From NCBI GenBank assembly GCA_028344675.1, contig JAOMBT010000005.1, positions 1 through 43,940 of the forward strand: DNA of 43,940 nt. Direction: 5' to 3'. The stretch is from Acidimicrobiaceae bacterium. Its GTDB lineage: Bacteria > Actinomycetota > Acidimicrobiia > Actinomarinales > Actinomarinaceae. Both the position numbers and the translations under genes were made by a program. Under the pieces are notes generated by a model. The model worked only from the letters and a program-made list of their open reading frames with translations, made no database searches and was not told where the DNA came from. Below, piece by piece: positions 1 to 43,940 of the stretch (positions are counted from its first letter, which is position 1; each line of letters begins with the position of its first letter).

Positions 1-1344
1 GAATTCTTATTTGCTAAAACTGATATAGAAAATTTTGTCGATAACCTACCTTTTAAACTTACAAAATCTCAATATAAAACATCTTATGAAATTCTTGATG
101 ATCTCATGAAAGAATATCCAATGAAGAGATTGCTACAGGGTGATGTGGGATCTGGAAAAACAGTTGTTGCATCTGTAGCTATTTATGCTGCGTATATTTC
201 TGGATATCAGGTTGCCTTAATGGCACCTACTGAAGTCCTAGCTGAGCAGCATTTTAATTCAATCAAGATATTTTTAAACAATTATGACCTTCCTATTAAT
301 CTTCTTACTTCCTCAATTAAAGATAGAGAAAGTATTTTGAAAAATATAGAAAACGGTACTCCTGGTCTTATTATTGGTACTCATGCTTTAATACAAGAAA
401 AAATTCAATTCACAAATTTAGGACTAGCAATAATTGATGAACAGCAAAGATTTGGTGTTGAGCAAAGAAAAAAACTTATAAATCAGAATGGAGTTATTCC
501 AGACCAATTAATTATGACGGCTACTCCAATTCCAAGAACAACAGCGTTGTCAATTTATGGTGATTTAGAGATTTCATCAATTAATGAAATGCCACCTGGT
601 AGGAAAGAAGTAGTTTCTTATTTATTTTCCGGACTACAGAATGATAATATTGCCGTCTTTGATAAGTGCATTGATCACCTATCTAATAATTCTCAAATAT
701 TTGTTGTTTGTCCATTTATTGAAGAAAGTGAGTCATCTGACATTCAGTCAGCTGAAAAAGTATACAGCTTATATCAAGAAAAATTTAAAAATCATAATGT
801 CAAAATACTGCATGGAAGAATGTCTTTTGATGAAAAAGATCATATTATGAATGAAATGAAAAAAGGCCAGATTGATATATTGGTTTCAACTGTAGTAATT
901 GAAGTTGGGATTGATATTCCCAATGCCTCCCTGATGATTATCGAAAGTGCAGAAAGATTTGGACTTAATCAACTACATCAACTTAGAGGCCGTGTTGGAA
1001 GGGGAACTAAGCAGTCCGAATGCATTTTTCATATAACAAATAAAAAATCATTATTAACAATAAGTGAGGATGGTAGACAAAGACTCGAAGCAATTGTAGA
1101 AATAAAAGATGGATTCAAACTTTCAGAAATTGACTTGGAAATAAGAGGTGAGGGCAAAGTAACAGGAACAAGCCAATCTGGTCAGTCAGATTTAAAAATC
1201 GCAGATTTAAGGTATGACTATGAGCTGTTAATAAAGTCAAAAGATATTTACGACCAAATTGATTCAACAAAGTTAAAAGACTCAATTTTTAAGGAAGCTA
1301 AGATCTTATTTCCCAATTATTTTAAGGCGGATGGTACAACTTGA
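1..1344 (+). CDS. recG: ATP-dependent DNA helicase RecG, 5'-truncated by the window edge
   Basis: Frame 1 is open from base 1, so the track start at 106 is an internal Met. Motifs QGDVGSGKT, MAPTEVLAEQH, DEQQRFG, MTATPIPRT, QLHQLRGRVGRG and the C-terminal TRG motif (DGFKLSEIDLEIRG) are present. Confidence 0.95.
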   Translation, partial: EFLFAKTDIENFVDNLPFKLTKSQYKTSYEILDDLMKEYPMKRLLQGDVGSGKTVVASVAIYAAYISGYQVALMAPTEVLAEQHFNSIKIFLNNYDLPINLLTSSIKDRESILKNIENGTPGLIIGTHALIQEKIQFTNLGLAIIDEQQRFGVEQRKKLINQNGVIPDQLIMTATPIPRTTALSIYGDLEISSINEMPPGRKEVVSYLFSGLQNDNIAVFDKCIDHLSNNSQIFVVCPFIEESESSDIQSAEKVYSLYQEKFKNHNVKILHGRMSFDEKDHIMNEMKKGQIDILVSTVVIEVGIDIPNASLMIIESAERFGLNQLHQLRGRVGRGTKQSECIFHITNKKSLLTISEDGRQRLEAIVEIKDGFKLSEIDLEIRGEGKVTGTSQSGQSDLKIADLRYDYELLIKSKDIYDQIDSTKLKDSIFKEAKILFPNYFKADGTT

Positions 1345-1877
1345 GAATTTTAGCTGGTAACTACAAATCAAGAAAAATAAACACTATCAATAGTCCCAAT
1401 ACTCGTCCCATGATGAGTAAGGTAAGAGAGTCTATATTCAATTCTTTACAGTTTAAAATTCCAGATTCTGATATTTTAGATCTTTATGCAGGCTCTGGAA
1501 GCTTAGGCATTGAAGCATTAAGTAGGGGTGCAAGATTTACTACTTTTGTTGAAAAATCCAGAGACTGTATAAATATATTAGAAAAAAACTTAAAAGGGCT
1601 TGATAATAATTACAAAATTACAAATCTATCTGTTGATGCTTTTCTAGCTACATCTATAAACAAATATGAAATAGTTTTTTATGATCCACCTTTTAATTTT
1701 GAAACAAAAATTATTGATAATGAAATCTCTCTAATTGGTAACTCTATTTCTGATAGTGGCTATCTAATAATCCATAGACACTCCTCTTCAGAATCAATTC
1801 AATTACCAAAATTTTATAAAATTAGTAAAGAAAAAAACTACGGTCAAAGTAATATTCTTATATTGAATAAAATATGA
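1341..1877 (+). CDS. rsmD: 16S rRNA m2G966 methyltransferase RsmD
   Basis: MRILAG start, RPMMSKVRESIFN, LDLYAGSGSLGIEALSRGA and DPPF motifs. TTG start overlaps the recG TGA (TTGA). Confidence 0.93.
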   Translation: MRILAGNYKSRKINTINSPNTRPMMSKVRESIFNSLQFKIPDSDILDLYAGSGSLGIEALSRGARFTTFVEKSRDCINILEKNLKGLDNNYKITNLSVDAFLATSINKYEIVFYDPPFNFETKIIDNEISLIGNSISDSGYLIIHRHSSSESIQLPKFYKISKEKNYGQSNILILNKI

Positions 1878-2338
1878 AAATTTTGATTCCAGGTTCATTT
1901 GATCCGCCAACTAATGGCCACATAGACGTAATTAACAGGTGTTCTAAAATTTTCTCCGAAATTATAGTTGGTGTAGTTGTTAATCCTTCTAAAGATTCAT
2001 TATTTACTCGTAATGAAAGGTCAGAGATGTTAGAAAATATATTTCAAGAAAAAGAAAATATCAAAGTTGAAAGTTTTGAAGGGCTTTTAGTCGATTTTGC
2101 TTCAAAAAATAGTGTTGATGCAATTGTTAAAGGTTTACGAGCAATGACAGATTTCGATTATGAATTCCAAATGGCACAAGCAAACTCAACGCTCGCTGGA
2201 TATGAGACTATTTTTATACCATCTTCACCTGAGTATGGATATTTATCAAGTTCTATGGTTAAAGAAATCCACTCATATGGAGGAGATGTTTCTTCACTTG
2301 TTCCGTCAGAAGTATTAAAAAGCTTAAAAAATGAGTAG
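1874..2338 (+). CDS. coaD: Phosphopantetheine adenylyltransferase
   Basis: PGSFDPPTNGH (HxGH-like), KGLRAMTDFDYEFQMA and SSSMVKEI motifs; canonical position after rsmD. Confidence 0.96.
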   Translation: MKILIPGSFDPPTNGHIDVINRCSKIFSEIIVGVVVNPSKDSLFTRNERSEMLENIFQEKENIKVESFEGLLVDFASKNSVDAIVKGLRAMTDFDYEFQMAQANSTLAGYETIFIPSSPEYGYLSSSMVKEIHSYGGDVSSLVPSEVLKSLKNE

Positions 2339-2837
2339 TTCTGATATTAATTTTGAGAATGTTATTAAGGGGAATAAGTCTCTCAATATTGTTGATAAAC
2401 TCGAAGAGTTAAGAACACAATTAAATTCTAATTCTTTAAAAGGTAGGATTAATAAAAAAGAAATAGTCAAAAGCATTGATGAAATTATTGATTCAGTTCC
2501 TGTAGAAATGAGAACAGCACGTTGGATAGTTAGGGAACAAGAAAGTTTTATCAACCAGGCAAAGCAAGAATCTAAGAATTTAGTTAACGATGCTAAAATT
2601 GAATCTGAAAAACTTATTGCCAATTCATACGTTTTACAAGAAGCTGTTATCGAGGCTAATGCTCTTATTAAACAAGCTGAAGTTGAAACTCAGGCTTATA
2701 GGGCTAATATTGAAGACACAATTGATCAAAAAATTGAAGATATCCAATCAAAAATTCAGCAAATGGCGAATTTTCTTGAAATTGAAAAAAACAAACTAAG
2801 AGAACCAAGAAATATTGATAAGCCTCCAAAATTATGA
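2331..2837 (+). CDS. Coiled-coil protein, probable SepIVA/DivIVA-like family
   Basis: Helical heptad-rich sequence (VPVEMRTARWIVREQESFINQAKQE), located between coaD and DUF177 as in the actinobacterial coaD-sepIVA-DUF177-rpmF-rnc order. Confidence 0.6.
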   Translation: MSSSDINFENVIKGNKSLNIVDKLEELRTQLNSNSLKGRINKKEIVKSIDEIIDSVPVEMRTARWIVREQESFINQAKQESKNLVNDAKIESEKLIANSYVLQEAVIEANALIKQAEVETQAYRANIEDTIDQKIEDIQSKIQQMANFLEIEKNKLREPRNIDKPPKL

Positions 2838-3331
2838 GTCTTGATACAAAAATTAAAACTGTTGACCTAATCAATTCAAAGCAAACTCTGGAATTAAGTC
2901 GTTCTGGACAATTACCTATTAAATATGGCTGTAACTTTACAAATGATGAAAATAATCTTGCTTATAAATCATCATCTAAGATTCATGATGATATTTTAAC
3001 ATTTCATTTATTAGTAGAATTTGAATATCAAGCTGAGTGCGGAAGATGTTTATCAATTGATATATGTCAAAATACAAATTCACGTGATTTTTCGTTAAAT
3101 TTGAATACTGAAAATGACTACGAGCTAAATTTAGATTCAGAATTTGTTGATTTTGAACCATTTATTTCTGAGATGATAATAGATAAATTAGAGATAAACT
3201 ATTTATGTAAGATTAACTGTAAGGGGCTGTGTTCTGATTGTGGTTTAAATATGAATAAAAATGATTGCAACCACGAAGAAAAAAAGTTAAAAGAAAGCCC
3301 ATTTTCTTCTCTAAGTCAGCTAGATTTGTAG
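2834..3331 (+). CDS. yceD: DUF177/YceD family protein (large-subunit rRNA accumulation)
   Basis: ECGRCL and LCKINCKGLCSDCGLNMN..CNH motifs; directly upstream of rpmF. Confidence 0.85.
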   Translation: MSLDTKIKTVDLINSKQTLELSRSGQLPIKYGCNFTNDENNLAYKSSSKIHDDILTFHLLVEFEYQAECGRCLSIDICQNTNSRDFSLNLNTENDYELNLDSEFVDFEPFISEMIIDKLEINYLCKINCKGLCSDCGLNMNKNDCNHEEKKLKESPFSSLSQLDL

Positions 3332-3349
3332 TTTGAAAGGAATATAGCA

Positions 3350-3532
3350 ATGGCAGTACCAAAGAAAAAAATGTCTAAGTCAAGGACTAGACGAAGAAAA
3401 GCTACTCATAAAATTTCTAAACCACATTTTGTTGTTGATCCGGAAACAGGAGTTGCAAAAAAATCACATAGAGTCAATCCTGTTGATGGTACCTACAACG
3501 GTCGTCAAGTAAAAGAACCCGAAGTAAGTTAA
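3350..3532 (+). CDS. rpmF: 50S ribosomal protein L32, Cys-free form
   Basis: MAVPKKKMSKSRTRRRKA start and G.Y.GRQV end; SD-like AAGGA upstream. Confidence 0.96.
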   Translation: MAVPKKKMSKSRTRRRKATHKISKPHFVVDPETGVAKKSHRVNPVDGTYNGRQVKEPEVS

Positions 3533-3539
3533 TTCAATT

Positions 3540-4511
3540 ATGAATACTATTGCTGTAGATGCAATGGGTGGAGACTCAGCTCCAGTTGATATAGTCAAAG
3601 GAGCTATCAAAGCAAAACAACTTGGTGTAAATGTTGTTTTATGTGGTGATAAAAACTTAATTAATCCATATTTAGACAATGTAGAAATACCTATATTTCA
3701 TTATCCACAAGTTATTTCTATGGATGAAGATCCAATGAAGGCAATAAGATCAAAAAAACAAGCTTCAATAATTGGATGTATGCAATTATTGAAGCAAAAT
3801 AAAGTACAAGCAGTCTTTTCTGCTGGCTCAACAGGCGCAACATTATTAAGTGCTATTTCTACTCTTGGCAAGCAAAAAGGAATCATTAGACCAGCAATAG
3901 CTTCGGTCCTCCCTACACTTGATGGAGGTATAGTCTTATTAGATTCAGGTGCAAGTCTAGATGTAAAGCCAAAAATATTATTCCAATATGGAGTTATGGG
4001 AGCTAAGTTAGCTGAAATTTTATTTAATAAGTCAAATCCCAAAGTAGGTCTTTTAAACAATGGAGAAGAGGATACTAAAGGACGAGATGTCGAGAAAATG
4101 GCTTATAAACTTCTTAAAAGTAGTAATTTAAATTTTGTTGGCAATATAGAGGGTAGAGATTTTGCTACAGGTAAAGCAGATGTATTTGTGACAGATGGTT
4201 TCACTGGAAATATTGTTTTAAAAACTATGGAGGGAACCGCAAAACTGCAATCAAAGTTAATCTCAAAGTCTCTAAAAGATAATTTATTTAAACCTTTATT
4301 ACCTGCAGTTAAAAAGGCATTTCAGCCCGCAAAAGATATATTAAATCCAGATAAGACAAATGCTTCTTACTTGCTTGGAGTAAATGGTGTTGTAACTATT
4401 GGCCATGGTTCATCTAATGGTGAGGCCGTTAAAAATGCAATTATTTACACTAATAATTCAGTTAATAAAGAATTTATAAGTGATTTCACTTCTGAAATAG
4501 AAATATCGTGA
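3540..4511 (+). CDS. plsX: Phosphate acyltransferase PlsX
   Basis: IAVDAMGGD, SAGSTGA, RPAIA, LLNNGEEDTKG, NIEG, DGFTGNIVLKTMEG and GHGSS motifs. Confidence 0.95.
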   Translation: MNTIAVDAMGGDSAPVDIVKGAIKAKQLGVNVVLCGDKNLINPYLDNVEIPIFHYPQVISMDEDPMKAIRSKKQASIIGCMQLLKQNKVQAVFSAGSTGATLLSAISTLGKQKGIIRPAIASVLPTLDGGIVLLDSGASLDVKPKILFQYGVMGAKLAEILFNKSNPKVGLLNNGEEDTKGRDVEKMAYKLLKSSNLNFVGNIEGRDFATGKADVFVTDGFTGNIVLKTMEGTAKLQSKLISKSLKDNLFKPLLPAVKKAFQPAKDILNPDKTNASYLLGVNGVVTIGHGSSNGEAVKNAIIYTNNSVNKEFISDFTSEIEIS

Positions 4512-5185
4512 ATAATTTAGGCAACTTGGAAAAGCAAATAGGATATAAATTTAAAAATATTACATTATTAAAAATTGCGCTTACACATAAATCTTATTTA
4601 GATGAGAAACCAGAACTAATGTCTAATCAGAGGTATGAATTTTTTGGTGATGCGATTCTTGATTTTGATTTAACCGAATATTTATTTGATAATTATCCAG
4701 ATTTGGATGAGGGAAGTCTTACTAAAATTAGATCAAGTGCAGTAAATCAATTTAACCTAGTTAAAATTGGTAAAAAAATTAATATTGGTAATTTTCTTTA
4801 TCTTAGTAAAGCAGAGGATTCAACTGGAGGTAGAAGTAAAGATTCAATTATTGAAGATGCTGTTGAGGCGCTTATCGCATCTCTTTATTTTGATGGAGGG
4901 TTAAAGGCAGTAAATAATTTTGTATCTATTTTTATTTATCCAAGTATTCAAGAGCTATCTGAAAACCCTGGACAAAAAGATTATAAAACGAGATTACAAG
5001 AGCATTACGCAAAACAAGGCAAAAAAGTAAACTACGAAGATCAATCAAGTGGACCTGATCATGATAAAAATTTTCACACTGAAGTTTTCTTAAATGACGA
5101 ATTAATAGGATCAGGAATAGGTAAGTCTAAAAAAGCATCTCAACAGGCGGCAGCTAAAAATGCACTAAGTAAAACAAATGCCTGA
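4508..5185 (+). CDS. rnc: Ribonuclease III
   Basis: RNase III signature QRYEFFGDAIL, acidic EDAVEA, C-terminal dsRBD (DYKTRLQE ... GKSKKASQQAAA). GTG start overlaps the plsX stop. Confidence 0.96.
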   Translation: MNNLGNLEKQIGYKFKNITLLKIALTHKSYLDEKPELMSNQRYEFFGDAILDFDLTEYLFDNYPDLDEGSLTKIRSSAVNQFNLVKIGKKINIGNFLYLSKAEDSTGGRSKDSIIEDAVEALIASLYFDGGLKAVNNFVSIFIYPSIQELSENPGQKDYKTRLQEHYAKQGKKVNYEDQSSGPDHDKNFHTEVFLNDELIGSGIGKSKKASQQAAAKNALSKTNA

Positions 5186-5981
5186 GCTACCTGAAGTTGA
5201 GTCAATAAAGAAAATTGTTTCCCCAGTATTTATTGGCCAAAAGTTAATTAAATATTCTGTTAATGATGAAAGAACAAATAGATTCAATACTGCTAATCCC
5301 AGAAATTTAGGAGTTTTATTAGATGTATCTAGGAAAGGGAAAGTGTTAGATTTTACATTTAATGACTATTCAATTTTTTTCCATTTAGGTATGAGTGGAA
5401 GAATAGATATTAATAGTAAAACAAATAAACACACAAGGGCAGAATTTATATTCAATAAAGATTGTTTATTTTTTGATGATATAAGAAAATTCGGATATAT
5501 AAAATTTACTTCAAATCAGTTAAAGGATGAACTCTTGCAATTGATAGGACCTGATATATTGGAATTATCTATCGAAAATAAAAGAAATATACTAAAGAAA
5601 GGACAAAACTCAAAAGTAACTATTAAAAATTTTTTACTAAATCAAAAAAACATGAGTGGACTAGGGAATATTTACGTTAATGAAGTTTTACACAAAGCAA
5701 ACATACACCCTCTTTCTTCTACAGAGAAGTTAAATAAAAACCATTGGAAAAGAATTTTTCTATATTCAAAAAAAGTTTTAACTTTAGCTATTAACAATAA
5801 TGGAACAACACTTGATGATATGACTTACTTTCTTCCAAATGGTAGTTATGGATCAAATCAAAAATTTTTAAATATTTACAATAAAAATACTTGCAATAAA
5901 TGCAAAAATAAAATTGATAAACTGTATATTGATAACAGATCAAGTTATGTATGTAAAAAATGTCAATTCCTAATAAATTAA
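5178..5981 (+). CDS. mutM: Formamidopyrimidine-DNA glycosylase
   Basis: MPELPEVE N-terminus, HLGMSG, H2TH motif GLGNIYVNE, and C-terminal zinc finger CNKC...RSSYVCKKCQ. Confidence 0.95.
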   Translation: MPELPEVESIKKIVSPVFIGQKLIKYSVNDERTNRFNTANPRNLGVLLDVSRKGKVLDFTFNDYSIFFHLGMSGRIDINSKTNKHTRAEFIFNKDCLFFDDIRKFGYIKFTSNQLKDELLQLIGPDILELSIENKRNILKKGQNSKVTIKNFLLNQKNMSGLGNIYVNEVLHKANIHPLSSTEKLNKNHWKRIFLYSKKVLTLAINNNGTTLDDMTYFLPNGSYGSNQKFLNIYNKNTCNKCKNKIDKLYIDNRSSYVCKKCQFLIN

Positions 5982-6907
5982 ATGTCGAACTTTTTAGAGA
6001 TGGAAATTTAGAATCTAATCATATTGTCAATTTTTATAATTTAAAATCTAATTCAGATGATTATTTTTTTCCAAGGTCATCAGTAAAACCTTTTCAGATA
6101 CTTCCTCTTCTTTATAAATTAAGTGATCAAAACGAAATCAATATAACTGATGAGGAAATTGCGCTATTTGCTTCGTCTCACTCAGGTGAAGAATTACATA
6201 CGGACCTTATATTAAAAACTTCTGAAAAATATAATCTCAATCTCGAGTTTTTAACTTGTGGTGCTCAACGACCATTTCATGATAAAACTGCTGATCGAAT
6301 TCTAAATTTTAATAATAAATTTTTAAGAATTCATAACAATTGTTCAGGCAAGCATTTATCGATGTTACTTTATTCAAAGGTATTAAATGTAGATTTTCAA
6401 AATTACTACAAAATTGATCACAAATCACAAACTAACATTAATAAATTTTTTCATGAAATATTTCAAACAAAAGATATTACCTATGGCATTGATGGATGTG
6501 GACTTCCAGCAATCAGGCTAAAAGCTTCACATTTTATTGACTCAATTAACTATATTAAAAATTCAAAATATAATGAATTATGGAATAGAGTATTTAACGC
6601 ATATGTTCGTTTTCCTGAGATAATCGGTGGCACAAATAGAGCTGATACTAATTTAATCAAAAATTCAAATTCGCCTTTGTTAGCTAAATCCGGTGCTGAA
6701 GGTGTTATGTTTGTTACTAATAATAATCAGTCTTTTTTATTTAAGTGCTTGGATGGTAGTAAGAGGGGAGTTGATTTAGCATCTTCATACTACTTAAAAA
6801 GCATCGGACTTGTTAATAGCTCACCATTTGAATCTCAAGTAGACCTTTATTCTATGAATCGACAAAATAACAAAGCTGTAGAAATTAAGATTAGTAAAAA
6901 TTTCTGA
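5960..6907 (+). CDS. L-asparaginase II (Rhizobium-type, class 3) family protein
   Basis: RSSVKPFQ (S-x-x-K), SHSGEELH, HNNCSGKH, DGCG and AKSGAEG motifs. Confidence 0.85.
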   Translation: MSIPNKLNVELFRDGNLESNHIVNFYNLKSNSDDYFFPRSSVKPFQILPLLYKLSDQNEINITDEEIALFASSHSGEELHTDLILKTSEKYNLNLEFLTCGAQRPFHDKTADRILNFNNKFLRIHNNCSGKHLSMLLYSKVLNVDFQNYYKIDHKSQTNINKFFHEIFQTKDITYGIDGCGLPAIRLKASHFIDSINYIKNSKYNELWNRVFNAYVRFPEIIGGTNRADTNLIKNSNSPLLAKSGAEGVMFVTNNNQSFLFKCLDGSKRGVDLASSYYLKSIGLVNSSPFESQVDLYSMNRQNNKAVEIKISKNF

Positions 6908-6962
6908 ATTTAAACAATTTAATCTTATTTTTACTACAATGTACTTAACAACAGGGTAATAA

Positions 6963-9608
6963 ATGTATTTAAAATCATTAGATATTAATGGGTTTAAGTC
7001 TTTTTCAGAAAAGACTATTATTGATTTCTCAAACGAAGTCAATGTTATTGTAGGCCCAAATGGTTCAGGTAAATCAAACGTAGTTGATGCTATTTCATGG
7101 GTTCTTGGTACGCAAAGCCCAGCAACACTAAGAACAAATAAAATGGAAGATGTAATATTTGCAGGTACCGAAAAATTATCAGCAAAAGGATATTCTGAAG
7201 TTTATTTAAATTTTGAAGTTGACGAAAAATTATTTAATGGAAATAGTGAAATTTCAATTGGCAGAAAGCTATTTAGAGATGGAACTTCAGAATATTTTAT
7301 GAATGGATTAAATTGCAGGCTACTTGATATCCAAGAATTTCTAAATGATGTTGGTATAGGTAAACAGCAGCACATTATAATTTCACAAGGGCAAATAGCT
7401 GAAATATTAAATTCTAAACCCGAAGACCACAGACTTACAATAGAAGAAGCAGCTGGAATTCTTCCACTTAGATCGAAGAAAGAAAAATCCTTAAAAAGAA
7501 TTGAATCTGGAGAAAAAGAAATTAAAAGAGCTAAAGATGTTTTAAGAGAAATTAAAAAACAATTGAAACCATTAAGAGAGCAAGCTGAACAGGCTCGTAT
7601 TCATGAAGAAAAAACAAATTTGCTTAAAATAAAGATGGTTGAATTAAATATTCTTTTATTTAAGAAATATAAAAATTTAGATAACCAACAAGATACACAT
7701 GAGAAAGAAATTAACAATTCCTTAAATATTATAGATAAAAAGATTTTAGACTTGAAAAATCAAAAAAGTAAGATAAATACTGAGCTTGGGGACGGTGTTT
7801 CAATAGGTTCAACTTTAAAAGACTACTCATCAAAATTTTTAAACATATCGGAACAGCTTAGGTCAATTGCCCAAGTTGCTAGTGAAAGAAAAGATAATTT
7901 AGAAAGAGATGAGATTAAAACAGTTGAAGAATTATCTAAGATTAACAAAAAAATTAAAGTAAATTCTGAACAAATTTCAAATCTTTCATCACAATTAATT
8001 TCTAAAAAATTAGTATTAGGTTCACTCCAAGAAACATATAAACAAATTAAATTTCAATTAGAAGATATAATTAAGAAGCTTTCGGCCTCTACTGAGGTAA
8101 ATGAAGCACTTCTTCAAAGCGAGATAAGCCAGCTAAATAATAGTATCTCTGATACAACTGTTAATTTAAATAATTTGAATTCTGATTTAAAAAAATGGGA
8201 AAATGACTTATCAGAATCAGAAAAGTTGATTGATAATATCAATGATGAAATTTTTAGTAGTGATATTATTCTTGAAAGTGTACCCCAATTAATTAATAAA
8301 ACTAAATCTATTTTAAATAGAGAAGTTTTTATTAATAGCAATAAATTAACTGAAAAAGAAAATTCCCATAAAGATTTAGTTCAAGAATTAACTATAAAAG
8401 AAAATCTATTAGACAGTCTCAATGAAAATGAACAATTTAAAAAAGATATTAATAATCAAAAAAAAGAATTTGAAGATCAAATAATTCAAATTGAAAATGA
8501 AATTAGTGCAGTTTCTAACCAACTCATATCATCACAGGAAAGAATTAAATCGTTAACAGAACAAAATGACGATCTTAATAAAATTAAGAACGAAATTTCT
8601 CTTAAATCATCTGATGTAAATATAAATAATCTTTCTAATTTAATAAACTCAACAAAGTTATTTATTGAGTTTTCAAATAAAACATCTGATACATTAGAAA
8701 CAAAAGCTTTATATTTTGATGATAAATATGGAAATTCAAATAAAAAGATAACAACAATTGATGAACAAATAGATAATTTGAACAAGGAATATTTCAGCTT
8801 CAAAGAGTCCTTAACCAATATTGCTATAAAGAGATCAGAGTACAATACTTCTAAATCTCAACATTATTCAAACTTAACAAATATTTATGGTTTAACAATT
8901 GAAGAAATAAATAATTATTATCTTGAAAATGAAAGTCAGGAGATACTCCATAATGAAATTAAGGCTATTGAACACATGTTAGAAGAGATTGGTACGGTTA
9001 ATTACTTAGCAAAAGAAGATTATGAATCATTAAACAACAGATTTGAAGATATAACTTCTACAATTGAAGATTTAAGTTTAGCTAAAAAGGAATTATTAGA
9101 GAATATAAATGAAATTGAAAAAGAAATAGAATTTCAAATTGAATCTTCTTTTAATTCTATATCGGTTCATTTTTCTGAAATTTTTGAAACATTATTTCCA
9201 GGAGGAAATGGTTCTCTTTCTTTCACAGATAAATCTAATATACTTGAAACAGGTATTGAAATATCAGTACAGCCAAGAGGTAAAAAAATTAAAAAATTAA
9301 GTTTATTATCTGGTGGAGAACGCTCCTTAGCAGCTATAGCTTTTCTTTTTTCAATTTTTAAATCATTTCCTAGTCCTTTTTACATATTAGATGAAGTTGA
9401 AGCTGCATTAGATGATGCTAATTTACACCGTATGATTAATTTACTTAAACATGTAAAAAATGATGCACAATATATTATTGTTACACATCAACAACAAACA
9501 ATGCATGCTGGAGATATATTGTATGGAGTAACAATGGAACCTGGCTCTGGATCTAGAGTATTTACAAAAACCAAAAAAGATTTTGAAAGTATGATTAATA
9601 CTAAATGA
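6963..9608 (+). CDS. smc: Chromosome segregation protein Smc, short form with no recognisable hinge
   Basis: GFKSF, Walker A GPNGSGKSN, Q-loop ISQGQI, IEEAAG, joint-like IGTVNYLAKEDY, signature LSGGE, and Walker B/D-loop ILDEVEAALD. Confidence 0.9.
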   Translation: MYLKSLDINGFKSFSEKTIIDFSNEVNVIVGPNGSGKSNVVDAISWVLGTQSPATLRTNKMEDVIFAGTEKLSAKGYSEVYLNFEVDEKLFNGNSEISIGRKLFRDGTSEYFMNGLNCRLLDIQEFLNDVGIGKQQHIIISQGQIAEILNSKPEDHRLTIEEAAGILPLRSKKEKSLKRIESGEKEIKRAKDVLREIKKQLKPLREQAEQARIHEEKTNLLKIKMVELNILLFKKYKNLDNQQDTHEKEINNSLNIIDKKILDLKNQKSKINTELGDGVSIGSTLKDYSSKFLNISEQLRSIAQVASERKDNLERDEIKTVEELSKINKKIKVNSEQISNLSSQLISKKLVLGSLQETYKQIKFQLEDIIKKLSASTEVNEALLQSEISQLNNSISDTTVNLNNLNSDLKKWENDLSESEKLIDNINDEIFSSDIILESVPQLINKTKSILNREVFINSNKLTEKENSHKDLVQELTIKENLLDSLNENEQFKKDINNQKKEFEDQIIQIENEISAVSNQLISSQERIKSLTEQNDDLNKIKNEISLKSSDVNINNLSNLINSTKLFIEFSNKTSDTLETKALYFDDKYGNSNKKITTIDEQIDNLNKEYFSFKESLTNIAIKRSEYNTSKSQHYSNLTNIYGLTIEEINNYYLENESQEILHNEIKAIEHMLEEIGTVNYLAKEDYESLNNRFEDITSTIEDLSLAKKELLENINEIEKEIEFQIESSFNSISVHFSEIFETLFPGGNGSLSFTDKSNILETGIEISVQPRGKKIKKLSLLSGGERSLAAIAFLFSIFKSFPSPFYILDEVEAALDDANLHRMINLLKHVKNDAQYIIVTHQQQTMHAGDILYGVTMEPGSGSRVFTKTKKDFESMINTK

Positions 9609-9988
9609 ATAATGACCAATTAGCCGACTTGGCAAAAGACATAGCCACTAAAGCATATGCACCTTATTCAAATTTTAGGGTAGGAGCAGCATTAATTACT
9701 GATTCTGGAAATGTATATACGGGATGTAATATTGAAAATGCATCATACCCAGCTTCAGTTTGTGCTGAAGATGTGGCTGTAGTAAAAGCAATATCTGAAG
9801 GTGAAGAGAAAATTAATACAATTGCTGTAGCGTGCATTGATGCAGAATCAGACACGGCCATTTTTCCATGTGGAATTTCAAGACAAAGACTTGCAGAGTT
9901 TGATACTGAATTTGTTCTAGTTGTAGACAAAACAGGTTATAAAACTTATAAATTTGAAGAGATATTGCCTTATAATTTTAAATTTTAA
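9605..9988 (+). CDS. cdd: Cytidine deaminase (tetrameric type) with atypical Zn motif
   Basis: AYAPYSNFRVGAAL, GCNIENASY, CAE and PCG..RQ motifs; the third Zn Cys is replaced by Ser. Confidence 0.85.
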   Translation: MNNDQLADLAKDIATKAYAPYSNFRVGAALITDSGNVYTGCNIENASYPASVCAEDVAVVKAISEGEEKINTIAVACIDAESDTAIFPCGISRQRLAEFDTEFVLVVDKTGYKTYKFEEILPYNFKF

Positions 9989-10902
9989 ATATTTTCATTA
10001 ATTTTAGGAATAATGTTTAATGTATCTCCAACTATTCCTAAGTCTGCAAGTTGAAATATTGGTGCTTCTTCATCTTTATTTATAGCAATAATAAACTTTG
10101 AATCCTTCATACCAACTTGATGTTGAGTTGCACCAGAGATGCCACATGCTATATATACATCAGGCTTTACAGTTTTACCAGTTTGACCTACTTGTTGAGA
10201 ATATGGCATCCAACCAGCATCAACAATAGCCCTAGTACCACCTATTGCTGCATTAAGTTTATTGGCTAAATCCTCTACAAAAGATAAATTTTCTTTTTCA
10301 ACCATACCCCTACCGGCGGATATAACAATTTTCGAATCTTCAAGCTGAGGGCCAGATTTTTCTTCTTTAAAAATGTCAAAGATTTCTACAGAAGAATCTT
10401 CTACTTCTATAGTCTGATATTCACTATTAAGTTCTATATCTATTGGATCAAATGATTTTGGTCTAATCAATAATAGAGAATGAGATGATATAATTTTTGT
10501 TTTGTAAATACTTTCCCCACCATTAATTGAGTTTGTTGTAATTACTGAATCATCTTTAATCTCAAAATTAATAACATTGGAGACTGGACTAGATGATAAA
10601 TCAACAGACAAGAATGACACAAGGTCTCTTGATTGATATGTGGATGGTGCTAACAATAGTGAAATATTTTCTTCTTGAATAATTTGTGAAAGTTTATCTG
10701 CAATATTACTGAATTGGAGTGATTCAGAACTTCTTTTAATATAAGTCTGTTGAAACGTACTAGATCCAATAACGGGTGCATCTGAGCTTCCAACTGTTAC
10801 AACTCTGAAATCTAATCCTAAAGCATTTGCTTTGCTGACGATTTCTAATGTACCTGAACTTAATTTATTATCAATTACTTCACCAAGTATTAGTGTTTTC
10901 AT
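9985..10902 (-). CDS. etfA: Electron transfer flavoprotein alpha subunit
   Basis: ISAGRG, GGTRAIVDAGW, QVGQTGKTVKP, ACGISGATQHQVGM and AINKDEEAPIF motifs. Confidence 0.96.
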   Translation of the reverse strand: MKTLILGEVIDNKLSSGTLEIVSKANALGLDFRVVTVGSSDAPVIGSSTFQQTYIKRSSESLQFSNIADKLSQIIQEENISLLLAPSTYQSRDLVSFLSVDLSSSPVSNVINFEIKDDSVITTNSINGGESIYKTKIISSHSLLLIRPKSFDPIDIELNSEYQTIEVEDSSVEIFDIFKEEKSGPQLEDSKIVISAGRGMVEKENLSFVEDLANKLNAAIGGTRAIVDAGWMPYSQQVGQTGKTVKPDVYIACGISGATQHQVGMKDSKFIIAINKDEEAPIFQLADLGIVGDTLNIIPKINENI

Positions 10903-11648
10903 ATTACTTTAAGCTCTTTTAATTTTTCAATAACAACTTGGTAGGCTTCACCTTCATCAATAATTTTTTCACCATTTTTGTTATTTTCTAGTTTTTCAAT
11001 ATCTAAAAACTCCAAATTTTGCGAAGCATTCATACTTAAGGAAGCCAACTCAACTTTTTCAACAGTTTTTTGTTTAGCTGCCATAATATCTTTAAAATTT
11101 GGGTATCGAGGCTCAACACCACCTGCAGTAACAGAAAGTACACATTTTTCAGGCATTACTACTTTCTCAGAGCCTTCCAAGGTTTGTCTTGTTAAGGTTA
11201 CATTTTCAGATATTTCAATACCTTTTATGTAAGAAATACAATCAAGTTTTAAAAATCTAGCGACTTGTTGCGGTACAGTTCCTGTATATCCATCAGTTGA
11301 TTCAGTTCCAAAAATTACAATATCTGCATTAGTAGTTTTTGCAAGTTCACTTAGTATGCTTGCAGTCATTAGAGAATTTGCTCCTCTCAAGGAATCATCA
11401 TCTACATAAAGAGTTTTATCAGCACCCATCTGTAGTGCTTGCTGTAATCCCTTTTGAGTTCCAGCAGGTCCCATAGAGATAACAGTGACCTCAGCATCAT
11501 ATTTTTCTTTAAGTTGAAGTGCTATTTCAATACCGTATCTGTCTGTATCATCAAGAACTTGCTCTTCAGGTCTTGAAATAAGGCCATTGTCATATGTGAT
11601 TTCATTTGCTGGATCTGGTATTTGTTTAGCGCATACGGTGATGTTCAT
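10899..11648 (-). CDS. etfB: Electron transfer flavoprotein beta subunit
   Basis: VCAKQIPD, SMGP, ALQMGAD, GTESTDGYTG and PRYP motifs; 4-nt overlap with etfA. Confidence 0.95.
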   Translation of the reverse strand: MNITVCAKQIPDPANEITYDNGLISRPEEQVLDDTDRYGIEIALQLKEKYDAEVTVISMGPAGTQKGLQQALQMGADKTLYVDDDSLRGANSLMTASILSELAKTTNADIVIFGTESTDGYTGTVPQQVARFLKLDCISYIKGIEISENVTLTRQTLEGSEKVVMPEKCVLSVTAGGVEPRYPNFKDIMAAKQKTVEKVELASLSMNASQNLEFLDIEKLENNKNGEKIIDEGEAYQVVIEKLKELKVI

Positions 11649-11654
11649 AGATAT

Positions 11655-11660
11655 ATATTA
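11655..11660 (-). promoter_or_regulatory. Candidate -10 element (TAATAT) of a leaderless etfB transcript
   Basis: TANNNT 6 nt before the ATG with no SD; chance occurrence is possible in AT-rich DNA. Confidence 0.4.
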
Positions 11661-11667
11661 ATTAATT

Positions 11668-12495
11668 TCAATTATTACTGATATTAATTTGGGATAAAAA
11701 TTCTTTCATAAATGTTTGTAATTTGACTTTAGAAAGTTCAGCAATTTCAATTACTTCATTATGATCTAGTGGACTGTCACTTATCCCAGCGGCTAAATTT
11801 GTAACGAGCGAAAAAGCACTTACATTCATACCGGCATGTTTTGCCACTATAGCTTCAGGAACTGTAGACATTCCAACTAAATCGGCTCCAATTTTTTTTG
11901 CAAAACTTACTTCAGCAGGAGTTTCATATGTTGGTCCGGTAAACCAAGCATATATTCCAGTTTTAAATTCAAAATGATTTTGTGCGATAGATTCTGCTAT
12001 TTGGAGAAAGTGTTTGGAATAAACTTCTGACATATCAGGAAATCTTGGACCAAAATCATCTAAATTTTTTCCTATTAGTGGGTTATCACCTGTTAAATTA
12101 ATATGGTCAATTATTGAGACAATATCGCCTGGATTATAATTTGATGAAATACCTCCTGCAGCATTTGTTAGTATTAAATTTGTAGCACCCAATAAAGAAA
12201 ATGTTCTCACTGGAATAACTAATTCTTGAATGGGATAACCTTCGTAATAGTGAGCTCTACCGGATAAAATAGCTGTAAATTTACTTTCTATTTCTACGAT
12301 ACTTAATGTACCTGAGTGGCCCTCGATTGATGGTTGTAGAAAATTAGGAATATCAGAATAGCTGACTTGATGTATTATTTCATAATTCTCCTCAAATCCA
12401 CTCATTCCAGATCCGAGAATAATTACAGTGTGAATTTCTTTATTAGAAGTTAATTTATTAATAAAATTTTTTGCTTCAATTATTTTATCTAACAT
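11668..12495 (-). CDS. punA: Purine nucleoside phosphorylase (trimeric type)
   Basis: ILGSG, GHSG, GRAHYYEG, TNAAGG, DHIN, GPTYETPAE, VGMSTVPE and VTNLAAG motifs. Confidence 0.95.
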   Translation of the reverse strand: MLDKIIEAKNFINKLTSNKEIHTVIILGSGMSGFEENYEIIHQVSYSDIPNFLQPSIEGHSGTLSIVEIESKFTAILSGRAHYYEGYPIQELVIPVRTFSLLGATNLILTNAAGGISSNYNPGDIVSIIDHINLTGDNPLIGKNLDDFGPRFPDMSEVYSKHFLQIAESIAQNHFEFKTGIYAWFTGPTYETPAEVSFAKKIGADLVGMSTVPEAIVAKHAGMNVSAFSLVTNLAAGISDSPLDHNEVIEIAELSKVKLQTFMKEFLSQINISNN

Positions 12496-12515
12496 TTAAT
12501 AAGTAGGTTAATAAC

Positions 12516-13667
12516 TTAAATATCATTTAAAAAGCTATTACCTGGAAAAATATTTTCTAATCCAAAATAATTTGAAATAGATGAAGCTACATTATGAAAA
12601 CCTGTTAGGTCACCAATATATTTAGCCTTACAATTTTTTTTATAAGCAACCATAGGAACAAATTCTCTTGAATGATCTGTTTTTCCATCTGTTGGATCCG
12701 TACCATGATCGCCAGTAAATATAATCAAATCGTCATCACGAAGTTCATTTAAAATTTCCCCAATTCCTTCATCTATTATCTGAAGTCCTTTGTAATATCC
12801 ATCTGGGTCTTCTCTATGTCCATAGAGCATGTCAAGGTCAACTAAGTTTACAAATATAAATTGATGAGTTCCATTTTTAATTTCTTCAAGAAGATAATTC
12901 AATCCGTTCTTATCTCCTTCAGTGTGTACATAATTTGATAAAAATTCTGTTCCAAATAAATCAGTAATTTTGCCTATTCCATAAGTTTTAATTTTATTTT
13001 TATGAAGAAGGCTAAGAATAGTTTCACCTGGGGGAGCCATGCCGAAATCTTTTCTGTCATATGTTCTTGTAAAGCTACCTTCATCACCAATAAACGGTCT
13101 TGCGATAACTCTTCCTATATTGTATTGATTACAATATTTTCTTGAAATTTTACAGATTTCATAAAGTTTTTCAATACTGCAAACTTTATTATGAGCAGCT
13201 ATCTGAAAAACTGAATCTCCAGATGTATATAAAATTAGATCCCCTGTTTCTAAATGTTGATTGCCAAGCTCTTCAATAATTTCAGTTCCAGATGCGTGCC
13301 TGTTCCCAATAAACTGACAGTTTGCTTCTTTTTCAATATTCTGGATTAGATCTTTAGGAAACCCATTTTCAAAGATTTTAAATTCAGTTTTTGTAGTTAA
13401 TCCAGCTAATTCCCAGTGACCTGTAGTTGAATCGTTACCTACTGAGTCTTCTGAAAGCCTACCTACTGTAGCGATACCTGTATCATTCATGTTTAGAACA
13501 TTTGTAATTTTTCCAAATCCAAGTTTTTCCATATTCGGTAAATTTACACCACCAACTGCTTTAGACACATTAGCTAAAGTATTGGAACCTAAATCCCCAT
13601 ATAATGCTGCATCTGGAGCTTCTCCAACACCTAAAGAATCAATAACAACTAGAAAACAACGCTTCAT
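12516..13667 (-). CDS. deoB: Phosphopentomutase
   Basis: DSLGVGEAPDA, DSTTGHWE, YTSGDSVFQIAAH, GRVIARPF, NLVDLD..YGHR, GDHGTDPT and DHSRE motifs. Confidence 0.96.
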   Translation of the reverse strand: MKRCFLVVIDSLGVGEAPDAALYGDLGSNTLANVSKAVGGVNLPNMEKLGFGKITNVLNMNDTGIATVGRLSEDSVGNDSTTGHWELAGLTTKTEFKIFENGFPKDLIQNIEKEANCQFIGNRHASGTEIIEELGNQHLETGDLILYTSGDSVFQIAAHNKVCSIEKLYEICKISRKYCNQYNIGRVIARPFIGDEGSFTRTYDRKDFGMAPPGETILSLLHKNKIKTYGIGKITDLFGTEFLSNYVHTEGDKNGLNYLLEEIKNGTHQFIFVNLVDLDMLYGHREDPDGYYKGLQIIDEGIGEILNELRDDDLIIFTGDHGTDPTDGKTDHSREFVPMVAYKKNCKAKYIGDLTGFHNVASSISNYFGLENIFPGNSFLNDI

Positions 13668-14287
13668 TAAATTGTACCGAAAAGTCTATCTCCCATATCT
13701 CCTAATCCAGGGACTATGTACCAATTTTCATTTAATTTTTCATCTATATTTCCAGTAACAAGAGTCACATCAGGATGAGTTTCTTCTAACATTTTTATAC
13801 CCTCTGGGGCTGAGATTACAGTCAAGGCGATAATATTTTTAGGCGATGATTCTTTTACTTTGTCAATAGCAAACGATAGTGAACCCCCTGTTGCAAGCAT
13901 AGGTTCTAGTATGAAAACATTCTTATTTTCTAGATTAGGAAGATTTTCATAATAATATTCTGGTTCAGCTGTTTCTTCATTTCTTTGAACTCCTATATAT
14001 CCAAACGCAACATTGGGTATTAAATCTTTTACCCCATCTACTAGTCCAAGCCCAGCACGAAGAACTGAAACAGCTACATTCTCATTTTCAATTTCATAAC
14101 CTTCAGTTTTTGTTATAGGTGTTTCAACTTCTTTGTTTAAAAGTGAAATATTTTTAGACCCTTCTAGGATTAATAAATATGAAAGTTTAGATGCGTAAGT
14201 TCTGAAATCTTCAACTGTAGTATTTTTGTCTCTCAATATAGTTAAATAATGATTTTTTAATGGATGTGATAATTCTATTACTTGCAT
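13667..14287 (-). CDS. upp: Uracil phosphoribosyltransferase
   Basis: HPL..H, VLRAGLG, EPMLATGGS and YIVPGLGDMGDRLFGT motifs; TAATG overlap with deoB. Confidence 0.97.
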   Translation of the reverse strand: MQVIELSHPLKNHYLTILRDKNTTVEDFRTYASKLSYLLILEGSKNISLLNKEVETPITKTEGYEIENENVAVSVLRAGLGLVDGVKDLIPNVAFGYIGVQRNEETAEPEYYYENLPNLENKNVFILEPMLATGGSLSFAIDKVKESSPKNIIALTVISAPEGIKMLEETHPDVTLVTGNIDEKLNENWYIVPGLGDMGDRLFGTI

Positions 14288-14294
14288 CAGATTC

Positions 14295-14300
14295 AGATTA
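14295..14300 (-). promoter_or_regulatory. Candidate -10 element (TAATCT) of a leaderless upp transcript
   Basis: TANNNT 7 nt before the ATG with no SD. Confidence 0.45.
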
Positions 14301-14414
14301 GCAAAACATTAAATCTTTTCTAGTTATTTTTCTTAAGAAGTTAATCTAATAAATATACATTTTATGTTTTACATCATGTAATATTATGTATTGCTATTTA
14401 AATAAAGGAAACAA

Positions 14415-14816
14415 ATGCCTGTAAAAATAAGGCTTGCACAAAGAGGTAAGAAAAAAACTAGGACTTATAGAGTTGTTGTTGCTGATTCTCGCTCTCCTAG
14501 AGATGGTCGTTTTATCGAAGATTTAGGCTACTATGACCCACACCACAATCCTTCAAAAGTTGAAATAGATGTAGATAAAGCAGTATCTTGGCTGGATAAG
14601 GGTGCACAACCATCTGAAAGAGCTCAGAAATTATTAGAAATATCTGGAGCTTGGGCACAATGGAGATCTTCAAAAGGGGAAGTTGTATCTATACCAACAC
14701 CACCTGATGAAAAGATTAAAAGTAGTTCTAAAGCAAATAAAAAGAAACAAGATTCATTAGAAGTTTCAGAGGCAGAATCTTCTAATGAAGAATCGTCAGA
14801 AAAGGAAGAAGAGTAA
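14415..14816 (+). CDS. rpsP: 30S ribosomal protein S16 with acidic C-terminal tail
   Basis: VKIRLAQRGKKK, YRVVVADSRSPRDGRFIE and GAQPSE motifs; SD AAGGA. Confidence 0.98.
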   Translation: MPVKIRLAQRGKKKTRTYRVVVADSRSPRDGRFIEDLGYYDPHHNPSKVEIDVDKAVSWLDKGAQPSERAQKLLEISGAWAQWRSSKGEVVSIPTPPDEKIKSSSKANKKKQDSLEVSEAESSNEESSEKEEE

Positions 14817-14819
14817 ATT

Positions 14820-15071
14820 ATGGCTTCAGGTTCCATTGTAAAAAATGTTGTAGAATATATTGTTTCTCAGATTGTAGAAGATCCTAAGTCTGTAAAAGTA
14901 GATATTGCAGATTCTGATGATGAAAATGTATCAATTGAAGTTAGAACTTCCCCTGATGACATGGGTAGAGTCATTGGTAAGCGTGGAAGAGTAGCACGTG
15001 CGATTCGCACCGTAGCTCAAGCAGCTGCAGATGAAGAAGGACTGCAATCTAGCGTCGAATTTATTGACTAA
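14820..15071 (+). CDS. khpA: KH-domain RNA-binding protein KhpA (UPF0109)
   Basis: DMGRVIGKRGRVARAIRTV motif; canonical position after rpsP. Confidence 0.92.
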   Translation: MASGSIVKNVVEYIVSQIVEDPKSVKVDIADSDDENVSIEVRTSPDDMGRVIGKRGRVARAIRTVAQAAADEEGLQSSVEFID

Positions 15072-15546
15072 CAATAACCTTTTTTATGTTGGTAAATTAG
15101 GAAAACCCCATTCTCTTAAAGGATTCCAATATATAAATATTGATATATTTTTTAGAAATCATAATCTTGATGATATTGAATTAAAGGTTGGAAAAGATTA
15201 TCTAATTGTTGAAGATTTTAAGAATCATTTAAAAGATAGAAATTTAATAAAATTTACAAATTTTGACACTATAGAGTCTATACAAAATCTAAGAGATTCA
15301 GATGTATCTATTTCAAAAGATCTAGTTGATACATTTATTAATGAATTCAATCTTCCGTGGCCAGGTTTTTTTAAGGGATTGGAAATAACTAATGATGGAA
15401 TGGTTTTAAAGAGTGTCCAATATTTAAATAAGATGATTTTCTGCAATGTTGATGGAATAAAAGATTTTCTTGTTCCTTATAACGACAACTATTTTTACTA
15501 TAACAATGGAAATTTAGAACTGATCAACGATAGCTTAACTACATAA
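15064..15546 (+). CDS. rimM: 16S rRNA processing protein RimM, diverged
   Basis: VGKLGKPHSLKG N-terminal motif, KDRNLIKF, C-terminal LVPY, and synteny. Start re-called to the in-frame TTG at 15064 overlapping the khpA stop. Confidence 0.75.
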   Translation: MTNNNLFYVGKLGKPHSLKGFQYINIDIFFRNHNLDDIELKVGKDYLIVEDFKNHLKDRNLIKFTNFDTIESIQNLRDSDVSISKDLVDTFINEFNLPWPGFFKGLEITNDGMVLKSVQYLNKMIFCNVDGIKDFLVPYNDNYFYYNNGNLELINDSLTT

Positions 15547-16236
15547 CCATTCAAATATTAACTTACTATATTTGTCATCTACCATATTTTCAGGATGCCA
15601 TTGAATTCCAATTGCTTCCCACTGATTAGTTGTTTCAATACCTTCTATTACTCCATCTGATGATTTGGCAGTAATTTTTAGGTCTTTACCCAGTAAATCA
15701 ATTCCTTGATGATGAATAGAATTAACACTTATTGTTGTTTTTTGAAATAAAGAATATAACTTTGAATCATTATAAATTTCAATATCATGAATGTGTGACC
15801 TTGCATCTTCGAAAGGTTTATCATGCTTTATATCTGTAAATCCAGCATCATTTAAATCCTGATACAGTGTGCCTTTTTTGTATACATTTAATAATTGGTT
15901 TCCTCTGCAAATTGCTAAAGTTTTAATATTGTTTTTTTCAGCAGATTTAAGTAGGCCTAACTCAGTTAAATCTCGTTGATCAGAAATTCTTGTCGTTTTA
16001 TCATTTATATCTTGTCCGTATACATTAGGATTTATATCTCCACCACCAGATATAATTAGGCCATCAAATTTTGAAATATTAATATTATCTAAATCTTGTG
16101 GGCCAACAATTACAGCTGTGCTTCCGTATTTATTACACAGTTTTACAAAATCATTATTTATTACTACACAGGGAATATTTCCAGGAGCCATATCGACATT
16201 TTTAGTTCCTGTAGAAATTGCAATTAACTTATTCAT
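15535..16236 (-). CDS. Peptidase C26 / gamma-glutamyl-gamma-aminobutyrate hydrolase (PuuD-like) family
   Basis: DGLIISGGGDINP, AICRG (nucleophile Cys), VNSIHHQGI and IQWHPE (His-Glu) motifs. Confidence 0.88.
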   Translation of the reverse strand: MNKLIAISTGTKNVDMAPGNIPCVVINNDFVKLCNKYGSTAVIVGPQDLDNINISKFDGLIISGGGDINPNVYGQDINDKTTRISDQRDLTELGLLKSAEKNNIKTLAICRGNQLLNVYKKGTLYQDLNDAGFTDIKHDKPFEDARSHIHDIEIYNDSKLYSLFQKTTISVNSIHHQGIDLLGKDLKITAKSSDGVIEGIETTNQWEAIGIQWHPENMVDDKYSKLIFEWLCS

Positions 16237-16645
16237 AACTAAATATGCACTGAACCTCTACACAAACATTTAGAGGAAGACTCTTAACACCTACTGCTGA
16301 TCTTGTTGCCTTCTCACTAAAAAATTCAGCTAAAGTATCAGTAAATCCATTTAGCACCTTCGCATGATCTACAAAAGAATCATCAGCGTTAACAAATCCT
16401 ACAACATTTACTGGTTGAAGATTATTTATATCAGTATGTGACTTAAGTGTTGCAATAGTTAATTTAGCACATAAAGCAGATGCTGCATATGCATCTGTAA
16501 TAGAGATTTCACTTGGAACTTTTCCTATAAATTTTTGATTTCCAGTAATAGGTATATGTCCTGAAGTAAATATAAGATTCCCAACTCTTTTATATGTCAC
16601 ATAGTTGCCTATTGCTTGAGGAGCTGTTGGAAAGTCATTCTCCAT
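16229..16645 (-). CDS. Rid (RidA/YjgF/UK114) family protein
   Basis: GNYV, IFTSGHIP, TRSAVGVKSLPLNVCVEV motifs, including the conserved Arg. Confidence 0.88.
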   Translation of the reverse strand: MENDFPTAPQAIGNYVTYKRVGNLIFTSGHIPITGNQKFIGKVPSEISITDAYAASALCAKLTIATLKSHTDINNLQPVNVVGFVNADDSFVDHAKVLNGFTDTLAEFFSEKATRSAVGVKSLPLNVCVEVQCIFSYE

Positions 16646-17642
16646 TTTTAAGAAGTTCCTTGATTAGGTCAACTACTCTATTTGAGTATCCCCATTCATT
16701 GTCGTACCAACACACAACTTTTAAATGGTTATTTTCTAAAAGTTGAGTTGATGAAGCATCGTATATACTTGAATGTGGATTATTGAGTATGTCAGTTGAT
16801 ACAAGTGGAATATCTGAGTACTCCAAAATACCTTTTAGTTCATTTTCTGAAGCATTTCTGATAGCAGCATTAACTTCTTCAATGGTTACATCTTTCTCAA
16901 GCTCAACAACTAAATCAACAACACTACCGTTGGGTACAGGAACTCTCATAGCCATTCCATCAAGTTTTCCATTTAATTCAGGGAGAACCATGCCCACTGC
17001 CTTAGCTGCACCTGTTGACGTAGGAATAATATTTTGGGTAGCACTTCTACCTCTTCTAAAGTCACTGTGAGTTGTTTCGGCTAGTGCTTGATCATTAGTG
17101 TAAGCATGAATAGTAGTCATTAAACCTGATCTAATAACAAAATTATCATTAAGAACTTTAGCAATTGGTGCTAAACAATTTGTAGTACAGGAAGCATTGG
17201 ATACAATTTTATGATCACTATTTAAGTCATCATTGTTTACTCCAAGAACAATTGTTGCATCTATCTCATCTTTAGGTGGAACTGTAAGCAGGACCTTTTT
17301 AGCTCCAGCTTTGATATGCATATTTAATGATTCACTATCTCTAAATATCCCAGTAGATTCAATCACTACATCTACATTGTGTTCTTTCCACGGTAAATCT
17401 TTTGGATTTTTAATTGAGATTAGATCGATAGTTCTCTCATTAACTTTTAATTTATTACCGTCCAATGACACATCAGCATCCAAAACTCCCATGACGGAAT
17501 CATGTTTTAGTAAATAAGCTAAATTTTCATAGTTACCTAGGTCATTAATTGCTACAACATTTAACGGAGAATTACTTTCAATTATAATTCTCAATATTGA
17601 CCTACCGATTCTTCCGAATCCATTAATCGCTATATTTCCCAT
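16635..17642 (-). CDS. gap: Type I glyceraldehyde-3-phosphate dehydrogenase, catalytically intact
   Basis: INGFGRIGR, SNASCTTNCLAP, TTIHAYT, TSTGAA, AMRVP and WYDNEWGY motifs. Start re-called to ATG 17642 behind a GGAG SD. Confidence 0.97.
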   Translation of the reverse strand: MGNIAINGFGRIGRSILRIIIESNSPLNVVAINDLGNYENLAYLLKHDSVMGVLDADVSLDGNKLKVNERTIDLISIKNPKDLPWKEHNVDVVIESTGIFRDSESLNMHIKAGAKKVLLTVPPKDEIDATIVLGVNNDDLNSDHKIVSNASCTTNCLAPIAKVLNDNFVIRSGLMTTIHAYTNDQALAETTHSDFRRGRSATQNIIPTSTGAAKAVGMVLPELNGKLDGMAMRVPVPNGSVVDLVVELEKDVTIEEVNAAIRNASENELKGILEYSDIPLVSTDILNNPHSSIYDASSTQLLENNHLKVVCWYDNEWGYSNRVVDLIKELLKNGE

Positions 17643-17644
17643 AC

Positions 17645-18646
17645 TTACTCCAAATCCATTTTTTTTAGTGTATCTATAATGCGTGCTGCATATCCCCATC
17701 CGTTATCGAACCAAATAATTAATTTAATTTTTTTATTATTAATACCCATTGTTGCAATTCCATCTACTAGTCCGGAAAGGGTGCTTCTCACTACGTCAGA
17801 AGAGACTATAGGATCATACGTAATTCCTACAATATCCTTTAAAGAGTTTTTAGAAATATCTTCTATTAATTTATTTATTTCTTCTACTGAAGTTTCTTTA
17901 TTTAGATCAATAGTTAAATCAACAGTACTACCATCAGGAACCGGGACTGTCATTGAAGATGAAGCTACCTTATTTTTGAGTGATGGTAGCACTTCAACTA
18001 TAACATCAGATGATTTAGTAATACTTGGAATAATATTCTCACCGGCGGCTCTATTTAATCTCAATCCTTCTCCAGCAACATCCGCTAGTCTATTGGAGTT
18101 TGAATAGCCATGAACCGTCGTTATAAAAGCACGTTTAATCCCAACCTTTTCTTGTAAATTTTTTAAAAGTGGTGCAACTGCATTTGCCGTATTAGATCCT
18201 AATGAAAATGCATTCGCTGAAAAATCTACTTTATCATCATTAGCTCCAGGAATATAAATTTGAACATCACCAAAATTCATTGGTGTAGAGGCTATTAGGA
18301 CTTTTTTACAACCTTTTTTAATGTGTTCTTGAATCTCATCAAGAATTTGAGGCTTTCCAGTAGCAAGAATAACAACATCCGTGTTTGTAGATAACCAATC
18401 TGCATCTGCAGAGTCTTTCCAATTATTAAAAAGAATTTCCCTTCCATTAACAATTATTCCATTTTCTGATTCTTCAATGTCTGCATCTAGCTGCCCATAG
18501 ATAGAATCATATTTTAGTAAATAGATAAGATTTTTTTTATCTGCAGTGTCGGAGATTGAAATTATGTCTATATTATTATTTGTAAGTGATTGTCTAAATA
18601 AGTCTCTACCTATTCTTCCAAACCCAACGAGAGAAACTCTAGTCAT
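17645..18646 (-). CDS. GAPDH-like paralogue lacking the catalytic Cys (probable pseudoenzyme)
   Basis: Full-length GAPDH fold (VGFGRIGR, KYDSIYG, TTVHGY, VPVPDGSTVDL, WFDNGWGY), but the active site reads GSNTANAVAP. SD-like AAGGGA. Confidence 0.85.
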   Translation of the reverse strand: MTRVSLVGFGRIGRDLFRQSLTNNNIDIISISDTADKKNLIYLLKYDSIYGQLDADIEESENGIIVNGREILFNNWKDSADADWLSTNTDVVILATGKPQILDEIQEHIKKGCKKVLIASTPMNFGDVQIYIPGANDDKVDFSANAFSLGSNTANAVAPLLKNLQEKVGIKRAFITTVHGYSNSNRLADVAGEGLRLNRAAGENIIPSITKSSDVIVEVLPSLKNKVASSSMTVPVPDGSTVDLTIDLNKETSVEEINKLIEDISKNSLKDIVGITYDPIVSSDVVRSTLSGLVDGIATMGINNKKIKLIIWFDNGWGYAARIIDTLKKMDLE

Positions 18647-18714
18647 TCTATTCCCTTACTATTATTTTATAACTTCTTGTTACAATCAAGTAATATAGTC
18701 TAAAAAAGAAGATT

Positions 18715-19824
18715 ATGATAAACATAACCAAAAATATCAATGATTTAATATTTGGTGATATTCCAACTGCTGAACTACTTGAAGAAGCATATCTAAAAAA
18801 AATAGAATATTTTGGAAATTTAATAACATACAGTCCTAAAGTCTTTATTCCTTTAACAACAATGTGCAGAGATAAATGTGCTTACTGTACATTTGTTAAG
18901 TCTCCTAAAGAAGGTGGACAGTACTTGTCAATAGAAGATGTTTTAAGTATTGCTGAAGCTGGAGATGCCAACGGTTGCTATGAGGCTCTTTTTACATTAG
19001 GTGATAAACCCGAAATTAAATGGAATGCGGCTAAAGATGAATTAAATAAATTTGGATTTAATTCTACTCATCAGTATTTAATTCACTGCATGAAAGAAGT
19101 TAATGAGAGTATGACAATATTTCCCCATGCAAATCCAGGATTGATGTCGAAGGATGAAATAAATGATTTAAAAATACATTCTCCTTCTGGAGGCATAATG
19201 ATTGAAAGTTTCTCAAAAGATATTTACTCAAAGGGAAAACCACACTATAAAACAACAACTAAATTCGTAGATTTAAGATTGGAAACATTAAATAATGCCC
19301 TTGAAATTAAATATCCTATGACAACAGGCTTGCTACTGGGACTTACAGAGACAAAAGAGGAATTAATAAATGATATTGAACAAATGGTAAATGTATCAAA
19401 AAATAATTCATCAATACAGGAAATTATTTTGCAGAACTTTAGAGCAAAAGTTAATACATTAATGAGGAATAATGCCGAAATAACAAATGATTTGTTTTTA
19501 AGAATTATTGCAACAATTAGAATTTTTGTTCCTGGTCATATTTCTGTTCAAGTTCCACCAAATCTATCACCCGATATTAATTTATTCTTAAAAAGCGGTA
19601 TTAATGATTTAGGTGGTATTTCACCACTAACCATTGATTGGGTTAACCCCGATCATTTATGGCCTAATTTAGAAAAATTGAGTATTGAAGTTTTAAAATC
19701 TAATCAAGTCTTAAAAAAAAGACTTCCTATTTATCCAAGATTTATACAAAAAGAATGGTTAAATGAAATAATGTTTGAAAAAATTAATAATATTATTGAT
19801 ACTAATGGATATCCAGAGGAATAA
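18715..19824 (+). CDS. cofG: FO synthase subunit CofG (radical SAM; F420 biosynthesis)
   Basis: TYSPKVFIPLT, CRDKCAYC (CxxxCxxC), EALFTLGDKPE, PHANPG, QEIILQNF and GINDLGGISPLTIDWVNP motifs. Confidence 0.92.
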   Translation: MINITKNINDLIFGDIPTAELLEEAYLKKIEYFGNLITYSPKVFIPLTTMCRDKCAYCTFVKSPKEGGQYLSIEDVLSIAEAGDANGCYEALFTLGDKPEIKWNAAKDELNKFGFNSTHQYLIHCMKEVNESMTIFPHANPGLMSKDEINDLKIHSPSGGIMIESFSKDIYSKGKPHYKTTTKFVDLRLETLNNALEIKYPMTTGLLLGLTETKEELINDIEQMVNVSKNNSSIQEIILQNFRAKVNTLMRNNAEITNDLFLRIIATIRIFVPGHISVQVPPNLSPDINLFLKSGINDLGGISPLTIDWVNPDHLWPNLEKLSIEVLKSNQVLKKRLPIYPRFIQKEWLNEIMFEKINNIIDTNGYPEE

Positions 19825-19826
19825 TT

Positions 19827-21665
19827 ATGAGTAAAAATATATCCTTCTTGAGAATACGACCTTGTGATAATGACAATGAAATATATTTAAACTCTAGAAA
19901 AAATGAAGGAACATCTTCATTTTTTATCAAAGAAGACACGAATGTCGATTTAGAGTCAGTTCATAGTAAAGAGTTTCAAACTATATCTAAAAACCCAAAT
20001 ATTGATAGTGATATGTGGATTGTAAATGATGAAAACTGGATTACCTTTAAAAAATATGAGAGTAAAAGGCTTATATATAAATATTCTGGAAATCGTGAAA
20101 TTGCAATTGAGATCATAGATAGATTAACACCTGGTATTGTCTTAATAAAAAATGTAAGTGATATAAAATTTTTAAAATCAATAAAAACTAAAAATACATT
20201 TTTTATCAGTTCTTATGCAAATTCAATAGAGGAGGCTTTGCGATTATCCAATGAGCAAATTGATGATCTTCTCTTACGGGATTGGAGTTCTGATCAGATA
20301 TTAGATCTTCAAAACCACCAGGACTTTAACTACTTTGAAAGAACTGTATTATCACCACTTTTTTCAATTGATGAAGCTAGAAAATTATTCGATTCAAAAA
20401 GGTACTTTCGATACCTTAAGACAAAAGATGTTAGAGGCTACAGGAGACTAAAAACTAAATGGTCACCTGGTAGTGGACTCCCTTTGCATAAGTTAGAAAA
20501 ATTTCAACATAATAAAATTAGTAATTTTTATGATGAAGAATTTGATGAGATAATACAAAAAATTAATAACTCAGAAACAATCAATGATGAAGATTTATTT
20601 AAGCTATTTCATACATCCGGAACAAAAATTAATGAATTAGCAGAAGTAGCTAATAAATTAAATCTTGAAAAAAATGGTAACAAAGTTAGCTTTGTTCAGA
20701 ACAGAAATATTAATTATACAAATCAGTGTTACTACAAATGCGGATTTTGTGGGTTCTCAAAGGGACCTAATAGTTTAAATTTGAAGGAGAAGCCTTATTC
20801 TATAGATATTCCTGAGATTGTAGACAGGTCTGTAGAAGCATATGAAATGGGTGCTAGTGAAGTATGTTTACAAGGAGGTATTCATCCCGAATATACTGGG
20901 GAATTTTATATGTCCATGGTTAGAGAAATTAAAACTGTAGTACCAAATTTACATATACACGGATTTACACCTTTAGAAATATGGCAAGGTGCTGAAACCA
21001 TAAACACTCCTGTCGAAGAATATTTAAGAATGCTAAAAGATGCTGGATTAAACACTCTTCCTGGCACTGCAGCTGAGATACTGGACGACAGAGTTAGAGA
21101 ATATTTGTGTCCAGATAAAATAACATCCTCGCAATGGGCCTACGTTATGGAAGTAGCTCACTCCCTAGGTATAAAATCTACTGCAACAATTATGTTTGGC
21201 CATATAGATGATATAAGGTCATGGGTTAATCATTTTAGATTAATAAGAGACATTCAAGATACCACAGGGGGGTTTACTGAAGTTGTCCCGTTACCTTTTG
21301 TGCACATGGGTTCTCCAATATATTTACGAGGAAAGAGTATGCCTGGACCCACTTGGGATGAAGTAGTACTTATCCATGCACTTGCAAGAATTTATTTTTT
21401 TAACAGCATAGACAATATTCAAGCAAGTTGGGTTAAGTTAGGACACGACGGTGCTGGAAAACTTCTGCATGCAGGAGTTAATGATTTAGGTGGAACATTA
21501 ATTAATGAAAATATAAGTCGTGCTTCTGGTGCTGATCACGGCCAAGAAACTACACAAAAACAATTTATAGAGATCATTACTAATGAAAAGAAAACACCTA
21601 TGTTGAGAAACACTCTTTATACAGAATTTAAGAAAATGGAAATAGCCCATATCAACAATGAATAA
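19827..21665 (+). CDS. cofH: FO synthase subunit CofH with a ~230-aa N-terminal extension
   Basis: NRNINYTN, CYYKCGFC (CxxxCxxC), EVCLQGGIHP, PGTAAEILDD, TIMFGH, QASWVKLG and NDLGGTLINENISRASGA motifs. Confidence 0.9.
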   Translation: MSKNISFLRIRPCDNDNEIYLNSRKNEGTSSFFIKEDTNVDLESVHSKEFQTISKNPNIDSDMWIVNDENWITFKKYESKRLIYKYSGNREIAIEIIDRLTPGIVLIKNVSDIKFLKSIKTKNTFFISSYANSIEEALRLSNEQIDDLLLRDWSSDQILDLQNHQDFNYFERTVLSPLFSIDEARKLFDSKRYFRYLKTKDVRGYRRLKTKWSPGSGLPLHKLEKFQHNKISNFYDEEFDEIIQKINNSETINDEDLFKLFHTSGTKINELAEVANKLNLEKNGNKVSFVQNRNINYTNQCYYKCGFCGFSKGPNSLNLKEKPYSIDIPEIVDRSVEAYEMGASEVCLQGGIHPEYTGEFYMSMVREIKTVVPNLHIHGFTPLEIWQGAETINTPVEEYLRMLKDAGLNTLPGTAAEILDDRVREYLCPDKITSSQWAYVMEVAHSLGIKSTATIMFGHIDDIRSWVNHFRLIRDIQDTTGGFTEVVPLPFVHMGSPIYLRGKSMPGPTWDEVVLIHALARIYFFNSIDNIQASWVKLGHDGAGKLLHAGVNDLGGTLINENISRASGADHGQETTQKQFIEIITNEKKTPMLRNTLYTEFKKMEIAHINNE

Positions 21666-22293
21666 GTATCAAGTTGTTACACTTTTTCCTAATTTAATTG
21701 AGGAATGGAAAAAAGTTGGAATAATCAACCAAGCATTAAAAAAAAATTTACTTGAAATTTCCTCAATCAATCTTCGCAATTATGGGATAGGTGAATATAA
21801 GCAAGTAGATGACTCACCCTATGGTGGAGGTCCCGGTATGGTTCTAATGCCAGAGCCATTAGATAATGCAATTGTTGAAAATAAAGCTAAAAAAAATGTT
21901 TTTCTTACTCCTTCTGGTCAGCAAATGAATGAAAACTTGATAGAAGAACTTCTTAATTATGAGTCACTAAATTTTATATGTGGAAGATATGAGGGCTTTG
22001 ACCAGAGGGTGCTTGATATACACGCTGATTATGAGGTTTCAGTTGGTCAATCTGTAGTTTCAGGAGGTGAAATTCCTGCACTTTACGTACTGGAAGCTTT
22101 GATAAGGAGAATACCAAATGTATTAGGTAATCCAGAATCATTAGTAAATGAAACTTTTGTAAATAATCAGAAAGATTTTCCTGTGTATACACGTCCTGAA
22201 GTATATAAAGAACATAAAGTGCCAGATGTATTACTTTCTGGTAATCATAAAGAAATAGATAATTGGAAAAAGAATAATTTAAAAGACATGTAA
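21658..22293 (+). CDS. trmD: tRNA (m1G37) methyltransferase TrmD
   Basis: VTLFP, DDSPYGGGPGMV, CGRYEGFDQRV, SGGE and VPDVLLSGNH motifs; 8-nt overlap with cofH. Confidence 0.97.
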   Translation: MNKYQVVTLFPNLIEEWKKVGIINQALKKNLLEISSINLRNYGIGEYKQVDDSPYGGGPGMVLMPEPLDNAIVENKAKKNVFLTPSGQQMNENLIEELLNYESLNFICGRYEGFDQRVLDIHADYEVSVGQSVVSGGEIPALYVLEALIRRIPNVLGNPESLVNETFVNNQKDFPVYTRPEVYKEHKVPDVLLSGNHKEIDNWKKNNLKDM

Positions 22294-22300
22294 TCTTTTT

Positions 22301-22314
22301 TTACTTATATAATT
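22301..22314 (+). promoter_or_regulatory. Internal promoter core for rplS (TATAAT at 22308-22313)
   Basis: Perfect -10 hexamer 17 nt before the ATG, GGAG SD at 22322-22325; no convincing -35. Confidence 0.55.
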
Positions 22315-22330
22315 CATCCTTGGAGAGATT

Positions 22331-22675
22331 ATGGATTTAATACAAAATATAGAAAAATCTTACATTAAAGAAGACCTTCCTGCATTCAAATCTGGAGATA
22401 CAGTAAAAGTTAATGTAAAGGTTTCAGAAGGAAATAGGGAAAGAATTCAAACTTTTGAAGGTGTAATAATTGCTGTAAATGGCGTTGCTGTAAATAAATC
22501 TATTACTGTAAGAAAACTTTCTTTTGGAGTAGGAGTTGAAAGAATTTTTCCGGTGCATGCTCCTATAGTTGATTCCATTGAAGTAATTAGAAAAGGTAAA
22601 GTACGGAGATCAAAGCTTTATTACTTAAGAGATAGAGTTGGTAAATCTGCAAAGATTAAAGAAGATCGCAACTAA
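22331..22675 (+). CDS. rplS: 50S ribosomal protein L19
   Basis: [27 protein letters not shown] and [10 protein letters not shown] motifs. Confidence 0.98.
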
Positions 22676-22719
22676 TTTATTAAAATAAAATTACTATAAA
22701 AAAAATTATAAAAACATTA

Positions 22720-23280
22720 TTGACTATTTTGGCAGCAATTTTAGCTGCAACTTTCGTCAGAACATTTATTATACAAATATACTTTATACCTTCGTCCTCT
22801 ATGGAGCCTACTTTAGAAATAAATGACAGAGTCCTTGTTTTAAAGGATGCATTTGCAAATATAGATATTGAAAGTGGCGATATAGTTATTTTTTATAATC
22901 CTGAGACTCCATACACTGAAGACTTTTTGAAAGAATATTATCAAGCTTTACAAATTTGGAATCTTACCACAAGTGATTCGATACTTAATTCTGCAATAAT
23001 TAAACGAGTAGTTGGAGTTGGAGGTGATACCGTCAATATTATGCAAGATGGAAAAGTTTTTGTAAATGGTGAGCAGTTTGTAGTTTTGAATATTGATGAA
23101 ACCAGCTTCTTTAGAGAAGAAACATATATTGTTCCTGAAAATGAAATATTCGTGTTAGGTGATAATAGAATTAATAGTCAAGATTCAAGATATATAGGAA
23201 CGGTACCTATAAATAATATTGTTGGAAAAGCTTCCTATGTTATATATCCATTTGATAATTATCAGAATCTAGATGATTGA
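22720..23280 (+). CDS. lepB: Signal peptidase I (start uncertain)
   Basis: SSSMEPTL (Ser), IIKRVVG (Lys) and LGDNRINSQDSR motifs; N-terminal TM segment. Confidence 0.92.
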   Translation: MTILAAILAATFVRTFIIQIYFIPSSSMEPTLEINDRVLVLKDAFANIDIESGDIVIFYNPETPYTEDFLKEYYQALQIWNLTTSDSILNSAIIKRVVGVGGDTVNIMQDGKVFVNGEQFVVLNIDETSFFREETYIVPENEIFVLGDNRINSQDSRYIGTVPINNIVGKASYVIYPFDNYQNLDD

Positions 23281-23860
23281 AGATAAAATTTGGGAAGCTA
23301 ATCCAGACCAATACATAATTGGCTCAGACGAGGTTGGCAGAGGATGTTTTGCTGGACCGATATCTGCAACTTCTGTAAAAATTAATTATTCACATATTAC
23401 TTTATTAAAAGAAGTAAAAGACTCAAAAAAACTTTCACCAAAAAAAAGAAAAGAAATATTTAATATTATTCAAGAAAGCAATATTCAGTATTCTTATGAA
23501 TCTTGTGATAATAAATTTATTGATATTTATGGAATCAAAAAAGCTAACGAAAAAGTATTAGAAGATTCTATAACTTCATTATATGAATTTAGCGACCTAG
23601 TCTATGTAGACCATTTTAAAATCAAAAAATACAATTCAATTTCTGTAATTAGAGGTGAAGATAATTGTAGAGCTATTGCACTTGCAAGCATCATTGCAAA
23701 AGTTATTAGAGATGAATACATGATTGATATTTCTAATGATTATCCTGAATATCATTTTGAAAACAACAAAGGATACGGAACCAAAGAACACCGCCAAGCT
23801 ATAAGTAATTTTGGTTTATCTGATATTCATAGAAAGTCTTTTAATTTAATGCCCAAATGA
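23273..23860 (+). CDS. rnhB: Ribonuclease HII
   Basis: GSDEVGRGCFAGP, DSKKLS, ASIIAKVIRD, NKGYGTKEH and HRKSF motifs. Confidence 0.94.
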   Translation: MIEDKIWEANPDQYIIGSDEVGRGCFAGPISATSVKINYSHITLLKEVKDSKKLSPKKRKEIFNIIQESNIQYSYESCDNKFIDIYGIKKANEKVLEDSITSLYEFSDLVYVDHFKIKKYNSISVIRGEDNCRAIALASIIAKVIRDEYMIDISNDYPEYHFENNKGYGTKEHRQAISNFGLSDIHRKSFNLMPK

Positions 23861-23948
23861 CAACTGCTACTGTAAGAATTACAGCAAAAATAATATTTAT
23901 ATAGTCAGTTTTGTTTGCTCTGTATTCTTTATTTGGATTAAATCCCAT
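23841..23948 (-). CDS. 35-aa single-pass membrane microprotein, not in the ORF track
   Basis: Read by hand: MGFNPNKEYRANKTDYINIIFAVILTVAVVIWALN*. Polar N-terminus plus a ~19-residue hydrophobic helix; TAGAAT 6 nt upstream of the ATG. Confidence 0.7.
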   Translation of the reverse strand: MGFNPNKEYRANKTDYINIIFAVILTVAVVIWALN

Positions 23949-23986
23949 ATATACATTCTAAATTAATTTGTATTAAACTTCATAAT
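23949..23986. promoter_or_regulatory. 38-bp back-to-back leaderless promoter region
   Basis: Minus strand TAGAAT (23955-23960) 6 nt before ATG 23948; plus strand TAAACT (23974-23979) 7 nt before ATG 23987; no SD on either side. Confidence 0.5.
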
Positions 23987-24742
23987 ATGGTCCTTGAATC
24001 TAATAATTTAGAAGAAATTAAATTTATACAATTTAATGACGAGAGTTCATTGAATGCAATTGGCTCAGAAGATTGGAGTTCATTAATTAATGAAATTGAA
24101 GATTTTGAAAAGAGTGATCTTAAATACCTTGTTATTAAGCATGTAAATGGCAATTACTCAGCTGGTGCTCAATTAGGTGAAAATATTAATGCATTAATGG
24201 ACGACGTTTCTGCAGCAGCATTGAAATTATGGAATTGTAAAAAACCTGTTATTTCTTTAGTTGACGGAATTGCCGCAGGTGCTGGCTCAAATATGATGCT
24301 TTTAAGTGATTTTATTATTGCAACTCCTGAAACTAGATTTATTGAAGTATTTGTAAGAAGGGGATTAGTTGTTGACTTTGGAGGATCATGGATACTTCCA
24401 AGAATAATAGGTATCCAAAAAGCGAAAGAATTAATGATGACTTCAAATGAAATAAGTGGAGAGGAATTAAATCAATTAGATGTATTGTATAAGATGACTA
24501 GTGCTGAAAATATTGATTCAGAATTTAAAAATCTTATTGAAAAATTGAATAATCAAAGTTTTATATCAGTATGTATGGTTAAACAGCAAATAAAAGAAGG
24601 ATTAGATTTAACATTTGAACAATCTTTACAAAATGAAACTGATAATCAAAATAGCAGATTTTTACATTCTGATGCTGCAGAAGGAATGCTTGCTTTTATA
24701 GAAAAAAGAAAACCAAATTTTAAAAATACACTTGATGAATAA
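23987..24742 (+). CDS. Enoyl-CoA hydratase/isomerase (crotonase) family protein
   Basis: YSAGAQL and AAGAG oxyanion segments, GLVVDFGGSWILPRIIG, AKELMM and EGMLAFIEKRKPNF motifs. Confidence 0.9.
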   Translation: MVLESNNLEEIKFIQFNDESSLNAIGSEDWSSLINEIEDFEKSDLKYLVIKHVNGNYSAGAQLGENINALMDDVSAAALKLWNCKKPVISLVDGIAAGAGSNMMLLSDFIIATPETRFIEVFVRRGLVVDFGGSWILPRIIGIQKAKELMMTSNEISGEELNQLDVLYKMTSAENIDSEFKNLIEKLNNQSFISVCMVKQQIKEGLDLTFEQSLQNETDNQNSRFLHSDAAEGMLAFIEKRKPNFKNTLDE

Positions 24743-24746
24743 AATA

Positions 24747-24784
24747 ATTGTATAACTATTCATTTATATGTATATTTATGCAAT
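24747..24784. promoter_or_regulatory. Tandem ARG-box-like operator overlapping a TTGTAT-N17-TATATT promoter
   Basis: ATTGTATAACTATTCATT (24747-24764) and TATGTATATTTATGCAAT (24767-24784), both TG-n-AT-N4-AT-n-CA, 2 bp apart. Confidence 0.5.
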
Positions 24785-24816
24785 AATTCTAACTTAACCA
24801 AATGGAGGTTTAATAA

Positions 24817-25716
24817 GTGAAAACTAAAAAATCACTCCTTTTAATGTTTGCTCTTGCATTGGTTGCAGCTGCCTGTGGTGGTGGCTCTGCAACTCCATGT
24901 GATGAAGTAGATATTACAACTGGAGAAAATGGTTTACCAGATCTTGATGGATGTGAATTTACATTCGCTGTTGAGAATGCGTATTTACCATTTAATTATA
25001 TTGATGCAGCTGACGGTGAAGCAAAAGGTTGGGACTATGACGTCTTCAATCATATGGGCGAATTAATGAATTTCGTACCTGTTTACGTTCCAGCAGCATG
25101 GGATGGGATGATTCAAGCTGTTGCTGATGGCCAATTCATGGTCGCAGGTGATGGAATCACTATAACTGCTGAAAGAGATGAAATTATAGATTTTTCAGAT
25201 GGGTATATTAACCTAGCCCAAAGAGTACTTGTAGCAGCTGGTAACACAGATATTACAAGTATCGATGATCTCAAAAATGGTGACTATACAGTTGCAACTC
25301 AAAAAGGAACAACAAACTATGAGTTTGCAGTTTCTGAACTAGGCGAAGATAAAGTTAAAGCTTTTGATGACTTTAACTTCGCAATCCAAGCTGTTATATC
25401 TGGTGATGCAGATGCATCAATCATTGACGAAACAGCTGGTTTAGGTTACATGGGAGCTAATAAAGACCAAGTAAAATTGGTTGGTGGCGATCTAACTTCA
25501 GAACAACTTGGTTTTGCATTTCCTAATGGAAGCGCATTAGTTGACGTAGTTAATCAAGGCCTAGCTGCAATGAAAGATAGTGGAAAATTAGCAGAAATTA
25601 ATGCTAAGTTTTTCTCACCAGACTTTTCAGTTACTTATGATGATATCGCAGAATGTGATGAAGACATTCCTGTAGAATATTATCCTGAAGGTTGTGACCC
25701 TGGAAGTGAAGAATAA
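24817..25716 (+). CDS. Polar amino-acid ABC transporter substrate-binding lipoprotein (SBP family 3)
   Basis: GTG start with GGAGGT SD, lipobox VAAAC, ENAYLPF, GWDYDV, AWDGMI, ITITAER and QKGTT motifs. Confidence 0.92.
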   Translation: MKTKKSLLLMFALALVAAACGGGSATPCDEVDITTGENGLPDLDGCEFTFAVENAYLPFNYIDAADGEAKGWDYDVFNHMGELMNFVPVYVPAAWDGMIQAVADGQFMVAGDGITITAERDEIIDFSDGYINLAQRVLVAAGNTDITSIDDLKNGDYTVATQKGTTNYEFAVSELGEDKVKAFDDFNFAIQAVISGDADASIIDETAGLGYMGANKDQVKLVGGDLTSEQLGFAFPNGSALVDVVNQGLAAMKDSGKLAEINAKFFSPDFSVTYDDIAECDEDIPVEYYPEGCDPGSEE

Positions 25717-25725
25717 GTAATTAAA

Positions 25726-25739
25726 TTACTTATATAATT
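25726..25739 (+). promoter_or_regulatory. Candidate promoter core (TATAAT at 25733-25738), identical 14-mer to the one before rplS
   Basis: TTACTTATATAATT occurs at both 22301 and 25726. Confidence 0.4.
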
Positions 25740-25741
25740 TT

Positions 25742-25771
25742 GTAATAGGCACGGAAATCCGTGCCTATTGC
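25742..25771 (+). terminator. Strong intergenic hairpin between SBP and permease (terminator, attenuator or mRNA stabiliser)
   Basis: AATAGGCACGG-AAAT-CCGTGCCTATT perfect 11-bp stem (25744-25769), followed by GCTTTATT. Confidence 0.7.
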
Positions 25772-25787
25772 TTTATTATGGGTACAA

Positions 25788-26543
25788 ATGAAATTAAAAA
25801 ACCTTCTTAAACCTGATAATTGGTGGATATTAATTCTTAGTGGAATTATATTTTATATGTTATTCATGATTTATTCTGAACCAGAGTACAACAAAGCTTT
25901 TAATTTTATACTTCCTGGTCTTGCAATAACTTTTTTATCCACATTTGTATCATTTATTGTTGCTTTATTTCTTGGATTAATTTCTGGAATAGGCAGGATT
26001 TCTAAAAATAAGTACGCTAGAACTATCTCAAGAACATATATTGAGTTTATAAGAGGCGTTCCAGTTTTAATTTTAATATTTACTATTGCTTTTGTTGTTG
26101 TAGTTAGGGGTGCTGAATTATTTAATATTAATAACGGAAATGTTCCTATGCTTGTACGTGCCATAATTGCATTATCCGTATTTTATGGTGCATATATAGC
26201 AGAAGTTTTTCGTGCTGGTATTGAATCTGTACATACAGGTCAAAGAGAGGGTGGTGCTTCTTTAGGTTTGTCGGAACGACAAGTTATGAGATATATTGTT
26301 TTACCACAAGCATTTAGAAATATGCTTCCTGCGCTTGGCAACGATTTTATATCTATGATGAAGGATTCTTCTCTCCTCTCTGTTTTAGCTGTAGAAGACT
26401 TAACTTACAGAGGAAGGCTTTATTCTGGTAGCACCTTTAGATTTGCAGAAACTTATCTTGTTCTCACCGTTTTATATTTAATTATTACACTCATACTCTC
26501 GGGCTTCCAAAGAAAGCTAGAAAAAAGACTTGAAACTAACTAA
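25788..26543 (+). CDS. Polar amino-acid ABC transporter permease (HisM/GlnP type)
   Basis: [37 protein letters not shown] (EAA loop) and KDSSL motifs. Start re-called to ATG 25788 because the track GTG at 25761 lies inside the hairpin. Confidence 0.92.
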
Positions 26544-27387
26544 TAAAAATTACCAAAATAAAATAATTAAAGAATATTTATCATATTTATCTAAAGTCAA
26601 AGGCTATTCACAACATACTGTAAAATCATATAATTCCGACATAAATCAATATTTAAAAATTAATCAAGAAATTGGTAAATTTTCTTATTATTTAAAAGTT
26701 TTAAGTCAAAAAAGTTATACAAAATCAACAATTAATCGAAAATTAACTTCAATAAAAACATTTCTAAAATGGGCTTCTTCAATGGATTATTTTGATGCAT
26801 CTCTTATTCAAAATGTAAGTAATTTAAAAACAGAAAAAAAATTACCAAATATTCTAAGCTCTACTTACATAAACAAGCTGTTAGATGAATTACCATCTAC
26901 CTCATCAAAAGAAATTAGAGATAAAGCAATTTTAGAATTAATGTATTCATCTGGTTTAAGAGTTGGTGAAGTATCTAATTTAAAAATTCAAAATTTTAAT
27001 CTTAATAAATCTATAAAAGTACTTGGTAAAGGTAACAAGGAACGAGTACTACCAATAACTTCTAGAGCTAGTGGTGCAATAAGCAGTTACCTAAGTCTGT
27101 CAAGATCTAAGTTTAAAAATGAGAAATCATTTGATTTTATGTTCTTGGGAATCAGAGGCGGACAACTTAGAGAAAGAGAGATAAGGAGAATTGTAAATCT
27201 TCGGGTCGGAACATTTCCACATAGCCTAAGGCATACATTTGCTACTCATTTACTTGAAGGTGGAGCTGATTTAAGAGTAGTTCAGGAACTCCTTGGTCAC
27301 AATGATCCAAAAACAACACAAATTTATACTCATGTATCAAAAAAACAACTTAAAGAAAAATATAAACAATCTCATCCTAGAGGTTGA
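26530..27387 (+). CDS. xerC: Tyrosine recombinase XerC/XerD family (chromosomal dimer resolution)
   Basis: [52 protein letters not shown] and TTQIYTHV motifs; canonical position before rpsB. Confidence 0.88.
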
Positions 27388-27411
27388 ATAATATCAAATA
27401 GATATTAGAAT
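27384..27411 (+). promoter_or_regulatory. Housekeeping sigma promoter of rpsB-tsf
   Basis: TTGAAT (27384-27389), 16-nt spacer, TAGAAT (27406-27411). Confidence 0.6.
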
Positions 27412-27427
27412 TTTATAAAAATAGACA

Positions 27428-27488
27428 CCGTATCTACAAGTTTCCTTGGTGAACGAAAGTTTGGAAACCGCTTAGGCAAGGGATATGG
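27428..27488 (+). ncRNA. Structured rpsB 5' leader (S2-leader-like cis-regulatory RNA)
   Basis: CCGTATC/GATATGG outer stem, GTTTCC/GGAAAC inner stem, AAC-GAAA-GTT GNRA hairpin. Confidence 0.55.
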
Positions 27489-27512
27489 GATGAAATAACC
27501 AAAGGAGAAATT

Positions 27513-28223
27513 ATGACTACTTCGATGAAAGACCTGTTGGAAGCAGGAGTTCATTTTGGCCATCAAACACAAAGATGGAATCCCAAAATGGATAAATATA
27601 TATATAGCGCTAAAAGTGGAATTCACATTCTTGATTTAAGAATTACTTATGAAGCAATAGAGCAATCAGAAGATTACATTCAAAAGCTAGTAGCTAATAG
27701 TGGGAAAGTACTTTTTGTTGGTACCAAACCACAAGCTCAACAAGTTATACAAGATCAAGCTATTAGAGCAGGTATGCCGTATGTAAATTTTAGGTGGTTA
27801 GGTGGAATGCTCACTAACTTTAAAACGATTATTAAAAGAGTTACGTACCTAAAAGAATTAATGGCACTTGAATCTTCTGGTGAAATTAATGCATATACAA
27901 AATCTGAAAGATTAAAAATTAGACGTGAAATTGAAAAGCTTAATAAGTCTATAGGCGGAATCGTTAATTTAAATAAATTACCAGATGCATTGTTTGTTGT
28001 CGATTTAGGCAATGAATCAACAGCTATAACAGAAGCGAGAAAATTGGGAATTCCAGTAATAGGTCTTGCTGATTCAAATGTAGACCCTGAAGGTGTAGAA
28101 ATTGTAGTCCCTGGCAATGATGATGCTATAAGGTCAATAGAATTAATTACTACTTCAATTGCTGATGCTTGTTTGAAAGGCTCAGGAAAAAGAGAAGAAG
28201 TTGAAAATAAGGAGAGTAGTTAA
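27513..28223 (+). CDS. rpsB: 30S ribosomal protein S2
   Basis: LLEAGVHFGHQTQRWNPKM, RWLGGMLTNF and PGNDDAIRSI motifs; GGAG SD. Confidence 0.98.
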   Translation: MTTSMKDLLEAGVHFGHQTQRWNPKMDKYIYSAKSGIHILDLRITYEAIEQSEDYIQKLVANSGKVLFVGTKPQAQQVIQDQAIRAGMPYVNFRWLGGMLTNFKTIIKRVTYLKELMALESSGEINAYTKSERLKIRREIEKLNKSIGGIVNLNKLPDALFVVDLGNESTAITEARKLGIPVIGLADSNVDPEGVEIVVPGNDDAIRSIELITTSIADACLKGSGKREEVENKESS

Positions 28224-28831
28224 TGTCAATTTCAGCTGGAGATGTTAAAAAATTACGAGACATGACTGGTGCTGGCATGATGGACGCAAAAAAAGCCCTT
28301 TCAGAAAATGATGGAGATTTTGACAAAGCTGTTAAATACTTAAGAGAAAAAGGATTGGCAGATTCAAAAAAAAGAGCTGAAAAGGACGCAAATCAAGGAA
28401 CCATTGGAGATTACATCCATTATCAACAAGACAGAGCTGTTTCTGGTGTTTTAGTGGAATTAGCATGTGAAACCGATTTTGTTGCTAAGTCTGATGAATT
28501 TAAAAATGTCGCGAAACAAGTTGCAATGCATATTGCAGCATTAAAACCTGAATTTTTAAATATTGAAGACATTCCCACTGATAGAATTAATGAAGAAAAA
28601 GATATTATTAAAAAACAATCAGAAAATGAAGGAAAACCTCAGGATGTTATTTCTAAAATTGTAGAAGGTAAAGTTGCATCCTTTTATAAAGATTACGTAT
28701 TAAATGAACAGACATTCTGCAATCCTGAGTTTTATGAAGGACAAGTCGGTACTATGATTGATGAACTTTCTGGAAGGCTTGGTGAAAAAATTTATATAAA
28801 AACTTTCTCCAGAATTGAAGTAGGTAGTTGA
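28223..28831 (+). CDS. tsf: Elongation factor Ts, short form
   Basis: VKKLRDMTGAGMMDAKKAL, LREKG, ELACETDFVAK and KIVEGK motifs. Confidence 0.96.
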   Translation: MSISAGDVKKLRDMTGAGMMDAKKALSENDGDFDKAVKYLREKGLADSKKRAEKDANQGTIGDYIHYQQDRAVSGVLVELACETDFVAKSDEFKNVAKQVAMHIAALKPEFLNIEDIPTDRINEEKDIIKKQSENEGKPQDVISKIVEGKVASFYKDYVLNEQTFCNPEFYEGQVGTMIDELSGRLGEKIYIKTFSRIEVGS

Positions 28832-28832
28832 A

Positions 28833-29534
28833 ATGAGTAGGGTTCTACTTAAACTTTCGGGAGAATCCTTTGCTAATCCAGATTCTAATTTTGGTATTCA
28901 ACCAGATGTTATTGAAAGAATCGCTTCAGAAATTACTCATGCTAACAATGACGGTATTGAAATAGGTGTAGTTGTTGGTGGAGGTAATTTTTTTCGTGGA
29001 GTACAGGAATCTGCAAAAAATATGGCTCAAGCAAATGCTGACTATATGGGCATGCTTGCTACTGTAATTAATGCTGTTGCTTTAAAAGATGCTTTAGATC
29101 AGAACGGTACTCAAACGAGAGTTCAATCCGCAATAACTATGACTGCTGTAGCTGAACCCTATATTCGCTTAAGAGCTATTAGACACCTAGAAAAAGGAAG
29201 AGTCGTTATCTTTGCTGCTGGAACAGGTAACCCTTATTTTACAACTGATACTGCTGCTTCTCTTCGTGCTGCTGAAATTGATGCTGATTTAATGCTTAAA
29301 TCTACAAGAGTAGATGGAGTTTATGATATGGATCCCGAAAAAGATAATTCTGCCGTACAATATGAAGAAATTTCTTATACAGATGTTGTAGCAAGTAAAT
29401 TAGAGGTAATGGATTTAACAGCAATAACATTATGTGAAGAAAATAAAATGCCAATAAGAGTATTTAATGGTATGAAAAATAAAAATATATACAATGCTTT
29501 AGTTGGCAAAGAAATTGGCACTTTAATAAGGTAA
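28833..29534 (+). CDS. pyrH: UMP kinase
   Basis: LLKLSGE, GGGNFFRG, ADYMGMLAT and GTGNPYFTTDTAASLRA motifs. Confidence 0.97.
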   Translation: MSRVLLKLSGESFANPDSNFGIQPDVIERIASEITHANNDGIEIGVVVGGGNFFRGVQESAKNMAQANADYMGMLATVINAVALKDALDQNGTQTRVQSAITMTAVAEPYIRLRAIRHLEKGRVVIFAAGTGNPYFTTDTAASLRAAEIDADLMLKSTRVDGVYDMDPEKDNSAVQYEEISYTDVVASKLEVMDLTAITLCEENKMPIRVFNGMKNKNIYNALVGKEIGTLIR

Positions 29535-29538
29535 AAAC

Positions 29539-30090
29539 ATGTCTGAATCACTTATAAAACAAATAGAAGAAAATATGCTTACATCTATAAACTATCTTGT
29601 CGATGATTTTGCAACAATAAGAACAGGCAGAGCAAATCCTGCATTGGTTGATAAATTAAATATTGAATATTATGGGACTAAAACACCACTTCAACAACTT
29701 GCAACAATTTCTGTTCCAGATCCTAAATTATTAGTTATACAACCTTTTGATAAAACAGCTTTAGAAGAAATAGAAAAATCTATATTGCAGGCAGATATAG
29801 GATTAAATCCTGCGAATGATGGAGAAGTAATAAGAATTCCAATCCCTCCACTATCCGAAGAGAGAAGAAAAGAATTAGGAAAGGTAGCTTCGAAATTTTC
29901 CGAAGATGCAAAAGTATCCGTTAGAAGCCATAGAAGAAATGGAATTGATGAAATTTCTAAATTAAAAGATGATCATTCTGCAGATGAAATTAAACGATTA
30001 GAATCAAAAGTACAGGAATTAACAGATAATTTTGTTAATAAAGTTGATGAGTTACTTTTGGTGAAGCAAAATGAATTACTTGAGGTTTAG
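29539..30090 (+). CDS. frr: Ribosome recycling factor
   Basis: IRTGRANP, YYGTKTPLQQLA, PPLSEERRKEL and KVSVRSHRR motifs. Confidence 0.97.
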   Translation: MSESLIKQIEENMLTSINYLVDDFATIRTGRANPALVDKLNIEYYGTKTPLQQLATISVPDPKLLVIQPFDKTALEEIEKSILQADIGLNPANDGEVIRIPIPPLSEERRKELGKVASKFSEDAKVSVRSHRRNGIDEISKLKDDHSADEIKRLESKVQELTDNFVNKVDELLLVKQNELLEV

Positions 30091-30991
30091 AAAATTATAT
30101 CAAGCCGATAATGACGGTACCTTTTGGCCCGGCTATATTGAACTTCCTGATAATGATACAGAAGTAGAGCCTGAAGAAACTAACAATAAAAAGAATTTTA
30201 ACTTACTTTCAAACCCAAGAGTCTATACGGGACTAGGCTTACTTGCACTAGTAACATTATTTTTCTTAAATAAAACAACTGCTCTAATTCTTTTAGTTAT
30301 TGTTGCTCTCATAGCTACAAAAGAATGGTTTGATATTTTTGAATATGGAATCATGCTTCCATACCCGTTGCTTTTGTACGCTTCTTTAGCACCTTTAATT
30401 ACTATTTATTTTTATGGCTATGAAAATTATTACATACCTTTTTTTATATTTCCATTAGGTGTGGTGATATACACAGGTACATTTTTAGACTATGGAATTT
30501 ATGAGAAATTTGGCAGTTCTTTTTTATTTCTTGTTTGGTTTGGCTCTGGATTAGGAGCTATTGGATATATTTTAAGTAATTTTGGACCGTTATTTACATA
30601 TTTTCTATTAATTTCTATCTCTATGTCTGATATTGCAGCATATGAATATGGAAGAAGGTATGGAAAAAGAAAACTAGCTAAAAATATTTCTCCAAACAAA
30701 ACTTTAGAAGGCTTTCTTGCTGGACTTATTGTTGGTGTTATTGTTAATTTTTTTGTTTTAAGAAACAGTTTAGAATTAACATTTACTCAGAGTTTACTAC
30801 TTGCTGTTTTTTTTATAATATTTGCAACTTTGGGAGATTTATTCGAATCAAAAATTAAAAGATCCGTTGAAGTAAAAGATGCTAGTTCTTTGTTGCCTGG
30901 CCATGGTGGTGTATTAGACAGAATTGACTCACAGTTATTGAGTTTCCCAGTTTTAGTGTTCTTTCTACATTTTTTAGATTTAATCCAATAA
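30071..30991 (+). CDS. cdsA: Phosphatidate cytidylyltransferase
   Basis: Multi-TM protein with SDIAAY, ISPNKTLEG, GDLFESKIKR and LPGHGGVLDRIDS motifs; start position less certain. Confidence 0.93.
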   Translation: MNYLRFRKLYQADNDGTFWPGYIELPDNDTEVEPEETNNKKNFNLLSNPRVYTGLGLLALVTLFFLNKTTALILLVIVALIATKEWFDIFEYGIMLPYPLLLYASLAPLITIYFYGYENYYIPFFIFPLGVVIYTGTFLDYGIYEKFGSSFLFLVWFGSGLGAIGYILSNFGPLFTYFLLISISMSDIAAYEYGRRYGKRKLAKNISPNKTLEGFLAGLIVGVIVNFFVLRNSLELTFTQSLLLAVFFIIFATLGDLFESKIKRSVEVKDASSLLPGHGGVLDRIDSQLLSFPVLVFFLHFLDLIQ

Positions 30992-31007
30992 GTGTAATAA
31001 TTAATAT

Positions 31008-32111
31008 ATGAATGCTATTTTAACAATTGCCTTACTAACTCTATTTGTAGTACTGCATGAGTTAGGACATTATATATCTGCAAGAAGATCAAAAATAGCA
31101 GTATCAGAATTCTTTGTTGGATTTGGTCCCAAAATATTCTCTTTTAAAAAAAATAAAACTGAGTATGGTTTAAAAGCATTTTTATTGGGTGGTTATGTAA
31201 AAATACCTGGAATGGATCAAAACGAAAATCCCGATGGTTATGAAAATAATGAGTTATTTCATACAGCAACTTGGACAAAAAAATTATATATTGCATCATC
31301 GGGAATTATTGTTAATTTTTTACTCGCTTGGATAATATTATTTTCCATATTTGCTTTCTATGGTATTGAACAGCCAACTCTTGAAATTAACACTATTGGT
31401 TCTTCTTCAGTTAATCAAACTCAGGCTGCACCTTCTGAAATTGCTGGTCTAAAGCCCGGTGATATAATTTCTTCCTTTAATGGTAATAATGTAGACAATT
31501 GGGATAACCTAGTAAATTTTATTGAGGTCAATCCAAATCAAGAAGTAAATATTGGATATACAAGAAACTCACAAAAATATATCACTACAGCAAAACTTGA
31601 ATCTAGAGAGATAAATAATAAAAGTTATGGTTATTTGGGTGTATCTCCAGTATTGGAAAGACAAACTTTAAGTATATTAGAAGCTATACCAGCTACAACT
31701 TTAGTTGAATTAGATATGACAAAATCCGCAATACAGGGAATATTTACTTTATTCAGTCCTCAAAATTTACAAACATTACTTGGCACATATACAGGAGAGT
31801 CAATTCCTGATGAAGTAAGGCCATTAAGCCCAATTGGATTAGCACAAGCAGGAAATCAGATTGCTGAAAGCGGGTATGTAAATTTATTTAGCTTACTTGC
31901 CTTTGTGAATATTTTTTTAGCAGTTTTTAACTCAATTCCACTAGTACCTTTAGATGGAGGAAGAATAGTACTTGCACTTTATGAAGGGATTACAGGAAAA
32001 AAAGTAGAAGATAAAAAACTTTATCCTATTGCTGCTGTTGTAATTTTAGTTTTCGTCTTCTTAGGAATTACTGCTTTCTACTTGGATATAACACAACCAA
32101 TAAAATTATGA
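31008..32111 (+). CDS. rseP: RIP metalloprotease RseP (M50, PDZ)
   Basis: [24 protein letters not shown] segment GLKPGD and [11 protein letters not shown] motifs. Confidence 0.93.
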
Positions 32112-33328
32112 TCAAAAGAAGAAAAACTTCACAGTTTATGCTCGGGAATGTTGGAGTTGGCTCCGAGCATCCCGTATCTGTACAATCCATGACTACAACT
32201 AAAACTAGAGATACTGAAAAAACTCTAGAGCAAATATATGAATTAGCATCAAACGGTGCAGACATTGTAAGAGTTACCTGCAATGAAGTTGATGCTGCAA
32301 AATCATTAGTAAATATATGTGCTCGAAGTCCAGTACCTGTTGTTGCAGATATTCACTTTCAATACAAGTTAGCTTTAGCTGCAATTGAAGCTGGAGTTCA
32401 GGGATTAAGACTTAATCCCGGAAACATTAGAAATGAAAAACAGATTAAAGAGGTTGCAAAAGAATGTTTAAATGCGGAAATTCCAATACGTATTGGTGTT
32501 AATGCAGGATCATTAGATAAAACTATACTAGACAAATATGGAGATGCTACCCCTGAGGCACTAGTTGAATCAGCTTTATTAGAAACTAGATATCTTGAAG
32601 ATGTTAACTTTAACAATATTAAGATATCAGTAAAACATTCAAATGTTCCATCGATGATTGATTCGTATCGACTACTTGCTGAAAAAGTCGAATATCCGTT
32701 ACATCTAGGAGTAACTGAAGCAGGACCTCTACCTGGTGGTTTAATTAAATCTATAGCAGGAATTTCTACTTTACTATCAGAAGGAATAGGGGACACAATA
32801 AGACTATCACTCACTACTGATCCTGTTGAAGAAGCGAAGTTTGGACGTCAATTATTAGAGTATCTAAATTTAAGAGAAAGAAAATCATTAGATTTAATTG
32901 CATGCCCCAGTTGCGGTAGGGCAGAGGTAGATGTTATAAAGGTAGCAAGTGAAGCTCAGTCTGCATTAGAACAAGAAGGATTTCCTTTACAAGTTGCAGT
33001 TATGGGATGTGTTGTTAATGGCCCTGGAGAAGCAAGGTCTGCAGATTTAGGTATTGCTGCAGGAAAAGGAAGAGGACATCTTTTTATAAAAGGGCAGGTT
33101 GTTAAAGTTGTTAAAGAAAATGAAATGGTAGAAGCTTTAATCAGAGAAGGAAGACTTCTTGCAGAAGAAGGAGTAGAAGCCAGACTGGCAGCTGCCGATA
33201 AAGATGCTGCAACCATTGCTGAACAAGACGCTAGAGAACTAATGGATTATCAAGGTGATATTAATAACTTTGAAAGTAAAACGAAATCAGTGATTGAGAT
33301 ATCTACAAACACTGATATTGAAAATTAA
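32108..33328 (+). CDS. ispG: (E)-4-hydroxy-3-methylbut-2-enyl-diphosphate synthase
   Basis: [46 protein letters not shown] and [11 protein letters not shown] motifs. Confidence 0.97.
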
Positions 33329-33340
33329 AACCTTTAAGAT
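33312..33340 (+). promoter_or_regulatory. Candidate leaderless proS promoter
   Basis: CTGATA-N17-TAAGAT (33335-33340), 6 nt before ATG 33347; no SD. Confidence 0.45.
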
Positions 33341-33346
33341 ATAGTC

Positions 33347-34777
33347 ATGGTTGAAAAAATAACTCCTATGTCTGAAGACTTTAACCAGTGGTACACAGAT
33401 ATAATCCAACAGGCAAAACTTGCAGACTATTCACCGGTAAAAGGAACTATGGTTATTAGACCATATGGATATTCTTTATGGGAGGGTGTGCAGTCTTATT
33501 TAGATAAGAGATTTAAAGACACTGGTCATGAAAATGCATATTTTCCATTATTTATTCCTAATTCCTTTATTCAAAAAGAAGCTGAGCATGTTGAAGGCTT
33601 CGCTCCAGAATTAGCTACTGTTACTCATGCAGGCGGTAAAGAACTAGAAGAGCCTTTAGTAGTTCGTCCAACTTCTGAAACTATTATTAACCATATGTTT
33701 TCAAAATGGATAAAAAGCCACAGAGATCTTCCTATGTTAATTAATCAATGGGCGAATGTAGTACGTTGGGAGATGCGTACCAGATTATTTTTAAGAACAT
33801 CTGAATTCCTTTGGCAGGAAGGTCATACAGCTCACAAAACAGAGAACGAAGCAACAATTGAAGCTCGACAAATGTTGGATATATATGCAGAGTTTGCTGA
33901 AAACATTGCAGGAGTCTCTGTTATAAAAGGAATTAAGTCAGCTAATGAAAGATTTGCAGGAGCAGTTACAACCTATTCAATTGAGGCAATGATGAAAGAT
34001 ATGAAAGCATTGCAAGCAGGTACATCTCATGAACTTGGACAAAATTTTTCTAAAGCTTTTGACATACAATATACCGATGAAAATAATGAATTACAGTTCC
34101 CCTTCCAGACCAGCTGGGGTGTGAGTACAAGGTTAATTGGAATGATTATTATGGCTCATGGTGACAATAAAGGTCTTCAACTTCCACCAAAGCTTGCCCC
34201 AAGTCAGGTTGTTGTAATTCCAATAATACCTAGTGATGAACATAAATCTTCAATCATGAATTCTGTTAATGAAATTAATGACAGTGTTAAAAGTAAATTT
34301 AGAGTAAAGATTGATGATAGAGAAAATTTATCACCCGGTTTTAAATTTAATGAATGGGAACTTAAGGGAGTTCCTTTAAGAATAGAGATAGGACCTAAAG
34401 ATATTGAGAAAGGTTCTGTTGTCTTTTCTAGAAGAGACGGTATAGGTGGTAAATATTCTGTTCCAATTTCGGATATTGATAAAACAATTCAAACTGTTTT
34501 AGATGAAATACAAGTAAATATGCTTCATTCTTCCAAACAGCATCAAGAAGAGAATACGATACATGTAAGTTCTAAAAAAGAATTGATAGAAGCCTTAATT
34601 TCTAATCCAGGTTTTGTTACTTGCTACTGGAATGAAGATAGTGATGACGAAAATGAGATTAAAGAAATCACTAAAGCAACACTTAGATGCTATTTACTCG
34701 ATTCAACAGAATCAGAGATATCTGTTAATAACTCAAATGAAAAAGGGAAACTAGCTGTATTTTCAAAAGCATATTAA
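33347..34777 (+). CDS. proS: Proline-tRNA ligase, archaeal/eukaryote-like (Thermus) type without editing domain
   Basis: RPYGY, KEAEHVEGFAPE, RPTSET, NQWANVVRWE, FLWQEGHT, LQAGTSH, SWGVSTR motifs and terminal SKAY. Confidence 0.96.
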   Translation: MVEKITPMSEDFNQWYTDIIQQAKLADYSPVKGTMVIRPYGYSLWEGVQSYLDKRFKDTGHENAYFPLFIPNSFIQKEAEHVEGFAPELATVTHAGGKELEEPLVVRPTSETIINHMFSKWIKSHRDLPMLINQWANVVRWEMRTRLFLRTSEFLWQEGHTAHKTENEATIEARQMLDIYAEFAENIAGVSVIKGIKSANERFAGAVTTYSIEAMMKDMKALQAGTSHELGQNFSKAFDIQYTDENNELQFPFQTSWGVSTRLIGMIIMAHGDNKGLQLPPKLAPSQVVVIPIIPSDEHKSSIMNSVNEINDSVKSKFRVKIDDRENLSPGFKFNEWELKGVPLRIEIGPKDIEKGSVVFSRRDGIGGKYSVPISDIDKTIQTVLDEIQVNMLHSSKQHQEENTIHVSSKKELIEALISNPGFVTCYWNEDSDDENEIKEITKATLRCYLLDSTESEISVNNSNEKGKLAVFSKAY

Positions 34778-34786
34778 TAAAATCGC

Positions 34787-34815
34787 TTTAACTTATACCT
34801 AGGATTTGGTAAAAT
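34787..34815 (+). promoter_or_regulatory. Promoter of the rimP-nusA-infB operon
   Basis: TTTAAC-N17-TAAAAT with an extended -10 (TGG-TAAAAT, 34807-34815). Confidence 0.55.
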
Positions 34816-34840
34816 AATAAAAGACAATATAACTAAGTAT

Positions 34841-34865
34841 AGTGGGTGTCAAACCCGCTTTTTTT
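34841..34865 (+). terminator. Terminator-like attenuator in the rimP leader
   Basis: AGTGGG-TGTCAAA-CCCGCT stem (one G.U pair) followed by a T run to 34865, upstream of the rimP SD. Confidence 0.65.
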
Positions 34866-34881
34866 ATGAATGGAGGTTTTT

Positions 34882-35355
34882 ATGATTTCTGAAAATGAAA
34901 TCCGCCAAGCTTTCGATTTGTATCTACAAGAAGAGAATTTAGAATTATACGATCTTAATTTAGTCAATTACCCAGTAATTTCAAGAATAGAAGTTTATGT
35001 TTACTCCTCAAATGATATCAATTTAGAACTAACTTCAAGGTTAAACAAACAGTTTCAACGACTACTTGAAAATATGGGGATAGAGAAAGGCTCATACGAT
35101 ATGGTTGTTTCTAGCCCAGGCATTGAAAGAAAACTTAAAACTTATCGTCATTATGAGTTAGCCATTGGAGAATTAGTTAAATTAAAAATGATAGAGCCGA
35201 TAAACTCTGTGTATTCATTTGAAGGAGTTATTAATTCTGTTAATTCTGACGAACTATTTTTATCAGTAAATGATCAGATTATTGAAGTAAAAATACTAAA
35301 TATTAAAAATGCAAAAATTGAGTTTAAACAGTTTAAGGAAAAAGTTAAAGGATAG
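34882..35355 (+). CDS. rimP: Ribosome maturation factor RimP
   Basis: VVSSPGIERKL motif; first gene of the nusA operon. Start re-called to ATG 34882 behind GGAGG (34872-34876). Confidence 0.85.
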   Translation: MISENEIRQAFDLYLQEENLELYDLNLVNYPVISRIEVYVYSSNDINLELTSRLNKQFQRLLENMGIEKGSYDMVVSSPGIERKLKTYRHYELAIGELVKLKMIEPINSVYSFEGVINSVNSDELFLSVNDQIIEVKILNIKNAKIEFKQFKEKVKG

Positions 35356-35357
35356 TT

Positions 35358-36392
35358 ATGAAATTAGGAAATGAGAGTAAACAAGCCATTGAATCGTTAG
35401 CGTTAGACAAAGGTGTCACAGTTGATAGCATGTATGAAGCATTAGTTTCTGCCTTCAGGTCTGCTTATATGAGAATACCTAATGCCGCTGAAGAAGCAAG
35501 AGTTACATTGAATCCTGATTCTGGTGAGGTATTAATTTATGCTCAAGAGCTAGATATTGAAGGAAATGTTATTGAAGAATGGAAAGTAGAACTTGACGAA
35601 GATGAATTTGGACGAATCGCAGCACAATCTTTTAAGCAAATGATGACAACAAAAATAAGAGATGCTAAAAGAGCCACAGTTCTAGAAGCTTATGTTGGAA
35701 GAGAGGGAGAGTTAATCACTGGAATTGTTACTCAGTTTGATCCACGATTTAATCAAACTATATTAGATTTACAAGATGCTGAAGCAGTAATTCCTTCAGG
35801 AGAAAGAGTTCCTTTTGAAAGACTAGAAAGAGGAAATAGAGTTAAAGCTTTAATAACTGAGGTAAGGGAAGATGCAAAAGGTATACCTATTATTGTCAGT
35901 AGAAGTAAAGCTGAATTTGTTCAAAGGATGTTAGAGCTTGAAGTTCCTGAACTTACAGATGGAACAGTAGAAATGAGAGCAATTGCAAGAGAACCTGGTA
36001 GCAGAACAAAAATAGCTGTTTTTTCAAATGACCCTAATGTAGATCCAAAAGGTGCATGTGTTGGATCTAGAGGAAATAGAGTTAGACAAATAGTAAATGA
36101 ACTTCGTGGTGAAAAATTAGATGTTGTTGAATGGAGAGAAGATAAAGTAAGGTTTATAAAAGAAGCATTGGGACCAGCGGATATTGATGAAGTCGAAATT
36201 GATGAAGATTTAAAAACAGCAAGAGTTGTTGTAAAAGATAATCAACTTTCTTTGGCTATTGGTAAAGAAGGTCAAAATGCGAGGTTAGCAGCCAAACTCA
36301 CTGGTTATAAAATCGACATTGAAGGTTTAGGAGATTCACCTCGAGAGGAACCTGTAATAGCAGAAGAAACATCTGATAAAGAGGAAGAATAA
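35358..36392 (+). CDS. nusA: Transcription elongation factor NusA
   Basis: FGRIAAQ, S1 domain, AREPGSRTKIAV, GACVGSRG and SLAIGKEGQNARLAAKLTG motifs. Confidence 0.97.
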   Translation: MKLGNESKQAIESLALDKGVTVDSMYEALVSAFRSAYMRIPNAAEEARVTLNPDSGEVLIYAQELDIEGNVIEEWKVELDEDEFGRIAAQSFKQMMTTKIRDAKRATVLEAYVGREGELITGIVTQFDPRFNQTILDLQDAEAVIPSGERVPFERLERGNRVKALITEVREDAKGIPIIVSRSKAEFVQRMLELEVPELTDGTVEMRAIAREPGSRTKIAVFSNDPNVDPKGACVGSRGNRVRQIVNELRGEKLDVVEWREDKVRFIKEALGPADIDEVEIDEDLKTARVVVKDNQLSLAIGKEGQNARLAAKLTGYKIDIEGLGDSPREEPVIAEETSDKEEE

Positions 36393-38402
36393 ATGGCCAA
36401 AAAGCGAATTCATCAAATCGCTAAAGAACTTGATATAGCTTCAGCTGATATATTATTTCATGCAAAAGAATTAGGTATTGAGGTAAAGACTGCTTCATCC
36501 GGCTTAACTGAAGAAGAAGAGCAACTTGTTAAGCTATCTTTATTTCCTGAACCAGAAACAGAATCAATAGAAGAATCAAAAAAGGTTGAAGAAGATATAG
36601 TTGAATCTGAAGATATACAAAATACTGAAACAATTGAAGATGACAGCGTTGATATCGTTGAAATTACTAAAAATTCTTCTCCAAATCAAATAAGCAAAGT
36701 TATTGATATTGGTGCAATTCAAATTGTTGAAGATTTAATGTCTTTTGGGATTATGAAAGCTATAGATACCCCTCTTGAAGATAGTGAAATCGAGCAGCTT
36801 CTTGAGAAATATAATTTAATTGTAGATTTAATTGAGCCAGTCACTACATCTAGAGAAGACATAATTAATTATGAAGATTTTGAAGATGATGCTGACAAAT
36901 TACAATTAAGAGCTCCAATTATTACTGTTATGGGACACGTTGATCATGGAAAAACAAGTCTTTTGGATTATATTAGAAATGAAAAAGTAGCTGATGGCGA
37001 AGCTGGTGGCATTACGCAACATGTTGGTGCATATAAAGTACAAAAAGGTGAAACAGGGATTACATTTATTGATACCCCTGGTCATGAAGCTTTCACACAA
37101 ATGAGAGCTAGGGGAGCTAATGTAACAGATATTGTTGTTCTTGTAGTTGCAGCAGATGACGGTGTTATGCCTCAAACTATTGAAGCTATCAATCACTCAA
37201 AAGCAGCAAATGTACCAATTGTTGTAGCTATAAATAAATGTGATTTACCAGAAGCAAATCCCACAATGATTAAAGCTGATTTAACAAAATATGAATTAAT
37301 TACTGAAGATTTAGGTGGAGATGTGCCTGCAGTAGAAGTGTCAGCTTTAAAAGGAACCGGAATAGATGATTTACTAGAAACACTTGCATTAGTCGCAGAA
37401 ATAGAAGAGTTAAAAGCAAATTTTAATACGGAAGCATCTGGTTTCATTATTGAATCAAGAATGGAAGTTGGTAAAGGAAACGTTGCTACAGTTGTTGTAA
37501 CAAGAGGAACTCTTCAACAAGGAGATTTTCTATACGCAGGTCAGGCTTTTTGTAGAGTCAAATCTATGTTTGATCATAATAATAAAAATCAAAAAACCGT
37601 TGTACCTGGTTCACCAATCGATATAACTGGTTGGGATGAAGCACCAACTGCTGGAGATCAATTTGTAGCGTTAAAGAACCAAAAATTAGCAAAGTCAAAA
37701 GCTGAAGATAATAAAAACAAACTTAAAATTCATAATGATGCATCTTTTTCAGTAGAGTCTCGTATGTCAGATATGATGAAACTTCTACAAGAAGGAGAAT
37801 TGAACAATGTCAATATAATACTAAAAGCAGATACAAATGGTTCTGTAGAGGCTATCCGAGATGGTGTACTCAAATTATCTACTGAAGATGTAAATATCCA
37901 AATTGTTCATTCTGCTGTTGGAGGGATTGTGCTTTCAGATGTAGATTTAGCTAGTGCAACCGATTCATTAATTATAGGATTTAATGTTAGACCTGATAGT
38001 CAAGCACGAAACATGGCTCAGAGTAAAGGCATAGATGTCAGAACCTATAGTATTATTTACGAACTTCTAGACGATGTATCAGAAGCTGTACAAGGGCAAA
38101 TGACAATTAAAACAGAGGAAGCAATTATTGGTGTAGTTGACGTGAAAACTACTTTTAGAGCTCCTAAGGTCGGTATAGTTGCAGGTTCCATTGTGAGTGA
38201 AGGTAAGGTTGAGTTGAATGCTAAAGCAAGACTTTTACGTCAAGGTGTTGTTATTTATGAAGGAACTATTGTTTCCCTAAGAAGGTTTAAAGATAACGTA
38301 GAAATTGTAAATGAAGGCCTCGAATGTGGTATCGGCCTTTCCGATTATAAAGACATTAAAGAAGGAGATACTATAGAAATTCTTGGTGAAGTAGAAGTAT
38401 AA
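36393..38402 (+). CDS. infB: Translation initiation factor IF-2, compact form
   Basis: GHVDHGKTSLLD, GGITQH, DTPGHEAF, NKCD, KADTNGS and ECGI motifs. Confidence 0.98.
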   Translation: MAKKRIHQIAKELDIASADILFHAKELGIEVKTASSGLTEEEEQLVKLSLFPEPETESIEESKKVEEDIVESEDIQNTETIEDDSVDIVEITKNSSPNQISKVIDIGAIQIVEDLMSFGIMKAIDTPLEDSEIEQLLEKYNLIVDLIEPVTTSREDIINYEDFEDDADKLQLRAPIITVMGHVDHGKTSLLDYIRNEKVADGEAGGITQHVGAYKVQKGETGITFIDTPGHEAFTQMRARGANVTDIVVLVVAADDGVMPQTIEAINHSKAANVPIVVAINKCDLPEANPTMIKADLTKYELITEDLGGDVPAVEVSALKGTGIDDLLETLALVAEIEELKANFNTEASGFIIESRMEVGKGNVATVVVTRGTLQQGDFLYAGQAFCRVKSMFDHNNKNQKTVVPGSPIDITGWDEAPTAGDQFVALKNQKLAKSKAEDNKNKLKIHNDASFSVESRMSDMMKLLQEGELNNVNIILKADTNGSVEAIRDGVLKLSTEDVNIQIVHSAVGGIVLSDVDLASATDSLIIGFNVRPDSQARNMAQSKGIDVRTYSIIYELLDDVSEAVQGQMTIKTEEAIIGVVDVKTTFRAPKVGIVAGSIVSEGKVELNAKARLLRQGVVIYEGTIVSLRRFKDNVEIVNEGLECGIGLSDYKDIKEGDTIEILGEVEV

Positions 38403-38406
38403 AATA

Positions 38407-38757
38407 ATGAGTGAGCAAAAACGTGGTGGAAGAATTAATAGAATTAATCCTCTAATTCATCAAATAGTATCAAAAGCTTTATTAAGAAATTCTGATCCAG
38501 TATTAAATAAAGCAACAGTAACCCATGTATCAACATCTCCAGATTTAAAAAAAAGTATAATTTTCGTCTCTACACTTGAACAGAATGAGGGAAGTTTAAA
38601 AAGTTCACTTGAAAAGAATAGAACTAAAATTCAAAGGATATTAGCAAGTGAAATGACGACTAGAAATGTCCCAAAAATAATTTTTGAAATAGACAATACA
38701 TTGAATAATGTATCACGAATAAATGATTTGATACAGAAAGTGAATACTAATGAGTGA
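38407..38757 (+). CDS. rbfA: Ribosome-binding factor A
   Basis: VTHVSTSPDLK and RNVPKIIFEID motifs; position after infB. Confidence 0.88.
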   Translation: MSEQKRGGRINRINPLIHQIVSKALLRNSDPVLNKATVTHVSTSPDLKKSIIFVSTLEQNEGSLKSSLEKNRTKIQRILASEMTTRNVPKIIFEIDNTLNNVSRINDLIQKVNTNE

Positions 38758-39691
38758 GCTCTTTAAAAATTTGGAAAATAAATCAATTCTCATAACTGGA
38801 CATGTAAATCCTGATGGAGATGCATTAGGTGCAGCTCTTTCTTTTAAACTAATATTAGATGAACTCGGTTTTGATTCTGATGTTTGTTTTGATATTAATG
38901 GAAAAGTTCCTTCAAGCTTAGACCATCTACCGCTTAATTTAATCTCCCAGAATCCAAAAGATAATTATGATAAATTAATTGTTTTTGACTGCGGAAACCC
39001 ACAAAGATTAGGAGAATTAGAGATCTTGTCAGATACCGCGTCTGAAGTTGTAGTAGTTGATCATCATATTGATCCTTCATTTGGTGATGTACAAATTATT
39101 GACCCTACAGCAGCAAGTACTACTCAGGTATTATATAGGGAGATTACAAAACAGAATTATGAAATATCTAAAAACATAGCTAATTGTCTTATGACAGGAT
39201 TAATAACTGATACTGGAAGATTTCAATATTCTAATACAGATTCAGAGGTTTTTAATATTGCTGCGGCTCTTATGGATGCTGGTGCAGATCTAACAAAAAT
39301 TAGTGAAAATATTTATGGTTCTATATCTTTTAATGCAATGAAACTTCAGAGTGAAATAATTAAGAGAATTGAATTGTTTTCAGACCATTCATTAGTAGTT
39401 TCATACGTTTTCCAAGAAGATTACAAAACTTATAATATTGAAGAATCAGAAGTAGATTTTCTTATCGATTCAATTAGATTAGTTAAAGAGTCAAATATTG
39501 CACTTTTAATTAAAGAGCAACCAGATATGTCTTTCAAAGGAAGTTTAAGATCAAGAAACGATATTGATGTTCAACTTATTGCTTCTATTTTTGGTGGTGG
39601 AGGACATAAAGCTGCTTCTGGATTTTCAACAAATAATGATATGAAAAATATTGTTAATGAAGTAAAAAAAGCAATTGAACTACAACTCTAA
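38750..39691 (+). CDS. nrnA: DHH/DHHA1 nanoRNase/pAp phosphatase NrnA
   Basis: HVNPDGDALG, DHH, TDTGRF, SLRS and GGGGHKAASG motifs. Confidence 0.92.
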   Translation: MSELFKNLENKSILITGHVNPDGDALGAALSFKLILDELGFDSDVCFDINGKVPSSLDHLPLNLISQNPKDNYDKLIVFDCGNPQRLGELEILSDTASEVVVVDHHIDPSFGDVQIIDPTAASTTQVLYREITKQNYEISKNIANCLMTGLITDTGRFQYSNTDSEVFNIAAALMDAGADLTKISENIYGSISFNAMKLQSEIIKRIELFSDHSLVVSYVFQEDYKTYNIEESEVDFLIDSIRLVKESNIALLIKEQPDMSFKGSLRSRNDIDVQLIASIFGGGGHKAASGFSTNNDMKNIVNEVKKAIELQL

Positions 39692-40550
39692 CTTTTATTT
39701 ACTAAATAAGCCAAAATCATGGACTTCACAAGATCTTTGTACAAAGTTTAAAAAAACTTATAAATTTAATAAAGTTGGACACTCTGGGACACTTGATCCA
39801 AATGCAGAAGGCCTGATGTTGGTAGCCACAAATAGCTTTACAAAATTGTTTGATTATATCGAAGATACAAGTAAATCATATTATGTTAAAGCTTTACTTG
39901 GATACTCATCTGATACTCTAGATGTAGATTCAGATTTTAAAAAAACAGATAACATAAACTCAAACGTTTTTGAGAAAGAAATACAGAATTTTCTTAATAA
40001 TTTAGTTGGTGACTCAATTCAAACCCCTCCAATATATTCTGCAATTAAAGTCAAAGGTAAAAGACTTTATAAATACGCAAGACAAAATATAGAAGTTGAA
40101 ATTCCTAAAAGAAACATCACTGTATTTAATGTAAATTTGATATCGCTGAATGACGAAACAGTAGAATTTGATATTACAGTTTCTAAAGGTACATATATCA
40201 GAAGCATAGTAAATGATTTAGGAAAATCTATAAACACTAACGCTATAGTTAAAGAATTAATCCGTACAGGTATTGGTAAACTAAAATCTACAAATAATAA
40301 TTTAATTACAAATGTTGAAAATTTAACTTTGGAAGATAATATTTCACCTCTTAACTGGTCAGAAGTTATAGAACTACCATCAATTGTCTTAGAAGATGAT
40401 AAAGAAAAAGATATACAGAATGGGCAACTTCTTGATCGCAAACTTTTCAATAATAGTAAAAAACATATTGTAATTATTGATAATCAACTAAAAGCTATCT
40501 ATGAACCTTTTAATAATAAATATTTTAAACCAGATAAGGTAATTGTATGA
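39675..40550 (+). CDS. truB: tRNA pseudouridine(55) synthase
   Basis: NKPKSWTSQD, KVGHSGTLDP, PPIYSAIKVKGKRLY and SKGTYIRS motifs; TTG start. Confidence 0.95.
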   Translation: MNYNSNFYLLNKPKSWTSQDLCTKFKKTYKFNKVGHSGTLDPNAEGLMLVATNSFTKLFDYIEDTSKSYYVKALLGYSSDTLDVDSDFKKTDNINSNVFEKEIQNFLNNLVGDSIQTPPIYSAIKVKGKRLYKYARQNIEVEIPKRNITVFNVNLISLNDETVEFDITVSKGTYIRSIVNDLGKSINTNAIVKELIRTGIGKLKSTNNNLITNVENLTLEDNISPLNWSEVIELPSIVLEDDKEKDIQNGQLLDRKLFNNSKKHIVIIDNQLKAIYEPFNNKYFKPDKVIV

Positions 40551-41440
40551 AAGTATACGACAATTTAGATATCAGTAAAGTTATTGAAGCTAAACCAGAT
40601 ATCACATGTATTGGTGCTTTCGACGGAATTCACTTAGGTCATCAAGCTTTAATTAAATTAGCAAAAACTATAAGTTCAAATTATCAAATATTAACTTTTG
40701 ATCCAGTTCCAAAAAAATACTTTAATAATTTACATCAATTATTGTCTACGAAAGATATGAAAGTAGACATCCTCAGTAAACATAATCCAGATAGTATAAT
40801 TTTTATGAATTTTGAAGATGTAAAAGATTTAAGTCCCGTGAATTTTTGTACTATTTTAAGTAATAAATTAAATACAAAAGCAATTGTTGTTGGAAAAGAT
40901 TTTAAATTTGGCAAAAATAGGGAAGGGGATGTCAATTTTTTAATTAATCATTTCGGTAGTTCAAATGTCCATGTGTTAGACGATTATGAAGTTAATGATG
41001 TAAAGATATCTTCTACATTAATTAAGTCCTCAATTTCTGAGGGAAAGTTAAATTTAGCAAATCAATATTTAGGATATAATTTCAAATTAACAGGTAAAGT
41101 AGTTCATGGGAATCGAAAGGGTCATGAGATAGGGTTCCCAACTGCAAACATCTCAATTAATACCAACTTAGTTGTACCTAAATACGGCGTCTACGAAGTA
41201 AAAGTATTGGTAAATGACGAAATACACGAAGGTATCATGAATATTGGTATCAGGCCAACAGTATCTAATGAGTTAAAAGTTAGTTTTGAAACACATATAC
41301 TGAATTTTGATGAAGATATTTATGACTCAGTAATTGAAGTAGAACTATTGTCATTTATAAGAGAAGAAATAAAATTTGAAAATTTAAAGCAATTACAGTC
41401 ACAAATCTTAATAGATATAAATTCAATTAAAAATAAATAA
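40547..41440 (+). CDS. ribF: Bifunctional riboflavin kinase/FAD synthetase
   Basis: GAFDGIHLGH, VGKDFKFG, ISST, GFPTANI, NIGIRPTV and ETHI motifs. Confidence 0.95.
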   Translation: MKVYDNLDISKVIEAKPDITCIGAFDGIHLGHQALIKLAKTISSNYQILTFDPVPKKYFNNLHQLLSTKDMKVDILSKHNPDSIIFMNFEDVKDLSPVNFCTILSNKLNTKAIVVGKDFKFGKNREGDVNFLINHFGSSNVHVLDDYEVNDVKISSTLIKSSISEGKLNLANQYLGYNFKLTGKVVHGNRKGHEIGFPTANISINTNLVVPKYGVYEVKVLVNDEIHEGIMNIGIRPTVSNELKVSFETHILNFDEDIYDSVIEVELLSFIREEIKFENLKQLQSQILIDINSIKNK

Positions 41441-41478
41441 TCTCACATTAGATATACGAAGTACTACTATTATTTCGA

Positions 41479-41736
41479 ATGAAAAGTAACCAAGATATTA
41501 TAAAAGAATACGGTAAAACTGAAAGCGATACTGGATCTGCTGAAGTACAAGTAGCTTTACTTAGCAACAGAATTGAACACTTAACTGAACATTTAAAAAC
41601 ACATAGGAAAGATCATCACACCAGAAGAGGTCTTTTAATGTTAGTTGGTAAGCGTAAAAGACTATTGCAATATTTACAAAATCAAGATGTTCAAAGATAT
41701 CGTGATATTATAGATAAGCTTGGTTTAAGAAGATAA
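41479..41736 (+). CDS. rpsO: 30S ribosomal protein S15
   Basis: [34 protein letters not shown] and LGLRR motifs. Confidence 0.98.
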
Positions 41737-41742
41737 ATAAAC

Positions 41743-41800
41743 GATCTTGAGTTATTAATTGAGAGCTTTTATAGAAAGCTGACAATTAATAACCTCGATC
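41743..41800 (+). promoter_or_regulatory. Long rpsO-pnp intergenic hairpin (candidate RNase III site or terminator)
   Basis: About 24 paired positions: GATC/GATC, GAG/CTC, TTATTAATTG/CAATTAATAA and AGCTTTT/GAAAGCT around an ATA loop. Confidence 0.7.
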
Positions 41801-41814
41801 ACGAAAGAGGTTAT

Positions 41815-43940
41815 ATGTCGATAGACAATGTAAAAGTAAGTATTGGTAATTCAGAAATAGTTTTTGAAACTGGAAAACTCGCTATTCAAGCACCAGGATC
41901 TGTAGTTGTTACTTCTGGTGAAACTAATGTTTTGGTAACTACTGTTGCTAATAAAACAGTAAGAGATGGAATTGATTTCTTTCCATTAACTGTAGACGTT
42001 GAAGAAAGAATGTATTCAGCAGGAAAAATTCCAGGTGGTTTTTTTAGAAGAGAAGGTAGACAAACAGAAAAAGCAATTTTAGCTTGTAGGTTAATAGACA
42101 GACCGCTCCGCCCTTCTTTTAAAGATGGTTTTAGATGTGAAACCCAAATAATCGCAACAGTATTAAGTGTAGATAATGAAAACGAATATGATATCTTAGC
42201 TTTAAATGCTGCATCATTAGGCTTACAGTTAGCTGGTGTGCCACTCGAATCAGCAGTAGGTGCAGTAAGGATGTCTTTAATAAATGATAACTGGGTAGTA
42301 CAGGCTACAAATACTGAAATAGAGGAATCAGTATTTGACATGGTTGTTGCTGGAAGCCTAAATACTAAAGGTGAAGTCGATATTGTTATGGTCGAAGCAG
42401 CGGCAAGTGATAGTGCATTTGAAAAAATTGATAATGGTAGTAAAGCACCATCTGAAAGTATAGTTGCAGATGGTATTGATATGTCTAAAGAGTTCATAGG
42501 AAAACTAATTGATGCACAAAAAGAGCTTTTAACTAAAAGAAGCATCCCAGTAGTAGATTGGCCAATTGTTGAGGATTACTCTGCCGAACTTGGAAATGAA
42601 ATTGCTTCAGAATATGCAGAAGAAGTAGATTCAATTACTGCTATAACTGATAGATCTGAAAGAAGTGAAAAACAGGGAGCATTACAAGAACAAGTTCTAG
42701 AAAAATTTCTTGATGATGAGGTACCAAATAGTAAAGCTATAAAGCTTGCTTTTAAATCATTAGTAAAATCAACTGTTAGAAATAGGGTTCTCTCAGGTGG
42801 CCCAAGATTAGATGGACGTACTCCAACAGATATAAGGAATATCTCATCTGAAATTGATATATTGCCAACTGTGCACGGATCTTCATTATTTTTAAGAGGG
42901 GAAACACAAGTTCTTAATGTAACAACCTTAGGTATGTCACGGTTAGAACAGATGTTAGATACAATTGATACTGTAACCTCTAAACGATACATGCATCATT
43001 ACAATTTCCCACCTTATTCAACTGGAGAAGCTTATCCTATGAGAGGTCCAAAAAGAAGAGAGATTGGCCACGGGGCATTAGCAGAAAAAGCTCTTATTCC
43101 TGTTATTCCAACAAAGATTGACTTTCCTTACACTATTAGAGTTGTCAGTGAAGCTATTTCTTCTAATGGTTCAACATCACAAGCTTCAGTTTGTGCTTCA
43201 AGCCTTTCATTAATGGCAGCTGGTGTTCCTATAAGAGAACATGTAGCTGGTATTGCTATGGGCTTAATTTCAAAAGACGACACCTATGTAACACTTACTG
43301 ATATATTGGGTGCTGAAGATGCACTTGGAGATATGGACTTTAAAGTTGCTGGTACAAGAAACGTTATTACAGCTTTGCAACTTGATATGAAAATTGAAGG
43401 CTTGCCTTCAGATGTATTAAGAAATGCACTTAATCAAGCAATGGATGCACGTCATCATATTCTTGACATAATGGAAGATACAATTTCTGAACCAGCAGAA
43501 AGTTTGTCAGGTAACGCACCTAGATTAGAAACTATTGAACTCCCAAAAGATAAAATAGGTGAAGTAATAGGTCCTAAAGGTAAAAATATTAGAAAAATCG
43601 AAGAAGAAACTGGCTGTTCAGTTGAAATTGATGATGATGGAATATTAACTTTAGGTTCTACTGAAGAAGAAGCAATAGCAGCAGGAAAAGAAATGGTTAT
43701 GTTGATCATTGATCCACCAGAAGCTGAAGTAGGAGCAGAGTATGATGGAGAAGTTGTGAGTGTTGCCACTTATGGTGCATTTATAAATATTTTACCTGGA
43801 CGAGATGGCTTGTTACATGTTTCAAAATTCCACTCATCTAAAAGAGTTAATAATACTGCAGCTGTTGTAACTGTTGGTGACAAGATAAAAGTAAAAGTTG
43901 ACTCTATTGAGAATGGTAAAGTAAGTCTTTCACCTATAGA
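41815..43940 (+). CDS. pnp: Polynucleotide phosphorylase, 3'-truncated by the window edge (absent from the ORF track)
   Basis: ATG 41815 behind GAGG. ETGKLAIQA, PGGFFRREG, RLIDRPLRP, HGSSLFLRGETQ, MHHYNFPPYSTGE, SNGSTS, GDMDFKVAG, KH and S1 domains are all in one frame. Confidence 0.97.
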   Translation, partial: MSIDNVKVSIGNSEIVFETGKLAIQAPGSVVVTSGETNVLVTTVANKTVRDGIDFFPLTVDVEERMYSAGKIPGGFFRREGRQTEKAILACRLIDRPLRPSFKDGFRCETQIIATVLSVDNENEYDILALNAASLGLQLAGVPLESAVGAVRMSLINDNWVVQATNTEIEESVFDMVVAGSLNTKGEVDIVMVEAAASDSAFEKIDNGSKAPSESIVADGIDMSKEFIGKLIDAQKELLTKRSIPVVDWPIVEDYSAELGNEIASEYAEEVDSITAITDRSERSEKQGALQEQVLEKFLDDEVPNSKAIKLAFKSLVKSTVRNRVLSGGPRLDGRTPTDIRNISSEIDILPTVHGSSLFLRGETQVLNVTTLGMSRLEQMLDTIDTVTSKRYMHHYNFPPYSTGEAYPMRGPKRREIGHGALAEKALIPVIPTKIDFPYTIRVVSEAISSNGSTSQASVCASSLSLMAAGVPIREHVAGIAMGLISKDDTYVTLTDILGAEDALGDMDFKVAGTRNVITALQLDMKIEGLPSDVLRNALNQAMDARHHILDIMEDTISEPAESLSGNAPRLETIELPKDKIGEVIGPKGKNIRKIEEETGCSVEIDDDGILTLGSTEEEAIAAGKEMVMLIIDPPEAEVGAEYDGEVVSVATYGAFINILPGRDGLLHVSKFHSSKRVNNTAAVVTVGDKIKVKVDSIENGKVSLSPI

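What the first reader, a model, noticed from the sequence alone, without database searches (positions are those of the whole stretch)
6963..9608. Hinge-less Smc: intact ATPase heads joined by an uninterrupted coiled coil
Seen: one unbroken 881-aa ORF with every Smc head motif and the joint-like GTVNYLAKEDY. Between about residues 170 and 745 there is only low-Gly heptad sequence, with no Gly-rich GX6GX3GG hinge motif, no globular beta-rich segment, and no CxxC zinc hook. After P203 the only proline in this stretch is P441 (8283-8285), near the arm midpoint, a plausible fold-back apex. Known: bacterial Smc is about 1150-1200 aa and dimerises through the hinge to form the DNA-entrapping ring. 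Inference: either a new dimerisation mode (RecN-like apex contact) or a hinge-independent minimal condensin.
Basis: partly seen in the sequence, partly recalled or inferred. Interest (0 to 1): 0.8.

Follow-up and report, generated by a model that had tools for sequence, protein, structure and literature searches.

The report
Hinge-less Smc of marine Actinomarinales
This is the chromosome-folding ATPase Smc of the abundant ocean bacterium Candidatus Actinomarina, which has lost its central "hinge" dimerisation domain; the oddity was reported from ocean metagenomes in 2025, and how such a protein still holds DNA is unsolved.

Summary
ORF 6963..9608 (+) encodes an 881-aa Smc with all ATPase head motifs. 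The middle is only an antiparallel coiled coil: no SMC_hinge, no zinc hook, one Cys, and one Pro after P203.

It is not an assembly artefact. End-to-end 879-891-aa homologues occur in 63 of 65 genomes of the order Ca. Actinomarinales, down to 48% identity. The gene is single-copy, sits in the rnc-fpg-x-smc position, and is under purifying selection (dN/dS 0.10-0.15).

Against full-length Acidimicrobiia Smc, the whole hinge is deleted, plus very roughly 70-100 residues from each arm strand. Arms of about 270 aa remain.

The hinge is missing from every Actinomarinales genome searched. It is present in 235 of 238 other high-quality genomes of the class, and the three exceptions are explained.

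The partners survive. scpA-scpB is present in 12/12 high-quality genomes of the order and parB in 63/65.

The apex is the fastest-evolving part, and I found no dedicated dimerisation module.

The phenomenon is already published as abundant "hinge-less SMC" from Tara Oceans (PMC12153180). That paper did not name the lineage or analyse partners. The mechanism remains open.

The parts
6963..9608 (+). smc gene, 881 aa plus stop: hinge-less Smc orthologue
   Evidence: ORF. TIGR02168 scores 627.7 bits, above the cut-off of 567. Best PDB sequence matches are B. subtilis-type Smc heads: 5XG3 at 4e-106 and 3ZGX.
6963..7460 (+). N-terminal half of the ATPase head (residues 1-166). Includes Walker A at 7053-7076 and the Q-loop SQGQ at 7383-7394.
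   Evidence: Motif positions. Nearly invariant across 13 Actinomarinales sequences. dN/dS 0.01-0.03.
7461..8258 (+). N-terminal coiled-coil strand (residues 167-432)
   Evidence: AF2 helices 167-273, 282-374 and 377-432. dN/dS about 0.09-0.11 for residues 166-400.
8196..8207 (+). W412-x-x-D415, a conserved pair about 20 residues below the apex. The Trp is also present in hinge-bearing relatives.
   Evidence: D415 is invariant and W412 near-invariant. The Trp aligns with W in L027, L028, L030 and L034.
8259..8279 (+). Predicted fold-back turn (residues 433-439, SSDIILE). The hinge would sit just after this region in canonical Smc.
   Evidence: Only non-helical stretch at the arm midpoint in the AF2 model; pLDDT about 64. 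Highest sequence entropy of the protein.
8310..8327 (+). Conserved motif phi-phi-x-R-E-phi (residues 450-455, ILNREV). It lies immediately before the position where the 154-column hinge gap opens, after residue 454.
   Evidence: R453 and E454 are invariant in 13 sequences down to 46% identity. Gap position.
8280..9098 (+). C-terminal coiled-coil strand (residues 440-712). Includes the C-terminal part of the Smc joint (about residues 615-704, nt 8805-9074, with GTVNYLAKEDY at 677-687).
   Evidence: AF2 helices 440-487, 489-546, 551-588, 596-641, 646-650, 659-676 and 683-744. The B. subtilis joint C-part, residues 922-1011, splits into four helices (PMC5526789). The offset of 307 comes from S1090 = S783 and E1118 = E811.
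9099..9605 (+). C-terminal half of the ATPase head (residues 713-881). Signature LSGGE at 9306-9320, Walker B/D-loop at 9384-9413, H-loop THQ at 9483-9491.
   Evidence: Nearly invariant. dN/dS about 0.02-0.03.
4508..6907 (+). Upstream context: rnc (4508-5185), fpg/mutM (5178-5981) and an L-asparaginase II family gene (5960-6907)
   Evidence: Pfam hits Ribonuclease_3 plus dsrm, Fapy_DNA_glyco plus H2TH, and Asparaginase_II. Further upstream are plsX, yceD, coaD, rsmD and recG.
9605..9988 (+). Downstream gene overlapping the smc stop codon: cytidine deaminase
   Evidence: Pfam dCMP_cyt_deam_1 and dCMP_cyt_deam_2.

Best explanation
This is the single, orthologous Smc of Candidatus Actinomarinales. 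An ancestral deletion removed the whole hinge domain and trimmed the hinge-proximal coiled coil. Each protomer is now an ATPase head on a hairpin arm of about 270 residues.

It most likely still acts as the ATPase of an Smc-ScpAB condensin loaded by ParB/parS.

Shown here:
- The heads and the joint region are intact and strongly constrained.
- Arm length is almost fixed across the order.
- scpA, scpB and parB are retained in the lineage.

Inferred, not shown:
- Two protomers are joined at the head end by ATP-dependent head engagement. The ScpA bridge (neck of one Smc, cap of the other) also joins them there.
- Along the arms they are held by lateral arm-to-arm zipping into a rod, not by a constitutive dimerisation domain.
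- The far end of the Smc compartment would therefore be closed only non-covalently and transiently. DNA would be held mainly in the kleisin compartment and on the engaged heads.
For: Orthology:
- TIGR02168 equivalog score is above its cut-off.
- The best solved relatives are bacterial Smc heads.
- Synteny is rnc-fpg-x-smc.
- There is one copy per genome.

Lineage-wide and old:
- 63/65 genomes have an end-to-end homologue of 879-891 aa at 48-100% identity.

Selection:
- dN/dS is 0.10-0.15 overall, 0.01-0.03 in the heads and about 0.09-0.24 in the arms.

Partners:
- ScpA is in 54/65 genomes and ScpB in 53/65, adjacent to each other, and 12/12 in high-quality genomes.
- ParB is in 63/65, including this genome.
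- All four genes lie on the one-contig genome G009.

Hinge loss is clade-specific:
- No genome of the order searched has it: 0/37 of the genus and 0/12 high-quality Actinomarina genomes.
- It is present in 235/238 other high-quality Acidimicrobiia. The three exceptions are two genes cut by contig ends and one 1115-aa Smc.

Experimental precedent:
- In B. subtilis, arm-arm association contributes considerably to dimerisation when the hinge is mutated (PMC4785775; PMC5526789).
- The hinge fold can be replaced by a Rad50 zinc hook.
- Arms of 253-267 aa form a second functional length regime (PMC5344682). The arms here are about 262-277 aa by homologous boundaries.
Against: - Engineered B. subtilis Smc(deltaH) is expressed but fails to localise to the chromosome unless it carries the EQ mutation (PMC4785775). 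A hinge-less Smc is therefore not expected to work without some compensation, and I could not identify any.
- ScpA (232-247 aa), ScpB (about 177-201 aa) and ParB (about 265-277 aa) have ordinary lengths with no extra domain.
- No dimer could be modelled, because the tools fold single chains only.
- scpA and scpB were not found in the window's own genome, which is only 71% complete.
- My arm-length estimate straddles the upper edge of the published functional window. It depends on boundary mapping good to about +/-10 residues.
Confidence: 0.6

Rival explanations
1. Same complex, but dimerisation is through a specific apex contact. Two hairpin tips would pack, RecN-like or as a short four-helix bundle. 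The contact would use the few conserved distal residues: W412, D415 and the phi-phi-x-R453-E454-phi motif. The apex would then be a minimal replacement hinge.
For: R453, E454 and D415 are invariant, and W412 nearly so, inside an otherwise very variable region. In the hairpin they face each other 15-25 residues below the turn (register). Residues 421-440 have the highest hydrophobic fraction of the distal arm, 0.38. There are almost no indels around the apex across 46-89% identity. In B. subtilis the fold of the dimerisation module is irrelevant (PMC5344682).
Against: The apex is the least constrained segment (dN/dS 0.22-0.38; entropy maximum at residues 421-480). Conserved hydrophobic positions follow only a two-strand a/d pattern with no extra stripe. 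W412 is inherited from hinge-bearing relatives. No dimer model was possible.
Confidence: 0.25
2. The protein no longer forms a closed ring at all. It would act as an ATP-gated DNA clamp or bridge, either single-armed or dimerised only at the heads, with or without ScpAB. Its role would be reduced or altered in a 1-Mb genome, with hinge loss as part of genome streamlining.
For: No dimerisation module is detectable. Actinomarinales are extremely streamlined (PMC7771536). In B. subtilis the hinge and distal two-thirds of the arm are dispensable for parS targeting of Smc(EQ) (PMC4785775).
Against: Arm length and register are tightly conserved (879-891 aa, few indels). That is hard to explain if the arm were only a spacer. 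scpAB is retained. Single-armed hinge mutants are defective in B. subtilis.
Confidence: 0.12
3. Artefact or non-orthologue. Options are a collapsed assembly, a decaying pseudogene, or an SMC-like paralogue such as RecN, SbcC/Rad50, Lamassu LmuB or Wadjet JetC.
For: The protein is short and has no hinge. PADLOC models for SMC-like defence ATPases give generic head hits: mad3 197 bits, LmuB 88 bits.
Against: The same length appears on many independent contigs and in 63/65 genomes. The frame is intact and under purifying selection. recN scores 38.5 against a cut-off of 407.85, Rad50/SbcC models score at most 69 against 478-1087, and JetC scores 31 bits. The gene is in the housekeeping position. 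No second smc exists.
Confidence: 0.03

Closest known systems
"Hinge-less SMC" cluster from Tara Oceans OM-RGC (Environ Microbiome 2025;20:65, PMC12153180; preprint 10.1101/2024.01.08.574615)
   Same: Marine and very abundant. Actinobacterial. SMC heads plus an antiparallel coiled coil. No hinge and no CXXC. Not co-occurring with a regular smc. Homologues 88% identical to this protein carry Tara source labels. This is almost certainly the same clade, but that is an inference: the paper's supplements hold ids only.
   Different: The paper left the host as an 'unknown lineage within Actinobacteria' and still weighed a paralogue. It did not examine ScpA, ScpB, ParB, synteny, deletion boundaries, arm length or selection. 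Here the host is the whole order Ca. Actinomarinales, the gene is the sole orthologue, and the partners are retained.
Canonical bacterial Smc of Smc-ScpAB (B. subtilis Smc, 1186 aa; TIGR02168)
   Same: Head motifs and a 45%-identical head fold. Joint region. ScpA, ScpB and ParB partners in the lineage. Genomic position.
   Different: No hinge domain (PF06470 absent). Arms of about 270 residues instead of 344. 305 residues shorter overall.
Engineered B. subtilis variants: Smc(deltaH), Smc(zinc hook) and mini-Smc (PMC4785775, PMC5344682)
   Same: Architecturally a natural Smc(deltaH) combined with a mini-Smc arm length close to the 253-267 aa functional regime.
   Different: The engineered deltaH is non-functional for chromosome association. 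The functional variants keep some dimerisation module, either a hinge or a hook. The natural protein has neither, yet is conserved.
RecN
   Same: SMC-family head on a hinge-less coiled coil. Dimerises through the distal coiled coil (from my own knowledge of the D. radiodurans RecN structure; not tested here).
   Different: RecN is about 550 aa with much shorter arms and has no kleisin partner. The TIGR00634 score is 38.5 against a cut-off of 407.85.
Rad50/SbcC
   Same: Head plus a long antiparallel coiled coil without an SMC hinge.
   Different: Defined by the CxxC zinc hook and an Mre11/SbcD partner. Here there is one Cys in the whole protein, and model scores are far below cut-offs.

Membership tests
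Bacterial Smc (Smc-ScpAB condensin; NCBIfam TIGR02168) | ABC-type SMC head with Walker A, Q-loop, signature LSGGE, Walker B/D-loop and H-loop | tested here: met
   Motifs at residues 31, 141, 782, 808 and 841. Invariant across the order. Best PDB hits are Smc heads.
Bacterial Smc (Smc-ScpAB condensin; NCBIfam TIGR02168) | Whole-protein score above the curated equivalog cut-off | tested here: met
   627.7 bits against a cut-off of 567.35.
Bacterial Smc (Smc-ScpAB condensin; NCBIfam TIGR02168) | Central hinge dimerisation domain (Pfam PF06470) | tested here: not met
   No hit at E<=1 in the protein or in six frames of the genome. 0/37 genomes of the genus have it. There is a 154-column gap against relatives. 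AF2 shows a 7-residue turn. By architecture it is therefore not a canonical SMC; by descent it is the Smc orthologue.
Bacterial Smc (Smc-ScpAB condensin; NCBIfam TIGR02168) | Long intramolecular antiparallel coiled-coil arm with a head-proximal joint | tested here: met
   AF2 is helical from 167 to 744, with breaks at 642-645, 651-658 and 677-682. These match the four-helix C-part of the B. subtilis joint. Foldseek hits 5XEI, an Smc head plus coiled coil plus joint. The model is of moderate confidence.
Bacterial Smc (Smc-ScpAB condensin; NCBIfam TIGR02168) | Kleisin ScpA and kite ScpB encoded in the genome | tested here: inconclusive
   Absent from the window's own 71%-complete assembly. Present and adjacent in 54/65 and 53/65 genomes of the order and in 12/12 high-quality genomes. 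This includes the closest relatives G071 and G072. Physical interaction was not testable.
Bacterial Smc (Smc-ScpAB condensin; NCBIfam TIGR02168) | Single-copy housekeeping gene in the conserved rnc-fpg-smc neighbourhood, with the ParB loader present | tested here: met
   One match per genome. Neighbours identified. ParB_N found at G000:C5 and in 63/65 genomes.
Published 'hinge-less SMC' marine actinobacterial clade (PMC12153180) | SMC heads plus coiled coil, no hinge, no CXXC, marine Actinobacteria, no co-occurring regular smc | tested here: met
   Sequence identity to the paper's OM-RGC entries could not be checked, because the supplements hold ids only.
Rad50/SbcC | CxxC zinc hook at the coiled-coil apex | tested here: not met
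   The only Cys is C118. Rad50/SbcC models score 24-69 bits against cut-offs of 478-1087.
RecN | Score above the TIGR00634 cut-off; protein of about 550 aa | tested here: not met
   38.5 bits against a cut-off of 407.85; the protein is 881 aa.
SMC-like defence ATPases (Lamassu LmuB, Wadjet JetC, Gabija GajA, PtuA) | Specific match beyond the shared head; defence-operon context | tested here: not met
   Hits are mainly to the shared SMC head and coiled-coil scaffold and score well below the Smc model (mad3 197, LmuB 88, JetC 31 bits, against 628 for TIGR02168). The neighbours are housekeeping genes.
Archaea-specific SMC-related proteins (ASRP, hinge-less) | Score above the NF045487 cut-off | tested here: not met
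   58 bits against a cut-off of 300.

The most novel reading that the evidence does not exclude
An entire, globally abundant bacterial order runs its Smc-ScpAB condensin with no dimerisation domain at the far end of the arms. If so, a permanently closed SMC ring is not required for chromosome organisation in vivo. Alternatively, a handful of residues at a bare coiled-coil tip (W412, D415, R453-E454) form a previously unknown minimal hinge substitute.
Probability: 0.35. Interest if true: 0.8.

Novelty: already known. Interest (0 to 1): 0.55.

Why it matters
The hinge is treated as a defining and essential part of SMC proteins. It dimerises the arms, binds DNA, and is proposed as a DNA or obstacle gate. 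In B. subtilis, deleting it abolishes chromosome association.

A natural Smc without it therefore gives a ready-made test. It is kept under selection with its kleisin, kite and loader in one of the most abundant marine bacterial groups. The question it tests is whether ring closure at the hinge is needed for loading, entrapment and loop extrusion.

The existence of the clade is already in the literature. This analysis adds that the host is the order Ca. Actinomarinales and that the gene is the sole orthologue rather than a paralogue. It also adds the following:
- ScpAB and ParB are retained.
- The loss is unique to that order within the class.
- The deletion also shortened the arms to near the short functional length regime.
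- The apex shows no conserved module.

Tried and rejected
- **Hidden hinge.** The Pfam search at E<=1, the six-frame genome search and the AF2 model all found none.
- **Stand-alone hinge gene.** None in this genome at E<=1. None at E<=0.01 in 37 genomes of the genus or in the 12 high-quality genomes of the order.
- **Zinc hook.** Excluded, because the protein has a single Cys.
- **P441 as apex marker.** Not conserved in the order.
- **Assembly collapse.** Rejected from the many independent contigs and genomes.
- **Other hinge-less Smc within Acidimicrobiia.** There were three apparent cases. G058 and G261 have smc cut by contig ends. G100 has an 1115-aa Smc with room for a divergent hinge.
- **Compensating extra domains in ScpA, ScpB or ParB.** Their lengths are ordinary.
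- **Naming the hosts of other short hinge-less SMC representatives.** The listing of cluster members and a second homologue search returned no taxon names.
- **Direct identity with the published OM-RGC cluster.** The supplements hold ids but no sequences.
- **The Actinomarinales genome paper (PMC7771536).** It does not mention smc, hinge, ScpA or ParB.
- **Dimer modelling.** Not possible, because structure prediction folds one chain only.
- **MukBEF/MksBEF absence.** Not specifically tested.
Full report
**1. The observation**

The ORF at 6963..9608 (+) is an unbroken 881-aa frame starting MYLKSLDINGFKSF.

All SMC head motifs are present:
- Walker A at residues 31-38
- Q-loop SQGQ at 141
- signature LSGGE at 782
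- Walker B/D-loop ILDEVEAALD at 808
- H-loop THQ at 841
- GTVNYLAKEDY at 677

- Between P203 and P746 the only proline is P441 (8283-8285).
- There are 8 glycines in residues 170-745.
- The only cysteine in the protein is C118.

Domain searches agree. Pfam reports SMC_N bridging residues 2-859 and no SMC_hinge, even at E<=1. NCBIfam TIGR02168 (SMC_prok_B) scores 627.7 bits, above its equivalog cut-off of 567. The best stretch, residues 2-504, matches profile positions 1-521 of 1181, so the match stops where the hinge would begin.

An AlphaFold2 model was built on a 13-sequence alignment (mean pLDDT 72.6). It is helical from 167 to 744 with a single 7-residue turn at 433-439. It has no beta or globular middle segment.

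Foldseek and phmmer against the PDB return SMC heads and head-plus-coiled-coil constructs. The best phmmer hit is 5XG3 at 4e-106. B. subtilis head fragments are 45% identical. No hinge structures are returned.

**2. Not an artefact; which organism**

The protein collection holds 881-883-aa proteins at 99, 88, 84 and 70% identity. They come from many independent contigs in ENA, JGI, Tara, NCBI and Logan. One is named Candidatus Actinomarina.

In whole genomes, 63 of 65 species of the order have an end-to-end homologue with query coverage 1-879:
- Lengths are 879-891 aa after start-codon choice.
- Identity runs down to 48%, in the second genus (G088).
- One-contig and few-contig genomes are included (G009, G062, G086).

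Each genome has one copy; extra rows are genes split over contig ends.

Pairwise Nei-Gojobori estimates were made for pairs with dS of about 0.37-0.47:

| Region | dN/dS |
|---|---|
| whole gene | 0.10-0.15 |
| heads | 0.01-0.03 |
| arms | about 0.09-0.24 |
| residues 401-480 (apex) | 0.22-0.38 |

**3. What exactly is missing**

I aligned the protein with MAFFT against seven full-length Acidimicrobiia Smc (966-1192 aa). A 154-column gap opens after residue 454. It corresponds to the entire hinge, residues 520-650 of the 1154-aa relative.

Further gaps lie in both arm strands. The larger gaps sum to about 80 columns on the N side and about 100 on the C side. Gap placement inside coiled coil is approximate.

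I anchored the numbering on the B. subtilis mutants S1090 (signature) and E1118 (Walker B), which correspond to S783 and E811 here. With the hinge limits of the published deltaH construct (residues 500-673), the arm strands here are about 262-277 residues. B. subtilis has 344.

Bürmann et al. found function at 344 down to about 321 aa, then a dead zone, then function again at 267-253 aa. That second window lies near a major mode of natural arm lengths (PMC5344682). The Actinomarina arm sits at or just above the upper edge of that second window. My boundary mapping is only good to about +/-10 residues.

Their natural-sequence survey was seeded on hinge alignments, so it could not have seen hinge-less proteins.

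The B. subtilis joint is made of residues 188-253 plus 922-1011, the latter forming four helices (PMC5526789). It maps to residues 615-704 here. AF2 breaks the C strand there at 642-645, 651-658 and 677-682.

**4. Phylogenetic extent of the loss**

PF06470 was searched in six frames.
- 0 of 37 genomes of the genus have it, against 23 of 24 from other families of the class.
- In a wider draw of 250 high-quality Acidimicrobiia genomes, 235 have it. Twelve of the 15 without it are Actinomarina.
- The other three were checked. G058 and G261 have smc cut by a contig end. G100 has an 1115-aa Smc with room for a divergent hinge.

Hinge loss therefore marks the order Actinomarinales. I found no stand-alone hinge gene there.

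**5. Partners and context**

The own assembly (711 kb, 71% complete) lacks ScpA and ScpB hits. Across the order the picture is different:
- Adjacent scpA (232-247 aa) and scpB (about 177-201 aa) genes are present in 54 and 53 of 65 genomes.
- They are present in 12 of 12 high-quality genomes, including the nearest relatives G071 and G072.
- ParB is present in 63 of 65 genomes, including this one at G000:C5.
- None of these partners is unusually long, so I see no added dimerisation domain.

In the window, smc follows recG, rsmD, coaD, an unassigned ORF, yceD, plsX, rnc, fpg and an asparaginase-II gene. It overlaps cdd downstream. From my own knowledge, rnc-fpg-...-smc is the usual actinobacterial position.

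**6. The apex**

Across 13 sequences at 46-89% identity, the distal arm is the most variable part of the protein. Entropy is 2.0-2.3 bits for residues 401-480.

The invariant or near-invariant residues there are few: W412, D415, R453, E454, L476, K479 and K493.
- W412 is shared with hinge-bearing relatives.
- R453-E454 sit in a phi-phi-x-R-E-phi motif directly before the point where the hinge gap opens.
- P441 is Phe in most orthologues.

Conserved hydrophobic positions follow an ordinary two-strand a/d spacing. I see no extra hydrophobic stripe of the kind a four-helix apex bundle would need. Indels around the apex are almost absent.

**7. Mechanism**

Shown: an intact, constrained ATPase head and joint; a length-constrained hairpin arm; no hinge or hook; and retention of kleisin, kite and loader in the lineage.

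Inferred: the protein still works as Smc-ScpAB. The heads are bridged by ATP and by ScpA. The arms are held by lateral rod contacts.

The precedent is experimental. In B. subtilis, coiled coils stay juxtaposed in a sizeable fraction of molecules even with a mutant hinge, no ScpA and disengaged heads. [quoted passage not shown] Replacing the hinge with a Rad50 zinc hook preserves function (PMC5344682).

The same work provides the main counter-evidence. Smc(deltaH) with a wild-type ATPase fails to associate with the chromosome. Some compensation must therefore exist here, and I could not find it.

A specific apex contact through the few conserved distal residues is the main rival. A ring-less clamp or bridge role is the second rival. 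Neither could be tested, because only single chains can be folded with these tools.

**8. Comparison with the literature**

[quoted passage not shown] Its features are:
- "hinge-less" by AlphaFold
- no CXXC
- monophyletic, near the base of Actinobacteria
- about seven times more abundant than other SMC homologues
- not co-occurring with a regular smc in GORG-Tropics genomes

Homologues of this protein carry Tara labels, so this is almost certainly the same clade. The supplements contain only ids, so direct identity could not be checked.

That paper left the host as an unknown lineage. It did not analyse partners, synteny, deletion boundaries or selection.

The Actinomarinales genome paper does not mention smc.

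Earlier first-stage notes of this scan report the same 881-886-aa hinge-less Smc in other genomes. My order-wide search confirms this.

**9. Verdict**

Its existence is already published, so I rate novelty as already known.

Interest stays moderate to high. The mechanism is unresolved. [quoted passage not shown]

Noticed in passing
Proteins P0243, P0288, P0289, P0218, P0206/P0271 (not in the window): This is a second, unrelated set of Pfam-hinge-less SMC proteins of 806-982 aa, with heads that by eye resemble Firmicutes Smc (not tested). Each has a pair of cysteines at about the midpoint of the coiled coil. P0243 has GLRDC-x6-C. P0288 and P0289 have C-x15-C in the same context. P0218 has CDYNC. 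P0206 has C-x6-C. This may be a hook-like or disulfide apex. Host taxa are unknown (Logan and JGI contigs only).
   Followed up: partly
Protein P0125 (838 aa; Logan, 35-kb contig): A high-GC, Acidimicrobiia-like Smc with no Pfam hinge. It is a singleton cluster. It may be an independent hinge loss or an assembly deletion.
   Followed up: no
P0219 (822 aa); Acidimicrobiia family f8 (G044/L032 966 aa, G200, G206, G122): These are natural mini-Smc proteins that keep the hinge but have much shorter arms. P0219 has its hinge at residues 339-449, so its arms are only about 170-190 aa.
   Followed up: no
G100:C1:1572364-1575648 (loci L040, L042): A complete 2.2-Mb Acidimicrobiia genome. Its 1115-aa Smc gives no Pfam SMC_hinge hit at E<=0.01, so the hinge is probably strongly diverged.
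   Followed up: partly
window 2331-2837 (+): A 168-aa ORF between coaD and yceD has no Pfam family at E<=1e-5.
   Followed up: no
window 5960-6907 (+) and 9605-9988 (+): An L-asparaginase II family gene lies between fpg and smc. A cytidine deaminase gene overlaps the smc stop codon (ATGA overlap at 9605-9608). ftsY, the usual downstream neighbour of smc (from memory), does not follow smc here: next come cdd and then opposite-strand genes. The rest of the window was not checked for it.
   Followed up: partly
window 1-43940: The whole window has about 27-36% G+C. GC skew switches sign with coding strand around 10-18 kb, which is consistent with a streamlined low-GC Actinomarina genome.
   Followed up: no

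Follow-up and report, generated by a model that had tools for sequence, protein, structure and literature searches.

Glyceraldehyde-3-phosphate dehydrogenase (GAPDH) ranks among the enzymes studied most, and teaching presents it as a homotetramer whose catalytic subunits are identical. Its relative Epd is enzymatically active, with Cys149 and the phosphate site both retained. The wider GAPDH-like fold also includes enzymes that function without the cysteine. The chloroplast subunit GapB has full catalytic capacity, and its regulatory role depends on a CP12-like extension at the C-terminus. The chloroplast A2B2 enzyme is, to our knowledge, the only well-known heteromeric GAPDH, and combines two paralogous subunits per tetramer, GapA and GapB, one of them specialised for regulation (PDB 2pkq, 7q53). 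Dead paralogues working beside a live enzyme are described for other families, namely the trypanosomatid "prozymes" that activate AdoMetDC and deoxyhypusine synthase (PMC6221367, PMC3663545). No description of a natural GAPDH partner devoid of the catalytic cysteine was found in the searchable literature, including a review of the GAPDH-like superfamily.

The window considered here, a stretch of 43,940 nt from an Acidimicrobiaceae bacterium (contig JAOMBT010000005.1), carries such a candidate partner on its minus strand. The upstream gene, hereafter gapX (17645..18646, 333 aa, stop included), encodes a GAPDH-fold paralogue lacking the catalytic Cys, and is followed by gap (16635..17642, 335 aa), a canonical type I GAPDH whose length is counted from an internal ATG (a longer ORF from 17699 overlaps gapX and is not needed). 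A preliminary description of this DNA had reported two GAPDH-fold ORFs 2 nt apart, the downstream one canonical, and both ORFs and their junction are as it described them. The coupling junction (17640..17652, minus strand) reads GGAG-TAA-GT-ATG, i.e., the Shine-Dalgarno (SD) motif GGAG of gap (17648-17651) lies inside the last gapX codons, followed by the gapX TAA (17645-17647), a 2-nt spacer and the gap ATG (17640-17642). The SD that the same description attributed to gapX is also present, as an AAGGGA on the minus strand (18652..18657), 5 nt upstream of the ATG.

Two further minus-strand genes complete the operon: a RidA/YjgF-like gene (16229..16645), with an 11-nt overlap between its start and the stop of gap, and a last gene encoding a Peptidase C26 / class-I glutamine amidotransferase (15535..16236), which overlaps the RidA-like gene by 8 nt. 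The gap, RidA-like and C26 genes keep the same order in loci L120 and L121, and the RidA and C26 genes lie beside the pair only in close relatives of the window, the RidA-like gene not being found next to it in 13 inspected loci from other lineages. On the other side, a 68-nt spacer (18647..18714) separating gapX from the divergent cofG is probably a promoter region; promoter-like hexamers lie in it, but a promoter and terminator scan yielded no more sites than shuffled sequence does. The genome of the window (71% complete) contains no GAPDH homologues besides gapX and gap, and gap is the only catalytic GAPDH found in it.

How far has gapX departed from a type I GAPDH (GapA; EC 1.2.1.12; Geobacillus stearothermophilus, 1GD1)? 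Both genes of the pair show Pfam Gp_dh_N and Gp_dh_C domains (E-values for gapX of 1.8e-24 and 4.6e-41, respectively), and gapX has the same two-domain fold and length as the Geobacillus enzyme, with 38% identity. It is 37% identical to its neighbour Gap, with which it is collinear to the same end point, without any added domain or extension. Gap passes the TIGR01534 cut-off (367.2 bits) at 445 bits, and its catalytic motifs SCTTNC, HAYTNDQ, TSTGAA and MRVPV are all intact, whereas gapX fails at 270.5 bits and stays below the cut-off of every GAPDH or Epd NCBIfam model. All the gapX motifs quoted in the preliminary description (GFGRIGR, ISDT, SNTANA, TTVHGY, SNSN, SITKSS, MTVPVPDGS and WFDNGWGY) are present. 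Relative to type I GAPDH, Cys149 is replaced by Asn (Asn152, codon AAT, 18191..18193, minus strand, as for all codons given here), Arg231, which holds the substrate phosphate, by Thr (Thr233, 17948..17950), Arg195 by Leu, Asp181 by Ser, Gly209 by Lys, Ala210 by Ser, Thr179 by Ser and Glu314 by Gly (Gly316, 17699..17701). Cys149 and Glu314 are each found in 78/78 Gaps compared, and the Asn codon differs at two bases from a Cys codon, so that it is not explained by a single miscall.

The earlier claim that all catalytic groups are lost is only partly right: Cys149, Arg231, Arg195 and others are gone, but the catalytic-base position His176 (His179, 18110..18112), Ser148, Thr150, Thr208 and two invariant arginines of the S-loop are kept. 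This loop (residues 182-203, 18038..18103, minus strand) contains RLADV and these two arginines, and bears Leu197 at the position of the middle Arg195. Since the thiol nucleophile, the phosphate-holding arginines and the phosphate loop are missing, gapX is unable to form a thioester or to bind glyceraldehyde 3-phosphate and phosphate in the GAPDH manner. It is in contrast predicted to still bind NAD(H), because the GxGxxG motif, Asp32, Thr96, Asn313 and Tyr317 are all present by sequence and invariant in Acidimicrobiia. Epd/GapB of gamma-proteobacteria (TIGR01532, NF010058) resembles gapX as a GAPDH paralogue of altered function in the same superfamily, but gapX lacks Cys149 and the phosphate site, and scores 196.9 against 530.55 bits with TIGR01532, and 208 against 539 with NF010058.

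The AF2 monomer model of gapX is confident (pLDDT 87.7) except in the S-loop (pLDDT below 50), and superimposes on solved GAPDHs with TM-scores of 0.91-0.93 (0.92 to 1gd1). Sequence and fold searches of the PDB with gapX retrieved only canonical GAPDHs and engineered C149 mutants, with C149S and C149A variants among the best sequence matches, and no natural Cys-less homologue among solved structures. The S-loop forms the R interface, and interface ranges were taken from PMC5119734. In gapX it is the best-conserved segment, with an entropy of 1.09 bits, compared with 1.27 for the Q interface and 1.89 for the rest of the protein, while the catalytic and anion columns reach 1.58 bits in gapX versus 0.00 in partner Gaps. 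Mutation of certain residues breaks up the tetramer of B. stearothermophilus (PMC8910861). Of these, Trp84 and Asp282 never vary in gapX, and at Tyr46 and Ser48 it shows conservative retention; Asp47, Asp186 and the two S-loop arginines are invariant as well. As the S-loop and Q-interface segments are the best conserved and most of these residues do not vary, gapX probably still oligomerises.

The gene is not in decay. Purifying selection on gapX is as strong as on gap, with dN/dS of 0.05-0.10 and 0.03-0.09, respectively, the two genes further downstream having values of 0.11-0.14. Across 120 homologues (66-100% identity), the altered motifs show no variation. The gapX frame is intact in 84/85 genomes, the single frameshift falling at a poly-A run between halves that are 72-81% identical to the window protein. 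Neither a dN/dS near 1 nor, apart from that single case, frameshifts in relatives, which the preliminary description had named as arguments against a selected pseudoenzyme, are thus observed, and its view that fold, NAD site and operon position were retained under selection is borne out by these data, by the TM-scores and by the strict linkage to gap described below. In the genus, whose genomes are of about 1 Mb, a gapX match was recovered in 22/24 and 35/37 sampled genomes. Neither gene was matched in three genomes (G004, G020, G134), gapX is truncated at a contig end in G112, and in G142 gapX is present and gap is cut at a contig end; the pair occurs in essentially every genome of the genus.

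The preliminary description had also proposed that Cys-less homologues be sought and their adjacency to an intact gap examined, and a canonical gap does lie directly downstream in several phyla. In all 32 pairs that could be fully read, gapX precedes gap on the same strand, with a spacing that ranges from a 4-nt overlap to an 85-nt spacer and is within 3 nt in 31 of them; in relatives, the two genes abut or overlap by 1 or 4 nt. In a class-wide sample, a partner gap was among the matches listed for at least 59 of 85 gapX matches, the other 26 having theirs mostly outside the matches listed or lying at contig ends; three of these were checked (G142, G302 and G185), and each has gap directly downstream. 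The same holds for 6/6 of the most divergent gapX representatives, and no gapX away from a gap was encountered among the loci inspected. A genome scan based on a narrower alignment, dominated by canonical gap through the GFGRIGRN pattern, gave intact pairs in 12/80 loci. The pair is found in Actinomycetota, Thermodesulfobacteriota, Bdellovibrionota, Acidobacteriota and Ca. Eisenbacteria, with gapX conserved down to 31-43% identity across phyla.

In a tree including canonical Gaps, gapX is monophyletic (32 rows, SH-aLRT 99) with the window protein inside the clade, and a tree of representatives at 50% identity recovers a gapX clade of 17 members, 16 of them without Cys (support 98). gapX is one old clade, located directly upstream of a canonical gap in every inspected member and spanning at least five phyla. 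All partner Gaps fall outside a clade of 53 solo Gaps, with a topology that repeats the gapX tree, and a tree constrained to unite the partner and solo Gaps of Acidobacteriota is rejected (AU p = 0.0002, delta lnL 167). By these trees, partner Gaps make up a lineage of their own, which has been inherited together with gapX and is distinct from the solo Gaps of the same phyla. Several residues set partner Gaps apart from solo ones, among them Tyr at alignment position 43 and Ala at 188; they are backed by only 2-3 independent contrasts and may be simply inherited. Partner-type Gaps without gapX occur in two lineages, with no gapX remnant, so the partnership is not obligatory everywhere. What is new here is that the pair is an old unit of several phyla, and that the downstream Gap is itself a special lineage.

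Of the three roles initially offered for gapX (non-catalytic subunit of an A2B2-like tetramer, NAD(H) sensor, or moonlighting RNA-binding protein), the evidence favours that of a non-catalytic, presumably NAD(H)-binding subunit in a tetramer of mixed composition; no result points to RNA binding. We consider it somewhat probable that gapX acts in this way in a heteromeric GAPDH, a reading supported indirectly by interface conservation, gene coupling and co-inheritance. In the mechanism proposed, gapX and Gap would be made from one translationally coupled message and would assemble into a GAPDH-type tetramer containing both proteins, such as two subunits of each. The S-loop of gapX would then reach across the R axis to complete the adjacent catalytic subunit's cofactor site, and gapX would tune the activity or cooperativity of Gap.

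Such an arrangement would differ from the chloroplast A2B2 enzyme in several respects, as gapX appears catalytically dead, has no extension and is a proposed heteromer subunit, and as the GapA and GapB genes do not form a coupled pair. With the trypanosomatid prozymes it would have in common a dead paralogue under selection next to an active enzyme and, as the proposed mode, a heteromer whose dead subunit tunes or activates the live one; these prozymes nevertheless belong to other enzyme families, in eukaryotic hosts and from genes that are not operon-coupled, and for gapX both complex and activation are proposals. More tentatively, and with a good deal less confidence, one may imagine that in Acidimicrobiia resembling Ca. 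Actinomarina, and in members of at least four further phyla, the GAPDH of glycolysis and gluconeogenesis is a two-gene heteromer and not the textbook homotetramer. Half of its sites would be taken by an old, dead, NAD(H)-binding paralogue, which through the S-loop and cooperative interfaces would determine how active the live subunits are or how they respond to redox state, the partner Gap having co-evolved with it, as a bacterial "prozyme" of a core glycolytic enzyme.

If a dedicated dead paralogue is kept by selection and tied this closely to gap in several phyla, a central step of metabolism would gain a further subunit, or else a regulator; among the carriers is a very abundant marine actinobacterium whose genome measures about 1 Mb. 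The paralogue would also provide a clean bacterial case of pseudoenzyme evolution by tandem duplication, and the pair offers a handle on GAPDH cooperativity and half-of-sites behaviour.

Does gapX necessarily act together with Gap? It could instead form a homo-oligomer apart from it, binding NAD(H) and serving, for instance, to sense or buffer redox state or as a moonlighting binder, and be paired with gap for co-production only. A homotetramer of gapX would be just as compatible with the conserved interfaces, no charge-complementary positions turned up when gapX and partner Gap were screened for them, and partner-type Gaps do exist alone. Among 16 non-redundant Acidimicrobiia gapX, moreover, Asn occupies position 149 in 16/16, and the S-N-T-x-N-A block on the nicotinamide side, Asn180, Asn313, Tyr317 and other NAD-site residues are equally invariant, the constancy of the block hinting at a specific ligand role beyond scaffolding. 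We nevertheless regard a separate homo-oligomer as unlikely: genes that are only co-regulated seldom stay strictly adjacent, in fixed order and with stop overlapping start, in phylum after phylum, the partner Gap forms its own lineage inherited along with gapX, gapX was always next to gap in the loci inspected, and a protein of 333 aa collinear with Gap has no added domain through which to pass a signal.

Less likely still, gapX might be an active enzyme with a new, Cys-independent chemistry, for instance an NAD-dependent oxidoreductase acting, with His176 as base, on some non-phosphorylated compound related to the reaction of Gap. His176 is indeed found in 29/35 gapX, pocket residues are frozen within genus and class, and some members, such as those of Desulfobacterales, keep Cys149 and His176 while having lost Arg231. 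Across the clade, however, the pocket is variable: position 149 (2.38 bits) is occupied by N, S, P, C, V, A, G or I, entropies of 2.6-2.9 bits are seen at positions 181, 195 and 209, position 231 is Asn in 23/35, Thr in 5/35 and Arg in 0/35, and His176 itself is replaced by Lys, Arg or Ser in 6/35 (Lys in 4). No new conserved pocket residue emerged across the gapX clade, whose only clade-wide signature, Gly in place of Glu314 (30/35, within W[FY]DNGWGY), removes a side chain. Beyond the pair itself, no conserved neighbours were seen in the inspected loci, and no metabolic gene other than gap is consistently linked to gapX.

Finally, a decaying duplicate or an assembly or annotation artefact, which the missing cysteine, the frameshift in one genus genome and a split partner gap on one metagenome contig might evoke, is already refuted by the selection and conservation data, namely the low dN/dS, the intact frames with a lone poly-A frameshift, the conservation across phyla, the retention in a genome of about 1 Mb and an Asn codon two changes from Cys.

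gapX-type genes are currently annotated just as "glyceraldehyde-3-phosphate dehydrogenase", like their neighbours, and metabolic reconstructions therefore count two GAPDHs where only one is able to be catalytic. Rosetta-stone fusions were also considered and rejected: the long multi-GAPDH proteins among the representatives searched are canonical multi-copy models (SCTTN and Arg231 kept, WYDNE) containing no gapX-type unit, and long open frames in high-GC relatives correspond to different reading frames, as read from their coordinates. In one Desulfobacterales locus, and in that one only, the pair is followed by pgk.

Two collinear GAPDH-fold genes lie on the minus strand of the window, gapX (17645-18646, 333 aa) upstream and the canonical gap (16635-17642, 335 aa) downstream; their products share 37% identity, and Pfam places two GAPDH domains in each. 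The junction reads GGAG-TAA-GT-ATG, so that the Shine-Dalgarno sequence of gap falls within the final gapX codons and stop and start are separated by 2 bases. Against the curated type I GAPDH model (cut-off 367 bits), Gap scores 445 bits and gapX 270.5 bits; gapX also stays under the cut-offs of all other GAPDH and Epd models. No NCBIfam model exists for gapX, and no description of it was found in the searchable literature or the PDB. The 0.71-Mb, 71% complete genome contains these two GAPDH homologues only, the window has a G+C content of about 31%, and genomes of genus relatives measure about 1 Mb. Tara Oceans and other marine metagenomes supplied the contigs nearest to the window, and the gapX relatives that carry names are Acidimicrobiia; taken together, these features suggest a Ca. 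Actinomarina-like marine actinobacterium.

Homologues of gapX were searched among 1.8 billion representatives and placed in a tree, where a supported clade of 17 representatives includes the window protein, 16 of them without Cys149 (B. stearothermophilus numbering throughout). In a 120-row maximum-likelihood tree, 32 gapX from Acidimicrobiia, Desulfobacterales, a Bdellovibrionales MAG, Acidobacteriota, Ca. Eisenbacteria and an unclassified MAG form a single clade (99 SH-aLRT). The gene is present in 85 of 298 genomes of the class, in six families only, and the sole carriers in an even sample of the phylum (401 genomes) are the 6 from Acidimicrobiia. The adjacency that the preliminary description proposed to test is borne out in all 32 fully read pairs, with a canonical gap directly downstream on the same strand; the two genes overlap by 4 or 1 nt, abut, or are 2-3 nt apart, except at one locus (L086), where 85 nt separate them. 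In the class sample, at least 59 of the 85 gapX have a downstream partner among the matches listed; the partners of the other 26 are mostly not among the matches listed, or the genes are at contig ends, and three of these (G142, G302, G185) each have gap directly downstream. A gap start also follows gapX in each of the six most divergent representatives looked up. Beyond the pair itself, no conserved neighbours were found around it.

The Gaps encoded beside gapX (partner Gaps) all fall outside the clade of 53 Gaps without gapX (solo Gaps) in the 120-row tree, and their branching order mirrors that of gapX; in Acidobacteriota and Acidimicrobiia, partner Gaps branch apart from the solo Gaps found in their own taxa. 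Forcing the partner and solo Gaps of Acidobacteriota together, a group chosen after seeing the tree, is rejected (AU p = 0.0002, delta lnL 167). This mirrored topology and separate partner lineage show that gapX and gap have been passed on, by descent or by transfer, as a single unit. The association can nevertheless be dissolved, since two lineages have a partner-type Gap without gapX or any upstream remnant (L149 and L151 in genus g74, L150 in family f23). Partner Gaps are marked by Tyr at alignment position 43 (32/32 versus 6/56 solo) and Ala at 188 (32/32 versus 2/56), with only 2-3 independent contrasts behind such markers, and further by Met at 51 and Thr-Val at 120-121. Of these markers, three map to segments of the Q or R interface, and gapX itself also has Tyr 43 and Ala 188. 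Both gapX-less lineages have His at position 43, as in ordinary solo Gaps.

Every gapX motif quoted in the preliminary description is present in the window. Cys149 is replaced by Asn (AAT, 18191-18193, minus strand, a codon two changes away from Cys), Cys153 by Ala, Asp181 by Ser, Arg195 by Leu, Gly209 by Lys, Arg231 by Thr and Glu314 by Gly, but His176, Ser148, Thr150 and Thr208 are kept, together with the Rossmann motif, Asp32, Asn313 and Tyr317, so that the earlier claim of a loss of all catalytic groups was slightly overstated. With these replacements, gapX is incapable of GAPDH chemistry. It belongs to the same superfamily as type I GAPDH and Epd, but fails the defining tests of both, by model score and active-site residues. 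Four Acidimicrobiia gapX (L015, L017, L020, L021) have also exchanged the catalytic base His176 for Lys (TTVKAMSNSG/TVVKAMSNAG), with the other family features and the coupled gap retained. Some members from Desulfobacterales and relatives (L022 5737-6756; L026 5986-7008; P0127, L140 2501-3538) have Cys149 and His176 (SCTAHC/SCTAHA) but not Arg231, Gly209 or Glu314, so that loss of the phosphate sites probably preceded that of the cysteine, which would have disappeared several times over.

What remains conserved in gapX was compared across 35 gapX, 22 partner Gaps and 56 solo Gaps. With interface ranges as published for the GBS GAPDH structure (PMC5119734), entropy in gapX is lowest in the S-loop, at 1.09 bits, followed by the Q-interface segments at 1.27 bits; the remaining positions have 1.89 bits. 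In B. stearothermophilus GAPDH, the tetramer falls apart into dimers when Trp84, Asp282, Tyr283, Tyr46, Ser48 or Arg52 is mutated (PMC8910861). Of these residues, gapX keeps Trp84 and Asp282 without exception and has Tyr46 and Ser48 or conservative replacements of them; at Tyr283 it shares Val or Ile with partner Gaps, and Arg52 is retained in 22 of 35 sequences, with Gln in the window. Asp186 and two outer S-loop arginines occur in 35/35, and Asp47 in 34/35. The AlphaFold monomer (pLDDT 87.7, pTM 0.88) is a confident model outside the S-loop, whose pLDDT is below 50, and superposes on GAPDH structures with TM 0.91-0.93. As far as sequence can tell, gapX retains the parts for NAD(H) binding and for placement in a GAPDH-type tetramer.

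We infer from the retained interfaces and the coupling that gapX may bind Gap, and we lean towards a non-catalytic subunit of a mixed GAPDH tetramer as the most economical reading. Produced in step with its co-inherited catalytic Gap, gapX would contribute its S-loop to the lining of the adjacent live subunit's cofactor site and might modulate the cooperativity of the mixed tetramer; the P interface is given as the transmitter of NAD cooperativity by Roitel et al. 2003, as cited in PMC5119734. Chloroplast GapA/GapB have no more in common with such a system than the concept of a mixed tetramer, and trypanosomatid prozymes no more than that of a dead activating paralogue. Against it count the loss of gapX in two lineages, the few contrasts behind the marker residues, and the fact that no charge-complementary positions were found between gapX and its partner. 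Alternatively, the retained NAD(H)-binding parts may belong to a separate gapX homo-oligomer, which is possible if rather unlikely.

A new, cysteine-independent enzyme seems more doubtful still, as the pocket varies across the clade: entropy over the eleven catalytic and anion-site columns is 1.58 bits in gapX and 0.00 bits in partner Gaps, eight residues (N, S, P, C, V, A, G, I) occur at position 149, and no clade-wide new pocket residue was found, Glu314 to Gly being the sole clade-wide signature. The sequences give no indication of a new chemistry common to the clade. In favour of an enzyme are the Cys-retaining Desulfobacterales members and a pocket frozen within Acidimicrobiia, where S-N-T-x-N-A, Asn180, Asn313 and Tyr317 on the nicotinamide side, Asp32 and Thr96 are invariant in 16/16 non-redundant gapX and the phosphate-site positions vary. 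Asn149 and its block (window 18191-18193; L015-L017, L020, L021, L066, L083, L115-L117) persist despite about 40% overall identity, with S, P, C, V, A, G or I at position 149 outside Acidimicrobiia; it is not obvious that a subunit with a purely structural role would require them.

That gapX is a decaying copy is refuted by the selection data, with Nei-Gojobori dN/dS of 0.05-0.10 in unsaturated comparisons (gap, 0.03-0.09; two genes downstream of gap, 0.11-0.14), and not near 1, the value named in the preliminary description as one that would refute its proposed pseudoenzyme. The altered motifs (SNTANA, TVHGYSNSN, RLNRAA, ITKSS, MTVP[VI]PDGS) are essentially invariant among 120 homologues of 66-100% identity, 5 of which have SNTAIA for SNTANA. 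The pair occurs in 22 of 24 genus genomes in one sample and 35 of 37 in another; gapX is truncated by a contig end in G112, gap is cut by one in G142, which has gapX, and both genes are absent from G004, G020 and G134. In one gapX of the same genus (L118 in G043, about 2745-2747), a poly-A run between IDIKK and ETS holds the only frameshift, and each half matches the window protein at 72-81% identity; a homopolymer sequencing error is the probable cause, though a very recent inactivation could also account for it. On a metagenome contig (L139 3511-4517), the partner gap following gapX P0149 is called as pieces of 243 and 104 aa, implying a frameshift in the catalytic partner.

After gap, a RidA/YjgF-like gene and a peptidase C26/class-I amidotransferase gene follow on the minus strand (15535-16645), the former overlapping the gap stop by 11 nt and the latter the RidA-like gene by 8 nt; this four-gene operon was seen only in close relatives of the window (metagenome contigs L120, L121), and the usual gap-pgk-tpiA order is missing at the window locus. 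Divergent from gapX are cofG and cofH (18715-21665, plus strand), radical-SAM genes of F420 (FO) synthesis, the CofH-like ORF having 612 aa and a long N-terminal extension. A RimM-like ORF (15031-15546, plus strand) overlaps the end of the convergent C26 gene by 12 nt (15535-15546) and, as listed, shares 41 nt with the KH-domain gene before it (14820-15071); the true rimM start is probably further downstream.
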